NCBI GenBank assembly: GCA_963848295.1
Contig: CAWKDB010000010.1
Span: 4,480,001-4,544,000 of the forward strand
DNA from: an uncultured delta proteobacterium
Lineage (GTDB): Bacteria > Myxococcota_A > Polyangia > Haliangiales > Haliangiaceae
Direction of reading: 5' to 3'
DNA: 64,000 nt
Numbering within the stretch: position 1 is the first letter of the stretch; each line of letters opens with the position of its first letter. This document shows, piece by piece, positions 1 through 64,000 of this stretch. A program made the translations under genes and the position numbers. The notes beneath the pieces were generated by a model. That model saw only the letters and a list, made by a program, of their open reading frames with translations, ran no database searches and was not told where the DNA came from.

Positions 1-1644
1 GCGAATCCCGACGCCGGCCAGATGGACGCACCGCTCGCCGGCTACAACGGCCCCGAGCTCGTGTGCCCGGGCGGTCCGAACTGCGCGACGACCGGCGACG
101 GTCAGCTCAAGGTCGGCGCCGGCGCCCACGTGTACACGCCGATGAACTTCGAGACCTACACCGACGAGAACAACGATCATCAGTGGGAGCCGAACGAGCC
201 TTTCGACGATCTCAACGGCAACGGCGTGTTCGACGGCGTGTGGCTGTTCGGTGGTGGGCGCGCGGCGGAGCTCGTCGATGACGACGTCGAGGCGCGCGCG
301 CTCGCGTTCGTCGAGGGCGACGTCACGGCGGTCGTGGTCTACATCGACTGCATCGGCATGCTGTCGGGCGACATGGACATCATCCGCAACGATCCGAAGC
401 TCGCGGGGCTCAATATCGATCACATCATCATCGGCGCGACCCACGCGCACGATGCGCCCGACACGGTCGGCTTGTGGGGCCCGACCGCGGTGCAGACCGG
501 CCGCGAGCCATTCATCATGACCGCGGTGTACGCCGCCGCGGTCGATGCGATCTACGACGCGGTCACGACCGCGCAGCCGGCGCAGATGCAGATCGCGACG
601 ACGCTGTTGATCAACGACCCGAGCAACCCGCAGAGCAAGACCGACATGTTCAACGAGGACATCCGCGATCCGGTGATCTTCGACCCGACGCTGACGATCG
701 CGCGGTTCGTCGAGGTCGCCGATCCGACGACGACGATCGGCACGCTCGTCAACTACGCCGACCATCCCGAGGTCGCGCACTTCTCGAAGACCGAGCCGGC
801 GTCGGTCACCGCACACTACGTGCACTGGCTGCGGCTCGGCATCGAGAACGGCGTGAAGACGACCGACAGCATCTTCGCGAAGACCGACCTGGCCGGGATC
901 GGCGGCATCACGGTGTTCGTACAAGGCGCGCTCGGCGGCCAGATCGGCTCGATCCGCACGACGATGCCGCCCGGCCCCGACGGCACGCCGATCACCGACG
1001 AGTCGCACGCCGAAGATCAGGCGATCGGCACGAACGCCGCGGCCAAGGCGCTCACCGCGCTGCAGACCGGCGAGACGGTCAGCGACTTGCCGCTGTCGTT
1101 CGTGACCGCGACGTTCAACGCCGAGCTCGACAACATCCTGTTGCAGACCGCGTTCCTCATCAAGCTGCTCGGCCCGCACCCGCTGATCGGCTACGACCCG
1201 AACCAGGGCCTCGGCGAAGGGAACAACCCATGGCTGCCGCTGCGCTCGACCTACTTGCAGGTCGGCCCGCTCGGCATGGTCACGGTCCCGGGCGAGCTCC
1301 ATCCCGAGCTGTGGGTCGGCGGCTACGACGGCGCCGACTGGACCTGGGGTTGGCCGCTGTACGACCCGACCAAGCCGAACCCGCCGCTGTTCGATCAGGC
1401 GCCTCAGCCGCCGTACATGCGCGATCTCGTGCTCGCGCACGCGGGCGTGAGGTATCCGATCGTCGCCGGGCTCGCCGAGGACTACATCGGTTACATCGTG
1501 CCCGCCTACAACTACGTGCTCGATCCCGACAACCCGTACTTCGTGCAAGCGGCCGGCGACCACTACGAAGAGGTCTACTCGCTAGGCCCGCACGTCGAAG
1601 AGGACGCGATCCATCCGATCCTGCAGATGCTGCAGAACAACTAG
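1..1644 (+). CDS. Neutral/alkaline ceramidase-like exported hydrolase (probably 5'-truncated by the window edge)
   Basis: Frame is open from base 1. IIGATHAHDAPD resembles the ceramidase N-terminal metal-binding (A)THTH motif; also PGELHPEL and YIGYIVP. Has an acidic Ca-binding-like segment, DDLNGNGVFDG. Confidence 0.7.
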   Translation, partial: ANPDAGQMDAPLAGYNGPELVCPGGPNCATTGDGQLKVGAGAHVYTPMNFETYTDENNDHQWEPNEPFDDLNGNGVFDGVWLFGGGRAAELVDDDVEARALAFVEGDVTAVVVYIDCIGMLSGDMDIIRNDPKLAGLNIDHIIIGATHAHDAPDTVGLWGPTAVQTGREPFIMTAVYAAAVDAIYDAVTTAQPAQMQIATTLLINDPSNPQSKTDMFNEDIRDPVIFDPTLTIARFVEVADPTTTIGTLVNYADHPEVAHFSKTEPASVTAHYVHWLRLGIENGVKTTDSIFAKTDLAGIGGITVFVQGALGGQIGSIRTTMPPGPDGTPITDESHAEDQAIGTNAAAKALTALQTGETVSDLPLSFVTATFNAELDNILLQTAFLIKLLGPHPLIGYDPNQGLGEGNNPWLPLRSTYLQVGPLGMVTVPGELHPELWVGGYDGADWTWGWPLYDPTKPNPPLFDQAPQPPYMRDLVLAHAGVRYPIVAGLAEDYIGYIVPAYNYVLDPDNPYFVQAAGDHYEEVYSLGPHVEEDAIHPILQMLQNN

Positions 1645-1658
1645 CGCTCAACTCGCGC

Positions 1659-1970
1659 CTACTGCTGTATGCACAGGCAGATATCGTCTGCCGACCTATT
1701 ACATTGCATGCGCGTCGCGACGTAGCCGTCCGCGCATTCCGGCCATATGCCAGAGCACTGCGTGTAGCAGGTACCGTCGATCACGATCCCGCTATAACCC
1801 ATGCACCAGTCGACGGTGCAGACACCGGCATCGCCGTCTATGACCGGGAGGGGATCAGGGTTCCCGGCTTCACCGCCGCTCGGCGGCGCGTCCGACGCGG
1901 GGGCCTTGCCACTGCTGCTACAGGCAGCCAGCATGACCGCCCACCACATCCACACCAATGGTCCCCGCAT
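1659..1970 (-). CDS. Small Cys-rich lipoprotein
   Basis: ATG at 1970; lipobox-like MLAAC; 8 Cys in the C-terminal ~55 aa; sits just after the stop of the 1973..2893 gene. Confidence 0.55.
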   Translation of the reverse strand: MRGPLVWMWWAVMLAACSSSGKAPASDAPPSGGEAGNPDPLPVIDGDAGVCTVDWCMGYSGIVIDGTCYTQCSGIWPECADGYVATRMQCNRSADDICLCIQQ

Positions 1971-1972
1971 GA

Positions 1973-2893
1973 CTAGTTGCGGCCGATGACGATGATCCAC
2001 TCGAAGCGAGCGGTCACCGCTTGCGCGCCGATGTCGACCTCGGTGAGGCCATCCGGCGTGATCGGGGTCTGGATGATGCCGAGCGGGGCGCCGTCGCCGA
2101 TCAACGAGCAGCCGACGTTGCCGCGGTCTGCGCTCGCTCCGACCGTGTACAGGCTCGCGGTGTTAAACGCACCGGCTGTCGTCTCCTGATCGGCACCCGC
2201 GTCTGTCGAGACGACGACGGCCTCGCTGCCGTCGGCGTCGTTGTGGGTCGCGCCGCACTCGAAGCGCGCGACGCCTGCCGGGCGCGGATCGGTCGAGCGC
2301 ACGCTGACGTCGTGAGTCATCGCGGTGGTCTCGAGGTTGTCGATCCGGTAGTCGGCTTCGATCGACAGCGAGGCCGAGGTCGCGACCGTGGTCGTCAGGT
2401 AGATCCGGTCCGGCGTGTCGGTGAGCGACACCACGAGCTCGCCCCCTTGGATCGACCAATCCTGCGGCTGGGTCGTCGTCCAGTAGCTCGCGAGTGTCGG
2501 ATCGAAGAACGGGTCGAACAGCACGATCTTGTCGCCTGGCGTGATCGGATCGGGATCGCACGGCGAGTCGACATCATCCATGTCGAGGTCTGGCGTCGCG
2601 GGCGGCGCGGCGACCGGGCAGCGATCGCAGGCGTCGCCGATGCCGTCGCCATCTTCGTCGTGCTGGTTCGTGGTCGAGAGATCCGGGCACAAGTCGTCCT
2701 TGTTGAGGATCCCGTCGCCGTCTTCGTCGCCGTTCGGATCGAGGCAGATCGGCGCGAACAAGCCTTTGTCGCACACGAGATCACCGTCGCACGTCAGGTC
2801 CGAGTTGCACGGGCCTCCCGGAGTCACCTCGGTCTTCGGAGTGCACCCGATGGTTCCCAGCAGCAACGCGGACGCGAGGACGACCAGCTTCAC
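1973..2893 (-). CDS. Lipoprotein with thrombospondin type-3-like Ca-binding repeats
   Basis: Signal peptide with TIGC lipobox; DEDGDGILNKDDLCP and DEDGDGIGDACDRCP repeats. Confidence 0.8.
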   Translation of the reverse strand: MKLVVLASALLLGTIGCTPKTEVTPGGPCNSDLTCDGDLVCDKGLFAPICLDPNGDEDGDGILNKDDLCPDLSTTNQHDEDGDGIGDACDRCPVAAPPATPDLDMDDVDSPCDPDPITPGDKIVLFDPFFDPTLASYWTTTQPQDWSIQGGELVVSLTDTPDRIYLTTTVATSASLSIEADYRIDNLETTAMTHDVSVRSTDPRPAGVARFECGATHNDADGSEAVVVSTDAGADQETTAGAFNTASLYTVGASADRGNVGCSLIGDGAPLGIIQTPITPDGLTEVDIGAQAVTARFEWIIVIGRN

Positions 2894-2928
2894 TGACCCA
2901 GCGTCTCACATCAGCGCACGCGGTGCGA

Positions 2929-5640
2929 TCACTTCGGCAGGGTCGCCATCGTCGGCAAGCTCTGCGTCACGGTCTGCGCCGCCGGGCTGTCCGCGAGCTT
3001 GACCGGCTGGCAATAGACTTTCAGCACGTTCATGTTCTGCTGCAGCCGCTGCTGAAACGTCGAGTCGCTGAGATCACCGGTGATCGGGACGCTGCACACG
3101 GAGTAGTCGCCCGCGGTGAGCGCGTCGAACACCGGCATCGATGCCGCCTTGCCGAACCAGAACTTCATGCCCTTGATGCCGCTCTGCAAGAACCCTTGCG
3201 TCAGATCCTGCGCGTTCGTCACCGCCACCGTGCCGCTGAACAAGAACACCTGCGCCGAGTCGACCTGGTTGCCGGGCAACGCCGCGATCTGCACGGTGAG
3301 CGAGATCTTGCCGACCGGGATGTCGATCGCGACGGTCGCGGTCTGGCCCGCGACGACGATGACGGTCGCGGTCGTCGAGCTCAGCGACATGCCGAAGCCC
3401 TTCGATTGCATCGCGTTGAGCACGTGCGTGCCTTCGGGAACTTTCGGCAACGAGAACGTGCCATCGGCTTCGGTGTTCGCGACCGCGATCTGCGCGCCCG
3501 TGGCTTCCTTGACCGAGTCGGTGATCGTGACGCCGCTCTGCGGCTGACTCGCCATCGTGACCTTGCCGACGATCGCGCCATAACCCTTGAGCGTGAGCGT
3601 GACCGGCGGTGGATCGTCGGTACCGGCCGCGAGGCGCTGTGCCGGCGACTGGCCCTTGACCGGATCGGAGGCGGCGATCGAGACCGACTGGGGGGGCACG
3701 CCGATCAGCGAGAAGCTGCCGTCTTGATCGGACGTGCCGTTGCGGATCCCGCTCATATCGTCGAGGTTGTCGCCGACGTCGTCGGCGCCGGCGATCGAGA
3801 ACAGCATGTTGCCGATCTTGACCGTCGCTCCGGCGACCGGCGATCCGGTCGCATCGACGACCTTGCCGGTGACCCGGCGACCGCGCGTCACCGTGATCGT
3901 GCCTAGGTCGGTCGCCTTGCCGGGATCGATCTTGACGCCCTTCAGCACGTGCTCTGCGAAGTCGACGCCGCGCAGCCGCACGTCGTAGGTGCCGGGCGTC
4001 ACGTCGTCGACCTTGATCACGCCCTTGTCGACCGCGGTCGCCGGCTGATAGCCGACCTGGATGTTCGCGAGCGTCGGCGCCGCGGAGGAACCGGCGATCT
4101 CGATCGTGCCGGTGATCGAGCCTGGTGCGGCGAGCGTGATCTTGACGTCGCGATCGCCGGCCTTCGCTTTCGTGCCGGTCTCGCCCCACCCGCGGTCGCC
4201 ATCCGCGCCACGCGACGCCCACAGCTTGTACGCGCCGTCGGGCAAGCCGCGGATCGTGAACGCGCCGGCACCATCGGTGTGCGCGGAGGACATGCCCGCG
4301 AGCGCCTCCGCTTGGGCCCCACCGTCGGACAGCAGATCGGGGAACGCGTTGACCTGGACCTCGCCGACCGCCTGGCCGGTCTCGTCGGTGACGACGCCGC
4401 TGATCGTGCCGCGCACGTCCAACCTCAGCTCGAGGCCTTTGCGCTCGGCGGTGTCGTGCAAGTCGACGTCGACGACCTTGCTCGCCGCGAGGTCGGACTC
4501 CGCGCGGGCGGTCAGCTTCGTGCGCGCGAGGCCGCGCAGCGTGAACGTGCCGGCGCGATCGGTCGTCGCTTGCCGCGACGCGCCGGCCCACATCATCTGG
4601 CCGCCGGAGCTCGAGATCCGCACGGTGGCGAACGGGACGGCCGCGCCGTCGGTGTCGATCACCCGGCCGGCGACGACTCCGCCCGCTTGCATCGTGATCT
4701 CGACGCCGGTGACCGGCCGATCGCCAACCGTGATCGGCGCTGACTTCGCCGGCGCGTGCTCGCCATCGGTGACCGAGAGAGCGCGCGTGCCGGTCGACGC
4801 CGCGATGATCGAGAACTGGCCCTTCGGATCGGTGACGACGTCATCGCCGGCGGAGTTGCCGAACATGCCGGCGACCGAGACGTGCGCTTTCCCGATCGGC
4901 TTGCCGGTCTCGTCGATCACCCGCCCGGCGATCGCGACGCCTTTGTGCAGCTTGATCACGGCGTGGCCAGTGCCGTGCGACGCGACCGAGCCGAACGTTT
5001 GGCCGGGCGCGTAGCCTGGCGCGGTCGCCGACGCGCTGAACCAACCGGAGTGCACGGGCGACACGGTCGCGACACCGTCGTCGCCGGTCTTCACCGCATG
5101 TTCTCTCTTGGAGTTCACCGTCACCTCCGCGCCGGCGATCGGCTTGCCGCCTTCGTCGTCGACCGTGACCGTGACACCCTCACCTTTGACCAGGCGAACG
5201 ACGACCGGATCGCTCGTGGCCGCGAGCTTGATCTCGACCGGGCCCCCGACCATGTCGGCGTGCTCGGCCCACACCGAGTAGCCACGACCGACCAGCTTGT
5301 CGAACGCGAAGCTGCCGTCGCCCTCGGTCTTCGTCGTCCGCTTCGGGACGCTGTCGATCGAGACCTCGGCGTCGCCGACGCCCTGGCCATCGGGCCCGAC
5401 GACCTGGCCCTCGAGCCGCAGCGGGCCTTCCGGATCGATGTCGAGCTCCCAGCGCGGCGCCATGCCACGCGGTGCCGCGGCGTCGTGCGGCTTCGCGGTG
5501 TCGAGCTTGATCTCGCCCGTGCGCCCCGAGCCGCTACCGGCGGTCGCCGCATCGCCATCGCCGCGGCGATGGACCGCGAAGAGCCAGGCGCCGAACGCGA
5601 TCACGCAGAACCCGACCCATGCAATGAGCTTGCGATTCAT
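2929..5640 (-). CDS. Membrane-anchored protein with repeated carboxypeptidase-regulatory-like (prealbumin-like) domains
   Basis: N-terminal TM helix; repeated (I/V)xGxVxDxxGxP(V/I)xxAxV ... DxxGxF motifs over 903 aa. Confidence 0.85.
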   Translation of the reverse strand: MNRKLIAWVGFCVIAFGAWLFAVHRRGDGDAATAGSGSGRTGEIKLDTAKPHDAAAPRGMAPRWELDIDPEGPLRLEGQVVGPDGQGVGDAEVSIDSVPKRTTKTEGDGSFAFDKLVGRGYSVWAEHADMVGGPVEIKLAATSDPVVVRLVKGEGVTVTVDDEGGKPIAGAEVTVNSKREHAVKTGDDGVATVSPVHSGWFSASATAPGYAPGQTFGSVASHGTGHAVIKLHKGVAIAGRVIDETGKPIGKAHVSVAGMFGNSAGDDVVTDPKGQFSIIAASTGTRALSVTDGEHAPAKSAPITVGDRPVTGVEITMQAGGVVAGRVIDTDGAAVPFATVRISSSGGQMMWAGASRQATTDRAGTFTLRGLARTKLTARAESDLAASKVVDVDLHDTAERKGLELRLDVRGTISGVVTDETGQAVGEVQVNAFPDLLSDGGAQAEALAGMSSAHTDGAGAFTIRGLPDGAYKLWASRGADGDRGWGETGTKAKAGDRDVKITLAAPGSITGTIEIAGSSAAPTLANIQVGYQPATAVDKGVIKVDDVTPGTYDVRLRGVDFAEHVLKGVKIDPGKATDLGTITVTRGRRVTGKVVDATGSPVAGATVKIGNMLFSIAGADDVGDNLDDMSGIRNGTSDQDGSFSLIGVPPQSVSIAASDPVKGQSPAQRLAAGTDDPPPVTLTLKGYGAIVGKVTMASQPQSGVTITDSVKEATGAQIAVANTEADGTFSLPKVPEGTHVLNAMQSKGFGMSLSSTTATVIVVAGQTATVAIDIPVGKISLTVQIAALPGNQVDSAQVFLFSGTVAVTNAQDLTQGFLQSGIKGMKFWFGKAASMPVFDALTAGDYSVCSVPITGDLSDSTFQQRLQQNMNVLKVYCQPVKLADSPAAQTVTQSLPTMATLPK

Positions 5641-5743
5641 CGTGGGGGACCGTAAGTCGCCGGATCAGCGGGCGGAAGATGCGACTTCGCTGCGACAGCG
5701 CTGAGACGTACGATTTCCCGCGACTGCGACGGTGGAAGCACGC

Positions 5744-7375
<1,632 letters not shown>

Positions 7376-7403
7376 GCGACGCGGTTTACCACGCGCCCCA
7401 GCG

Positions 7404-7769
7404 CTACGGAGCCGAGCCCGAGCCCGAGCCTGTCGCGGCAGGTGGCGTGGCGGCGCTGCCGCTGCCGACGTTCGGCAAGCGCGCCTTCGCGGCGGCACCC
7501 GCCGGGACCGGCCGACACGTGTTGAGCACGGCGAGGGTCGGCGCCTCGAACATGCATCGCGCCTGCTCGGCGGTCAGGTGGCGCTGCACGCACAACTGGA
7601 CCATCGCCTTCTTGTTCGACAGGTCCATCTCGTCGTGGTTCTTCGCCGGTCCTTGCGCTTGGACCTGGCCCATCAGCACCAAGGCGTGATCGATGATCTG
7701 ATTGCAGGTCGGCGGTGGCGCCGACCGTTTGCACGCGACGACTAACAACACGAAGATCAGGCGGCGCAT
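7404..7769 (-). CDS. Small lipoprotein with Cys-containing helical domain
   Basis: MRRLIFVLLVVAC lipobox; further Cys residues; GSGS-rich tail. Confidence 0.7.
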   Translation of the reverse strand: MRRLIFVLLVVACKRSAPPPTCNQIIDHALVLMGQVQAQGPAKNHDEMDLSNKKAMVQLCVQRHLTAEQARCMFEAPTLAVLNTCRPVPAGAAAKARLPNVGSGSAATPPAATGSGSGSAP

Positions 7770-7780
7770 CGCGATCGATT

Positions 7781-8227
7781 CTACATCTTGCGCGTCATGA
7801 CGAGGCGCGGCGTTGCGGCGAAGCCGGCGCGCTCGTACAGGCGGCGCGCGGGATTGTCCGGCCGGACCTGGAGGTGCAACGCGCGCACGCCGAGCGCTCG
7901 GACCTCGGCGTCGATCAGCGCGAGGGCCGCGGCACCGGCGCCCCGACCGCGAGCGGCCTCGTCGACCCAGATCTCGGTCAGCCACGCATCGCGGCCGGCG
8001 AACTCCAGATCGAAGCCGAACGTCACCATCACGTAGCCGACCGGTGCTCCGGCGGCGTCTTCGATCAGCCATGCGCCACCGACGCCAGGGTCCGCGAGCA
8101 AGACGCGTAGCGCGGCTTCGAGTGCAGTGCGATCGACGGCGATCCCCTCGTGCGCGTTCAGCGCGGCGGTCCGGACGAGCAACACGGGAACATCGGCGAC
8201 GGTGGCGCGGCGGAGGCTGAAACTCAC
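7781..8227 (-). CDS. GNAT family N-acetyltransferase
   Basis: WVDEAARGRGAG acetyl-CoA motif A; NPARRLYERAGF. Confidence 0.9.
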   Translation of the reverse strand: MSFSLRRATVADVPVLLVRTAALNAHEGIAVDRTALEAALRVLLADPGVGGAWLIEDAAGAPVGYVMVTFGFDLEFAGRDAWLTEIWVDEAARGRGAGAAALALIDAEVRALGVRALHLQVRPDNPARRLYERAGFAATPRLVMTRKM

Positions 8228-8244
8228 GCGGCGAGCTTAGGCGA

Positions 8245-8613
8245 TCATGGCGTGGCCGGCGTGCCGGCGGTGTCGAACTCGGATTGCGCGTAGCTCGAAA
8301 GCGCTTGCTCGGCGCTGTCGTAAGCGCTCTGCATCATCTCGTTGCTCGTGGTGTTGATCGAGTCCTCGACCTGTTGCGTGTAGGCGTCGCTCTGCGCCTG
8401 GCTACGCGCATCGTCGTCGGCCTCGGCGCGTGCCGCCTCCGCGGCTTGCCAGTCGTAGCCGGGCGCCGGTGGTGAATCGTCGCTCGGCGAGTCGTCGTCG
8501 GGGACGACCCGGGCGGCCGAAGCCGCGGTCGATCCGACCCCATATCGCATCTGTGCGTAGTGGGTGCACGACGTGGCGAGCGCGAGTCCGAGCATGATGG
8601 CGAGCTGCTTCAT
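8245..8613 (-). CDS. Hypothetical lipoprotein
   Basis: MKQLAIMLGLALATSC signal and lipobox; acidic helical body. Confidence 0.65.
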   Translation of the reverse strand: MKQLAIMLGLALATSCTHYAQMRYGVGSTAASAARVVPDDDSPSDDSPPAPGYDWQAAEAARAEADDDARSQAQSDAYTQQVEDSINTTSNEMMQSAYDSAEQALSSYAQSEFDTAGTPATP

Positions 8614-8672
8614 GCCGCTACGATGCTCGGGTAACGCTGCGCGCATGCTGCGGGCGCGTTAACGAGTGTGAG

Positions 8673-10610
<1,938 letters not shown>

Positions 10611-10742
10611 CTGACTCCTGGAATTACGGCCATTTCTCCGGGAACACAATGGGGATCTGCGCCCGTCGCGCGATTGTTGCGCCGCCGAGTCGAGATCGCG
10701 CGGCGGAGCGTCGCGTCCCGTCGCGGTCGCTCGACACCGTCG

Positions 10743-13661
10743 TCAGTGGTCGGGCGGGGGCGCCTTGAGGACGCCCGGAACGTCGACGATCACCGTCGTC
10801 GCCTCGGGGCCGACCGTCGAGCACCCTGCCTCGGCGTCGATCATCATCGCGCGGATCCGGTCGGACGTGGCCGCCGCGGCGAGCGAATGCCTCGTGAACC
10901 CGACCGCGCAGATCGTCAGGTCGCCGGCCGGAGGCGACTTGACCTCGGCGACGAGATCGTCGGGCACCGCCGGCGGCTTGGCGGCCGAGCCGGCGGGCGT
11001 CGCCATCGCCATCGAGGCGAACATGCCGGCGGCTTTGCCCATCGCGCGGAGCGTCGGGTGCGCGATCGTGTGCTTGCCTCTGTAGACGAACGCGAACGCG
11101 GTCTCCGGCACCGCTTCGGTCGCGCTGCGGGCGATCACGGTCAGGCGGCGGGCGCTCAGCTCGAGCGCGACGCCCGTGACCCGTGCCGAATCGACCTTCA
11201 CGTTGGTGAACAGCGAAGTGTTGTCCCACGCCGCGGTGAGCGCAGCCCACAGGTCGCTGCTCGACGCCGCCGCGACCTGTGCGGTGCCGCGCGGTACGCC
11301 CGCGATCGTGAACGCACCGCCCGGCATGACCGGCGAGAACAGGACATGATGTTGGTCGTAGCGGGCGATGACGACGACGAGGCCGGGCGGGGTGTCGTGA
11401 ACCTGGACGGTGCCAGTGATCTCGCTCGTCGGTCGCACGACGAGGCGCACGTCCGCGCCGACCGCGACGGTCGACGACCAGCGATCGCCGGACTTCGCCG
11501 CGAGGTATCCGCGTGCGCGAAACGCGAACCGGCCGTGCGCGTCGCTCGTGGTTCTCGTGGCGCTCGGCGCGAGCACCTGGGAGGCGACATGCGCGCGGTC
11601 GGACTGCAACACGAGCGCGGCGGCGACCTCGGCACCGGCGACCGGCGCGCCGCGTTCGTCGACGACGATCCCGGCTGCGTCGATCTCGGCGGCCTGCGCA
11701 TCGATTTGCTCGTCGACGTACTTGGAGAAGTCGGGGACCGCTCCGAGGTTGACCTCCGCGTCACCGGCGGCGACGTCGCCGCTGCGCCACTTGGCACCGC
11801 CCGCGTCGGCCGCGAGCTCGCCCGCGGTGCCCGGCGCTTTCACCAGGATCGTCTTCCAGTGCTCGGGCAGTGCGGCGACCGCCGCGAGGTCGGCTGCGGT
11901 GCTGCGCTCGAGTCGGATCCGGGCCTCCTGGACGACCGCGCCGAGGATCGCGCGATCAGCGTGGAGCGGCCGGAGCAGCGTGATCGCACGGTCGCATTGC
12001 GCGATCGCGTCGTCGATCTGCCTCGCGTAGGCGGCCGATTCGGCGTGGAGCAGGGCCAGCGCCGCCTGAGCAGACGCGCTCGGGAACGCCTCGACCGCAG
12101 CCTCGCTGCGGCCCAGGTGGCCGAGCTGGCCCGCGGCATTGCTCAGCTCGGCGCCGGCGACGATCGCATCATCGCCACAGCGCTCGGCTGCGGCGGTCAT
12201 CGCGTCGGAGTCGGCGAGCCTCGCCGCGAGCTCGCTCGCATCGGCATCGTGCATGCCGGCGAGGGTCACGACCAGCGCGAGCGCCCGCGCGCACGGCGCC
12301 GGCGACGCGATCAGGCGCGCGAGGTCGCCGGTCGGGCGTTCGCCGGCCACCGCGCGCCGCGCCGCGAATGCGGCCGCGAGGTCGCCGTCGATCGGCGTGG
12401 TCAGCTTCGGTGGGCTCGGCCGCTGGCATAGCTCGGGCTCGACGAGCTCGGCGGCGAGCTCGTCGCCATCGTCGTTCGGCCCGGTCGAGGCATCGGCGAT
12501 ACGGGCGAGCACCGCGTCGAGACACGCGAGCTGCTGCGACCGTGCCGCCGGTGCCGCCCGACAGGCAGCGCCGCGAATGTCGGTCCAGCGGGCGAGCGCC
12601 CCCGCGAGCAGCGGGCGTCCGTGGATCGCCTTCGCGATCGCCGCCGGATCGAGCGACGCTGCGGGGCAGTCACCGCCGGCGCGAGGCGCGGTATCGCGTG
12701 CGACGACGATCGCGACCGCGGCAGCTGCGACCGCGGCGGCGATGCCACCGCCGATGAGCGCGCGGCGCCGGCGGTGCAGCGCGCGCTCGAGCTGGCCGAG
12801 CAGCGCGTCGAGGCTCGGCCAGCGCTTGCCAGGCTCGAGCGCGAGCCCGCGCCGCAACACGGGGCGCAGCGCCCGCGGAATCGACGCGTCGTCGAGCTTG
12901 CTCGGGCCGCCGAGCACCGCGTCGCGCAGCGCCTCGATCGTCGCGCCGCGGAACGGCCGTTCGCCCGCGAGCGCCTCCCATAGCGCGGCGCAGAACGCGA
13001 ACTGGTCGGTAGCAGGTGTGACTGGCTCGCTGCGCCACTGCTCGGGCGCCATGTACGCCGGCGTGCCCATCAGCCCGGCGGTCATCGTCTTACCGACCGC
13101 GAGCGCGCCGTTCACGACCGACAGCGCGGTCACGGCTTCGGCGTACGCGAGCCCGAAATCGGTGACCACCACGTTGCCGTCGCGCCGGCGCAGCACGTTG
13201 TGGGGCTTGAAGTCGCGATGCACGATCCCGGCGGCGTGCGCGGCGGCCAAGCCGTGCCCTGCGGCGATGAACGCGACGAGGATCTCGCGCTCGCTCGGTT
13301 TGCGATCGAGCCAATCGGCGAGCGAGCCGCCGTCGATCAGCTCCATCGCGATGTAGTCGCGGCCGGCCTCGGTGCCGACCTCGTAGACCGTGATGACATT
13401 CGGATGCGACAGCTTCGCCATCGCGCGCGCCTCGCGCAGCAGGCGAGCGCGAGCATCGGCGCTGTCGCCCGTGTGTAATACTTTCAGCGCGACGCGCCGA
13501 TCGAGCTCGGGATCGCGCGCCTCGTGCACGATGCCCATGCCGCCGCTGCCGAGCACTCCGACCACGTCGAATCGGCCGAGCTTGGCCGGCGCGACGGCTG
13601 CCGCTGTCGAGCCACCCGCGGTCGCGGTGCGCGCGAGCTCGTCGTCGGACGGCGGCGACAT
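10743..13661 (-). CDS. Membrane Ser/Thr protein kinase with large C-terminal extracytoplasmic region
   Basis: GSGGMG, VALK, HRDFKPHN, DFG, GTPAYMAPE; TM helix after HRRRR; C-terminal GIVVDERGAPVAGAEV prealbumin-like motif. Confidence 0.92.
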   Translation of the reverse strand: MSPPSDDELARTATAGGSTAAAVAPAKLGRFDVVGVLGSGGMGIVHEARDPELDRRVALKVLHTGDSADARARLLREARAMAKLSHPNVITVYEVGTEAGRDYIAMELIDGGSLADWLDRKPSEREILVAFIAAGHGLAAAHAAGIVHRDFKPHNVLRRRDGNVVVTDFGLAYAEAVTALSVVNGALAVGKTMTAGLMGTPAYMAPEQWRSEPVTPATDQFAFCAALWEALAGERPFRGATIEALRDAVLGGPSKLDDASIPRALRPVLRRGLALEPGKRWPSLDALLGQLERALHRRRRALIGGGIAAAVAAAAVAIVVARDTAPRAGGDCPAASLDPAAIAKAIHGRPLLAGALARWTDIRGAACRAAPAARSQQLACLDAVLARIADASTGPNDDGDELAAELVEPELCQRPSPPKLTTPIDGDLAAAFAARRAVAGERPTGDLARLIASPAPCARALALVVTLAGMHDADASELAARLADSDAMTAAAERCGDDAIVAGAELSNAAGQLGHLGRSEAAVEAFPSASAQAALALLHAESAAYARQIDDAIAQCDRAITLLRPLHADRAILGAVVQEARIRLERSTAADLAAVAALPEHWKTILVKAPGTAGELAADAGGAKWRSGDVAAGDAEVNLGAVPDFSKYVDEQIDAQAAEIDAAGIVVDERGAPVAGAEVAAALVLQSDRAHVASQVLAPSATRTTSDAHGRFAFRARGYLAAKSGDRWSSTVAVGADVRLVVRPTSEITGTVQVHDTPPGLVVVIARYDQHHVLFSPVMPGGAFTIAGVPRGTAQVAAASSSDLWAALTAAWDNTSLFTNVKVDSARVTGVALELSARRLTVIARSATEAVPETAFAFVYRGKHTIAHPTLRAMGKAAGMFASMAMATPAGSAAKPPAVPDDLVAEVKSPPAGDLTICAVGFTRHSLAAAATSDRIRAMMIDAEAGCSTVGPEATTVIVDVPGVLKAPPPDH

Positions 13662-13716
13662 CGCGTCACCCTAGACCGAACCACGCGCCGAGTCACGCTC
13701 GCAGCTCGGCTCGGCG

Positions 13717-14886
13717 CTACCCGGCGCGCATCGCGGACATCCGAGGCAGCGAGCGACGACCGCGGGTGCGAACGTCTTCCTCGTCGGGCGCGCGCCGGCG
13801 CAGCTCGGACTCGGTGCCGTGGGGGAACCGGCGCGGCCGCGTGACGACCGTCTTGGGCACTTCGTCTTCGGGTAGGTCGTCGGCGCGCACCGGCACGTGC
13901 GCGTCGGGGAACAGCTGGAACATCAAGCCCGCGATCGCGCGCGGGTCGCACGCCCAGCCGAGCTGCCGCGCGGCGCGTGACAGGTCGTCGATCAGCGCGG
14001 CGGCCGAGGCGTAGCGATGGTCGGGGTCGAGCGACAGCGCTTTCAGCACGACCGCTTCGAGCGCGGCCGGATAGTCGGCGATCAGCACCCGCGGGGCGAC
14101 GAGCTCGCCGCGGACGACCGCGAGCATGCGCGCGAAGTCGGTGGTGCCGCGAAAGCACCGGCGACCGGTCGTCAACTCGTAGAGCACGACCCCGAGCGCG
14201 AACACGTCGGTGCGCAGATCGACGCGCTCGCCCAGACACTGCTCCGGCGACATGTAGCTCGCCTTGCCGCGAACCACGCCGGGCGCGGTGTGTACGGTCG
14301 ACTGCGCGCTCTGTGCGATGCCGAAGTCGATGATCTTCACGACGCCGTCGTGCGTGACCATGATGTTCGACAGCGAGACGTCGCGGTGCACGAGGCGGAG
14401 CGGCCGGCCGTTCGCGTCGCACCGGCGATGCGCGTGATCGAGACCGGCGGCGGCACCGAGCACGATGCCGACCGCAGCTTCGTACGGGATCTCGACGCTC
14501 GCCTGCATCGCGGCATGTGCGATCTCGCGCAGGTCGGCGCCGTCGACGTACTCCATCGCGAGATAGGGCACGCCGCCGAAGCTCGCCATCGCGTAGACCC
14601 GCGGCAAGTTGTCGTGATCGAACAGGGCCATCAGCTTGGCTTCGTCGCGAAACAACGCGCACGAGTCCGCATCGCCGGCGCGGCGTGGTGCGAGCACTTT
14701 GAGCACCGCGGTGCGACCGTCTGCGGTGCGCGCGAGGAACAGGTCGGCCATCCCGCCTTGCGCGAGCAGGCGGACCAACGCGTACTCGCCGAGTTGGCTC
14801 GGCACGTCGGTCGGCGCAGGGCGGCTGGACTCGACAAGCGGCTCGTCGAGGCTGGCGTAGGCGTTGTAACCGGCGACCGCGCTCAT
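13717..14886 (-). CDS. Ser/Thr protein kinase (cytoplasmic)
   Basis: QGGMA, VLKVL, HRDVSLSN, DFGIA, GKASYMSPE. Confidence 0.92.
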   Translation of the reverse strand: MSAVAGYNAYASLDEPLVESSRPAPTDVPSQLGEYALVRLLAQGGMADLFLARTADGRTAVLKVLAPRRAGDADSCALFRDEAKLMALFDHDNLPRVYAMASFGGVPYLAMEYVDGADLREIAHAAMQASVEIPYEAAVGIVLGAAAGLDHAHRRCDANGRPLRLVHRDVSLSNIMVTHDGVVKIIDFGIAQSAQSTVHTAPGVVRGKASYMSPEQCLGERVDLRTDVFALGVVLYELTTGRRCFRGTTDFARMLAVVRGELVAPRVLIADYPAALEAVVLKALSLDPDHRYASAAALIDDLSRAARQLGWACDPRAIAGLMFQLFPDAHVPVRADDLPEDEVPKTVVTRPRRFPHGTESELRRRAPDEEDVRTRGRRSLPRMSAMRAG

Positions 14887-15016
14887 CGTATGAACCTACG
14901 GGCGAGTCCTGCGATCGGATCCCGTGCGTGGGATCTCGCGTGGTTACGCCCGCCGAAGCGAAGGCTGCCTTACAGCTTGTTATGGGGAAGGAATTGGATA
15001 GATTCGCCGACCACCC

Positions 15017-17389
15017 ATGGGCATCGAGGTCCCGAAGAGCAGTCCGGCCGCGCTGATCATCGCGGAAGAGGAGCGGCTTTTCGGCCAGGTCCAAGCCCGC
15101 GTCGCGCTCGGCGAAGAGGGTGACGAGCGACCGACCGTCGGGGCGTCCGACCTCGACAGCGACTTGTTGTCACTGCGCGATCAGATCTCCGAAGCGCGCG
15201 CCGAAGATCTGCCGCCGTTAGTCGAGCAGATGACGCGCCTCGCAGCGCTCAAGGCGCGACTCGGCGGTGGCAAGCAGCTGCCGGTCGATATCACGTCGCC
15301 ATACTTCGCTCACCTCCGGCTCAAGGAGCACGGCAAGACGCGCGACGTGATGGTCGGCAAGCGCGGCTTCATCGACCGTTCGTCGAACGTGCAGATCGTC
15401 GATTGGCGCAACGCGCCGGTGTCGCGGATCTATTACCGCTACGAAGAAGGCGATGACTACGAAGAGGAGATCGCCGGCAAGCGGGTCGAAGGCTTCGTCG
15501 AAGCGCGGCGCAACGTCTCGATCGCGCGCGGCAACCTGCGCCGGATCGGTACGCCGCAGGGCACGTACCTCAAGGATGCCCACGGCGCGTGGGTCCAGGC
15601 GGTCGGTCAGATCGTGCCGGTGCTGCACGGCGGCATGGGCAAGGCCGCCCGTCCGGTCGCGGCGGCGGGCGCGAAGGGGACGCTCGGCATCCATCACGGC
15701 GTCGCGCGCGCCGACAAGGCGTTGCCCGAGATCGCGGCGTTGATCGACAAGGAGCAGTTCGACCTGATCACGCAGCCGGGCAGCGGGATGGTCGTGATCC
15801 AAGGCGGCGCGGGCTCGGGCAAGACGACGGTCGCGCTCCACCGCGTCGCATACTTGAATTTCCAAGACAGCCGGCGGTTCAGCGCGCGCAGCATGTTGTT
15901 CGTCGTGCCGTCGCAGGCGCTCGTCCGCTACGTCGGTGGCGTGCTGCCGGCGCTCGGCGTTCAGGGTGTGCCGGTCCTGACCTACACCGGCTGGGCGCGG
16001 TCGACCCGGATGCGCTGCTTGCCGGATACGCCGGCGAAGTACAACGTCGAGCCGCCGGACCAAGTGTCGCGCGTCAAGAAGCATCCCGCGGTGATCGCGA
16101 TGCTCGCGGCGTACGTCGAGCGCCAGGCCGCGACGATCGGGAGCGAGCTCGCCGAGATCGCGCAAGTGGCGCTCGTCGAATGGAACCGGCTCGTCCGCCG
16201 CACGCTGGTGTCGCGGCTGTCGGGGCTGTCGAGCTGGGCGAAGAAGTCGGGCGAGCTCGATCCGCAAGTGCGCGTCGCGGTCGAAGGCTTCGCGAAGCGC
16301 TGGAAGAAGCGCGCCGACGATTGCGTGCTCGATTGGGCCGAGCTGTTCACCGACCCGGCCGCGCTCGCCGACGGCTTCGCCGGTACCGACGTCAGCGCGC
16401 GCGATATCGAGCGCGTCGTCACGTGGATGCGCCGCCAGCTCGCGAAACCGGAGAAAGCGCCCGTCGACGAAGAGGGCAACCCGGTGCTCGACTCGCAAGG
16501 CGAGCCGATGGGCATCGACGAGGACGATCCGGCGGGCAAGTTCGACGACGAAGACGATCCGATCTTGCTGCGGCTGGTCCAGCTCAAGCGTGGTGGGCTC
16601 GCGCCGCCGGGCGACGATGCGCTCGTCTACGAGCACGTCGCGATCGACGAGGCGCAAGATCGCTCGGCCCTCGAGGTCAAGGTGCTGGTCGAAGCTGTCC
16701 GGGCACCGGACGACGATCCGGCGAAGCGCTCGGTCACGATCGCGGGCGACACCGCGCAGCGCCTCGTGTTCGACAACAACTTCACGACCTGGGCCGAGCT
16801 GCTCGGCTACGTCTCGGGCGCGGGCAGCGCCGCCGCCATCGTTCGGCCGTTGAAGCTGTCGTATCGCTCGACCGCCGAGGTCATGCTGCTCGCGCGCGAG
16901 ATCCTCGGGCCCGAGCTCGCACCCGAGGAGCCACTCGCGGCGCGTCCCGGCGAACCGGTCGAGCTGCACGAGTTCGGCGATCTCGGCGAGGCGATCGCGT
17001 TCCTCGGCGACGCGCTGCGCACGCTGATGGCGCACGAGCCGACCGCTTCGTGCGCGGTGATCTCGCGCCACGCCGAACAAGCCGACGCGTACTACGACGG
17101 CTTGAAGCGCGCCGAGGTGCCTTCGCTGCGCCGGATTCGCCGCGACGAGTTCAACTTTCAGCCCGGCGTCGACGTCACCGACGTCGCGCACGTCAAAGGT
17201 CTCGAGTTCGACTACGTCGTGATGGTCGACGTCAACGCCGCGAGCTATCCGGACGTGCACTGGGCGCGTCACCTGCTGCACATCGGCGTCACGCGCGCCG
17301 CGCATCAGCTCTGGCTCGTGTCGACCGGCGAGGTCAGCCCGCTCGTCCCCGCCGCGCTGCGCGACGGCGGCCGCATGGGCGTCGGCTAG
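15017..17389 (+). CDS. HelD-like / UvrD family superfamily-1 helicase
   Basis: SPYFAH, IVDWRNAP, GGAGSGKTTVALHRVAYL, DEAQD, AGDTAQ, YRST, KGLEFD, VTRA, in the typical HelD motif order. Confidence 0.88.
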   Translation: MGIEVPKSSPAALIIAEEERLFGQVQARVALGEEGDERPTVGASDLDSDLLSLRDQISEARAEDLPPLVEQMTRLAALKARLGGGKQLPVDITSPYFAHLRLKEHGKTRDVMVGKRGFIDRSSNVQIVDWRNAPVSRIYYRYEEGDDYEEEIAGKRVEGFVEARRNVSIARGNLRRIGTPQGTYLKDAHGAWVQAVGQIVPVLHGGMGKAARPVAAAGAKGTLGIHHGVARADKALPEIAALIDKEQFDLITQPGSGMVVIQGGAGSGKTTVALHRVAYLNFQDSRRFSARSMLFVVPSQALVRYVGGVLPALGVQGVPVLTYTGWARSTRMRCLPDTPAKYNVEPPDQVSRVKKHPAVIAMLAAYVERQAATIGSELAEIAQVALVEWNRLVRRTLVSRLSGLSSWAKKSGELDPQVRVAVEGFAKRWKKRADDCVLDWAELFTDPAALADGFAGTDVSARDIERVVTWMRRQLAKPEKAPVDEEGNPVLDSQGEPMGIDEDDPAGKFDDEDDPILLRLVQLKRGGLAPPGDDALVYEHVAIDEAQDRSALEVKVLVEAVRAPDDDPAKRSVTIAGDTAQRLVFDNNFTTWAELLGYVSGAGSAAAIVRPLKLSYRSTAEVMLLAREILGPELAPEEPLAARPGEPVELHEFGDLGEAIAFLGDALRTLMAHEPTASCAVISRHAEQADAYYDGLKRAEVPSLRRIRRDEFNFQPGVDVTDVAHVKGLEFDYVVMVDVNAASYPDVHWARHLLHIGVTRAAHQLWLVSTGEVSPLVPAALRDGGRMGVG

Positions 17390-17394
17390 CGCGC

Positions 17395-17432
17395 GTCCGG
17401 CACGCGCGGATTCGTCCGCGAGTCGGCCGGAC
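17395..17432. terminator. GC-rich hairpin with TTCG loop just after the HelD-like gene
   Basis: GTCCGGC...CGCGGA-TTCG-TCCGCG...GCCGGAC begins 5 nt after the stop; no U-tract. Confidence 0.45.
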
Positions 17433-17525
17433 ACTGGACGGCGTCGCTCGACGTTTCGGTTGCTTAGCTGCAGCACGCAAAGTGCTTGGCCTATGTCGAA
17501 AGCACCCGTTACACTGGAGCAGCCG

Positions 17526-17861
17526 ATGGACAGCAACGACATCACGATCGAGATCTTGAAAGAGATCCGCGACGAGATCCGGAACACCAACGGCCGGATC
17601 GACACAACGAATACGCGAATCGATCAGACCAACATCCAGCTCGACCAGCTCGGGCACGATCTGGAAGGCAAGATCGATCACCTGCGCTCCGACCTGGTCA
17701 CGCGCATGGCCGAGACCGAGATCCGGACCTCGACCGCGCTCGCCGACGTCGCCGGCACGATGCGCGACGTGCGCGACCTACTCCGCGATCGCTTCGACCT
17801 GCGCGATCGCGTCGAGCGCTGCGAGCGCGACATCGACGAGCTCAAGCACCGCGTCGGCTGA
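17526..17861 (+). CDS. Small coiled-coil hypothetical protein
   Basis: Heptad-like repeats (TNGRIDTTNTRIDQTN); GGAG upstream of the ATG. Confidence 0.75.
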   Translation: MDSNDITIEILKEIRDEIRNTNGRIDTTNTRIDQTNIQLDQLGHDLEGKIDHLRSDLVTRMAETEIRTSTALADVAGTMRDVRDLLRDRFDLRDRVERCERDIDELKHRVG

Positions 17862-17891
17862 TTCGACGAACCGATCGGCGGCCGCCGCCGA

Positions 17892-18353
17892 CTACTGATG
17901 ATCGGGATGGCGAATCGTCAGCACCGGCGCCTTCGCGCTACGCACGACGCGCTCGGCCACGCTGCCGATCAAGAGATGCGTTAGCCCGCTGCGGCCGTGG
18001 GTGCCGAGCACGAGCAGCTCGGCTTTGTGTTCGTCGGCGAACCGCAAGATCTCTTCGACCGGCTTGCCGATCACGACATAGGTCGAAGCCGGCGTGCCGT
18101 CCTTCGCGAGCCGCAACGCGATATCGGCGAGGTGCTGCTCCGCGGACGACACCGCGTAGGTCTTGATGTTGATCGGCGCACCGGTGTCGGCCGGCACGAT
18201 CGCGGAATCCATGCCGAGCTGATCCGGCAGATCGATGACATGGAGCAACAGCAACTTGCCGCCATGCGTCTTCGCCTCGTCGCGCGCGATCGCCGCCGCG
18301 TGATTCGCCGAGGCCGAGAAGTCATGGGGAACGAGGATCGTCTTCCAGCTCAT
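17892..18353 (-). CDS. Universal stress protein (UspA family)
   Basis: KTILVPHDFS, LLVLGTHGRSG, IGSVAERVVRSAKAPVL. Confidence 0.93.
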   Translation of the reverse strand: MSWKTILVPHDFSASANHAAAIARDEAKTHGGKLLLLHVIDLPDQLGMDSAIVPADTGAPINIKTYAVSSAEQHLADIALRLAKDGTPASTYVVIGKPVEEILRFADEHKAELLVLGTHGRSGLTHLLIGSVAERVVRSAKAPVLTIRHPDHQ

Positions 18354-18422
18354 GGCCGCAGCGTCGCAGAGCGACTCGCCAACGGCAAGCCATGGACCGG
18401 CAACTCGGCTAGGCTCGCGACC

Positions 18423-19661
18423 GTGGTGCGCTCCGCAACGCGAGGGACCGAGATCGCTGCCCTCGCAGCGCGGCGCAACGAAGAGCAGGTGCGGTCCGAA
18501 GGGTCGTTGCTCGGCGAGAAGCGCGCGGCGGTGGCTCGGCTCGCGATGGTCGCGATGTTCGCGGTCGTCAGCAGCGTGCGCTCGGGGCCGCGCAACTGGG
18601 GCCAGTTCGTCGTCGGCGCGATCTACACGGTGTTCGGCGCGGTCACGCTCTACGCCATGAGCAGGCTCAAGGTGGCGAGCCCGCGGCGCGCGCTGTGGGT
18701 CCCGATCCCGCTGACGCTCGTCGACACCGCCGCGGTCACGACGCTCGGCGCCCTCGAGGTGTCGTTCACCGGCGTGTTTAACGCCGGCCAGCAGGCGATC
18801 GCGCTCGCGATCATCGTGTCGTTCTCGGTCGCGCGGCGATCGGTCTGGCACGTCGTGCTATCGGTCGCGTGCGCAGAGATCGTGCTCGTGATCGACATCG
18901 CGCAGGGCTGGCTCGTCGGCCACGCCGCGGTGTTCATCGTGACCGCGTTCGCGGTGCTCGGCTTCGTGCTGTCGCTGACCAACCGCGCGATCGGCCGGAT
19001 GTTCCAAGACCTGCGCCGGCGCGACAACCTCGCCCGGTTCCTCCCGCAGCAGGTGGCCGACCGCGTCCTCGCGAGCGGCGCCGAGGCGCTCGCTCCGGTC
19101 GAGCGCGAGGTCACCGTGCTGTTCAGCGACATCCGAGGGTTCACGTCGCTGTCCGAGGGGCTCGAGCCGCGCGACGTGCTCGCGATGCTCGACGATTACT
19201 TCGGCCGGATGGGCCAGGTCGTCAAAGGCCGTGACGGCGTGATCGGCAAGTTCCTCGGCGATGGCTTGCTCGCGTTCTGGGGCGTTCCAGATCGGCTTGA
19301 CGATCACGCGACGAAGGCGGTGCAAGCGGCGCGCGACATGCGCACCGTGCTCGTCGAGGTCAATCGTCATCGCGAGCGCGACAAGCTGGCGCCGCTGAAG
19401 ATCGGCATCGGCATCCACACCGGCAAGGTCGCGGCCGGCATGCTCGGTAGCGAGCTCTTCGCCGAGTACACGATCATCGGCGATGCGGTCAATGTCGCGT
19501 CGCGCATCGAAGGCCTCACCAAGGAGCACGGCGTGGACGTGCTGATCAGCGAGACGACCTACGCTCAGCTGCGCGCGCCCGAGCGCGTGTGCAAGCTCGC
19601 GGAGGCTGCCATCCGCGGCCGCAAAGAGCCGGTCGTGCTCTATACCCTCGAGGAGACCTGA
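18423..19661 (+). CDS. Membrane-bound class III adenylate/guanylate cyclase
   Basis: Several TM helices followed by LFSDIRGFT, KFLGDG, IGIGIHTG, IGDAVNVASRIE; GTG start is approximate. Confidence 0.9.
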   Translation: MVRSATRGTEIAALAARRNEEQVRSEGSLLGEKRAAVARLAMVAMFAVVSSVRSGPRNWGQFVVGAIYTVFGAVTLYAMSRLKVASPRRALWVPIPLTLVDTAAVTTLGALEVSFTGVFNAGQQAIALAIIVSFSVARRSVWHVVLSVACAEIVLVIDIAQGWLVGHAAVFIVTAFAVLGFVLSLTNRAIGRMFQDLRRRDNLARFLPQQVADRVLASGAEALAPVEREVTVLFSDIRGFTSLSEGLEPRDVLAMLDDYFGRMGQVVKGRDGVIGKFLGDGLLAFWGVPDRLDDHATKAVQAARDMRTVLVEVNRHRERDKLAPLKIGIGIHTGKVAAGMLGSELFAEYTIIGDAVNVASRIEGLTKEHGVDVLISETTYAQLRAPERVCKLAEAAIRGRKEPVVLYTLEET

Positions 19662-19664
19662 CGC

Positions 19665-20087
19665 ATGAGCCTGAGCATCCACCTGTCGTACAGCGGCCAG
19701 TGCGAAGCCGCGTTTCAATTCTACCAGCGCAGCCTCGCCGGTACATTCGAGACCTCGATCGCGTTGACGAGGTACGGCGACACGCCGATGGCGGCGCAGC
19801 TGCCCGAAGACTGGCGCGACAAGATCGTGCACGGCAACATCATGATCGGCGGCGTGAGCGTGGCCGGCGCCGACGTCCTGCCGAAGGACTACGAGTCGCC
19901 TCGCGGGTTTTCAGTGCTGCTCGATGTCCACGACGTCGCGGCGGCGGAACGCGTGTTTCATGCGCTCGCCGAGCATGGCACGGTGACGATGCCGATCCAG
20001 CAGACGTTCTGGGCGAAGCGGTTCGGCGTGCTGACCGACCAGTTCGGGATTCCGTGGGAGATCAATAGCGGCGCGGGGCCGGACTGA
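19665..20087 (+). CDS. VOC/PhnB-like family protein
   Basis: CEAAFQFY, MPIQQTFWAKRFGVLTDQFGIPWEIN. Confidence 0.9.
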   Translation: MSLSIHLSYSGQCEAAFQFYQRSLAGTFETSIALTRYGDTPMAAQLPEDWRDKIVHGNIMIGGVSVAGADVLPKDYESPRGFSVLLDVHDVAAAERVFHALAEHGTVTMPIQQTFWAKRFGVLTDQFGIPWEINSGAGPD

Positions 20088-20092
20088 GCCCG

Positions 20093-20508
20093 CTCTACAG
20101 CGGCGGCAGGCCTCGCACCGCCGCGAGCATCACCTGTCGCGCTTACGCGCCGTCGCGCGCGCGATCGGCTCGGCGTCGTCGGAGTCATCGTCCTCGCCGC
20201 TCCGCACGACTCCGACCGCGGTGCGCACGACGGCCGCCACCATATCCGCGGCGACGCCGATCACCGGCGCCTGGTCCTCGACCGAGGTCACGATGTTCAT
20301 CTGGTACGTCGGCGCCGGCGCCGCGGGCGGCGGCTTCAACATCTCGGCCAGCCCCCTGGCCATCGCGGCCGCCGACGGATCGATCGCGACGCCGGTGCGT
20401 TCGCCGCAGTGCGGGCACTTCACGACTTGTTCGTGCACCGGCTGACTACACGCTTCGCATCGAATCGCCACGCGTCGATCATAGCGCACTCTACAGCGGC
20501 GGCAGGCC
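20093..20508. repeat. 20-bp direct repeat CTCTACAGCGGCGGCAGGCC at 20093-20112 and 20489-20508
   Basis: The two copies are identical; the second covers the stop and last codons of the L,D-transpeptidase-like gene. Confidence 0.85.
20130..20471 (-). CDS. Small zinc-ribbon protein
   Basis: N-terminal CEAC...CPHC; probable GTG start. Confidence 0.65.
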   Translation of the reverse strand: MAIRCEACSQPVHEQVVKCPHCGERTGVAIDPSAAAMARGLAEMLKPPPAAPAPTYQMNIVTSVEDQAPVIGVAADMVAAVVRTAVGVVRSGEDDDSDDAEPIARATARKRDR

Positions 20509-21270
20509 CCACGCAGGTGCGAGCGCGACGTAGTCGGCGCGCGGCAGCAGCACGAACGCGGCGCCTGGCTCGAGCGAGGTCACGAGCTGCGCGAGCTGCG
20601 GCTCCGCCATCGCCGTGCAGCCGACGGTCGCAGAGTCGGGCCCGCTCCACTCGTGCAAGAAGATGCAGCTGCCGTCGCCCGAGACGCGCGTCGGGTTGTG
20701 CGCGACGTCGATCACCCAGGTGTAGAGCGCGTCGTCGCGCTTCATCATCTCCGAGCTCATCCAATCGATCTTCGCGATCGTCGAGCGATCGAGGATCTGC
20801 CCGTAGTGCTTCGACAACGGATCGTCGACGCACTCCCAGCTCTTGGTGACCGCGGTGTACGGCAGCTTCGCGCCCGCGGGGGCCGCCGCGGCGTAGCCGT
20901 AGGCCGCGCGTAGGTCGTAGACGCCGGCCGGGCTCTTGCGGTCGCCTTCGCGCTTCGTCGGACCATTGCGTCCGGCCGGGGCACCATCGCCGTGCGCGCC
21001 GTTGCCCCACGCCGCACCGCCGGCGCCGATCACGGCGGGCCAGGCGTCGCCGACCGGCTTCCAGCTCGCGCCGTCGCGTTGCCATAACCGCAGAGTCGCC
21101 TTGGTGGAAGTCCAGTCGTCGATGATCGCGGTGACGAGCTGCGGCCGCTCGCCGAGCGAGCGCCGCCGCGCCGCCATGAGCAACGGCCCGTTGCGCAAGC
21201 CCGCTGCCGGCTCCTCGTGAGCCTTGCACCCCGCGACGACCGCGATCACGGCGACGAGCGCGAGCTTCAC
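20491..21270 (-). CDS. L,D-transpeptidase (YkuD-like) family lipoprotein
   Basis: VAGC lipobox; [18 protein letters not shown] ... TVGC catalytic His/Cys; GTG start overlaps the nadA stop. Confidence 0.85.
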
Positions 21271-22235
21271 GGCATCTCGAGCATGCGCTGGATCGGCCGC
21301 AGCGCCTTGACGCGCACCGCCTCCGGCACGTCGACGCGCGGCTCGAGATCGCGCAACGCGAGATACAGCTTCGCGAGCGTGTTCTTGCGCATGAACGGGC
21401 ACATGTTGCACGAGCAGCTCTCGTCTTCCGGTGGCGCCATGATCAACGTCTTACCGGGGGCCGCTTGTTGCATCTTGTGGGCGATTCCCGCTTCGGTCGC
21501 GACGATGAACGTCTGCTTGGCGCTCGTCCGCGCGCGCTCGATCAGGCCGCTGGTCGATGCGATGAACGTCGCGTGGCGCAGGATCGCGGACGTGCACTCG
21601 GGGTGCGCGATGACCTCGGCGTCGGGGTGCTGCGCGATCAGCTCGAGCAACCGGCGCTCGCTGAACGTCTCGTGGACGATGCACGTGCCCTGCCACAGGA
21701 CCAGATCCGGCCGCTGCGCTTCCTTCTGGACGAACGCACCGAGGTGGCGATCCGGCGCGAAAACGACCTTCTCGCCGGCGAGCGCCTTGACGATCTTCAC
21801 CGCGTTCGACGACGTGCAGATCACATCCGACAGCGCTTTGACCTCCGCCGAGCAGTTGATGTAGCTGACGACGGTGTGGCCGGGATACTGCTCGAGCCAG
21901 CGCGCGAACACCGGGGCGGGGCAGCCGTCGGCGAGCGAGCAGCCGGCGGTGAGATCCGGGACGACGACGATCTTGCTCGGGTTCAAGATCTTCGCGGTCT
22001 CGGCCATGAAGTGGACGCCGCAGAACGCGATGACATCCGCGCTCGTCTTCGCCGCCGCTTGGGAGAGCTGGAGCGAATCGCCGACGTGATCGGCGAGGTC
22101 CTGGAGCTCGGACTCTTGGTAGTAGTGCGCCAGGATCACCGCGTTGCGCTCGGCCTTGAGCCGGCGGATCTCGCTCTCGAGCTCGGCGTCATCGAGCTCG
22201 AGCTCGGGTTGCCCGACGACCGGAAGCTTGGTCAT
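21267..22235 (-). CDS. nadA: Quinolinate synthase
   Basis: [58 protein letters not shown]. Confidence 0.97.
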
Positions 22236-22314
22236 GGGATCTCGTACCACGCCCGCACGTCGCGACAACGTCGCGGCGCGCAGCGGCGCGCAGCGGTGTA
22301 GTGTCCCTGCCGTG

Positions 22315-23214
22315 ATGTCCGGAGCCCCGCCGGAGCTCGAGCCTGGCGTTCGCGTCGGGCGCTATCGCGTGGTCGGCGAGCTCGGGCGCGGCGGCATGGG
22401 CGGCGTGTGGGAGGTCGAGGACGAGGCCGGCACGAGGTTCGCGCTCAAGGCACCCGCTTCCGGCGTCGCGGCGCCGCCGATGGTGACGCAGCGGTTCGCG
22501 CGCGAGGCGAACGCGGTGCGCCTGCTCGATCATCCAAACCTCGTCGGCGCGGTCGACGTGTTCGTCGAGGCGGGCTACCTGTTTCTCGTGATGGAGCGCG
22601 TCGTCGGGCGCACGCTGACCAAGGTGATGGCGCCCGGTCCGCTCGCGCCGCGGCGCGCCCTCGTGCTCGCCCGCCAGGTGCTCGAAGGCGCCGGCCATGC
22701 GCACGCCGCCGGTGTCATCCACCGCGATCTCAAGCCCGACAACATCATGCTCGTCGAGCGCGGCGAACCCGGCAACACGTGGGAGACCGCGAAGATCGTC
22801 GACTTCGGGCTGGTCAAGCTGATCGGCGACGCCGAGGCCGCGTTCGGCGGCGGCAAGCTGACCTCGGTCGGCATCGTGTTCGGCACGCCGACGTACATGG
22901 CGCCGGAACAAGCGCAAGGCCAGCCGATCGATGGCCGCAGCGATCTCTATTCGATCGGCACGATGCTGTTCGAGATGCTGACCGGCCGGGCGCCGTTCGA
23001 CGAGCGCGATCCGATGAAGGTCATGAGGATGCAGGTCAAGATGCCGCCGCCGCGCCTCGACGAGGTCGAACCCGGCGCGCGCTGGGTGACGCCCGAGCTG
23101 ATCGCGCTCATCGAGGGCGCGCTGATCAAGGAGCCCGCCGATCGGTTCCCCCATGCCGCCGCGATGCTCGCGGCGCTCGACGACGCGTTCTTATCGCTCG
23201 ACCGCGTCGTGTAG
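22315..23214 (+). CDS. Ser/Thr protein kinase (stand-alone domain)
   Basis: [30 protein letters not shown]. Confidence 0.92.
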
Positions 23215-23257
23215 CTGCTTGCAATCCCTTCGGGATAGCGCCAAGGTCCAGCTCTAG

Positions 23258-25015
<1,758 letters not shown>

Positions 25016-25116
25016 ACGAGGGCGCCGGGCGGTCCCGGAGTCCGGCCGGGCATGGCCTGGGTCATCGTCGACACTCGGTAACCCTGAGCGTGCACTGATC
25101 GCGCGGATCAGGTAGA

Positions 25117-26226
25117 ATGGCTCAGCGGGCCGCCGTGACAGTCCAGCCGAAGCGCAGCCTCAAGGTCGAGAAGCTAGCGCGCATCTACGACGAAGAGATC
25201 GCGCCCGTGTGGGGGACGCGCTTCGGCAAGATGTTGCTGCGAAACCTGAGCGTCCCGGCGCGCGGCCAGGTGCTCGACATCTCGTGCGGCACCGGCTATC
25301 CGACGGTCGAGATCCTGCGCCGGATGAGCGAAGGCAGCCGGTTGATCGCGATCGACGCGTCGAGCGCGATGCTCGATGTCGCGCGCCGTAAGGTGGCCGA
25401 CCTCGGTCCGCTCGGCAAGAAAGGCGTGTTCTTTCGCACCGAGAGTCCGGTGCCGAAGCTGTCGTTCGCCGACGACGTCTACGATCTCGTCGTGTGCAAT
25501 CTCGGGCTCGCCGAGATGCCGAGCCTCGAGATCGCGCTGCGCGACTTCGCGCGCGTCGCCAAGCGCGGCGGCGAGGTGCGGTGCACGCTCCCGCTGATCG
25601 GCACGTTCGAGGAGTTCCACGACCTGTATCGCGAGGTGCTGATCAAGCACGACAAGCACGAGGCGCTCGATCGCCTCGAGAAGCAGATCGCGCGCTATCC
25701 GACGGTCGATTACATCGAACGCTGCATCGAGAGCGCAGGACTCGACGGCGAGATCGTGATCGAAGAGTTCACGCTGCTATTCAAGAGCTCGCGCGAGTTC
25801 TTCTTCGCGCCGGTGATCGAGTACGGCCCGCTCGCCGATTGGAAGGACATCGCGGGCGCCGGCCAAGAGATGCAGGACGTGTTCTGGTACATCAAGGAAG
25901 CGATCGACGCGTACTTCGATGGCCGCCCGTTCCAGGTCACGGTCAAGGCCGGCTGCATCATCGGCAAGAAGCTCGAAGCCGGTGCGGCGCCGGAGCTCGA
26001 CATCCAGATCGAAGAGGCGTCCTACGACGAAGAGGCCGATACCGATCTGCCACGTCGACCGCACCAGATCGCCGCGGGCTCGGTCCAGCTCGCCGATCCC
26101 GACGAGCTACAAGTCGAAGAGCTCGAGGCGCAGGGCGACACGCCGATCGACGAAGGCTCGATCGAGGAACAAGAGCTCGACGCGTTCATCGAAGGCCGCA
26201 AGCGGCCGACCCATCTGGACGATTGA
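25117..26226 (+). CDS. Class I SAM-dependent methyltransferase with acidic C-terminal tail
   Basis: VLDISCGTG, IDASSAMLDVAR, YDLVVCN. Confidence 0.85.
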   Translation: MAQRAAVTVQPKRSLKVEKLARIYDEEIAPVWGTRFGKMLLRNLSVPARGQVLDISCGTGYPTVEILRRMSEGSRLIAIDASSAMLDVARRKVADLGPLGKKGVFFRTESPVPKLSFADDVYDLVVCNLGLAEMPSLEIALRDFARVAKRGGEVRCTLPLIGTFEEFHDLYREVLIKHDKHEALDRLEKQIARYPTVDYIERCIESAGLDGEIVIEEFTLLFKSSREFFFAPVIEYGPLADWKDIAGAGQEMQDVFWYIKEAIDAYFDGRPFQVTVKAGCIIGKKLEAGAAPELDIQIEEASYDEEADTDLPRRPHQIAAGSVQLADPDELQVEELEAQGDTPIDEGSIEEQELDAFIEGRKRPTHLDD

Positions 26227-26234
26227 GAAGGGGC

Positions 26235-26396
26235 CTATGCGCGGGCGACTGCGGAGACGCTGCGCCGTCGGGCGAGGAGCCGTTGCTGCGCGATCCGATG
26301 GTCGCGCGACGACATCACGAGATGAACGAACACGATCACCGTGCCTAGTGTCAGGTCCGAAAGCGTCTTCTCGATGCGATCAGCAGCTGCCCACAT
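26235..26396 (-). CDS. Small hypothetical protein (53 aa, not in the ORF track)
   Basis: MWAAADRIEKTLSDLTLGTVIVFVHLVMSS...; its ATG lies 1 nt after the stop of the upstream ORF. Confidence 0.45.
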   Translation of the reverse strand: MWAAADRIEKTLSDLTLGTVIVFVHLVMSSRDHRIAQQRLLARRRSVSAVARA

Positions 26397-26397
26397 G

Positions 26398-26613
26398 TCA
26401 AGCCTCACACTCGATCGCGACGGCGGGATACGAGTCGCTGAGAAATGCGGCGAGCTCTCGATTCGTCGCGAACGAGCCGACGAGCACCACCCTGCTCACG
26501 AGCTCCGGTGTCTCGAGCTGGACGATCGCGTCGAGCGGCGTCCCCACCTGGATCACATCTCCCTGCGGTCGTGCCCTCGGGCCGTCTGAGGACATGATCA
26601 TCGTCTGATGCAT
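26398..26613 (-). CDS. Small hypothetical protein (71 aa)
   Basis: AGGAGG RBS about 7 nt upstream of the ATG at 26613 (MHQTMIM...). Confidence 0.55.
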   Translation of the reverse strand: MHQTMIMSSDGPRARPQGDVIQVGTPLDAIVQLETPELVSRVVLVGSFATNRELAAFLSDSYPAVAIECEA

Positions 26614-26711
26614 TTCGGGCCTCCTGTCCACGAACGTAGTGACGTGCAACCGTAAGACCACGTCCTCGCTCGTGGTTGCGATGGGGCGGAGCGTCCCCGG
26701 ATTGCCTCTAA

Positions 26712-29290
<2,579 letters not shown>

Positions 29291-29417
29291 GACGGTTCTC
29301 TCTGAAAGTGAATCGAGCCAGCTAGACATACCAGCAAAGTGGCGTTCGAGAGCGGTCTGGAACAAGCTCGAGAGCGCGGCTGAGCCCGTCGTCGCGGCCG
29401 GCGACGGCAGGCTCGGT

Positions 29418-29436
29418 GGTCGGCGAACCGCCGACC
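29418..29436. terminator. Hairpin just downstream of the 29440..29991 lipoprotein gene
   Basis: GGTCGGCG-AAC-CGCCGACC, a perfect 8-bp stem; a second imperfect hairpin lies at about 29382-29414. Confidence 0.45.
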
Positions 29437-29439
29437 GAA

Positions 29440-29991
29440 TCACTCGGCCGCGTTCGCCGCGTGCCACGCTATGTTTGCCGTGTGGACGGCGTTCGCGGTC
29501 GCAACCGCGGAGTCGACGAGGTTCTGCGAGAAGTACGTGTCGCCGTCGCCGTGCGGGTTGACGCCGATCGGGTGAGTCGGGCCATAGCCGCCCGTCACGC
29601 CGGTGCCGCCGTCGACGGTAACGCCGAGATACACATCGGCATAGTTGTACGCCGCGTTCACGTTGACCTCGAAGTTGTGCTCCTGGTCCTGTCCCACGCG
29701 ATACACGGCGAACACCTTCGTCGCGTCCTCGATCATCCAATGGTAGGACGTCGGCAGGTTGTCGGTCAGCTTGCCGCCTGGGTCACCGTAGGTCACCAGC
29801 TCCTGAATGCTCGTGGCTCCGGTCGGAACGTAGTCCGTGAAGTCCGGGAACCGGTTTGCGGTCCACAGCGCGACGGTGACGTCGCTTGGCGGTGGGACCG
29901 AAGTGGTCAGCTCGGAGGCGCTCGACGACGTGGTCGGGTTGTCGATGCAGCCGGCGAGAACAGCGAACAGGATCGGAAGTGCGAGACGCAT
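29440..29991 (-). CDS. Hypothetical lipoprotein, probably co-transcribed with the CHAT gene
   Basis: MRLALPILFAVLAGC lipobox; GAGGAG RBS; 26 nt after the CHAT gene stop. Confidence 0.8.
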   Translation of the reverse strand: MRLALPILFAVLAGCIDNPTTSSSASELTTSVPPPSDVTVALWTANRFPDFTDYVPTGATSIQELVTYGDPGGKLTDNLPTSYHWMIEDATKVFAVYRVGQDQEHNFEVNVNAAYNYADVYLGVTVDGGTGVTGGYGPTHPIGVNPHGDGDTYFSQNLVDSAVATANAVHTANIAWHAANAAE

Positions 29992-30017
29992 GGTGGGCTC
30001 CTCTTGGGTGACGGACT

Positions 30018-32966
30018 CTACTCGAACACGATCACGTCTCGCACCCATTCTTCGTGGTGCGATGCGATCCAGGCGATGCGTGCATCGCGCAGCGCGATCG
30101 CTACTGGGGACTTCCCCAGGATGCGGGCACGCACGTCATCGAAGAACGCACCGCCGTCGTTGTCGGGGATGGCCGACGCAGACGCGATCACGGCGCGCGC
30201 GCCCGCAGACACGAACGCTGCGGGCAAGCTCCAGCGCTCGTGCAGTACCGGTGCGGCCTGGCTCGCGCGACACGCCGCGAGGATCACGAGCGGGCTGGCA
30301 TGAAACCGCGCGGCGGCGACCTCGGCCGCGGTCAACGCATAACGGCCGTTCGCATCGGGCGACAACGCGAGATACGAGGCGTCCGACACGTCGGCGATGC
30401 CGTGCGCGTGGATCGTGACATCGCTTGCCTCGCCGATCGCCGCGAGCACGCGCTCGGGTGTGGCGGCGTCGCCCGAGATCAGCTCGGCTCCGGCCGCTGA
30501 CCATGTCGCCAGTCGGGGCAGGTGCAGCTCGGCGGGCGGCACGACGTCCGCGACGACGATCCGTTGCTCGCCTGCGGTCGCGACCGGTCGCTTGCGCGCT
30601 CCGAGATAGCGCCAGGCGATCGCGTCGGGCAGGATGCGAGCGACGCCATGCAGCGGCGGCCGTGCGATCACGTCGACGATATCGCAGTGCTCGAGCGCCG
30701 CAACGACCTCGCGCGGGACGAGGGTCGCGCCGTCGATCGCCGTCGTCGTGCGCGCCTGGTGACTCGCGACATAGGCGCCATCCCACCCGCGCGCGACCGC
30801 GATCGTCGTGGTGTCCTCGGCGGCGAGTCCGAGTGCGCAGCGCTCGGGCTCCGGGACTCCGAGCTCTTCGCTGAGCGCGCGCAACGCGTCCGCACCATCA
30901 CCGCGTTCGGCCGCTGCGACGGCGATCATCGAATAGCCCATGCCCTCGACGTGCCGCGCGTTCGGATCGTCCGGCGTCGCGTGGGCGGTCGCGATCGATC
31001 GGCGAAGTAGCGCCTCGCCGGCGGCCGGATCTCGAGCGAGCGCGAGCCGGCCCTCGGCGTTGTCGAGCAACGCACGATCGACCGGCGTGATCGTGGGAGC
31101 CGTGCGCACCGCGGCGATCTCCGCGCGCACGGCGTCGAGTTGCGCAGGCGTGCCGACGAGGCGCATCACCTCGGCGCGCACGAACGCCGCATCCGCCGCA
31201 TCCGCGTTGCCACTGCGCGGCGAGCTACATGGCGGGACCAGGGTTAGCTCGTGCGCGGCTTCGGCGAACCGCAGTTGATTGACGAGCACGGTCGCAACCC
31301 GCTCGTGGCCCCAGCGGACGACGTCACAAGCATCGTTGCCGAGCTCGAGGCTGCGCAGGCCACGGCGCTGTTCGTGCGCGGCCCGGGCGGCGGCCTCGGC
31401 GGTGTACGCGCGTGCGCTCGCCAAACCGCCGCCGGTGGCGTCGTCGGCGAGCACGGCAAGCTCGGCGAAGTCCGGAATGATCGCGCTCGCGTACTCCCAC
31501 TCGCCGACCTGCGACATGAGATGCCAGGCCTGGTCGAGTGAGCGGCGCGCGTCGCCCAGCCGTTGCTCGTGGAGGTAAAGCTCGCCGAGGCCGAGCGCGA
31601 TCTTCATGCAGCGAAAGCTCGGCGCACCTGCGGCGCACGCCGGACGTGCGCGCATGAACATCGCCTCGGCGCCGTCACGATCGCCGCGCGCGAGTTGCGC
31701 GTTGGCTTGTTGCTCGAGGCCGAGTACCTGGATCCACGGATCGGGAGACGCGGCCGTGAGCTTGGCGAACTCGGCAAGCTCCGCGGGCTTGACGGCGCCG
31801 TCATCGCCGAGCGCGAGCAGGGCGCCGATCAGCAGGTCATCGGCGTGGGCGGCACGCAACGCGGCGAGAAACGGCGCGCGTGCCGGCGGGTGACCGGACA
31901 GGATCGCGAGGTAGCTCGCCGCGAGCTCCGGCCGCGGCGCACCGCGATCGACCGCGGCGATCGCCGTGGTGGTGTGATCGGCGGCATCGATCGCCGCGGC
32001 AATCGGACGCAGCGCCTCGACGCGTTGCCGATCCGGCGCGGAGCGCAGCGCGTCGTACAGCTCGATCCGAGCGACACCCGGCGCGGTACGCGCGTCGTCG
32101 GGCGTCAGGCCGCGGCCGTGCTGTGCCATGCCAGACGCGAGGCCCGCGATCCGCAGATAGTCATCGAGCTCGCGGTCGATGGTCGTATCGAGCGCGGCAG
32201 CGCGCTTCGTCGCTTCTTCGGCCCAGCCTGGCTCGTGACGATCGGCCACGGCGTGAAACGCCGCACTCGCCGTGTAACGCAGCCCGAGGTCGCGCAACGC
32301 GAGCGCGCGATTCCACGTCGCGACCGCATGGCCCGGCGAGAGCTCGAGCGCGCGGTCTGTCAACTCGAGCGCGACGGTCGGCTTACCGTCGGCGAGCGCG
32401 AGCGCGGCGCGATCGGCGAGCACATCGGGCGAGGTCGCCGCGCGCTCGAGATAGGTCGCGGCTTGAGCGCGATCGCCGTCGAGTAGCGCGAGCACGCCCA
32501 CGCCCTGGAGGTCGCCGGTGCGCTCGACGTCGGCGAGCTGCGTCAACGGAATAGCCTCGTGCGAGGCTTGCTCGCCGCGCGCCACGTTATAGGGCCGGAA
32601 GCCGGCCGCCGGGCCCCATGCCACGCGCGCTTCGAGCTGGCGATCGCTCGCGAGCGCGAGCGCGACGACCGAGGCCGGCGAGGACGCACGCGGCTTCGTA
32701 CCGAGGTAGATCGCCAGCCCCGCGGCCGCGGCGAGCGCGACGCCGCCGATCTGCACGGCTCTCCGCCGATACCACGCGAGAGGGATGACGTCGGTCGCAC
32801 GGGCCGGTGCGGGCGTGGGCATGGCCGCGAGCTGCATCAGGTCTGCAAGCTCGGCCTGACACGACTCGCACGTCGCGAGGTGGGCGCGCGCCGCTTCGGC
32901 CGCTTCGCCACTCAGCTCGCCATCGGCGAGGAGGTGCGTGTGCTCGAGCTCGAGACAGTCGCTCAT
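30018..32966 (-). CDS. zf-HC2 anti-sigma finger - TM - TPR-like - CHAT (caspase-like) protease fusion
   Basis: N-terminal HLATCESC; TM VQIGGVALAAAAGLAIYLG; TPR-like ATWNRALALRDLGL; CHAT motifs ATPERVL, TIHAHG, LVILAACRAS, LPAAFVSAGARAVIAS; ATGA overlap with the sigma gene. Confidence 0.88.
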   Translation of the reverse strand: MSDCLELEHTHLLADGELSGEAAEAARAHLATCESCQAELADLMQLAAMPTPAPARATDVIPLAWYRRRAVQIGGVALAAAAGLAIYLGTKPRASSPASVVALALASDRQLEARVAWGPAAGFRPYNVARGEQASHEAIPLTQLADVERTGDLQGVGVLALLDGDRAQAATYLERAATSPDVLADRAALALADGKPTVALELTDRALELSPGHAVATWNRALALRDLGLRYTASAAFHAVADRHEPGWAEEATKRAAALDTTIDRELDDYLRIAGLASGMAQHGRGLTPDDARTAPGVARIELYDALRSAPDRQRVEALRPIAAAIDAADHTTTAIAAVDRGAPRPELAASYLAILSGHPPARAPFLAALRAAHADDLLIGALLALGDDGAVKPAELAEFAKLTAASPDPWIQVLGLEQQANAQLARGDRDGAEAMFMRARPACAAGAPSFRCMKIALGLGELYLHEQRLGDARRSLDQAWHLMSQVGEWEYASAIIPDFAELAVLADDATGGGLASARAYTAEAAARAAHEQRRGLRSLELGNDACDVVRWGHERVATVLVNQLRFAEAAHELTLVPPCSSPRSGNADAADAAFVRAEVMRLVGTPAQLDAVRAEIAAVRTAPTITPVDRALLDNAEGRLALARDPAAGEALLRRSIATAHATPDDPNARHVEGMGYSMIAVAAAERGDGADALRALSEELGVPEPERCALGLAAEDTTTIAVARGWDGAYVASHQARTTTAIDGATLVPREVVAALEHCDIVDVIARPPLHGVARILPDAIAWRYLGARKRPVATAGEQRIVVADVVPPAELHLPRLATWSAAGAELISGDAATPERVLAAIGEASDVTIHAHGIADVSDASYLALSPDANGRYALTAAEVAAARFHASPLVILAACRASQAAPVLHERWSLPAAFVSAGARAVIASASAIPDNDGGAFFDDVRARILGKSPVAIALRDARIAWIASHHEEWVRDVIVFE

Positions 32967-33535
32967 CGCGCCCCCCGTGCTCGGATGAAGGCGTCCTTGA
33001 GCTTCTTGCGCGCACGCAACAGCCGGGTTCCGACCGTCGCCTTCGCGATCCGCAGCTCGGCGGCGATCTCGTCGTACGACCGGCCCGCGGTGTGAAGCTC
33101 GTAGACGGTGCGAAACTCTTCGCCGATCGTCGCGAGCGCTCGCGCGATCTCTTCGGACGTGACATCGGCCCACACCGGCGGCGCGACCGGCTCGGGCATC
33201 GCGATCTGGATGTCATCGAGCGCCTCGATCTGAGGCGCGCGCTTCGCCCGGCGACAGCGATCGATGAACAGGTTGTGCATGATCGTCATCAGCCACGCCT
33301 TGACGTTGCCGCTGTCCGCGTAACGGTCCCAGTTACGCAGCGCGCGCACGTAGGTGTCGTGGACGAGATCGTGAGCATCGGAATCGTCGCGGCACAGCCG
33401 TCGCGCGGTCGCGAATAGCAACGATTCGTGCGCCTGCACCGCGTCGGCCATCGCTCTGCCACCAGTCGCGGTCACCGCGCGCGCAGGCTGCCACGCGTCA
33501 CGCGCGAGGGTCAAGGCGGCGGTCGACGCAGGCAT
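32963..33535 (-). CDS. ECF (sigma-70 group IV) RNA polymerase sigma factor
   Basis: Region 2: DAHDLVHDTYVRA...KAWLMTIMHNLFIDR. Region 4: SYDEIAAELRIAKATVGTRLLRARKKL. Alternative start at 33451. Confidence 0.93.
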   Translation of the reverse strand: MPASTAALTLARDAWQPARAVTATGGRAMADAVQAHESLLFATARRLCRDDSDAHDLVHDTYVRALRNWDRYADSGNVKAWLMTIMHNLFIDRCRRAKRAPQIEALDDIQIAMPEPVAPPVWADVTSEEIARALATIGEEFRTVYELHTAGRSYDEIAAELRIAKATVGTRLLRARKKLKDAFIRARGAR

Positions 33536-33586
33536 CCGGAACCTGTAACGCCGAGCTCGCCAAATCTTCCCGCGGAGTTTTCGTCG

Positions 33587-33610
33587 GGAACATCGCCGAC
33601 CGGCGGCGTT
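33587..33610 (+). promoter_or_regulatory. Candidate ECF-type promoter GGAAC-N15-CGTT for the divergent cargo operon
   Basis: AAC and CGT boxes resemble a generic ECF promoter, about 30 nt upstream of ATG 33641; the spacer is slightly short. Confidence 0.35.
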
Positions 33611-33640
33611 TGGCTCGCGAACGAACCCAGGAGCCTTCAG

Positions 33641-35437
33641 ATGACACTTCGAACGCTTGTGCTTGCCAGTGCCGGCGCTGCCGCGATGCTCGCGAGCCGC
33701 CCATCCCACGCCGACTCGGTGACCGACGTCTCGAACGGCACATCGATCTTTGTCCAGTACGCGCACGCGATCCTCGATGGCAACTCGTATCGCACGGCCG
33801 GCATCGTCGTCGCGAAACCGGCCGGCACGCTCGACTTCCCGCTGCCCGCGAGCGCGATCGGCCTGAACCTCCCGATCACGCTGCACCTCAACGGATCGTC
33901 GATCGGCGGCAACATCATCCAATTCACATTCAACGATGCGTTCGCCGACGTGGACATCACCGGCAACGGAGACTTGCTCACCGGTGCGAGCGGCGTCCTG
34001 CTCGTCATCGCGGCTCCGCTCGCCGGCGCCCAGTCGGCGATCTGCAACAACACCTCGTGTCCGGGCGATGTCTCGCTCGAGCTCGTGGGCGCGACGGTCA
34101 CCGCGACCGGAACCTGGGGCAGCGAACCGGTCGCGCTCGAGTCGGCTCGCGGCGTCGGCGGCGTGCCGCGCGCTCGGATGAACGGCCTTGTGGTGCCGAC
34201 CACGAGCACCGATTCGCACGGCAGGGTCTATCCGTTCTGTTCGGCGACGAATGCGACGACCCCGGGCGATCTGGTCGTGGCGCTCACCGGCGTCGCGCCG
34301 AGCGGCGGCACTCGGGTCGATCTGACGGCGCCGCACGGCTTCGGCTTGCCGAACAGCATCATCGTGCCGCAGGGGCTCACCAGCTACGACGTCCCGTTCA
34401 CCGTGCCGGTGAACTTCGTCGGCTCGATCGAGCTCGCGGCGGCCGCAGGTGGCGCGACGAGTAGCGCCGAGCTCGTCGTCGACCCGGCGATCGATTGTCA
34501 GCCGCCGGCGAGCCGACCGGGCTACGAGGCGTATGTCCCGCCGCTGCTCGTGGGCTGCACCCAGTGCTCGCAGTTCGTCGATCTCAACGACGAGAACTGG
34601 CAGCTCACGCAGGTTGGTAGCCAGTTGATCGTGATCATCGACGGCGCGCTGTCCCCGTTGCTCAAGGCGTTCCCGCAGGCGACCGCGGTCGGCGCCGATG
34701 CGCTGAACGACAGCGGGATGATCGCGGGCCGGATGACGGTCGGCGGCGTGACGCAAGCGTACCGCGCGAACCTCGCTTACGGCGCGCACGGCGCTCAGCT
34801 GCTCGGCGCGATGGTCCCCGAAGACATCGGCTCGAGCGGAACGGTCGTCGGCTATCGCTCGGACGCGAACGGCCTCCACCACGCGGTGTTCAGCGACGGG
34901 CGCGGGGTGACCGACCTCGCGCTCACGTCGTCTTACGGCATCGAAGAAGCGCGCGCACTGCGGATCTCGCCGTCCGGCCAGGTCATCGGGACGTTCACCG
35001 GCAACGACGGCGTGATCCGCGGCTACCGCTGGGTCGACGGCACGACCTATACGCTGCCGAACCTCGGCGGCTCGCCGGCGATCCCGGTCGCGGTCGATCG
35101 CCTGAACGACATCGCGGTCAACTCGAAGAGCGGGGCCGCGATCATCGGAGCGAACGGCACCGTCCTCGCGCTCGGCAATCCGAGCGGCTACGTCGGGTTC
35201 GAGATCACGTCGCTCAATCGCTATGGCTATGCGGTCGGCAACGCGTCGCCGGCGGTCGGCCTCGCGAGCGTCTCGCAGGGATTCGTGTGGATCCCGAAGC
35301 GCGGGTTCGTCGCGCTCACCAACTACGCGAAGGGCCTGTCAGTCGACCAGGCCCTGCGCATCACCGACACCAATCAGGTCGTCGTCCACGGCACGACGTC
35401 CGCCGGGATCGCCGACCTCTACCTGATCACGTTGTGA
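33641..35437 (+). CDS. Secreted multidomain protein with Ig-like segment and C-terminal HAF-like beta-propeller repeats
   Basis: Sec signal (…SHA|DS); AGGAG RBS; repeats ADALNDSGMIAG, DIGSSGTVVG, ISPSGQVIG, LNRYGYAVG. Confidence 0.75.
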   Translation: MTLRTLVLASAGAAAMLASRPSHADSVTDVSNGTSIFVQYAHAILDGNSYRTAGIVVAKPAGTLDFPLPASAIGLNLPITLHLNGSSIGGNIIQFTFNDAFADVDITGNGDLLTGASGVLLVIAAPLAGAQSAICNNTSCPGDVSLELVGATVTATGTWGSEPVALESARGVGGVPRARMNGLVVPTTSTDSHGRVYPFCSATNATTPGDLVVALTGVAPSGGTRVDLTAPHGFGLPNSIIVPQGLTSYDVPFTVPVNFVGSIELAAAAGGATSSAELVVDPAIDCQPPASRPGYEAYVPPLLVGCTQCSQFVDLNDENWQLTQVGSQLIVIIDGALSPLLKAFPQATAVGADALNDSGMIAGRMTVGGVTQAYRANLAYGAHGAQLLGAMVPEDIGSSGTVVGYRSDANGLHHAVFSDGRGVTDLALTSSYGIEEARALRISPSGQVIGTFTGNDGVIRGYRWVDGTTYTLPNLGGSPAIPVAVDRLNDIAVNSKSGAAIIGANGTVLALGNPSGYVGFEITSLNRYGYAVGNASPAVGLASVSQGFVWIPKRGFVALTNYAKGLSVDQALRITDTNQVVVHGTTSAGIADLYLITL

Positions 35438-35451
35438 AAGGACCCAGGACC

Positions 35452-36243
35452 ATGCACAAGCTACTTCGCGATTTCTCCTTCACCGTGGTCACCGCGTGCG
35501 TGCTGATCGCCTGTACCGGCGGCACGTGCACCCTGTTCGAGAAGAAGTGCGATTCACATCTGACGGTGCCCGCGATCGGCGCGTGCCCGAGCGACTTCAA
35601 CGGCTTCGGCGGCTACGGCCAGCCGTGCAACGATCCCGGCACGTGCAACGGCGGCGGGCTCGCGTGCGTCGAGGGGACATGCCTCCCATGCGGTGGCCAA
35701 GATCAAGCGTGCTGCACTCAGACCGAGGGCGGGCCGGGCACGTGCAACGGCACGACCTGCGCCTATAACGGCTACATCGATTGGTATCAATGCGAGGCCT
35801 GCGGCAACGCACTCGGCGCTTCGTGCTGCGAGGACAATCTGTGCAGCGTCGGGATGTGCGACACGAACACCGAGAAGTGCGTCGCTGCGACCTCGACGGG
35901 TGGCTCGACGACCTATTGGGTTTGGGTCGTCGATCCCGAGTGTGGTGCCCAAGCGCACGGCTTCGTCGCCGACTCGCAATCCGACGCGCAGAGTGCGGCG
36001 CAGACCTGGTTCACGAGCTCGTTCCCACAGAACGCCGGCTACTACCTGGGTGCGGCGAGCACGGGCGAGTACACGACCGCGCCGATGACGTACCAAGTCT
36101 GCCCGACGGAGTGCGCGGTGGTCGGTGGCCTGATGGAGACGACGAACACGCTCTACGCGTTCGATCCGAGCAAGATCCCGGCGTGCGAACAGCTGCTCGA
36201 CCACACGTGCAGCTGGTTGCCGACCGCGTGTCCGGGGGACTGA
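35452..36243 (+). CDS. Cys-rich putative lipoprotein
   Basis: Signal with LIAC; more than 20 Cys (PCGGQDQACC, CGNALGASCC); 14 nt after the upstream gene. Confidence 0.8.
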   Translation: MHKLLRDFSFTVVTACVLIACTGGTCTLFEKKCDSHLTVPAIGACPSDFNGFGGYGQPCNDPGTCNGGGLACVEGTCLPCGGQDQACCTQTEGGPGTCNGTTCAYNGYIDWYQCEACGNALGASCCEDNLCSVGMCDTNTEKCVAATSTGGSTTYWVWVVDPECGAQAHGFVADSQSDAQSAAQTWFTSSFPQNAGYYLGAASTGEYTTAPMTYQVCPTECAVVGGLMETTNTLYAFDPSKIPACEQLLDHTCSWLPTACPGD

Positions 36244-36246
36244 CGG

Positions 36247-36957
36247 TCAGGCAGCGATCGCCTCGACGACCTGCTTGATCGTCCGCTTCGACGTGTCGAT
36301 CGTCGCGTCGGCGCTCGCGTACAGCGGGGTACGCGCGGCGAGCAACGCGCGCAGCTCCGCAAACGCGTGCGGGTTCTCGGCCATCGGCCGCTGGTCTCCC
36401 TGCGCGACGACGCGGTTCCAGTGGTCCTCGGGGCGCGCGCGCAGCCACACGGTCCGGGCGCGCGACCGGAGCAACGCGAAGTTCGTCGGATCGTTCACGA
36501 TCGAACCGCCGGTCGCGAGCACCGCGGGACTGGAATCGGCGAGCAAGCGGCTCAGCACCTCGCGCTCGAGCCGGCGGTAGTAGGCCTCGCCGTGCAACGA
36601 GAACACCTCGCCGAGCGGCAGGCCGGCCGCTTGTTCGATCTCCTGATCGACCTCGACGAACCGCGCACCGAGCTTCTTCGCGAGCGCCGCGCCGACCGCC
36701 GACTTGCCCGCGCCGCGCACGCCGAGCAGCGCGATCGGCTTGGCCGACGGCGGTGCCTCGAGCAAGGCAGCGGGCGTCGTGCCGAGCGCGGCGGCGACCT
36801 CGGCGAACCGGCGCAACGAGATGTTGCCGTCGCCGGCCTCGAGCTGCGCGAGAAACCGCTCCGACACGCCGCTCTTTTCGGCCAGCTCCCGGCGGGACCA
36901 GCCCTGGTGGTCGCGTCGTGCGCGAACCGCGGCACCGACGGACGCGAGCAAGGTCAT
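36247..36957 (-). CDS. boxR: BoxR/BzdR-type regulator (XRE HTH plus shikimate-kinase-like domain)
   Basis: SRRELAEKSGVSERFLAQLEAGDGNIS HTH; IALLGVRGAGKS; RVVAQGDQRPM; divergent from boxC. Confidence 0.9.
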   Translation of the reverse strand: MTLLASVGAAVRARRDHQGWSRRELAEKSGVSERFLAQLEAGDGNISLRRFAEVAAALGTTPAALLEAPPSAKPIALLGVRGAGKSAVGAALAKKLGARFVEVDQEIEQAAGLPLGEVFSLHGEAYYRRLEREVLSRLLADSSPAVLATGGSIVNDPTNFALLRSRARTVWLRARPEDHWNRVVAQGDQRPMAENPHAFAELRALLAARTPLYASADATIDTSKRTIKQVVEAIAA

Positions 36958-36989
36958 GCGAAATATATTGCATGATAAGTCGAGCGTGA

Positions 36990-37007
36990 CAAGCACTAAA
37001 GTGCTTG
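36990..37007. promoter_or_regulatory. Inverted repeat CAAGCAC-TAAA-GTGCTTG, candidate BoxR operator
   Basis: Perfect 7-bp arms in the AT-rich 62-bp boxR/boxC spacer, with TGCA motifs on both sides. Confidence 0.6.
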
Positions 37008-37019
37008 ATAGAAGTATGC

Positions 37020-38753
<1,734 letters not shown>

Positions 38754-38757
38754 TCGC

Positions 38758-40173
38758 ATGACCTCCGTACTCACCGACGAGAAGATCCCTAACAACGTCC
38801 ACCTCGCCGACGATCGTCGCCTGCAGCGCGCGCTCGAGGCGTGGCAGCCGCAGTTCCTCGACTGGTGGAAGGCGATGGGCCCGGTCGGCTGGCAGGAGCG
38901 CGACATCTACTTGCGCACCGCGGTGTCGGTCGAGACCGACGGCTGGGCGCACTTCAACTACGTCAAGATGCCGGACTATCGCTGGGGGATCTTCCTCGAG
39001 CCGAAGCAGGAAGGCCGCGTGCACGGCTTCGGCGACTTCGCCGGCCAGCCGGTGTGGGACGAAGTTCCCGGCGAGTTCCGCAACATGTTGCGCCGCCTCG
39101 TCGTGACCCAAGGCGACACCGAGCCGGCGAGCGTCGAGCAGCAGCGCTTGCTCGGCGACACCGCGCCATCACTCTACGATCTGCGCAACCTGTTCCAGGT
39201 CAACGTCGAAGAGGGGCGTCATCTGTGGGCGATGGTCTACCTGCTCCACACGTACTTCGGTCGCGACGGTCGCGAAGAAGCCGAGGAGCTGCTCGCGCGC
39301 CGGTCGGGCGATGTCGACAAGCCGCGCATCCTCGGCGCGTTCAACGAGCCGACGTCGCACTGGCTGTCGTTCTTCATGTTCACGATGTTCACGGACCGCG
39401 ACGGCAAGTATCAGCTCGCGGCGCTCGCGGAGAGCGGCTTCGATCCGCTCGCACGCACCTGCCGGTTCATGCTGACCGAAGAAGCGCATCACATGTTCGT
39501 CGGCGAGAGCGGCGTGCAGCGCATCGTCAAGCGCGCGTGCGAGCTGATGAAGACCGCGCCGGGCGGCGACGTGCGCGCGGCCGGCGGCATCGACCTGCCG
39601 ACGATCCAGAAGTACCTGCACCTGTGGTACTCGCTATCGCTCGACTTGTTCGGCGGCGAGGTGTCGTCGAACGCGGCGGATGCGTTCGCGTCGGGACTCA
39701 AGGGTCGCTACAAAGAGGACCGCTATCCCGAGCACGAGTTGATCGGCTCGCACTTCGCGATGGACGTGCTCGAAGAAGGCAAGGTCGTCCACAAAGACAT
39801 CGCGATGCGCAACGCGCTCAACGAGGTGCTGCGCACCGAGTACATCAAGGACTGCCAGCGCGGCGTCGACCGCTGGAACAAGACGATCAAGGACGAGGGC
39901 ATCGACTTCGTCGTGACGCTGCCGTCCGCGAAGTTCCATCGCAACATCGGCATGTGGAGCACGCAGCGGTTCACGCCGACCGGCGAGATGATCGACCAGG
40001 CGACCTACGACGCGCGCAAGGGCGAGTGGCTACCGAACGCCGCCGACGAGGCGTTCGTGAAGACGCTGATGCACCCGGTGTACGAGCCCGGCAAGATGGC
40101 GAGCTGGATCGCGCCGCCGGCGAAGGGCATCAACAACCTGCCCGGCGACTTCGTCTACGTGAAGCCGGCGTGA
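38758..40173 (+). CDS. boxB: Benzoyl-CoA 2,3-epoxidase diiron subunit
   Basis: KIPNNV, QGDTEPASVEQQ, NVEEGRHLWAM, FTDRDGK, LTEEAHHMFVG. Confidence 0.96.
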   Translation: MTSVLTDEKIPNNVHLADDRRLQRALEAWQPQFLDWWKAMGPVGWQERDIYLRTAVSVETDGWAHFNYVKMPDYRWGIFLEPKQEGRVHGFGDFAGQPVWDEVPGEFRNMLRRLVVTQGDTEPASVEQQRLLGDTAPSLYDLRNLFQVNVEEGRHLWAMVYLLHTYFGRDGREEAEELLARRSGDVDKPRILGAFNEPTSHWLSFFMFTMFTDRDGKYQLAALAESGFDPLARTCRFMLTEEAHHMFVGESGVQRIVKRACELMKTAPGGDVRAAGGIDLPTIQKYLHLWYSLSLDLFGGEVSSNAADAFASGLKGRYKEDRYPEHELIGSHFAMDVLEEGKVVHKDIAMRNALNEVLRTEYIKDCQRGVDRWNKTIKDEGIDFVVTLPSAKFHRNIGMWSTQRFTPTGEMIDQATYDARKGEWLPNAADEAFVKTLMHPVYEPGKMASWIAPPAKGINNLPGDFVYVKPA

Positions 40174-40195
40174 CCACCGCGTAGCCGCGCCTCGA

Positions 40196-43135
40196 TCAGT
40201 GCAAGCGCCCGAGCAGGCCGTCGATCTCGACGATGCGCTTCGCCATCGGGCTGCCCTTCGCGCCTTGGCTGTAGATCGCTCGAGCGGCTAACAGCAGGCG
40301 CTTGGCTTCGACCGGATCGCGATGCAGCTCGACGAGGGCGTGCGCCTTCTCGAGCTCGGGCCAGGCAACCGCCTGTTGCTCCGCGCGCGCGCCCGCGACG
40401 GCCAGCGCGGCGGTCGCATCGCGGAGCTCGCCCTCGCGATCGCCGAGCCGGCCTTCGCACGTCGCGACCTGGGTGTACGCGAACGCGAGACGGTCGCTGT
40501 CGGGCATCGCGGCCTTGCGGATCTCGAGGCAGCGGCGAGCGGTCGCGAGCGCGTCGTCGAGCTTGCCGGCCGCCTGCTGGTCAGCGGACAGGTTGTACAG
40601 CAGCCCCGCGAACGACTCGGTGTTCGGGCCGAGTAGCTTCTCCTCGGCGGTCAGCGCGCGTTGCAGCCGTTCGATCGCGCGGTCGTAGTGACCGTGGTCG
40701 CTCTCGATCAGCGCGAGGTTCGTATCGCAGCTCGCGACCATCGAGCTATCCGGACCGAACTCGTGCTCGAACGTCGCGCGCGCGGCCTCGAGCAACGGCT
40801 CGGCTTCGTCATCGCGATCGTCTTCGAGCAGCGAAGCGCCGAGGTTGAGCTGCGCGTTCGCGACGTCCTCCGGAGCGCCCTTGCCGGCGCGCGCGAGCTC
40901 GAGTGCGTGTTGCCCGAGCTTCGTCGCGGTCTCGTTGTCACCGAGGTCCTTGTAGGTCAGGGCTTCGCCGGAGATCAGCCGAGCGAGCCGGGCGTCTTGG
41001 GGCCCGAGCGTGTCGGTGATCGTGGCGATCGCGGACTCGTACTCCTCGATCGCGTGCTTGGCATCGTTCGCGTCGCCGAGGATCGCGGCGTACTCGGCGT
41101 CGGCGGACGCGAGCGCGAGCGGCGACGCACCGTCCTTCAAGACCGAGATCGCGTGCTCGAGCTGCACGCGAGCGTGGGGCAGGTCCCCGCTGACCGCGAG
41201 GACCCGGGCGAGCGTGACCTGCATCCGCGCTGCGCCGAGCGGATCGGTGCGCTCGAACAGGCTCTCTTCGGATTGCGCGAGCTTGATCCACGGCTCGAGC
41301 TCCTTGAATCGCTCGCTATGACTGCCGACATCGAGGATCGAGCCAAGCGCCGCGAGCTCGACGCTGCGATCTCCGTCGGCGTGGGCTTTGTAATACGCAT
41401 CGCCGAGCTCGCTCAGCGAGCGCTCGACCTCACCCGATTCACCGTCGAGCGTTCCGCGGACGAGCCCGACGAGCTCTGCGAGCCCGCCGTGCTTGCCCAC
41501 TGGCGAGTCGCTGATCCGGTCGAGGGCCGCACGGGCCAGGTCCCGGTGGCCCGACTCGGCGCGATGCAACGCGACGAGCAACACCGCGCGCGCTTCGGAG
41601 ACGTCACGCCGGCCGATCGTGTCGAGCATCCCGTTCAGCGCGATCGGATCGCCGCATGGCCCGAGCGCGGGCAGGGTCTCGATCGTCGAGGCCGCGCTCG
41701 TGATGTCGAAGTTCTCCTGCAGCGAGCGCAACGCGGCGGCCGCGGTCACCGCGACGTCGTGGCGACAACCGATGCTGCGTTGGAACACGATGTCGGTCCA
41801 CTCGTGATGTTGATCGTGCGCTTCGCACGCCGCGACCGCGACCCCGCGATACGCCGCGGTGAAGTGCTCGATGTTCGAGCGCGCATGAGCGCCGACGTGG
41901 CCCGGCGCTTGATTCAGCCGAGCGACCACCTGCGTGCCGAGGCTCGCCGGAAAGTACGTCTCGAGGTCGTCACCGGCGGTGGCGCAGGTCGCCTCGCTCT
42001 GATCAGCACTGCTCGACAACACGTACGCCCCGGCACCACCCGCGACGAGCACGGCCCCGAGCGCGAGCGCCGGAACGAGCACCCGCTTGCGCGGCGGAAT
42101 CATCGCGGTGCGGATCGCGACGAGCAGCTCGCGCAGATCGCCATAGCGATCGCTCGGCTTCGCCGACAGACCGCGTTCGATCACCCTGCGCAGCGCGACC
42201 GGGACCTCGTTCGCCGGGGGCGTGCGCAGCTCGCGCCGCTCGATCGCCTGTTGCACCGCCTGCAACGTGCTGCCGGCGAACGGCCGCATCCCGAACAGCA
42301 GCTCCCACACGACGATGCAGAACGCGAACTCGTCACAGCGCGCGTCGACCTCGCCGGCCGCGTATTGCTCCGGCGCCATATACGCCGGCGTCCCGAGCAC
42401 GGTGCCGGTCTCGGTCATCGAGCTCGACACCGAGATCGGCCGGGACGACCCCGATCGATGCCCGCTCGGCACCGGCGTCGCGCTGGTCGGCGGGATCGAG
42501 AGGATCGCCGCATTCGCCCGGGCGAGCCCGAAGTCGCTGACGCGCGGCCGGCCGTCGGTGTCGACCAGCACGTTCTCCGGCTTGAAATCGCGATGAACGA
42601 TACCGGCCTTGTGCGCGGCGATCAGGCCCTCTCCGACCAGCAACATCATCTCGACGATCTCTCGCCACGCGCGCGGCTTCTCGGTCGCCCAGACGCGCAA
42701 CGTCGAGCCGCGCACGTACTCCATCGCGACGAACAGGCGGTCGCCGAGGCTGCCGACCTCGAACACGGTGACGACGTTCGGGTGTGCGAGCTGCGCCATC
42801 GCCAGGGCTTCGCGATACAGCCGATCGCCACCCGTGCCCGCCGGGTGGAGCTTGACCGCGACGTCGCGACCGAGCTGTTGATCGCGGGCGAGGTACACGG
42901 TGCCCATCCCGCCGCGGCCGAGCACCGACGCCACGACATAGCGCTCGCCGATCGACTGGCCGACCGGCAGCTCGACGATCGGGTCGGTGGCGAGCCGCGG
43001 AGGCTGTGCGTTCGAAGCGTCCTGCGTCTCGCCGTCGCTGATGCCGCGCGTGTGGTCGGGCGCGAGCGAGCCCGGCGTGGCGGGCGACGCCATCGTATTG
43101 GCGAGCGGAAGCTCGTCTTCGCGCTGGCCCGCCAC
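40196..43135 (-). CDS. Membrane Ser/Thr kinase with C-terminal TPR repeats
   Basis: GRGGMG, VAVK, HRDFKPEN, DFG, GTPAYMAPE; TM helix; TPR-like repeats; start is approximate. Confidence 0.9.
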   Translation of the reverse strand: MAGQREDELPLANTMASPATPGSLAPDHTRGISDGETQDASNAQPPRLATDPIVELPVGQSIGERYVVASVLGRGGMGTVYLARDQQLGRDVAVKLHPAGTGGDRLYREALAMAQLAHPNVVTVFEVGSLGDRLFVAMEYVRGSTLRVWATEKPRAWREIVEMMLLVGEGLIAAHKAGIVHRDFKPENVLVDTDGRPRVSDFGLARANAAILSIPPTSATPVPSGHRSGSSRPISVSSSMTETGTVLGTPAYMAPEQYAAGEVDARCDEFAFCIVVWELLFGMRPFAGSTLQAVQQAIERRELRTPPANEVPVALRRVIERGLSAKPSDRYGDLRELLVAIRTAMIPPRKRVLVPALALGAVLVAGGAGAYVLSSSADQSEATCATAGDDLETYFPASLGTQVVARLNQAPGHVGAHARSNIEHFTAAYRGVAVAACEAHDQHHEWTDIVFQRSIGCRHDVAVTAAAALRSLQENFDITSAASTIETLPALGPCGDPIALNGMLDTIGRRDVSEARAVLLVALHRAESGHRDLARAALDRISDSPVGKHGGLAELVGLVRGTLDGESGEVERSLSELGDAYYKAHADGDRSVELAALGSILDVGSHSERFKELEPWIKLAQSEESLFERTDPLGAARMQVTLARVLAVSGDLPHARVQLEHAISVLKDGASPLALASADAEYAAILGDANDAKHAIEEYESAIATITDTLGPQDARLARLISGEALTYKDLGDNETATKLGQHALELARAGKGAPEDVANAQLNLGASLLEDDRDDEAEPLLEAARATFEHEFGPDSSMVASCDTNLALIESDHGHYDRAIERLQRALTAEEKLLGPNTESFAGLLYNLSADQQAAGKLDDALATARRCLEIRKAAMPDSDRLAFAYTQVATCEGRLGDREGELRDATAALAVAGARAEQQAVAWPELEKAHALVELHRDPVEAKRLLLAARAIYSQGAKGSPMAKRIVEIDGLLGRLH

Positions 43136-43196
43136 GGCGACGATGGTACCCGAGTCGCCGGCCCGTAGGACGCGGATCGGGTTCCGGAGATGCGTC

Positions 43197-44894
43197 CTAG
43201 TTCGCGCTCTGCGGCAGCGAGCACCATGGCGTGAGGCCGGCGACCGGCAGCACGACATCGTTGGTCGCGCCGGACTGGTCGCACTCTTCGTCGGCGCTCC
43301 ACGCGTTCCAGTCGCCCGAGCGGCCGAGCGACGACGCGTAGCTCGTGAACGGATCGTAGCCACCGTTCGTCATCGCGAACACCGTCGGATCGACGCAGCC
43401 GCCTTGGGCTTGGGTCGTCTCGTATTGCTCGATGATCTGGTACATCGCGCTGGTCGTGTGGTCCCAGCAGCACGTTCGCGAGCTGGCGTAGGCGAGCGGG
43501 GCGAACACGTAGTCGTCGATCGTGCGGTACTGGGTGTCGACCGCGACCTGGTCCATGCCGAAGTTTGCGGCCATCAGCGTGTAGAGCTGGCCGAACGCTT
43601 GCTCGCGATCGGTGCGCGCGGCGCACGACGACGGATGGCTCGCGAGGTACGTGCGCTTTTCTTGGATCACGCCGACCAGCTGGTCGCGCTCCGCTCTCGG
43701 ATCGGGGTCGCCGAGGATCTCGCCGAACTTCGCGACCCGCGCCGCGATCGCATCGTAGTCCGTGTCGTTGATCCAGCTCGCTTCATCGGCGTTCATCCAC
43801 GTGTTCATCCACTTGCCGTCGTGGACCTTGGCGACGCGGAAGCGCTTGAGCCCGCCGTTGAGGTGCGAGTACGGCGTGTCGCCGCCGTATGCGGTGTTGA
43901 GATCCGGACCGCCCGCCTCGGGCGTGGTGAACAAGCTGCGGGTCTCGCCTGGGTCCTGCCACTCCGGCTGCGCCGGCGGATCGTTGCCGTAGATCGCTTC
44001 CGCTTGCATCAGGCCGCCGCCGAGCTGAGTGACGCGGGTGATCACGGTCGTGTGGCCATCGACGGTCGGAGCGCGCGCGAACATCAGGACGTCGCCGGTG
44101 CGCAAGGCTTCAGGTACGAGGTTGTACGTGTTGCGGCCGTCGACCATGTTGTGCGAGCCGAGGTACGCCTGCGTGAACATGATCAGGCGCGCGGCACGCT
44201 TGTTGAGGTGGATCTCGTCGAGGAATGCGCCGAGGCGTGCACCCGGGCCGAGATTCGGCAGGTCGTCGCCCGACGAGATGCCGCTGGTGCGCAGCGACGT
44301 GTCCTCGGGCCAGCTCGCGCCGTACTGCGCCGGCGATTCGTTGGAGTAGTCCGCATAAGCGGTCGCCCACGACGACGAGTGCGACCACTTGCCGGCCGCG
44401 GTGCGAACGCCGAAGTGGCCGAAAAACACCGGCGTCGCACCGTCGTAGCCGACCATGTAGAACGGCAGGTGATACCAAGCGGAGAACGACATCCGCAGCA
44501 TGATCGCGAGATCGGCGCAGTCGAGCTTCGGACCTGGCACTGACTTACCGAAGGGCGTCGAGATCGTGACGGTCGTGAACGAGCCGTCGAGGTTCGGAAT
44601 CTGTTGGAGCGAGCCGACCCACGCCGCGAACTTCTGATCCCAGTCGAGCCCGCTGTTCGCGCTCCACGCGATACCAGCGGCCTGCGCGGCAGCGCTGTCG
44701 GTGTCTTCCCATTGATTCGAGACGGTCCACGCTTGGGTCGCCGAGTAGTCGCCGTCGACCGGCAGCGACGGAACACCGACCGAATCTTCCTTGCCCAGTG
44801 GCGGGCCCGGATCGAGCTCGGTCGTGGACGTGTCGCCGCTGGCGCACGAGGTGGCGGCGATGGCAACGGTGAGCGCGATGAGGAAACGACGCAT
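43197..44894 (-). CDS. Large lipoprotein, possible papain/NlpC-P60-like Cys hydrolase
   Basis: ATSC lipobox; LDCADLAIMLR and GDVLMF...DGHTTVI motifs. Confidence 0.6.
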   Translation of the reverse strand: MRRFLIALTVAIAATSCASGDTSTTELDPGPPLGKEDSVGVPSLPVDGDYSATQAWTVSNQWEDTDSAAAQAAGIAWSANSGLDWDQKFAAWVGSLQQIPNLDGSFTTVTISTPFGKSVPGPKLDCADLAIMLRMSFSAWYHLPFYMVGYDGATPVFFGHFGVRTAAGKWSHSSSWATAYADYSNESPAQYGASWPEDTSLRTSGISSGDDLPNLGPGARLGAFLDEIHLNKRAARLIMFTQAYLGSHNMVDGRNTYNLVPEALRTGDVLMFARAPTVDGHTTVITRVTQLGGGLMQAEAIYGNDPPAQPEWQDPGETRSLFTTPEAGGPDLNTAYGGDTPYSHLNGGLKRFRVAKVHDGKWMNTWMNADEASWINDTDYDAIAARVAKFGEILGDPDPRAERDQLVGVIQEKRTYLASHPSSCAARTDREQAFGQLYTLMAANFGMDQVAVDTQYRTIDDYVFAPLAYASSRTCCWDHTTSAMYQIIEQYETTQAQGGCVDPTVFAMTNGGYDPFTSYASSLGRSGDWNAWSADEECDQSGATNDVVLPVAGLTPWCSLPQSAN

Positions 44895-45014
44895 GGCACG
44901 AGGCATACGCACGACCTGGGCCAAATGCCCCACCCATGGATCCGAGGGCCTACGGGAGCAACTCCGTCAGGCGGCAACTCGATCAGCCGGCGATCGAAGC
45001 GACGGCTGTCACCA

Positions 45015-45296
45015 TCACATGCCGGCGTCGACCAGCGATGGCCCGTCACGCGTGGCGCGGTCACAGGCCTCGAGGTGGTCACCGCCGACGTCGACGACGG
45101 TGCACTCGTACGTCGCATAGCGACCGCAGCCGCTCGCGCGATAGGCCTCGCCGCCGAGCGCCTCCAGGTCGAGCTGGTCGGTCGCGCACGGGAACTCCTG
45201 CGACGCGCGCTGCAGGACGATCGCCTCGAAATCGCGGTCGAGCTGCGCCTGGTCCGGCAGTCCATCAACACAGCTCGCAAGCATCATCGCGATCAA
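45015..45296 (-). CDS. Small Cys-containing lipoprotein
   Basis: LASC lipobox; RASQEFPC...YRASGCGRYATYEC; start uncertain. Confidence 0.65.
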   Translation of the reverse strand: MIAMMLASCVDGLPDQAQLDRDFEAIVLQRASQEFPCATDQLDLEALGGEAYRASGCGRYATYECTVVDVGGDHLEACDRATRDGPSLVDAGM

Positions 45297-45345
45297 CCCA
45301 TCGCCTCATGGGTCGAGCCTGCCGGTCGACTCTCGCCCGTGCGAG

Positions 45346-46509
45346 TTAAGACTTCTTCGTCGTCTTCGCGAGCAGGTCGCCGAACGTACCGAGCTTGTTC
45401 GGGGCCTTCGGCGCGGCAGCGACATCTTCGGGGCTCGCATCGTTCGACGCTGCGAGCGACAACCCGATGCGCCGGCGCTCGTGATCGACCGACACGACGG
45501 AGGCCTCGACCGTCTGTCCGACCGCAACGACTTCCTTGGGATGATTGATCCGTTTGCCGGCGCCGAGCTCGCTGATGTGGACGAGCCCCTCGACGCCGGG
45601 TGCGATCTCGACGAACGCGCCGAATGGCTGGAGCCGCGTGACCATGCCTTTGACGCGCGAGCCTTCGTGCAGGCTGGCGGTCGAATCGCGCCAGGGATCG
45701 TTCGCGAGCGCTTTGAGCGACAAGCTGATCCGCTCGCCTTTCTCGCCGGGCTCGATCTTGAGGACCGCGACGTCGATCTCCTGACCGAGTCCGAGCACGT
45801 CCTCGGGTTTGTCGACGCGCTGAAACCCGAGCTCGCTGACGTGCAGCATGCCCTCGATGCCGCCGAGATCGACGAACGCGCCGAACGGCTTGAACCCGAC
45901 GACCTTGCCGCGCAGCACGACCCCCGGCACGAGCTTCTTGCGGGTCTCGGCCGCGCGCTTCGCGTTGTCTTCTTCGAGTAAGGCGCGCCGCGACAGTACG
46001 AGGTTGCGCGGCTCGTACCGCGTGATCCGAAACGTCAGCCTCTGGCCGACGTACACCGCGAGGTCGTCGACGAACCGCGCCTCGATCTGCGATGCCGGGC
46101 AGAACCCGCGCACGCCCGAGACATCGACCGAGACACCGCCCTTGATGACCTCGGTCACCGTACCCTCCACTGGCAAGCCGAGCTCGGCCGCTTGCGCGAG
46201 CTCCGCGGACAGCTGCGGGCCGCGCATGACCTTCGTGCGCAGCATCAAGGTGCCACCCTGGTCGTTGACGACGCGCGCCTCGACCACGTCGCCGACCTTC
46301 ACGAGTAGCTTGTCGTCGGAGTCGCTCACCTGATTGCGGTCGAGCTGGCCTTCGGCTTTGCCGCCGATGTCGACGAACACGGCTTCCTTGCCGATCGTCA
46401 CGATCTTGCCTTTGATCAGATCGCCGACTCGCGGACGCTTGCCTGCCTTCGGTTGGCCGCGCTCGCTCTCGGCAAGCATCGCGGCAAAGTCGTCGTCGTC
46501 GTCCGCCAT
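45346..46509 (-). CDS. S1 RNA-binding domain protein (four S1 domains; ribosomal S1-like)
   Basis: VFVDIGGKAEG, RGFCPASQ, FGAFVDLGGIEGMLHVSEL, FGAFVEIAPGVEGLVHISEL. Confidence 0.92.
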   Translation of the reverse strand: MADDDDDFAAMLAESERGQPKAGKRPRVGDLIKGKIVTIGKEAVFVDIGGKAEGQLDRNQVSDSDDKLLVKVGDVVEARVVNDQGGTLMLRTKVMRGPQLSAELAQAAELGLPVEGTVTEVIKGGVSVDVSGVRGFCPASQIEARFVDDLAVYVGQRLTFRITRYEPRNLVLSRRALLEEDNAKRAAETRKKLVPGVVLRGKVVGFKPFGAFVDLGGIEGMLHVSELGFQRVDKPEDVLGLGQEIDVAVLKIEPGEKGERISLSLKALANDPWRDSTASLHEGSRVKGMVTRLQPFGAFVEIAPGVEGLVHISELGAGKRINHPKEVVAVGQTVEASVVSVDHERRRIGLSLAASNDASPEDVAAAPKAPNKLGTFGDLLAKTTKKS

Positions 46510-46644
46510 CGCGCGCAGCCTACTGGAATCGTCGGCCGCGCGGGGCGCCGATGCGTGGAATCATGTCGCCGTCACAGGTCGAGCCGCGCAGTCGACGCGC
46601 GGTCCGTCCGCCAAAGTCGCCGCCGCGACATACCGCCGCCGAAC

Positions 46645-46758
46645 GGTGCCGGAATCAAGCACTGTCGTTCCTGCAAGGGTGCTGGAATCAAGCACTGTCG
46701 TTCCTGCGAGGGTGCCGGAATCAAGCACTGTCGTTCCTGCGAGGCTGCCGGAATCAAG
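46645..46758. repeat. Intergenic 33-bp tandem repeat, about 3.5 copies
   Basis: Unit GGTGCCGGAATCAAGCACTGTCGTTCCTGC(A/G)AG at 46645, 46678 and 46711, partial at 46744. Confidence 0.95.
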
Positions 46759-46792
46759 GCGCGGAAGCGTCGCCGTTCGGGCGACGGGCGGG

Positions 46793-47761
46793 CTAGTTCG
46801 ACGCGACGCGCATCTCCTGCGCCGACTTCTTCGGCAGCGTCACCGTGGCGCCGACGCTCGCCGTGCTCTCGATCGGGGCGGTCGTCGTGTTAACCGGCGT
46901 GGCGGCCTTCGCCGCGAGGCCGAGGAACCCAGCCTTGCGCATCGCCCAGTCCCACATCCGGGTCGGGAGCATCGCGCTCATCCAAAAGATCATCGCGTTG
47001 AACCGCGGCGCGACGTAGCGCGCCCATGGCCGACGGGCGCGGACTGCGCGTGCGATCGCCTTCGCGATGACGATCGGCTCGCCAGCGAACCGGTTCGCGA
47101 TCTTCGACATCTGCTCCTGCTTCGCCATCGATGCGCCATAGACCGAGTCCTTGAACTGCTCGGTGTTCGCAAGCGCGGTCGCTTCGAAGTTGGTCTTGAT
47201 CACGCCGGGTTCGATCAAGACGACGCTGATCCCGAACGGCTGCAGCTCGTAGCGCAGCGCATCCGACATCGCCTCGACCGCGTACTTCGTCGCGTTGTAG
47301 ACCCCGAAGAATGGCAGCGTGATCTTTCCACCGACGCTCGAGACGTTGATGATCCGGCCGGAGCGGCGATCGCGCATCTGCGGGATAAACGCGCGCGTCA
47401 CGTTGATCAGACCGAACACGTTGGTCTCGAATTGACGTCGAGTCTCCGAGTCGGAGATCTCGGACGTCGGCCCGAGCACGCCGAAGCCGGCGTTGTTGAC
47501 GAGGACGTCGAGGCCATGACCGCCGGTCAGGCGGTTGACTTCCGACACCGAGTCCGCGATCGACGTGATCGAGGTGACATCGAGGACGAGCGTATCGAGC
47601 TTGAGCCCGATCTCCGTCGCCTCCGCTTTGAGCTTCGCGAGCTCGACGACTTTGCGACCGCTCGCGATCACATGGTGACCTTGGCGGGCTAGGTGAAGGG
47701 CAGTGCTGCGGCCAATGCCCGCGGTGGCTCCAGTGATCAGAACGGTCTTCGAGGTCGACAT
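46793..47761 (-). CDS. Short-chain dehydrogenase/reductase
   Basis: TGATAGIG, NNAG, NVSS, YNATK; AGGAG RBS. Confidence 0.95.
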   Translation of the reverse strand: MSTSKTVLITGATAGIGRSTALHLARQGHHVIASGRKVVELAKLKAEATEIGLKLDTLVLDVTSITSIADSVSEVNRLTGGHGLDVLVNNAGFGVLGPTSEISDSETRRQFETNVFGLINVTRAFIPQMRDRRSGRIINVSSVGGKITLPFFGVYNATKYAVEAMSDALRYELQPFGISVVLIEPGVIKTNFEATALANTEQFKDSVYGASMAKQEQMSKIANRFAGEPIVIAKAIARAVRARRPWARYVAPRFNAMIFWMSAMLPTRMWDWAMRKAGFLGLAAKAATPVNTTTAPIESTASVGATVTLPKKSAQEMRVASN

Positions 47762-47782
47762 GGCGTGGCTCCTACTGGTTGT

Positions 47783-47800
47783 GGAATGAACATTCATTCC
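47783..47800. promoter_or_regulatory. TetR operator, copy upstream of the SDR gene
   Basis: GGAATGAA-CA-TTCATTCC palindrome, 17/18 identical to the copy at 48546. Confidence 0.85.
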
Positions 47801-47847
47801 GATAAGGACTATGAAAAGACAAGTGATTACTTGCCCATCGAGAACAG

Positions 47848-48540
47848 CTAACTGCGAATCGCTTCCCAGATGCACTGACCGGCGAACAGCCAATCCGCCT
47901 GCGCGAGCGGCTGGTCGATCTCGACACAGCTTCGAATCACTCCGACGAACGCGCCCATCACGATGCCCATGAGCAGACGCGGCGCACCGCGCTTGAGCTC
48001 GCCCTTGGCTTGGGCGGCCGTGACGATGCCCGTGAACAGATCCATCATTCGCTGCTCGACCGCGCGGCTCTCGGCATCGAGGTAGCGCGCGTGGTGATGC
48101 AGCTCTAGAAATACGAATGCGCTCGGGTTGCCGACCGCAAATCCGGCCATCCGATCCCACAGCGTGCGGAACATCTCGCGGGCGGGCAGAGTGGGCGGAA
48201 AATCGTCGATGACGGCATGCGCGAACCGAGTCTTCTGCTCGCGGTACATCGCGTTGACGAGTGCTTCTTTAGATTCGAAGTAGCGGTAGATCGTGCCGGC
48301 ACCGACGCCCGCCTTGTCGGCGATCTCGGGCACGGCCGTGCCATAGAACCCGCGGTCCACAAACAACTCGAGCGCCGCCGAGACGATCGCCTCCCGCTTG
48401 TCGGTGCCGCGGCTGATCGTGCCTTGGCTGGGCCGAGTCGGCGCGATCGGCAAGCTGGCCGGCGGCGACTCGTAGACCCGGGCTGCCCCGTGGACCTGCC
48501 CGGTCATGACCGTCTTGCTGCCTTTCGTGGCCGCCGTCAT
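47848..48540 (-). CDS. TetR/AcrR family transcriptional regulator
   Basis: AIVSAALELFVDRGFYGTAVPEIADKAGVGAGTIYRYFESKEAL. Confidence 0.95.
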   Translation of the reverse strand: MTAATKGSKTVMTGQVHGAARVYESPPASLPIAPTRPSQGTISRGTDKREAIVSAALELFVDRGFYGTAVPEIADKAGVGAGTIYRYFESKEALVNAMYREQKTRFAHAVIDDFPPTLPAREMFRTLWDRMAGFAVGNPSAFVFLELHHHARYLDAESRAVEQRMMDLFTGIVTAAQAKGELKRGAPRLLMGIVMGAFVGVIRSCVEIDQPLAQADWLFAGQCIWEAIRS

Positions 48541-48545
48541 CGCAG

Positions 48546-48563
48546 GGAATGAATATTCATTCC
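48546..48563. promoter_or_regulatory. TetR operator, autoregulatory copy
   Basis: Perfect 18-bp palindrome GGAATGAATATTCATTCC, 5 nt upstream of the tetR ATG. Confidence 0.85.
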
Positions 48564-48730
48564 GCGACGAGTGCGCAAGTGGTTTCTTCGATCTTTGTTA
48601 TCGCCCACAGAAAATCCAAGTAATTCTATGTTATTGGGATGCCAACAGATCGGCGAGCAACGCCATGTGATCGGAGACGTCGCCAGTTCGTCGGTCGCTA
48701 AGGCGCTCATCGCGAACCCTCTATCGGAAA

Positions 48731-49516
48731 TCATCGCCTCGAACGAGGTCGTCGTGTTCCCTGGCGAGGGAAGGGTGTCGTTCGCCGGGCGCGCCGCGCC
48801 GGTGACTTCCGACCTGCGCGAGCTGCGCGAGTTGCGCGAGTTGCGCGAGCTGACGGAGCTCGCCGGTGCGCGCGCTGTTCACGCGCGACTTCGGCTTTCG
48901 ACATCGCCCAACTGCAGATCGGACAATCCGCCGGCGAGTGTCCCCGTGCGGGACAGTAGGTGCGGCCGAAGTAGATGATCTGGAGGTGCAATGCGCTCCA
49001 CCGATCGCGCGGAAACAGCGCTTTGAGGTCGCGTTCGGTTTGCTCGACGTTACGCGCTGCAGATAGCTGCCAGCGGCGCGCGAGGCGATGGATATGCGTG
49101 TCGACCGGGAACGCCGGTTCGCCGAACGCCTGCGCCATCACGACGCTCGCGGTCTTGTGGCCGACCCCGGCGAGCCCCTCGAGCGCAGCGAAGTCGCGCG
49201 GCACCTCGCCGCGGTGCTCCGTGACAACGGCGCGAGCGAGCGCCGCGAGGTGCTTCGCCTTGCTGCCGGCGAGCCCGCAGGTGCGGATGAACGGCAAGAT
49301 CTGCGCTGGAGTCATCTGCGCCATCACCGCGGCGGTCGGCGCGCGCGCGAACAGCGCCGGTGTGACCTGGTTGACGCGCGCGTCGGTGCACTGCGCGGAC
49401 AGCACGACTGCAACGATCAGCTGGAACGGGTCGCCGTGATCGAGCGGGATCGCCGGCTCCGGAAACTTGTCTTCGAGGATCGCCGCGATTCTTGCGGCGC
49501 GCTGTTGGCGATTCAT
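48731..49516 (-). CDS. nth: Endonuclease III with Arg/Ala-rich C-terminal tail
   Basis: LSAQCTDARVN, HhH LAGVGHKTASVV, PVDTHIHR, GRTYCPARGH...CPIC. Confidence 0.93.
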   Translation of the reverse strand: MNRQQRAARIAAILEDKFPEPAIPLDHGDPFQLIVAVVLSAQCTDARVNQVTPALFARAPTAAVMAQMTPAQILPFIRTCGLAGSKAKHLAALARAVVTEHRGEVPRDFAALEGLAGVGHKTASVVMAQAFGEPAFPVDTHIHRLARRWQLSAARNVEQTERDLKALFPRDRWSALHLQIIYFGRTYCPARGHSPADCPICSWAMSKAEVAREQRAHRRAPSARATRATRAARAGRKSPARRARRTTPFPRQGTRRPRSRR

Positions 49517-49628
49517 GACGCGCGATTCCAAGTCGACAAGGATCGCCGCGACTGTTGCGGCGCGCTGTACGGTTACATCACCCTCGGTCGAAGACATCGA
49601 GGATCGCCGCGATCTTGCCGCTCGCTGT
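49476..49628. repeat. Three copies of a ~30-bp palindromic unit, period 61-63 bp, overlapping the nth 5' end
   Basis: AGGATCGCCGCGATTCTTGCGGCGCGCTGT at 49476-49505; 28/30 copy at 49539-49568; copy with 1 gap and 2 mismatches at 49600-49628. Confidence 0.85.
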
Positions 49629-49695
49629 TCGCATTTTACGGCGTGCGTTTCAGGCCGGCGCTCGCGGGCGAGGTAGGGTATGGGCGTTCCCGGCC

Positions 49696-49893
49696 GGTGC
49701 GCGCGCGTTCTCAGCGGGTGCGCGCGCTCTCGGCGGGTGCGCCCGCGTTCTCGGCGGGTGCGCGCGCTCTCTCGGCGGGTGCGCGCGCGTTCTCAGCGGG
49801 TGCGCGCGCTCTCGGCGGGTGCGCCCGCGTTCTCGGCGGGTGCGCGCGCTCTCTCGGCGGGTGCGCCCGCGTTCTCGGCGGGTGCGCGCGCGT
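49696..49893. repeat. 19-21-bp GC-rich tandem array (~9.5 units) with an 82-bp higher-order period
   Basis: Units GGTGCGC(G/C)CGC...CTC(A/G)GCG in the order A-B-C-D-A-B-C-D-C-A(partial). Confidence 0.95.
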
Positions 49894-49922
49894 CGTGCCG
49901 AGACGGCGAGACCACGTGGCGG

Positions 49923-52900
49923 TCACAGCGGCAAGGCGGCTTGCGGCGCGGTCACGGTGGGACGCGGCGGCGGGAAGTACGTCAGCTCCTCGTCGACCCG
50001 GGCGCCGGTCATCAGCGGCACGCGGTGGACGAGCTCGCCGGCTTCGAGTGACGCGACCGGATGGCCATCGAGATACAACACCGCGTTGCCGACGATCGCG
50101 GCGACCCGCGGGCCCGGCGACAACACGCCGACGAGGTTCAGCGGATCGGTCGCCGCGATGCGCACGGCTTCGCCGCCGCCGCCGATCGCCGGGTTGCGGA
50201 CCGCGCGCAATTCGTCGAGCGCTTCGGGTAGCGCGAACTGCTCGCCGATGAACCCGGTAACGAATCGGCCGCCGCGGATCTCGCCGCGCGCCTCGAGGCG
50301 ACGCAAGGCCACGAGCAGATCGCGCCATGGCGGCAACCCGGATTCGCGCAGTAACAAGTCGCGGAACACGACGCCGTAGCGGCGCAGCAGCTGGCGCGCC
50401 GACGCTTCGACGTCGATCGCTTCGATCGGCGCCGGTGCGAGCAACGACCAGCGACCCGATGCGGTCGGCAACGAGCGCAACGCGTGTCCGGGGCGCGCGC
50501 GGTCGCGATGGCGCGCTCGCTTGATCGCGTCTTGCCACTTGCGGACGGTTGGCGGAGTCGACGCGCGATCGAAGTGACTCTTGACCTCGCCACGGCGGCG
50601 ATCGACGAGCACGCGCAAGCTCGCGAAGCCGTCGGCGGTCGCGATGCCGGCGCCGACGAGCTCCCACAGGGCATCCTCGACCTCGTCGGGCGGAGCATCG
50701 ATCGCCGCGACGAGATCGCCGAGGAATGACGCACCGGTCGACGCGAGGTAGTCGCGGACACGGGCCGCGATCGGTCCGAGCGCCGGTGGCTCGGCGGACA
50801 GCGCGGCGGCACGCAACCACGCCGAGTCCGCGCGCAGCATCAGGGTCAGCGGCGCCGAGCGAGAGGGTGCACTGCGCGTCTTCGGCGCGCCGGGCGTCGC
50901 TTCGACAGAGGCGCGGGGCCCGTCGGTAGGGCTACCCGCGAGGGGCGAGCCGCTGCGGTCGACGCGCGCGACGGCACGATCCCACGCGGAGACCGGTACG
51001 GCTGGTGTCTCGACGGTCGAGACGCGCGCCCGGCCATCAGCACGGTCGGAGGGCGGCGCGGTTAGATCGATCGCCGGGACGCGCGCTCGGCCATCAGCAC
51101 GGTCGGAGGGCGGCGCGGTTAGATCGATCGCCGGGACGTGCGCCCGGCCGGGTGGCAGCGCGGTGAGATCGACGTCGGGGTTCTCGTTCGAGTTTGCGGG
51201 CACCGCTGGCTTGCGCTGCGCGTGAACGGTCGCCACGTCGGCGACCGTGCTGGCGTCGCCGATCTCGGGCTCGGTTTCGGCCGCGGGCTTGCGCGGGCTC
51301 AGCCGACACCACGTGACATGGCCAGCGAGGCACATCTGATCGAGCCAGCTCGGATCGTAGCCGTGCAAGCGCGCCGGCAAGAGCTCGCGCTCCCAGGCTC
51401 CGGCCGCGGTCTCGAACCCCTGCAGCTGCTCGACGACGCGCGCGAGCCCGTCCGCACCGATCACCTGCGTGTGGCGGGCGACGCGTTGCCAGCGCAACAA
51501 GAAGCGCATCAACGCCGCGGCGCTGACCGGCTCGATCTCGCGCCGCAACCGGGCGAGCGTCAGGCGATGGATGCGCGCGAGCACGCGGCGATTGCACCAC
51601 TCGACGTCGGCGAGCGCATCGTCGATCTCGGCGAGCGCCTGCTTCACGCTGCGCGGCGGCGCGGAAAAGCTACCGCGCAAGATCGCGCCATCGGCTTCGA
51701 GTGCGAGCAGCGCGGCGAGCACGTCGGGCAGCGGTAGCCCGAGCTCGGCGGCGAGCGCGCGCGAGCCGATCGGCCCGCGATGATCGAGGTGCGAGCCGAT
51801 CAGCTTGACGATCGCGGCCTCGCGCTCGGGCACATCGGCCCATGCCGGCGTCCCGATCGCAGGCGTGCATTCGACCGCTTCGCCGAGCATCGCGCGCGCG
51901 GCACCGAGGCGCTCAGTCGCGACCCACGCGGCGCAATCGCTATCGCCGTTCGTCCAACGCAGGCGGCACGCGCGACCCGCGCGCGCGAGCGTCTCGAACC
52001 AATCGCGCGGTGCGAGCGCCTCGGCGGCGGGCTCGGGCAATAGCCACAGCGCGAGCAACGCATCGTGCAGCTCGTCGATGTCGCGCACGGTCGGCGCGAC
52101 CTCCTCGGAGGCGAGCGCGATCGCCGCGTCGTCGAGCTGGCCCGACGCTTCGACGGCTTCGGCCGGCAAGCCGCGGCGCAATTGCACCGCGCGCGTTCGG
52201 CGCTCTTCGAGCGGCGCGTCGTCGAGAAACGCATACGGGTTTGCATTGAGCAGCTCGTGCGACAACGGGCTCGGCTCGACCGTGTCGCGCGTCATCACCT
52301 GGATCGCGCCGCTCTCGAGTTGCTCGAGCATGCCGCGCAGACCCTCGACGTCCATCGCCTCGACGAGGCAATCGCGCACGGTCTCGAAGACGAGCGGATG
52401 GTCCGGCACTTCGCGCGGTCCGACGATGTTCTCGCCGCACGCGAGCGCTTGCGGGAACACGACGCTCAACGTATCGGCGGCGCGCATCTTGATCAGATGC
52501 GGCGGCACCTTCTTGCCGTTCTTGCGACGCAGCACCGCGAGCGAACGCGTCACGTTCCACCGCCAGCGAATCTCGAACATCGGGCGATCGAGCAGCGCTT
52601 GCACGAGCGTCTCTCGCGCCTGGCCCGACGGCACGTACGCGAACACGCTGTCCAGTGCGAAGCTGTGCGGCTGGCCGAGCGAGATCACGATGCCGTCGTC
52701 GGTCGCCGACGCTTGCAGCTCGAAGTCGAACGACACGCAGAACTTCTTGCGCAGCGCCAAGCCCCACGCGCGATTGATCCGGCCGCCGAGCGGCGAGTGC
52801 AACACGAGCTGCATGCCGCCGGCTTCGTCGAAGAATCGCTCGGCGATGATCAAGTCGCCGCGCGGCAACGCACCGAGCGCGGCGCGCGACGCGGTCATGT

Positions 52901-54761
52901 ACGCGACCACCTGCTGAGCCGCGCGCAACGACATCGAACATTCGGCGGCGACCCACGCCGAGATCAGCAGCGGATCGTTGCCCGCGGTGATCCGCTCGTC
53001 GAGTTGCTGGCGCAGCGCCGAGACCTCGTCGGACAGCTCGCGCGTGCGCGCCGGCGCTTCGCCGAACCAGAACGGGATCGTCGGCGGTTGGCCCTTCGCA
53101 TCTTCGACCAGCACGCGGCCCGCTTCGATCCGGCGAATTCGCCACGACGTGTTGCCGAGCTGGAAGATGTCGCCGGCCGAGCTCTCGATCGCGAAGTCTT
53201 CGTCGACCGTCCCGACCTGGGTCTCCTCGGGCCACTGGATGACGTTGTAGTTGTTGTTATCGGGAATCGCGCCGCCCGACGTGATCGCCGCGAGTCGCGC
53301 ACCGCGTCGTCCGCGCAGCACGCCGGCGATGCGGTCGCGATGGACATGCGCGCCGGTGCGCCCGCGGCGATCGGACACGCCCTCGGCGAGCATGACGAGC
53401 ACTTGCTCGAGCTGCGCGTCGGGAAGCTCGGCGTACGGCGTGGCGCGGCGGACGAGCGCGACCAGCTCCGGCTCGCTGATCTCCTCGGCGGCGCAGATCG
53501 CGACGATCTGCTGCGCCAGGATATCGAGCGGCGCTTCGCGCAACGCGATGCGATCGAGGTTGCCGTGGCGGATACCGCGGACGAGCGCGGCGCACTCCAT
53601 CAGCTGATCGCGGGTGAGCGCGAACAGTCGCCCCTTGGGGGTTCCCCCGAGGTTGTGGCCCGAGCGGCCGACGCGTTGCAGCAGCGTCGCGATCGAACGC
53701 GGCGAGCCGATTTGGACGACGAGATCGACGGTGCCGACGTCGATGCCGAGCTCGAGCGAAGCGGTCGCAACCGCGCACTTCACTTGGCCATGCTTGAGCC
53801 GCTGCTCGGCGGCGAGCCGCAGCGTGCGCGACATCGAGCCGTGGTGCGCGACGACATGCTCCTCGCCGAGCCGTTGCTCGAGCGCCGCGGCGACGCGCTC
53901 CACCAACCGTCGAGTATTCACGAACACGATCGTCGAGCGGTGCGCGGTCACGAGCTCCGCGATTCGATCGTAGACCCGGCCGAACTGCTCGTTCGAGGCG
54001 ACCGCACCGAGCTCGTCGTCGGTGATCTCGATCGCGAGATCGAGCTCGCGGCGATGGCCGGAGTCGACGATGTGAGGCAGCGGCCGCGCCGTCCCGACGA
54101 GCAAGCGCGCGATCCGCTCGATCGGCCGCTGGGTCGCCGACAGCCCGACGCGGACCGGCGCTCGCCCGGTCGTGGTCGTCACCAACCGATCCAGCCGTTC
54201 GAGCGACAGCGCGAGGTGACAGCCGCGCTTGTCGCCGGCGACCGCGTGGATCTCGTCGACGATCACGGTGTCGACGTGCGCGAGCGCGGCGCGCCCGCTC
54301 TGGCTCGTCAGCAAGATGTAGAGCGACTCCGGCGTCGTCACCAGGATGTGCGGCGGATGCTTCGCCATCTTCGCGCGCTCGCCGGCCGGCGTGTCACCGG
54401 TGCGGACCGCGACGCGGATCGGCGGGAACTTCACGCCGTCCTTCGCGGCACGCTCGGCGAGCTCGGCGAGCGGCGCTTCGAGGTTGCGATGGACGTCGTT
54501 CGACAACGCCTTGAGCGGCGATACGTAGAGGATCGCGGTGCGATCCGGCAGCGGTCCGGCGAGTCCGCGGCAGACGAGCTGATCCATGCACGACAAGAAC
54601 GCGGCGAGCGTCTTGCCCGATCCGGTCGGCGCCGCGATCAGGACGTCTTCGCGCGCGGCGATCTTCGGCCAGCCGACGCGTTGCGCCTCGGTCGGCGCGC
54701 CGAACCGGTCGCGAAACCAGCCAGCGACGAGCGGGTGAAACCCGTCGAGGACATCGAGCAT
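49923..54761 (-). CDS. lhr: Full-length Lhr-type SF2 helicase with C-terminal winged-helix / glycosylase-like region
   Basis: APTGSGKT, SPLKAL, TTPESL, DEIH, GLSAT, HHGS, LELGIDVG, QRVGRSGH; C-terminal LLRRYGVVFRD and RGGRFV..GEQFA. Confidence 0.9.
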   Translation of the reverse strand: MLDVLDGFHPLVAGWFRDRFGAPTEAQRVGWPKIAAREDVLIAAPTGSGKTLAAFLSCMDQLVCRGLAGPLPDRTAILYVSPLKALSNDVHRNLEAPLAELAERAAKDGVKFPPIRVAVRTGDTPAGERAKMAKHPPHILVTTPESLYILLTSQSGRAALAHVDTVIVDEIHAVAGDKRGCHLALSLERLDRLVTTTTGRAPVRVGLSATQRPIERIARLLVGTARPLPHIVDSGHRRELDLAIEITDDELGAVASNEQFGRVYDRIAELVTAHRSTIVFVNTRRLVERVAAALEQRLGEEHVVAHHGSMSRTLRLAAEQRLKHGQVKCAVATASLELGIDVGTVDLVVQIGSPRSIATLLQRVGRSGHNLGGTPKGRLFALTRDQLMECAALVRGIRHGNLDRIALREAPLDILAQQIVAICAAEEISEPELVALVRRATPYAELPDAQLEQVLVMLAEGVSDRRGRTGAHVHRDRIAGVLRGRRGARLAAITSGGAIPDNNNYNVIQWPEETQVGTVDEDFAIESSAGDIFQLGNTSWRIRRIEAGRVLVEDAKGQPPTIPFWFGEAPARTRELSDEVSALRQQLDERITAGNDPLLISAWVAAECSMSLRAAQQVVAYMTASRAALGALPRGDLIIAERFFDEAGGMQLVLHSPLGGRINRAWGLALRKKFCVSFDFELQASATDDGIVISLGQPHSFALDSVFAYVPSGQARETLVQALLDRPMFEIRWRWNVTRSLAVLRRKNGKKVPPHLIKMRAADTLSVVFPQALACGENIVGPREVPDHPLVFETVRDCLVEAMDVEGLRGMLEQLESGAIQVMTRDTVEPSPLSHELLNANPYAFLDDAPLEERRTRAVQLRRGLPAEAVEASGQLDDAAIALASEEVAPTVRDIDELHDALLALWLLPEPAAEALAPRDWFETLARAGRACRLRWTNGDSDCAAWVATERLGAARAMLGEAVECTPAIGTPAWADVPEREAAIVKLIGSHLDHRGPIGSRALAAELGLPLPDVLAALLALEADGAILRGSFSAPPRSVKQALAEIDDALADVEWCNRRVLARIHRLTLARLRREIEPVSAAALMRFLLRWQRVARHTQVIGADGLARVVEQLQGFETAAGAWERELLPARLHGYDPSWLDQMCLAGHVTWCRLSPRKPAAETEPEIGDASTVADVATVHAQRKPAVPANSNENPDVDLTALPPGRAHVPAIDLTAPPSDRADGRARVPAIDLTAPPSDRADGRARVSTVETPAVPVSAWDRAVARVDRSGSPLAGSPTDGPRASVEATPGAPKTRSAPSRSAPLTLMLRADSAWLRAAALSAEPPALGPIAARVRDYLASTGASFLGDLVAAIDAPPDEVEDALWELVGAGIATADGFASLRVLVDRRRGEVKSHFDRASTPPTVRKWQDAIKRARHRDRARPGHALRSLPTASGRWSLLAPAPIEAIDVEASARQLLRRYGVVFRDLLLRESGLPPWRDLLVALRRLEARGEIRGGRFVTGFIGEQFALPEALDELRAVRNPAIGGGGEAVRIAATDPLNLVGVLSPGPRVAAIVGNAVLYLDGHPVASLEAGELVHRVPLMTGARVDEELTYFPPPRPTVTAPQAALPL
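51021..51149. repeat. In-frame 57-bp tandem duplication inside lhr
   Basis: Encodes VPAIDLTAPPSDRADGRAR twice, preceded by the degenerate VDLTALPPGRA. Confidence 0.9.
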
Positions 54762-54819
54762 GCAGACGCCGAGAGTACCTCACCGCGGCCGATCCGGCAT
54801 GAGGAGATCTCCTCGGTCG

Positions 54820-55395
54820 CTACGGCGCGGCGGCGGGCATCGCGATCGGACGGATGCTGTCGCACAGGGTCGCCGAGTCGAGCGCGGGACGGAATGACCG
54901 GGTCAGGTATGCGAAGTCATCGTCCGCGTGGGTGTCGCCGAGTTGGCGCCGGATACAAGTCGCGCGGATCATCAGGTCCTTTGCGTGCTTGTCGCCGGCG
55001 TAGTTCTTCGCGAACGTTTCGTAAGCATCGGCCGCGCGATCGAACAGCGCGGCAGCTTCGCAGGCGCTACCGAGATCGCGCTGCGCTTCGCTCGCATTCG
55101 GGCTCTTGGGCGCGTACCTGAGGAACACGATCCAGTTATGGATCGCCGCGCCGAGCGCGCCGGCAGTGCGGAAGCACTTCGCGGCAAGCGCGGTTCGCTC
55201 GATCTCGTGCTGGGGATCCTTGTTGTACTCGTCGAGAATCAAGCTGCACATGGACGTGTCGGGCGCGACCTTCGGCAGGGCCGCTCGGACCGCCGTGGTG
55301 ATCGCGGTGATCTGGGGCTTGCTCAGCGCCTCCTTGTAGGGCGCCGCGGAGACCGTGGCGGTGAGCGCGAGGGTGACCACGAGAACGCGAGACAT
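54820..55395 (-). CDS. Secreted TPR-like protein
   Basis: Signal peptide; FLRYAPKSPNASEA and YETFAKNY resemble BamD/CpoB-type TPR helices. Confidence 0.7.
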   Translation of the reverse strand: MSRVLVVTLALTATVSAAPYKEALSKPQITAITTAVRAALPKVAPDTSMCSLILDEYNKDPQHEIERTALAAKCFRTAGALGAAIHNWIVFLRYAPKSPNASEAQRDLGSACEAAALFDRAADAYETFAKNYAGDKHAKDLMIRATCIRRQLGDTHADDDFAYLTRSFRPALDSATLCDSIRPIAMPAAAP

Positions 55396-55451
55396 GCGCG
55401 CTACCGTAGCTCAGCGCGGACGGTGGCGGCCATGCATATACTCGCGCCGCC

Positions 55452-56474
55452 ATGCGCTATCCCCTCGCCGCGATCATCATCGGGCTGACCTCGTTTGCCT
55501 GCGGCAAGCACGCCGCGCCCGCGTCCGGATCCGCCGGCTCGGCGGCGCCGCCGGCTGGTTCTGGATCGGCCGGTTCGGGCACGGCCGCACCCGCCGCGCC
55601 AGCCGTCGCGTCGCTGGTCGCCGATCCGGTGCCGCAGAGCGAGGCGCACGCGCTCGCGCTCGCGACGTGCCCGAGACTCGATCACCCGACGTACTTCGCG
55701 ATCTCGAGAGCCGGCAAGAGCTCTCACATGTTCGGCACCCGCCATTTCGGCATCGGCATCGATCGCATCCCGCCGCAGATCGTCGCCGACATCGAAGCCG
55801 CGAAGGTCGCGTACTTCGAGACGCCGCCGGGCGACGATGGCTCGGTCAAAGATCCCGTCGTCGATCTGCCGGCGATGCTAGGCGCACCGGCGTGGCGCCA
55901 CTTGCGCGAGCTGATCGGCACCGACAAGGCGGGTCAGCTCGAGCACATGCCCCCGATGTTCGCGGCGGTGCTGTTGCCTTCGCTCTACGAAGATCTCACC
56001 GACGCGCTCGACGACGAGCTCGCGAACGCGGCGACCGACGCGAAGGTCCCGACGAAAGGGCTCGAGTCGGGATTGTTCCAGGATCAGGTGCTGCACCAGA
56101 CCTTCACCACGGACGTCGCCCGCGCGATCATCATGGCGACGAAGACGCGCGACGAGATCAAGACCGCGACGGTCAAGGAGCTCGGTGACTATTGCGCCGG
56201 CCATCCCGGCAACGGCGGGTTCGACGATCTGACTCGGCACTACTTCGCGGTCGCCGGCTACGACGCCAAGAAGATCGACGCGATCGAGTCCGAGCTCGTG
56301 TTCGATCGAACGAGCAAGTGGGTGCCCGAGCTCGAGCCGGCGCTCGCCGCGGGCGGTGCGTTCATCGCGATCGGCGCCGATCACATCGTCGGCGACAAGG
56401 GGCTCGCGAGCCTGTTGACCAAAGCCGGCTACAAGGTCACGCCGGTGAGCTTCCCGCTGCCGTCAGCGAAGTAG
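55452..56474 (+). CDS. TraB/GumN (TIKI-like) family lipoprotein
   Basis: SFAC lipobox; HMFGTRH, GLES, LVFDRTSKW, FIAIGADHIVGDKGL...KAGYKV. Confidence 0.85.
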   Translation: MRYPLAAIIIGLTSFACGKHAAPASGSAGSAAPPAGSGSAGSGTAAPAAPAVASLVADPVPQSEAHALALATCPRLDHPTYFAISRAGKSSHMFGTRHFGIGIDRIPPQIVADIEAAKVAYFETPPGDDGSVKDPVVDLPAMLGAPAWRHLRELIGTDKAGQLEHMPPMFAAVLLPSLYEDLTDALDDELANAATDAKVPTKGLESGLFQDQVLHQTFTTDVARAIIMATKTRDEIKTATVKELGDYCAGHPGNGGFDDLTRHYFAVAGYDAKKIDAIESELVFDRTSKWVPELEPALAAGGAFIAIGADHIVGDKGLASLLTKAGYKVTPVSFPLPSAK

Positions 56475-57089
56475 CGAGCGGTCCTTCGTGTAGTGGTAGC
56501 GCAGCTGATCGTCGTCGTAGCGATACGCGCGGCCGACCGGGCACGCATCGCGCACCGCGAGCCACGCGCGCCAATCGTTCGGAGTCGCGAGCGCGCGAGC
56601 GAGCGCATCGGTGCACGGTGCGCCACACGTGCAGGCCGGGCGCGCGGGGTGGTTCACCGGTGGCTCGCCGGCGACGAGGATGATCGCGCGCAACGCGAAC
56701 CACGGGCCGAACGTCGGATGGATGACGAGCCCGGTCGGCGCGAGCGAGCCGAGGCCGGCCGCCATCGCGATGCGTTGAAATGGCACGAACGCGCCGTCGT
56801 ACGTGCGATGGCTGTACAGCACGCGACCGCCGTGCGCCGCCGCGATCGCGTCGATCGTCTGCTCGGTATAGCGCTCGACCGGATCGGGTGACGCGAGCAA
56901 CGCCGGATCGGCGCGGCGCGCTGCGAGGAAGATCGGCCACAACGCACGCGTGTTACCGACGAGCACGCCGACCGGCCGCGCCTGATCCACGATCTCGACC
57001 TCGGTCGGAGGCGACAGCACGCGTGACGCCGCCGCAGCATCGAAGCGATGCGCGATGTCGAAGCCGGCGGCGGTGAGAGCGGGCACCAC
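56463..57089 (-). CDS. MMACHC/CblC-like cobalamin-binding protein
   Basis: LVGNTRALWPIF, PFQRIAMAAGL, IHPTFGPWFALRAII, WLAVRDA, YRYDDDQLRYHY. Confidence 0.65.
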   Translation of the reverse strand: MVPALTAAGFDIAHRFDAAAASRVLSPPTEVEIVDQARPVGVLVGNTRALWPIFLAARRADPALLASPDPVERYTEQTIDAIAAAHGGRVLYSHRTYDGAFVPFQRIAMAAGLGSLAPTGLVIHPTFGPWFALRAIILVAGEPPVNHPARPACTCGAPCTDALARALATPNDWRAWLAVRDACPVGRAYRYDDDQLRYHYTKDRSLLR

Positions 57090-57115
57090 GCCGCGACTGT
57101 GCCATCATCGCGACC

Positions 57116-57940
57116 GTGACGGCGCGTTTGCATCGCGAGACCGTGAGCCACGGGGCGGCCGCGGCGCCGGCGCCGACGCGTTGGTTGCTGCTGACCCACG
57201 GGTTTCTCGGGTCCGGCGGCAACTGGCGCGGGATCGCGCGCAAGCTCGTCGACCGCCGGCCCGATTGGGGGGTCGTGCTCGTCGATCTCCGGCACCACGG
57301 CCGGTCCGAGCCAGGCGATGACCCGCCGACGCTCGATGCCTGCGCGCACGATCTGCTCGCGCTGTGGAGCGACTTCGCGATCGCCGCGATCGCGGGCCAT
57401 AGCTTCGGCGGCAAGGTCGTGCTCGCGACGCGCGCGCTCGCGGCGGCGACGTTGCTCCAGACCTGGATGCTCGACGCGTCGCCGAGCTCGCATCCCGATC
57501 TGCGTCGCGATCCCGCGAACACCGTCGTGCGCGTGCTCGCCGAGCTCGAGCGGCTACCGAGGACGTGGGGCAAGCGCGAAGACTTCGTCGCCGCAGTCGT
57601 CGCCGCTGGCTTCGAGCAACCGTTCGCGCAGTGGCTCGCGATGAACGTCGTGCCGCAGCCGGGTGGCGGCTATGGACTGCGCCTCGATCTCGCCGCGATG
57701 CACGCGTTGCTCGACGACTACTACGCGCGCGATCTGTGGCCACAGCTGCTCGCACCCGAGCCCGGCGAGGTCGAGCTCGTCATCGCGAGCCGGCAGTCGG
57801 CGGTCAGCCAAGACGATCAGCTCCAGCTCGAAGGCGCGCCGGCGCACGTCCACGTCCATCACGTCGCCTCGGGCCATTGGCTCAACCTCGACGCGCCCGA
57901 AGCGATCGTCGGGCTGTTCACCGACCTGCTGCCGCGCTGA
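57116..57940 (+). CDS. Alpha/beta hydrolase (YbfF/ABHD11-like esterase)
   Basis: HGFLGSGGNW, DLRHHGRS, GHSFGGK nucleophile elbow, SGHW. Confidence 0.9.
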   Translation: MTARLHRETVSHGAAAAPAPTRWLLLTHGFLGSGGNWRGIARKLVDRRPDWGVVLVDLRHHGRSEPGDDPPTLDACAHDLLALWSDFAIAAIAGHSFGGKVVLATRALAAATLLQTWMLDASPSSHPDLRRDPANTVVRVLAELERLPRTWGKREDFVAAVVAAGFEQPFAQWLAMNVVPQPGGGYGLRLDLAAMHALLDDYYARDLWPQLLAPEPGEVELVIASRQSAVSQDDQLQLEGAPAHVHVHHVASGHWLNLDAPEAIVGLFTDLLPR

Positions 57941-57941
57941 C

Positions 57942-60833
57942 CTACGGGTGAGCGCGCTGCCACGCCTGAACCGCTGCCAGCTCTTTGCCCGGATTGGAAT
58001 CCGCTGGCGCCTTCAGCGCGGCGAGCCCGGCCACCGCAGACGCGGCGAGCGCGCGAGCCTCACCGCGATCGCCGTGCGAATCCCAGATCGCGCGCGCGAG
58101 CGAGAACCGGATGTCGGCGAGCGTGGTCGGATCGCCGTCGTAACCGGCGAGCAGCTTGACCGAGTGGCGCAGTGGATCGACCGCCGCGGCGGGATCACCG
58201 AGGCTGCGCTCGGCGTCGCCGATGCCGGCGAGCGCGTGAGCCTTGCCGGCGTACTCCGGCGGATCGACCTTGTCGCGGATCGCGAGCGCGATCTTGAACT
58301 CGGCCAGCGCTTCGCGCGGATGGCGGAGTGACGCTTCGAAGTCGGCGAATGCTTCGTGCGCGGCGGCGACCTCTTCGCTGTCGATGCCGACCGCGGCCTC
58401 GTCGACCTGGATCGCGCGCTGATAGCTCGCGCGCGCGTCGTCGGCGTGCCCGGAGCGCGACTGCGCATCGCCGAGCGCGGCCAAGAATTCGCCGAGCAGC
58501 TGCTGGTCTCCACCGGGACGATCGAAGATCTTAACGGCGCGGTCGAGCGCGACGACGGCCTCGGCCGGCCGCTCGAGCATCGTCAGCGCCATGCCGCGGC
58601 CGCCGAGGATGCGTCCGACCTCGAGATGGTCGGGCCCGAGCCGTGGCTCCGCGATCGCGAGCGCGCGATCGAAGCTCGCGAGCGCCTCGGTCCATTTGCC
58701 TTGGTTGTACTGGATGGTTCCGATCCCGCCGAGCACGGTCGCGATCTCTGGATGGTCAGCGCCGATCGCGGTCTCGAGGATCGCTCTCGCATGGTTGCCG
58801 AGCTCGAGTGCCTTGCCATTATCGCCGAGCGTCATCATGGCGCGCGACAGGTTCGCCAACGCCTCGCCGGCACCGCGGCTGTTCGCGCCGCCCGATCTGA
58901 CCTTGAGATCGTAGGCCGCTTGATACGCCGCACGCGCGTCCTCGTATTTATCCTGGTTCCAGAAGATCCCGGCGCGAGCGCCGGTGATCCGCGACTCGAT
59001 CTCGAGATCGCCACCAGCGCGCTTGAGCGCGGTGTCGGCCTGAAAGGCCCACTCGAGGCCTTCAGCGTACTTGGTCTCCATCGTGCCGACCACGAACACG
59101 AGCTCGGCCGCGATGCGCGCGGCGGACACGTCGTCTCGGCCGACCTCGGCGTCGGCGTACGCCTCGCGCAGCGTCGCCTCCGCTGCGTTCTCGGCCCCGA
59201 TGCCTTCCTCGGCCTCGCCGCGCACGAACAACGCAGCGGCCCGGGTCGGCGGGTGGTCGAGCGTGCGCGCCGACTCGACGGCTTTGGTCGCCGCCGCTCG
59301 CGCCTGCGGCCACATCGCGGCGTCGCGAAACGCGCGGGCTACCGCGATCTCTTGCGTGATGGCCGCGACCGCGGCGGCGTCGCGACCGGTCGGCGGCGGC
59401 ACCGGTGCGAGCAGCGCACGGACGTTCGCGCATTCGGCGAGCGACGGCAGCGTATCGGTCGCGCCGGCGGCGTGGCCGATCGACTCGCGATCGACGTTCG
59501 AGTACGCGCCGACCAGGGCGTCGGCTTCGGCCAGCGCCTGGGCGAGGCACGCGGAGCGCAGCGTGAAGATGTGATCCGATTGCTCGCCGCGGACGCGAGT
59601 CGCCTCGCAAGCGTCGGTCTGCGCGCCGACCCAGCGCTCGCCGAACTTCGTCATCCCGTCGTCGAACGCGTGCCACGTCGTCTCCGCGAACGGCACGCCG
59701 GTCGCTGCGAACCGCGCGTGCAGAGCCTCGGCGCGTTGCGGATTCCAGATCGCGGCGAACGTCGCCGCCGCGTCGCGGCACGGCAGCTCGTGCCACGCGA
59801 TCGAACGCGTCGCGAGCGCGGTGGCGCCGACGATCGCGGTGAACGCGAAAGCGCCGATGATGATCCGCGTGCGCGTTCGCATCCGGCGCGGCGACAGGGC
59901 CGCGAGCAGCGCGGTCATCGATGCAAAGCGCTTCGCGGGATCGACGTGCAGGCCGCGTTCGAGCACCGCGGTCGCGAACGGCGGCACCTTGCGCTTGGCC
60001 GGCCCGGCCGCGGGTCCGTACGCCATCTCCTCGGGCAGGTTCACCGCGAACGGCCTCAGCCCGTGCAGCGCTTGGTAGAGCGACACGCAGAACGCGAACT
60101 GATCCGACGCGGCGTTCGCGCCGCCATCCTCGAGCTGCTCGGGCGCCATGTACGCCGGCGTGCCCACGAGCTCGGTGCCGCCGTCGTGCCCGGCCGCGAG
60201 CCCGAAGTCGACGACGCGGACTCGCCCGTCGTTGCCGACCACGACGTTCTCCGGCTTGAAGTCGCGATGGACGAGCCCGGCGTCGTGAGCGGCGGCGAGC
60301 CCGCGCCCGGCCTGGCGAAACGCGTCCAGCACCTCGTCGGTCGAATGACTCGCCTTGATCCACGCGTCGAGGCTCGTGCCTTCGACCAGCTCCATCGCGA
60401 GCGCGAGATCGCCGTCGAGCTCGCCGAGATCGAGCGCGGTGACCACGTTCGGGTGCGACAGCCTCGCGAGCGCGCGCGCTTCGCGCTGGATCCGTTCGCG
60501 ATGCGCATCGCCGGGATGCAGCAGCTTGATCGCGATCGTGCGATCGAGCTCGGGATCGTGCGCGGCGTAGACCGCGCCCATCGCGCCCTTGCCGATCTGC
60601 TCCTTCACGACGTAACGGCCGACGCGCGTGCCGGCCGCGACCGCGGGCGGGACGACCTCGCTCGGTGGCACCGGCGTGCCGGTCGCGAGCCCCAACGAGC
60701 GGCGAACCAGCTCCGAGATCAGCTTGCGACACGCTTCGCATTCCGCGGTGTGCGCGTCGATCGCCGCGCGCTGCGCGGGCGCGAGCAGCGACTCCACGAG
60801 ATCGGTGACCGTATTTTCACCGAGACACGCCAT
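57942..60833 (-). CDS. zf-HC2 - Ser/Thr kinase - TM - TPR fusion protein
   Basis: N-terminal HTAECEAC; GKGAMG, IAIK, HRDFKPEN, DFG, GTPAYMAPE; TM helix; repeats GADHPEIA and LGPDHLEV. Confidence 0.92.
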   Translation of the reverse strand: MACLGENTVTDLVESLLAPAQRAAIDAHTAECEACRKLISELVRRSLGLATGTPVPPSEVVPPAVAAGTRVGRYVVKEQIGKGAMGAVYAAHDPELDRTIAIKLLHPGDAHRERIQREARALARLSHPNVVTALDLGELDGDLALAMELVEGTSLDAWIKASHSTDEVLDAFRQAGRGLAAAHDAGLVHRDFKPENVVVGNDGRVRVVDFGLAAGHDGGTELVGTPAYMAPEQLEDGGANAASDQFAFCVSLYQALHGLRPFAVNLPEEMAYGPAAGPAKRKVPPFATAVLERGLHVDPAKRFASMTALLAALSPRRMRTRTRIIIGAFAFTAIVGATALATRSIAWHELPCRDAAATFAAIWNPQRAEALHARFAATGVPFAETTWHAFDDGMTKFGERWVGAQTDACEATRVRGEQSDHIFTLRSACLAQALAEADALVGAYSNVDRESIGHAAGATDTLPSLAECANVRALLAPVPPPTGRDAAAVAAITQEIAVARAFRDAAMWPQARAAATKAVESARTLDHPPTRAAALFVRGEAEEGIGAENAAEATLREAYADAEVGRDDVSAARIAAELVFVVGTMETKYAEGLEWAFQADTALKRAGGDLEIESRITGARAGIFWNQDKYEDARAAYQAAYDLKVRSGGANSRGAGEALANLSRAMMTLGDNGKALELGNHARAILETAIGADHPEIATVLGGIGTIQYNQGKWTEALASFDRALAIAEPRLGPDHLEVGRILGGRGMALTMLERPAEAVVALDRAVKIFDRPGGDQQLLGEFLAALGDAQSRSGHADDARASYQRAIQVDEAAVGIDSEEVAAAHEAFADFEASLRHPREALAEFKIALAIRDKVDPPEYAGKAHALAGIGDAERSLGDPAAAVDPLRHSVKLLAGYDGDPTTLADIRFSLARAIWDSHGDRGEARALAASAVAGLAALKAPADSNPGKELAAVQAWQRAHP

Positions 60834-60864
60834 CGCGCCGGCGGCGAGACGCTACCATGCACGT

Positions 60865-61710
60865 GTGCGTCTCTCACGCGTGATCGTACGACAGCTGCCG
60901 ACCGAGCTGCGCCACGATCCGGACGCAGTAGACACTCGATTAGATGCGGCCCTCACCGACGCGCGCCGGCGCTGGCCGTCGGTCGAGCTCACGCCCGCGG
61001 TCTACCTCGGCTGGGTGGCCGCGCGCATCCCGGCGACCGCGCCGAGCGTCGAGCAAGCGCTCGACGGGCTGTGCCTCGCCGACCTCTACCTCGCGTGCGC
61101 CTGCGCCGCCGGCGATCCGAAGGCGCTGACCGCGTTCGAGCTCGCGTTCCTCGCCGGCGACACGCGGACCTCGGACGACGTCAAACAGCGCCTGCGCCAG
61201 CGCTTGTTCGTCCACGAGCCGGGTGCCGCGCCCGCGCGGATCGCGCTCTATGCCGGCCGCGGCGACCTGTCGCGCTGGGTGCGCGCGGCGATCGCGCGGA
61301 TGACGATCGACGAGGCGCGCGGCGCCCGCGAGATCCCGACCGAGGACGCGCTGATCGACGCGATCGGCATCGACCCGGGCCAGAGCCCGGAGCTCGCGCA
61401 CCTCAAGCAGGACGCGCGGTCGACGTTGCAGGCCGCGATCCGCGAAGCGGTGAGCAAGCTCGCAGATCGCGATCGCACGATGTTGCTCCAGCATTACATC
61501 GACGGCGTCGGGGTCGCCGAGCTCGGCAAGCTGTTCGATCTCGCGGCGTCGAACATCAGCCGGACGCTCGCGAAGGCGCGGTTGCAGCTCGTCGCCGAGA
61601 TCCGTCGGTCGTTGATGCGCGCCAAGAAGATCCGCGGCGACGAGCTCGACAGCCTCGTCGAGCTCGTGCGCAGCCAGCTCACGCTGACCAGCGGCCTGCG
61701 CAAGCGCTGA
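60865..61710 (+). CDS. Myxococcales-type sigma-70 family factor (TIGR03001-like)
   Basis: DLYLACACAAGD, YAGRGDLSRWVR, C-terminal HTH (LGKLFDLAASNISRTLAKAR); GTG start at 60865 or 60880. Confidence 0.8.
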   Translation: MRLSRVIVRQLPTELRHDPDAVDTRLDAALTDARRRWPSVELTPAVYLGWVAARIPATAPSVEQALDGLCLADLYLACACAAGDPKALTAFELAFLAGDTRTSDDVKQRLRQRLFVHEPGAAPARIALYAGRGDLSRWVRAAIARMTIDEARGAREIPTEDALIDAIGIDPGQSPELAHLKQDARSTLQAAIREAVSKLADRDRTMLLQHYIDGVGVAELGKLFDLAASNISRTLAKARLQLVAEIRRSLMRAKKIRGDELDSLVELVRSQLTLTSGLRKR

Positions 61711-61777
61711 ACCGCGTTCCCGAAAAACATCGCAAAACCGCGGCCGGGTGTCCGTCTCTTGCTCAAGGAGACATCAC

Positions 61778-62272
61778 ATGAAGGCCAGCAAGTTCATCGT
61801 TCTCGTCGGCGGCATCCTCGGCATCCTCGCGTTCTTCCTCCCGCTCGTGTCGGTCACGCGCGGCAACCTCACCGGCAAGGTCAGTGCGATGCAGATCGTC
61901 AAGGGCCTCGACGCGGTCAGCGTCGCGGTCGACAGCGCCGAGGCCCACGCGTCGATGGACGTCGCGACGAGCAGCGAGGCGAAGAAGGACGTCGGCGCGA
62001 TGAAGGGCATCGTGATGGCGGTGTTCGGACCGGCGGTGCTGCTCGCGCTGATCGGCGGCCTCGGCGTCGCGCGCAAGAAGTTCGGGCGCGGCGCGGGCAC
62101 GCTGTCGCTGTTGCTCGGCCTCATCGGCCTCGGCATCGCGGCGATCCTCAAGAGCGCGGCGGAGGGCGACTCCGGCATCGGCATCACGCTGCTGCTCGTC
62201 GCCGGCATCGCCGGCGTCGTCGGTGGCGTGCTCGCCCTCGCGAAGCCCGAGCGCGCGCTCGCGACCGCGTAG
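61778..62272 (+). CDS. Integral membrane protein (4 TM)
   Basis: AAGGAG RBS; LAFFLP motif; four hydrophobic segments. Confidence 0.8.
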   Translation: MKASKFIVLVGGILGILAFFLPLVSVTRGNLTGKVSAMQIVKGLDAVSVAVDSAEAHASMDVATSSEAKKDVGAMKGIVMAVFGPAVLLALIGGLGVARKKFGRGAGTLSLLLGLIGLGIAAILKSAAEGDSGIGITLLLVAGIAGVVGGVLALAKPERALATA

Positions 62273-62300
62273 ACCTCGTCCCAACTTCTCACCCACCGGA

Positions 62301-62846
62301 ATGAAAATGACCAAGCTCATCACGATCGTCGCGTGTCTCTCCCTCGTCACCGCTTGCAAGAAGAAGGACGCAGGTGGCGATCAATCCGCCCCCGGCGCCG
62401 CTCCGCCCGCGCCCGCCGCGAAGGCGGCCGAGCCCGCCGCCGGCCCGCCGGTCGACAAGAAGCTCGCGCAAGTCGGCGTCACGATCTCGGTCCCCGCCGA
62501 TGCGCACATCGATGAAGGCAAGATGGACATGGGCGGCATCCAGGCGACGGTCAGCTTCGACGGTATGCAGAACTTCTTCGTGTCGAACGTCAACGACAGC
62601 TCGGACAACCTCGATCGCACGATGAAGCAAGCCAACGCGAAGGACTGGAAGGTCCAGGACAAGGCGGCGGACGGCTCGACGTGGACGCTCGAATGGACCG
62701 CGCCGAGGATGAGCGATCCGTCGAAGATCGCGTACGGCGTCGCGGTGCGCTCGAAGGTCGGCGCGGCGCTCTACGACTGCGGCTCGAATGGCCTCGAGGA
62801 GGCGCAGGCGACCGCGCTGCTCAAGATCTGCACGTCGTTGAAGTAA
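62301..62846 (+). CDS. Hypothetical lipoprotein
   Basis: VTAC lipobox followed by KKK; Pro/Ala linker; C-terminal Cys pair. Confidence 0.8.
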   Translation: MKMTKLITIVACLSLVTACKKKDAGGDQSAPGAAPPAPAAKAAEPAAGPPVDKKLAQVGVTISVPADAHIDEGKMDMGGIQATVSFDGMQNFFVSNVNDSSDNLDRTMKQANAKDWKVQDKAADGSTWTLEWTAPRMSDPSKIAYGVAVRSKVGAALYDCGSNGLEEAQATALLKICTSLK

Positions 62847-62886
62847 CTCGCGCGCCCCGCGACATCGAGCGGCTCGCAGCTCCGGT

Positions 62887-63321
62887 TCAGCAGCCGGCGT
62901 CGGCGAGCGTCTTCACGAGCTTGGCGTCCTGATCCTTACAGGCCCCAGCCGTCGCGGTCTTCAACATGTCCTTCTTGTCCTTGTCGGTCTCGCTCTTGTA
63001 GCTGGCGACCACGTCCTTGAGGCCGCTGATCGCCGCGATCAGGCTGGCCTGACCCTCCTGGTTCAACTTCGTGCACGCGACGCCCTTCTTGAACGACGCG
63101 ATCAGCGCATCGCACTCGGGCAGCACGCCGGCCTCGGGTAGCATCGCGGTGGCGTCCTTGACCCAGGACGGCTCGGCGGGCTTGGCTTCGGCCGGCGGCG
63201 CCGCCTTGTCTGCGGGCGCGGCCTTGTCCGCGGCGGCTGGCTTATCGGCGCCGTCGTTGGCCTTCTTCTTACACGAGGCGAGCGCGAGCACGAGCATGAT
63301 AGCGATCGAGGTTCGTTGCAT
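62887..63321 (-). CDS. Hypothetical helical lipoprotein with Cys pairs
   Basis: LASC lipobox; LPECD, AC, AC and terminal GC. Confidence 0.8.
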   Translation of the reverse strand: MQRTSIAIMLVLALASCKKKANDGADKPAAADKAAPADKAAPPAEAKPAEPSWVKDATAMLPEAGVLPECDALIASFKKGVACTKLNQEGQASLIAAISGLKDVVASYKSETDKDKKDMLKTATAGACKDQDAKLVKTLADAGC

Positions 63322-63484
63322 GAGCGTGACTGTCGCGCGAACGGGGCGCAACCGCAACGCCTGGCGAGTCGACCTCGTGCGAAGAAATTACCCCGGGTGC
63401 GCTGCTGAATCTCGGCGCTGGTGGGGCACCGCGAGGACGACCACATTCTCGTGCTCGACCAGAAAGAACACCGGACGAAGGCGG

Positions 63485-64000
63485 CTACTCGCTGGTTTCG
63501 TCGTCGGCCCCCGGCTCGCGCGGCGCGGGCAGCGGGCGAGGCGGCAGGAGCTCGGGCTCGGTCTCGACCGGCGCGGCCATGAAGATCGCGGCGTCGAGCT
63601 TCTTGAACGTGCGCTTCTTGTACCACTCGAGCGCGGTCTCGTTGTTCTCGGCGACCTCGAGCACGAGGTGATTGAGCCCGTGGACGCGCGCGAGGTGATG
63701 CAGCTGCTCGAGCACGAACGAGCCGACGCCGCGACTGTGCATGCCGGGATGGACCGCGAGCTCGTCGACGAACAACGGGTTCATGTCGCGCTTCTCGAAG
63801 TAGCGCGGGTTGATCCAGTTGTCGGAGCCGGTGACCTCGTAGCTGCACTCGGCGTACGCGACGATCTCGCCTTCGATCTCGAAGATCAGCTGCTCGATGC
63901 CGTCTTCTTCGAACACCTCCTCGAACCGATGCTTCGAGCGCGGGCGCTGGTACTCGACGGTCTCGGCGTTGACCTCGCGAAAGCTGAGCTTCAGGAAGTC
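63485..64000 (-). CDS. GNAT family N-acetyltransferase (5'-truncated by the window edge)
   Basis: Frame is open to 64000; LAVHPGMHSRGVG; NETALEWYKKRTF. Confidence 0.88.
   Translation of the reverse strand, partial: DFLKLSFREVNAETVEYQRPRSKHRFEEVFEEDGIEQLIFEIEGEIVAYAECSYEVTGSDNWINPRYFEKRDMNPLFVDELAVHPGMHSRGVGSFVLEQLHHLARVHGLNHLVLEVAENNETALEWYKKRTFKKLDAAIFMAAPVETEPELLPPRPLPAPREPGADDETSE

Follow-up and report, generated by a model that had tools for sequence, protein, structure and literature searches.

The closest described system to the locus analysed here is DdvA/DdvS of Myxococcus xanthus (PMC11506125, PMC6061681; PDB 8ROT, 8RW5 and 8RLZ), whose cryo-EM and NMR structures are available (PMC11506125). 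An ECF sigma factor, DdvS, is translationally coupled to an anti-sigma factor of about 990 aa, DdvA, which carries a zinc finger, one transmembrane (TM) helix, a scaffold, TPR repeats and a CHAT domain with a His-Cys dyad; the promoter is autoregulatory, with a 16-nt spacer before CGT, and a small gene of unassigned function lies directly after the anti-sigma gene. All of these traits recur at our locus, the promoter by prediction. Self-cleavage of DdvA followed by the action of RseP has been proposed, but it is unproven: the authors describe a resting, incomplete active site, mutating the dyad made no difference in cells without stimulation, phage Mx4 did not bring about cleavage of DdvA, and self-cleavage is considered untestable until the signal is found (PMC11506125). 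The same study lists in its Table S7 DdvA-like pairs of the same architecture that have no flanking CBASS or CRISPR, e.g. MXAN_4986 and MXAN_5507; no row of that table names Kofleriaceae or Haliangium, and the main text does not mention "lipoprotein", "secreted" or "promoter motif". Csx29 and separase share the TPR-CHAT fold: separase cuts after Arg, and Csx29, the TPR-CHAT protein of the Craspase system with Csx30 and CASP-sigma, which is linked to a type III-E CRISPR effector, acts on a sigma-binding substrate (PMC11506125). Both differ from DdvA-like proteins in being cytoplasmic, in acting on separate substrate proteins under RNA or securin gating, and in having neither a TM helix nor a zinc finger.

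Our window is a 64,000-nt stretch of the genome of an uncultured delta proteobacterium, and the central gene of the locus (30018-32966, minus strand) encodes a 982-aa protein. Residues 11-982 match DdvA (8ROT) at E 2.5e-92 (phmmer), so that by sequence the protein is a full-length DdvA homologue, with about 30% identity and branching apart from locus L160, which holds the true DdvA orthologue. The initial annotation knew of no characterised system with this architecture and cited Csx29/Csx30 as a parallel; DdvA has this architecture and is the closer system. The best structural match of the AlphaFold2 model of the protein (pLDDT 89, pTM 0.84) is 8ROT (E 2e-41, TM 0.65/0.71), with Csx29 and separase ranking behind it (E about 1e-7, TM 0.21-0.34); in addition, the protein is predicted to be TM-anchored, and the 85%-complete genome gave no RAMP match, so that Craspase does not fit. 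As both the architecture and the idea of self-cleavage have already been published, the locus does not represent a new system, but one more DdvA-like pair without defence genes; what we add is its promoter pattern, its exported cargo, a conserved lipoprotein gene and a candidate cut site, Arg130.

The N-terminus carries a zinc anti-sigma domain of the CHCC or HHCC kind (32859-32957, minus strand), with the candidate ligands Cys4, His29, Cys33 and Cys36, i.e. the CHCC type of DdvA. The HMM search that the initial annotation called for places Pfam zf-HC2 at residues 11-37, over the cut-off (E 1.3e-5); the finger also matches the DdvA finger structure 8RLZ (E 0.003), and the first ligand position is Cys or His in 77/77 finger-bearing sequences. 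The predicted TM helix, residues 70-88 (32703-32759, minus strand), was judged by hydropathy scale, charge bias and homology: it is the sole uncharged hydrophobic window (KD 1.86), located just after RRR 67-69, its family-average hydropathy is 2.06 vs 1.15 for the runner-up window (39 sequences), Lys plus Arg number 3.8 on the preceding and 1.7 on the following side (39 sequences), and it aligns with the DdvA TM helix, W71-L92. These data support the proposed topology, with a single helix and a large extracytoplasmic part that includes the CHAT domain; beyond the helix, six Cys are conserved in 101 or more of the 104 relatives, a pattern expected of periplasmic disulfides.

The CHAT domain (30018-30860, minus strand) is recognised by Pfam at residues 812-971 (E 4.4e-16), and this genome has no other CHAT match. 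Its predicted catalytic residues, His855 (codon 30402-30404) and Cys899 (codon 30270-30272), align with H862 and C907 of DdvA and are invariant in 104/104 distinct full-length relatives, down to about 31% identity. The TPR-like repeats that had been read from the sequence are recovered differently: the TPR_2 match is under the cut-off (E 0.011), but the match of the model to 8ROT points to a scaffold-TPR-CHAT fold with the His-Cys dyad. No second DdvA-like gene was found in this genome.

Upstream, and overlapping the anti-sigma gene by ATGA as first described, is a DdvS-like ECF sigma gene (32963-33535, minus strand; Pfam/NCBIfam), whose 190-aa product has both Sigma70_r2 and r4_2 over the cut-off (Pfam) and shares 28% identity with the DdvS orthologue of L160. 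The claimed linkage of sigma and CHAT genes extends to other genomes, where the proposed neighbourhood survey found an adjoining sigma gene in 52/52 finger-bearing genes with an assigned start and in 0/11 finger-less relatives. The coupled pair appears to have its own conserved promoter pattern: GGGAA(G/C)A-n14-CGTT precedes the sigma gene in 22/25 close loci (0.84 expected). Here the pattern is present twice, back to back, within 33547-33610, which makes the divergent genes likely targets of the sigma factor. When the genome was scored with a matrix derived from 21 sites at other loci, the predicted sigma-operon promoter (GGGAAGAT-n13-CGTT, 33547-33571, minus strand) came out as the top-scoring site, and that of the divergent gene pair (GGGAACAT-n13-CGTT, 33586-33610, plus strand) as the third best. 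A genome-wide regulon above the chance level was rejected: 4 sites of at least 20 bits stand against 3.9 expected by chance, which also weighs against the promoter prediction. The core here reads GGAA-n16-CGT, whereas DdvA has GTAA-n16-CGT, the form also seen in L160. The ATG of the sigma gene lies 11 nt past the -10 element, which predicts a nearly leaderless message, and many sigma orthologues have a similar spacing; a consensus scan found neither a sigma-70 promoter nor an intrinsic terminator.

The explanation that we favour, and hold to be somewhat better than an even bet, is a switch of the DdvA/DdvS type: the membrane anti-sigma factor likely holds the sigma factor through its zinc finger; the periplasmic caspase-like domain of one subunit would cut the linker of the other, likely after Arg130; RseP would then free the sigma factor, which would transcribe its own operon and the neighbouring exported-protein genes. 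The dimer, the finger-sigma binding and the action of RseP once the periplasmic part is gone are carried over from DdvA (PMC11506125), and we infer the cut, its site and the dependence of the targets on this sigma factor. Two RseP-family genes are over the cut-off in this genome. An orthologue of DdvA in the strict sense would also depend on CarD-CarG; PF02559 matched three open frames of this genome (1317, 185 and 184 aa), none of them identified as CarD.

Arg130 (codon 32577-32579, minus strand), the putative P1 residue, is part of a Y-x-V-x-R-G linker motif; Arg occupies this position in 88/104 relatives by alignment column and in 95/104 when shifts are allowed. By alignment it corresponds to Met131 of DdvA, within the loop V129-P140 beside the dyad, which in DdvA faces the active site of the opposite subunit, and this makes Arg130 a candidate self-cleavage site. 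Finger-bearing relatives that have no CHAT domain keep the linker Arg, and at locus L165, where a finger-less CHAT protein is encoded beside such a CHAT-less anti-sigma factor, the CHAT protein has lost it; both observations fit cutting in trans. On the other side, Arg109, Glu112, Arg114 and Arg124 are conserved as well as or better than Arg130, which may thus be structural. Met replaces Arg in DdvA and three relatives, and the Met-type and Gly-type changes, each confined to one clade, are single events; the three Met-type sequences also differ at His853, Leu814, Ala863, Asp862 and Asp871, but, since they form one clade, we set this co-variation of P1 and pocket aside as evidence.

It is also conceivable that the CHAT domain does not cut at all, but binds the linker or a ligand, the bulky periplasmic part keeping RseP away from the TM helix until the zinc site is oxidised or another protease acts. 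The incomplete, resting active site of DdvA, its silent dyad mutants and the release of DdvS by zinc-site mutants (PMC11506125) are in line with this; we nevertheless think it improbable, because a dead enzyme is unlikely to keep both His and Cys in 104/104 relatives to about 31% identity.

The third gene of the operon starts 26 nt past the stop codon of the anti-sigma gene, as the initial annotation had it, and encodes a 183-aa lipoprotein (29440-29991, minus strand) of an unnamed, fast-evolving family; the DdvA-type locus L160 differs in having a distant match without a signal peptide. The family is located downstream of the TPR-CHAT gene in 65/101 loci (26/26 close and 39/75 distant), with or without a sigma gene. 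The sequence has no Pfam or PDB match and gave no usable match in the Atlas; its model (pLDDT 78) has a disordered Gly/Pro loop at 131-149. For the fold of the lipoprotein, Foldseek returned nothing at E 0.001 or better, and the best VIA score is Z 5.7 (SRP14, rmsd 2.9, 71 aligned), a level that the tool rates as common. A complex prediction of anti-sigma residues 124-982 with lipoprotein residues 40-180 gave no answer (score 0.00), neither for nor against contact. We infer an accessory role of the lipoprotein in the switch.

Alternatively, the CHAT domain might be an active protease whose true substrate is another protein in the periplasm, either the lipoprotein or a foreign protein that enters, with the sigma factor freed by a conformational change or by a site-1 protease other than the CHAT domain. 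The lipoprotein gene follows the CHAT gene in 18/27 loci where finger and sigma are missing, finger-less TPR-CHAT proteins keep the dyad, and the lipoprotein has the disordered loop; against this, the lipoprotein alignment contains no conserved basic residue usable as a cut site, the 36/101 loci without the family downstream still have the dyad, and the linker Arg is kept in CHAT-less anti-sigma factors. We give this alternative roughly a one-in-several chance, well below that of the self-cleaving switch.

The two divergent genes start 105 nt from the sigma ATG and, with signal peptides judged by eye, encode exported proteins, as had been described: a 598-aa protein with a C-terminal HAF-repeat region (33641-35437, plus strand; TIGR02913, E 6e-8), which has 8 relatives, none with a solved structure, and a Cys-rich, predicted 263-aa lipoprotein (35452-36243, plus strand) without a Pfam match, whose gene follows the 598-aa gene in 4/4 other loci with a long match (L169, L184-L186). 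The pair occurs in 4/90 other genomes of the genus, one being a short piece, and its promoter is kept upstream of the orthologous pair in L169, where no sigma match lies beside it. Fixed cargo was rejected, as none of the related anti-sigma loci compared has a match to the pair. Further promoter sites that have a gene no more than 140 nt away number 18, of which 16 precede a gene with a signal-like N-terminus (by eye), and the genes behind such sites include trypsin-like proteases, a beta-helix and a lectin-domain protein; judged from sequence, cargo differs among DdvA-like loci and consists mostly of exported proteins. The proposal of a constant core joined to changing, exported cargo therefore stands for the related loci, with the correction that the downstream lipoprotein is a conserved third gene and not cargo.

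Compatible with the self-cleaving switch, as it concerns the output, is an anti-phage function like that of DdvA, in which the exported proteins would be surface defence factors. The sole studied member controls a defence island (PMC11506125), and exported proteins of unassigned function might serve defence, but we regard this output as rather unlikely: PADLOC gave no match for the six locus proteins and only generic kinase, HTH, BRCT and methyltransferase models among seven neighbours, the 85%-complete genome gave no SMODS or RAMP match, and the cargo of relatives includes trypsin-like proteases and lectins. DdvA is flanked by CBASS/CRISPR targets; neither CBASS nor type III-B CRISPR-Cas was found at this locus, whose neighbours are thiC, a methyltransferase, ligA, DUF4234, an HTH/shikimate-kinase regulator and an enoyl-CoA hydratase, while the control locus L160 does show CBASS. 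That the cargo is exported suggests that the signal is a protein from outside or a cue from the envelope, and not an alarm dedicated to CBASS/CRISPR.

More speculatively, and with the odds against it, the common form of the DdvA family could be a three-gene, Arg-specific and self-cleaving switch for exported proteins: the fast-evolving lipoprotein would gate the periplasmic CHAT domain, which would cut the partner after Y-x-V-x-R, and the sigma factor would then read GGGAAGA-n14-CGTT promoters in front of exchangeable genes for secreted proteases, lectins and lipoproteins. DdvA, with its Met and its link to defence, would have branched off from this form secondarily. If this were true, removing or swapping the lipoprotein would be the missing trigger for proving autoproteolysis. 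The Arg, the promoter and the lipoprotein also occur together in cultured Myxococcus and Corallococcus loci (L088, L093, L097, L108 and L109), which makes the question testable in cultured relatives. For the non-defence members of the family, there is now a candidate cut site (Arg130), a predicted promoter that can drive a reporter and a conserved third gene that can be deleted. If a self-cleaving, caspase-like anti-sigma factor were confirmed, it would add a new form to regulated intramembrane proteolysis.

The locus is real, was described correctly in the initial annotation and is of a known kind; all of its coordinates hold on re-reading of the window. An ECF sigma gene (32963-33535, minus strand) overlaps, through ATGA, the gene of a 982-aa anti-sigma factor (30018-32966, minus strand), which is followed after 26 nt by a 183-aa lipoprotein gene on the same strand, while two genes with export signals (33641-35437 and 35452-36243, plus strand) are divergent to the sigma operon; signal peptides were judged by eye. 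Among the domains proposed for the 982-aa protein, zf-HC2 and CHAT are over cut-off with Pfam, but TPR is weak. Its single uncharged hydrophobic stretch (residues 70-88) directly follows RRR, and each of six cysteines past it is conserved in no fewer than 101 of the 104 relatives; both features support the proposed single TM helix with a periplasmic C-terminal region that carries the CHAT domain. Elsewhere in the window, a small DUF4234 membrane protein (28958-29290, minus strand), whose gene was not found in the related loci, lies between ligA and the lipoprotein gene; positions 36247-40173 hold an HTH/shikimate-kinase regulator, an enoyl-CoA hydratase-family gene (families by Pfam) and a 471-aa gene, which we take to resemble the boxR/boxC/boxB benzoyl-CoA genes; and a Ser/Thr kinase with TPR repeats (40196-43363, minus strand) resembles kinases that flank several related loci.

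The 982-aa protein aligns over residues 11-982 (E 2.5e-92) to DdvA (PDB 8ROT/8RW5), the anti-sigma factor of DdvS in Myxococcus xanthus; its zinc finger matches 8RLZ, and the best match of its predicted structure is 8ROT, well above Csx29 and separase. PMC11506125 reports the same architecture (zinc finger, TM helix, TPR-CHAT anti-sigma) and demonstrates finger-sigma binding as well as a loss of truncated DdvA that depends on RseP. Its authors propose that a signal induces self-cleavage in trans, but could not demonstrate this; thus, the claim that no characterised system has this architecture falls, and the system and hypothesis put forward for the window are a rediscovery. Named close relatives are mostly Kofleriaceae, and matches occur in 21 of the 41 genomes searched, a tally that takes in the present genome, matches that are weak and partial, and an unpublished genome (G010) on which nothing else said here depends. 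Strict DdvA orthology is ruled out, since the protein of the true orthologue, L160, taken as a control (1338 bits to 8ROT), is on another branch and SMODS and RAMP have no match in this genome (85% complete). Cyclases, CHAT-SAVED and a C25 peptidase lie beside the L160 pair; only part of the many DdvA-like pairs across Myxococcota are near defence genes (PMC11506125, Table S7), and a defensive output, although compatible with the other readings, seems unlikely for the window.

The expected linkage of sigma and CHAT genes is borne out by the neighbourhood survey. The sigma gene is directly upstream in 20 of 20 loci of a first set (in L046 by tblastn only) and in the window, and in a second set (79 loci) it adjoins 52/52 finger-bearing genes versus 0/11 finger-less ones, leaving out six loci without an assigned start and ten without a CHAT end. 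The sets share some records, later counts referring to 104 distinct full-length proteins; genes were called by our own codon-score caller, so starts may be misplaced, and since related loci are non-independent kin, the linkage counts are descriptions and not statistical tests. In five Myxococcaceae loci (L163, L110, L116, L085, L102) sigma/DdvA-like operons occur as tandem pairs, each with a short ORF (~60 aa) behind it in place of the lipoprotein.

The lipoprotein has no match in Pfam, PDB or Atlas, but the family built from it comprises 339 clusters at 50% identity; its predicted structure is a small alpha/beta domain in which a Gly/Pro loop is disordered. Of 101 loci with downstream room, 65 have a member directly after the TPR-CHAT gene by iterated profile (26/26 close, 39/75 distant; 47/74 finger-bearing, 18/27 finger-less), and 84 of 93 profile hits among 18,524 frames adjoin a TPR-CHAT gene. 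The family is loose (mean identity 22%, versus 53% for the anti-sigmas): profiles of the close and distant halves recover 11/39 and 10/26 of the opposite half, the window member being missed by the profile from distant members only. The gene after the true DdvA orthologue in L160 is a moderate match (E 1.7e-4; hhalign probability 66%), but its product lacks a signal peptide, a point against a periplasmic role throughout the family. Signal-less members occur at L160 (10988-11404), L115, L129 and L040, three of the four accompanying a Met-type linker; members also lie divergently upstream of sigma (L049:6372-6890, minus strand; L125) or, at L089, form a second copy in tandem. The family domain replaces TPR-CHAT in 413-aa anti-sigmas of two Myxococcaceae genomes (L119:5443-6681 and L122:6983-8221, both plus strand), where it is fused in frame behind finger, TM helix, Arg linker and scaffold; finger-less TPR-CHAT genes are found on other records of these genomes (L086, L107). 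The database protein P0098 (1234 aa) joins a DdvA-like part to a whole lipoprotein, signal included, at 1030-1222, and is either a true fusion or a read-through artefact.

Prompted by the DdvS promoter motif GTAA-n16-CGT (PMC6061681), the pattern G(G/T)AA-n16-CGT was found upstream of sigma in 22 of 25 loci with at least 44% identity, window included (0.84 expected by chance; never more than 4 across 200 resamples), and in 45 of the full set of 76. Two back-to-back window sites rank first and third in 7.8 Mb with a matrix from 21 sites of other loci; a wider regulon is not claimed, because the genome's sites of at least 20 bits (4) equal chance (3.9). All 56 sites of at least 17 bits in 46 related loci (708 kb) are intergenic by called genes; 35 precede sigma and 21 lie elsewhere, 18 of the latter with a gene within 140 nt. 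By hand count, with several entries from sister loci, that gene bears a signal in 16 of 18, the exceptions being a kinase and an LGFP protein; among the 16 are genes for trypsin-like proteases, for a beta-helix protein and for a protein with a ricin-B-lectin domain. The window's divergent pair was not found beside related anti-sigmas. An orthologous pair in another place, L169 (62% and 56% identical), retains the promoter; two more distant pairs are without it, and a further one is truncated at its contig end. Behind the genome's second-best site, intergenic and with ATG 9 nt past CGTT, lies the gene of a predicted 228-aa lipoprotein (L168:2121-2840, minus strand; C10:43120-43839 of this genome), a possible remote sigma target, though the site falls within the chance count. 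One clade (L033:7046-7228, plus strand; L035; L060) has a gene for a 61-64-aa signal-bearing peptide behind the divergent promoter.

The CHAT dyad, His855 and Cys899, is invariant in 104/104 relatives, and a CHAT domain acting as a non-catalytic shield seems quite improbable; DdvA dyad mutants have no phenotype at rest, which speaks against self-cleavage (PMC11506125). At the candidate cut site, Arg130, Arg occurs in 88/104 relatives by column and in 95/104 with shifts allowed, the others having Met (3), Gly (4), Lys (1) or an unclear residue (1). Arg130 aligns with DdvA Met131. That residue belongs to the V129-P140 loop, which points towards the opposite active site (PMC11506125), and separase cuts after Arg (same source). 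CHAT-less finger proteins retain this Arg in 13/13 rows with a readable linker, some of which a contig end or frameshift interrupts, and in one further search; at L165 (6407-12667, minus strand), sigma and such a protein lie beside a finger-less TPR-CHAT gene whose product has lost it. This pattern would fit a separase-like cut in trans after Arg130. The same split form occurs at L117, with the two genes divergent. Against Arg130, as judged by conservation, it can be said that a number of neighbouring residues are conserved to the same degree, that Met takes its place in DdvA, and that the exceptions are single clades; that CHAT acts on another substrate is a reading to which we give little weight.

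We consider most likely, with moderate confidence, a sequence of events in which the zinc finger would hold sigma, an outside cue would activate CHAT, the partner subunit's linker would be cut near Arg130, RseP (two family genes over cut-off in this genome) would then cut the TM helix, and the freed sigma would transcribe the divergent pair as well as its own operon. Neither the literature searched, mostly without subscription papers, nor the main text of PMC11506125 yielded a description of the lipoprotein family, of the promoter or of the Arg site; the locus is of value for its testable handles rather than for its architecture.
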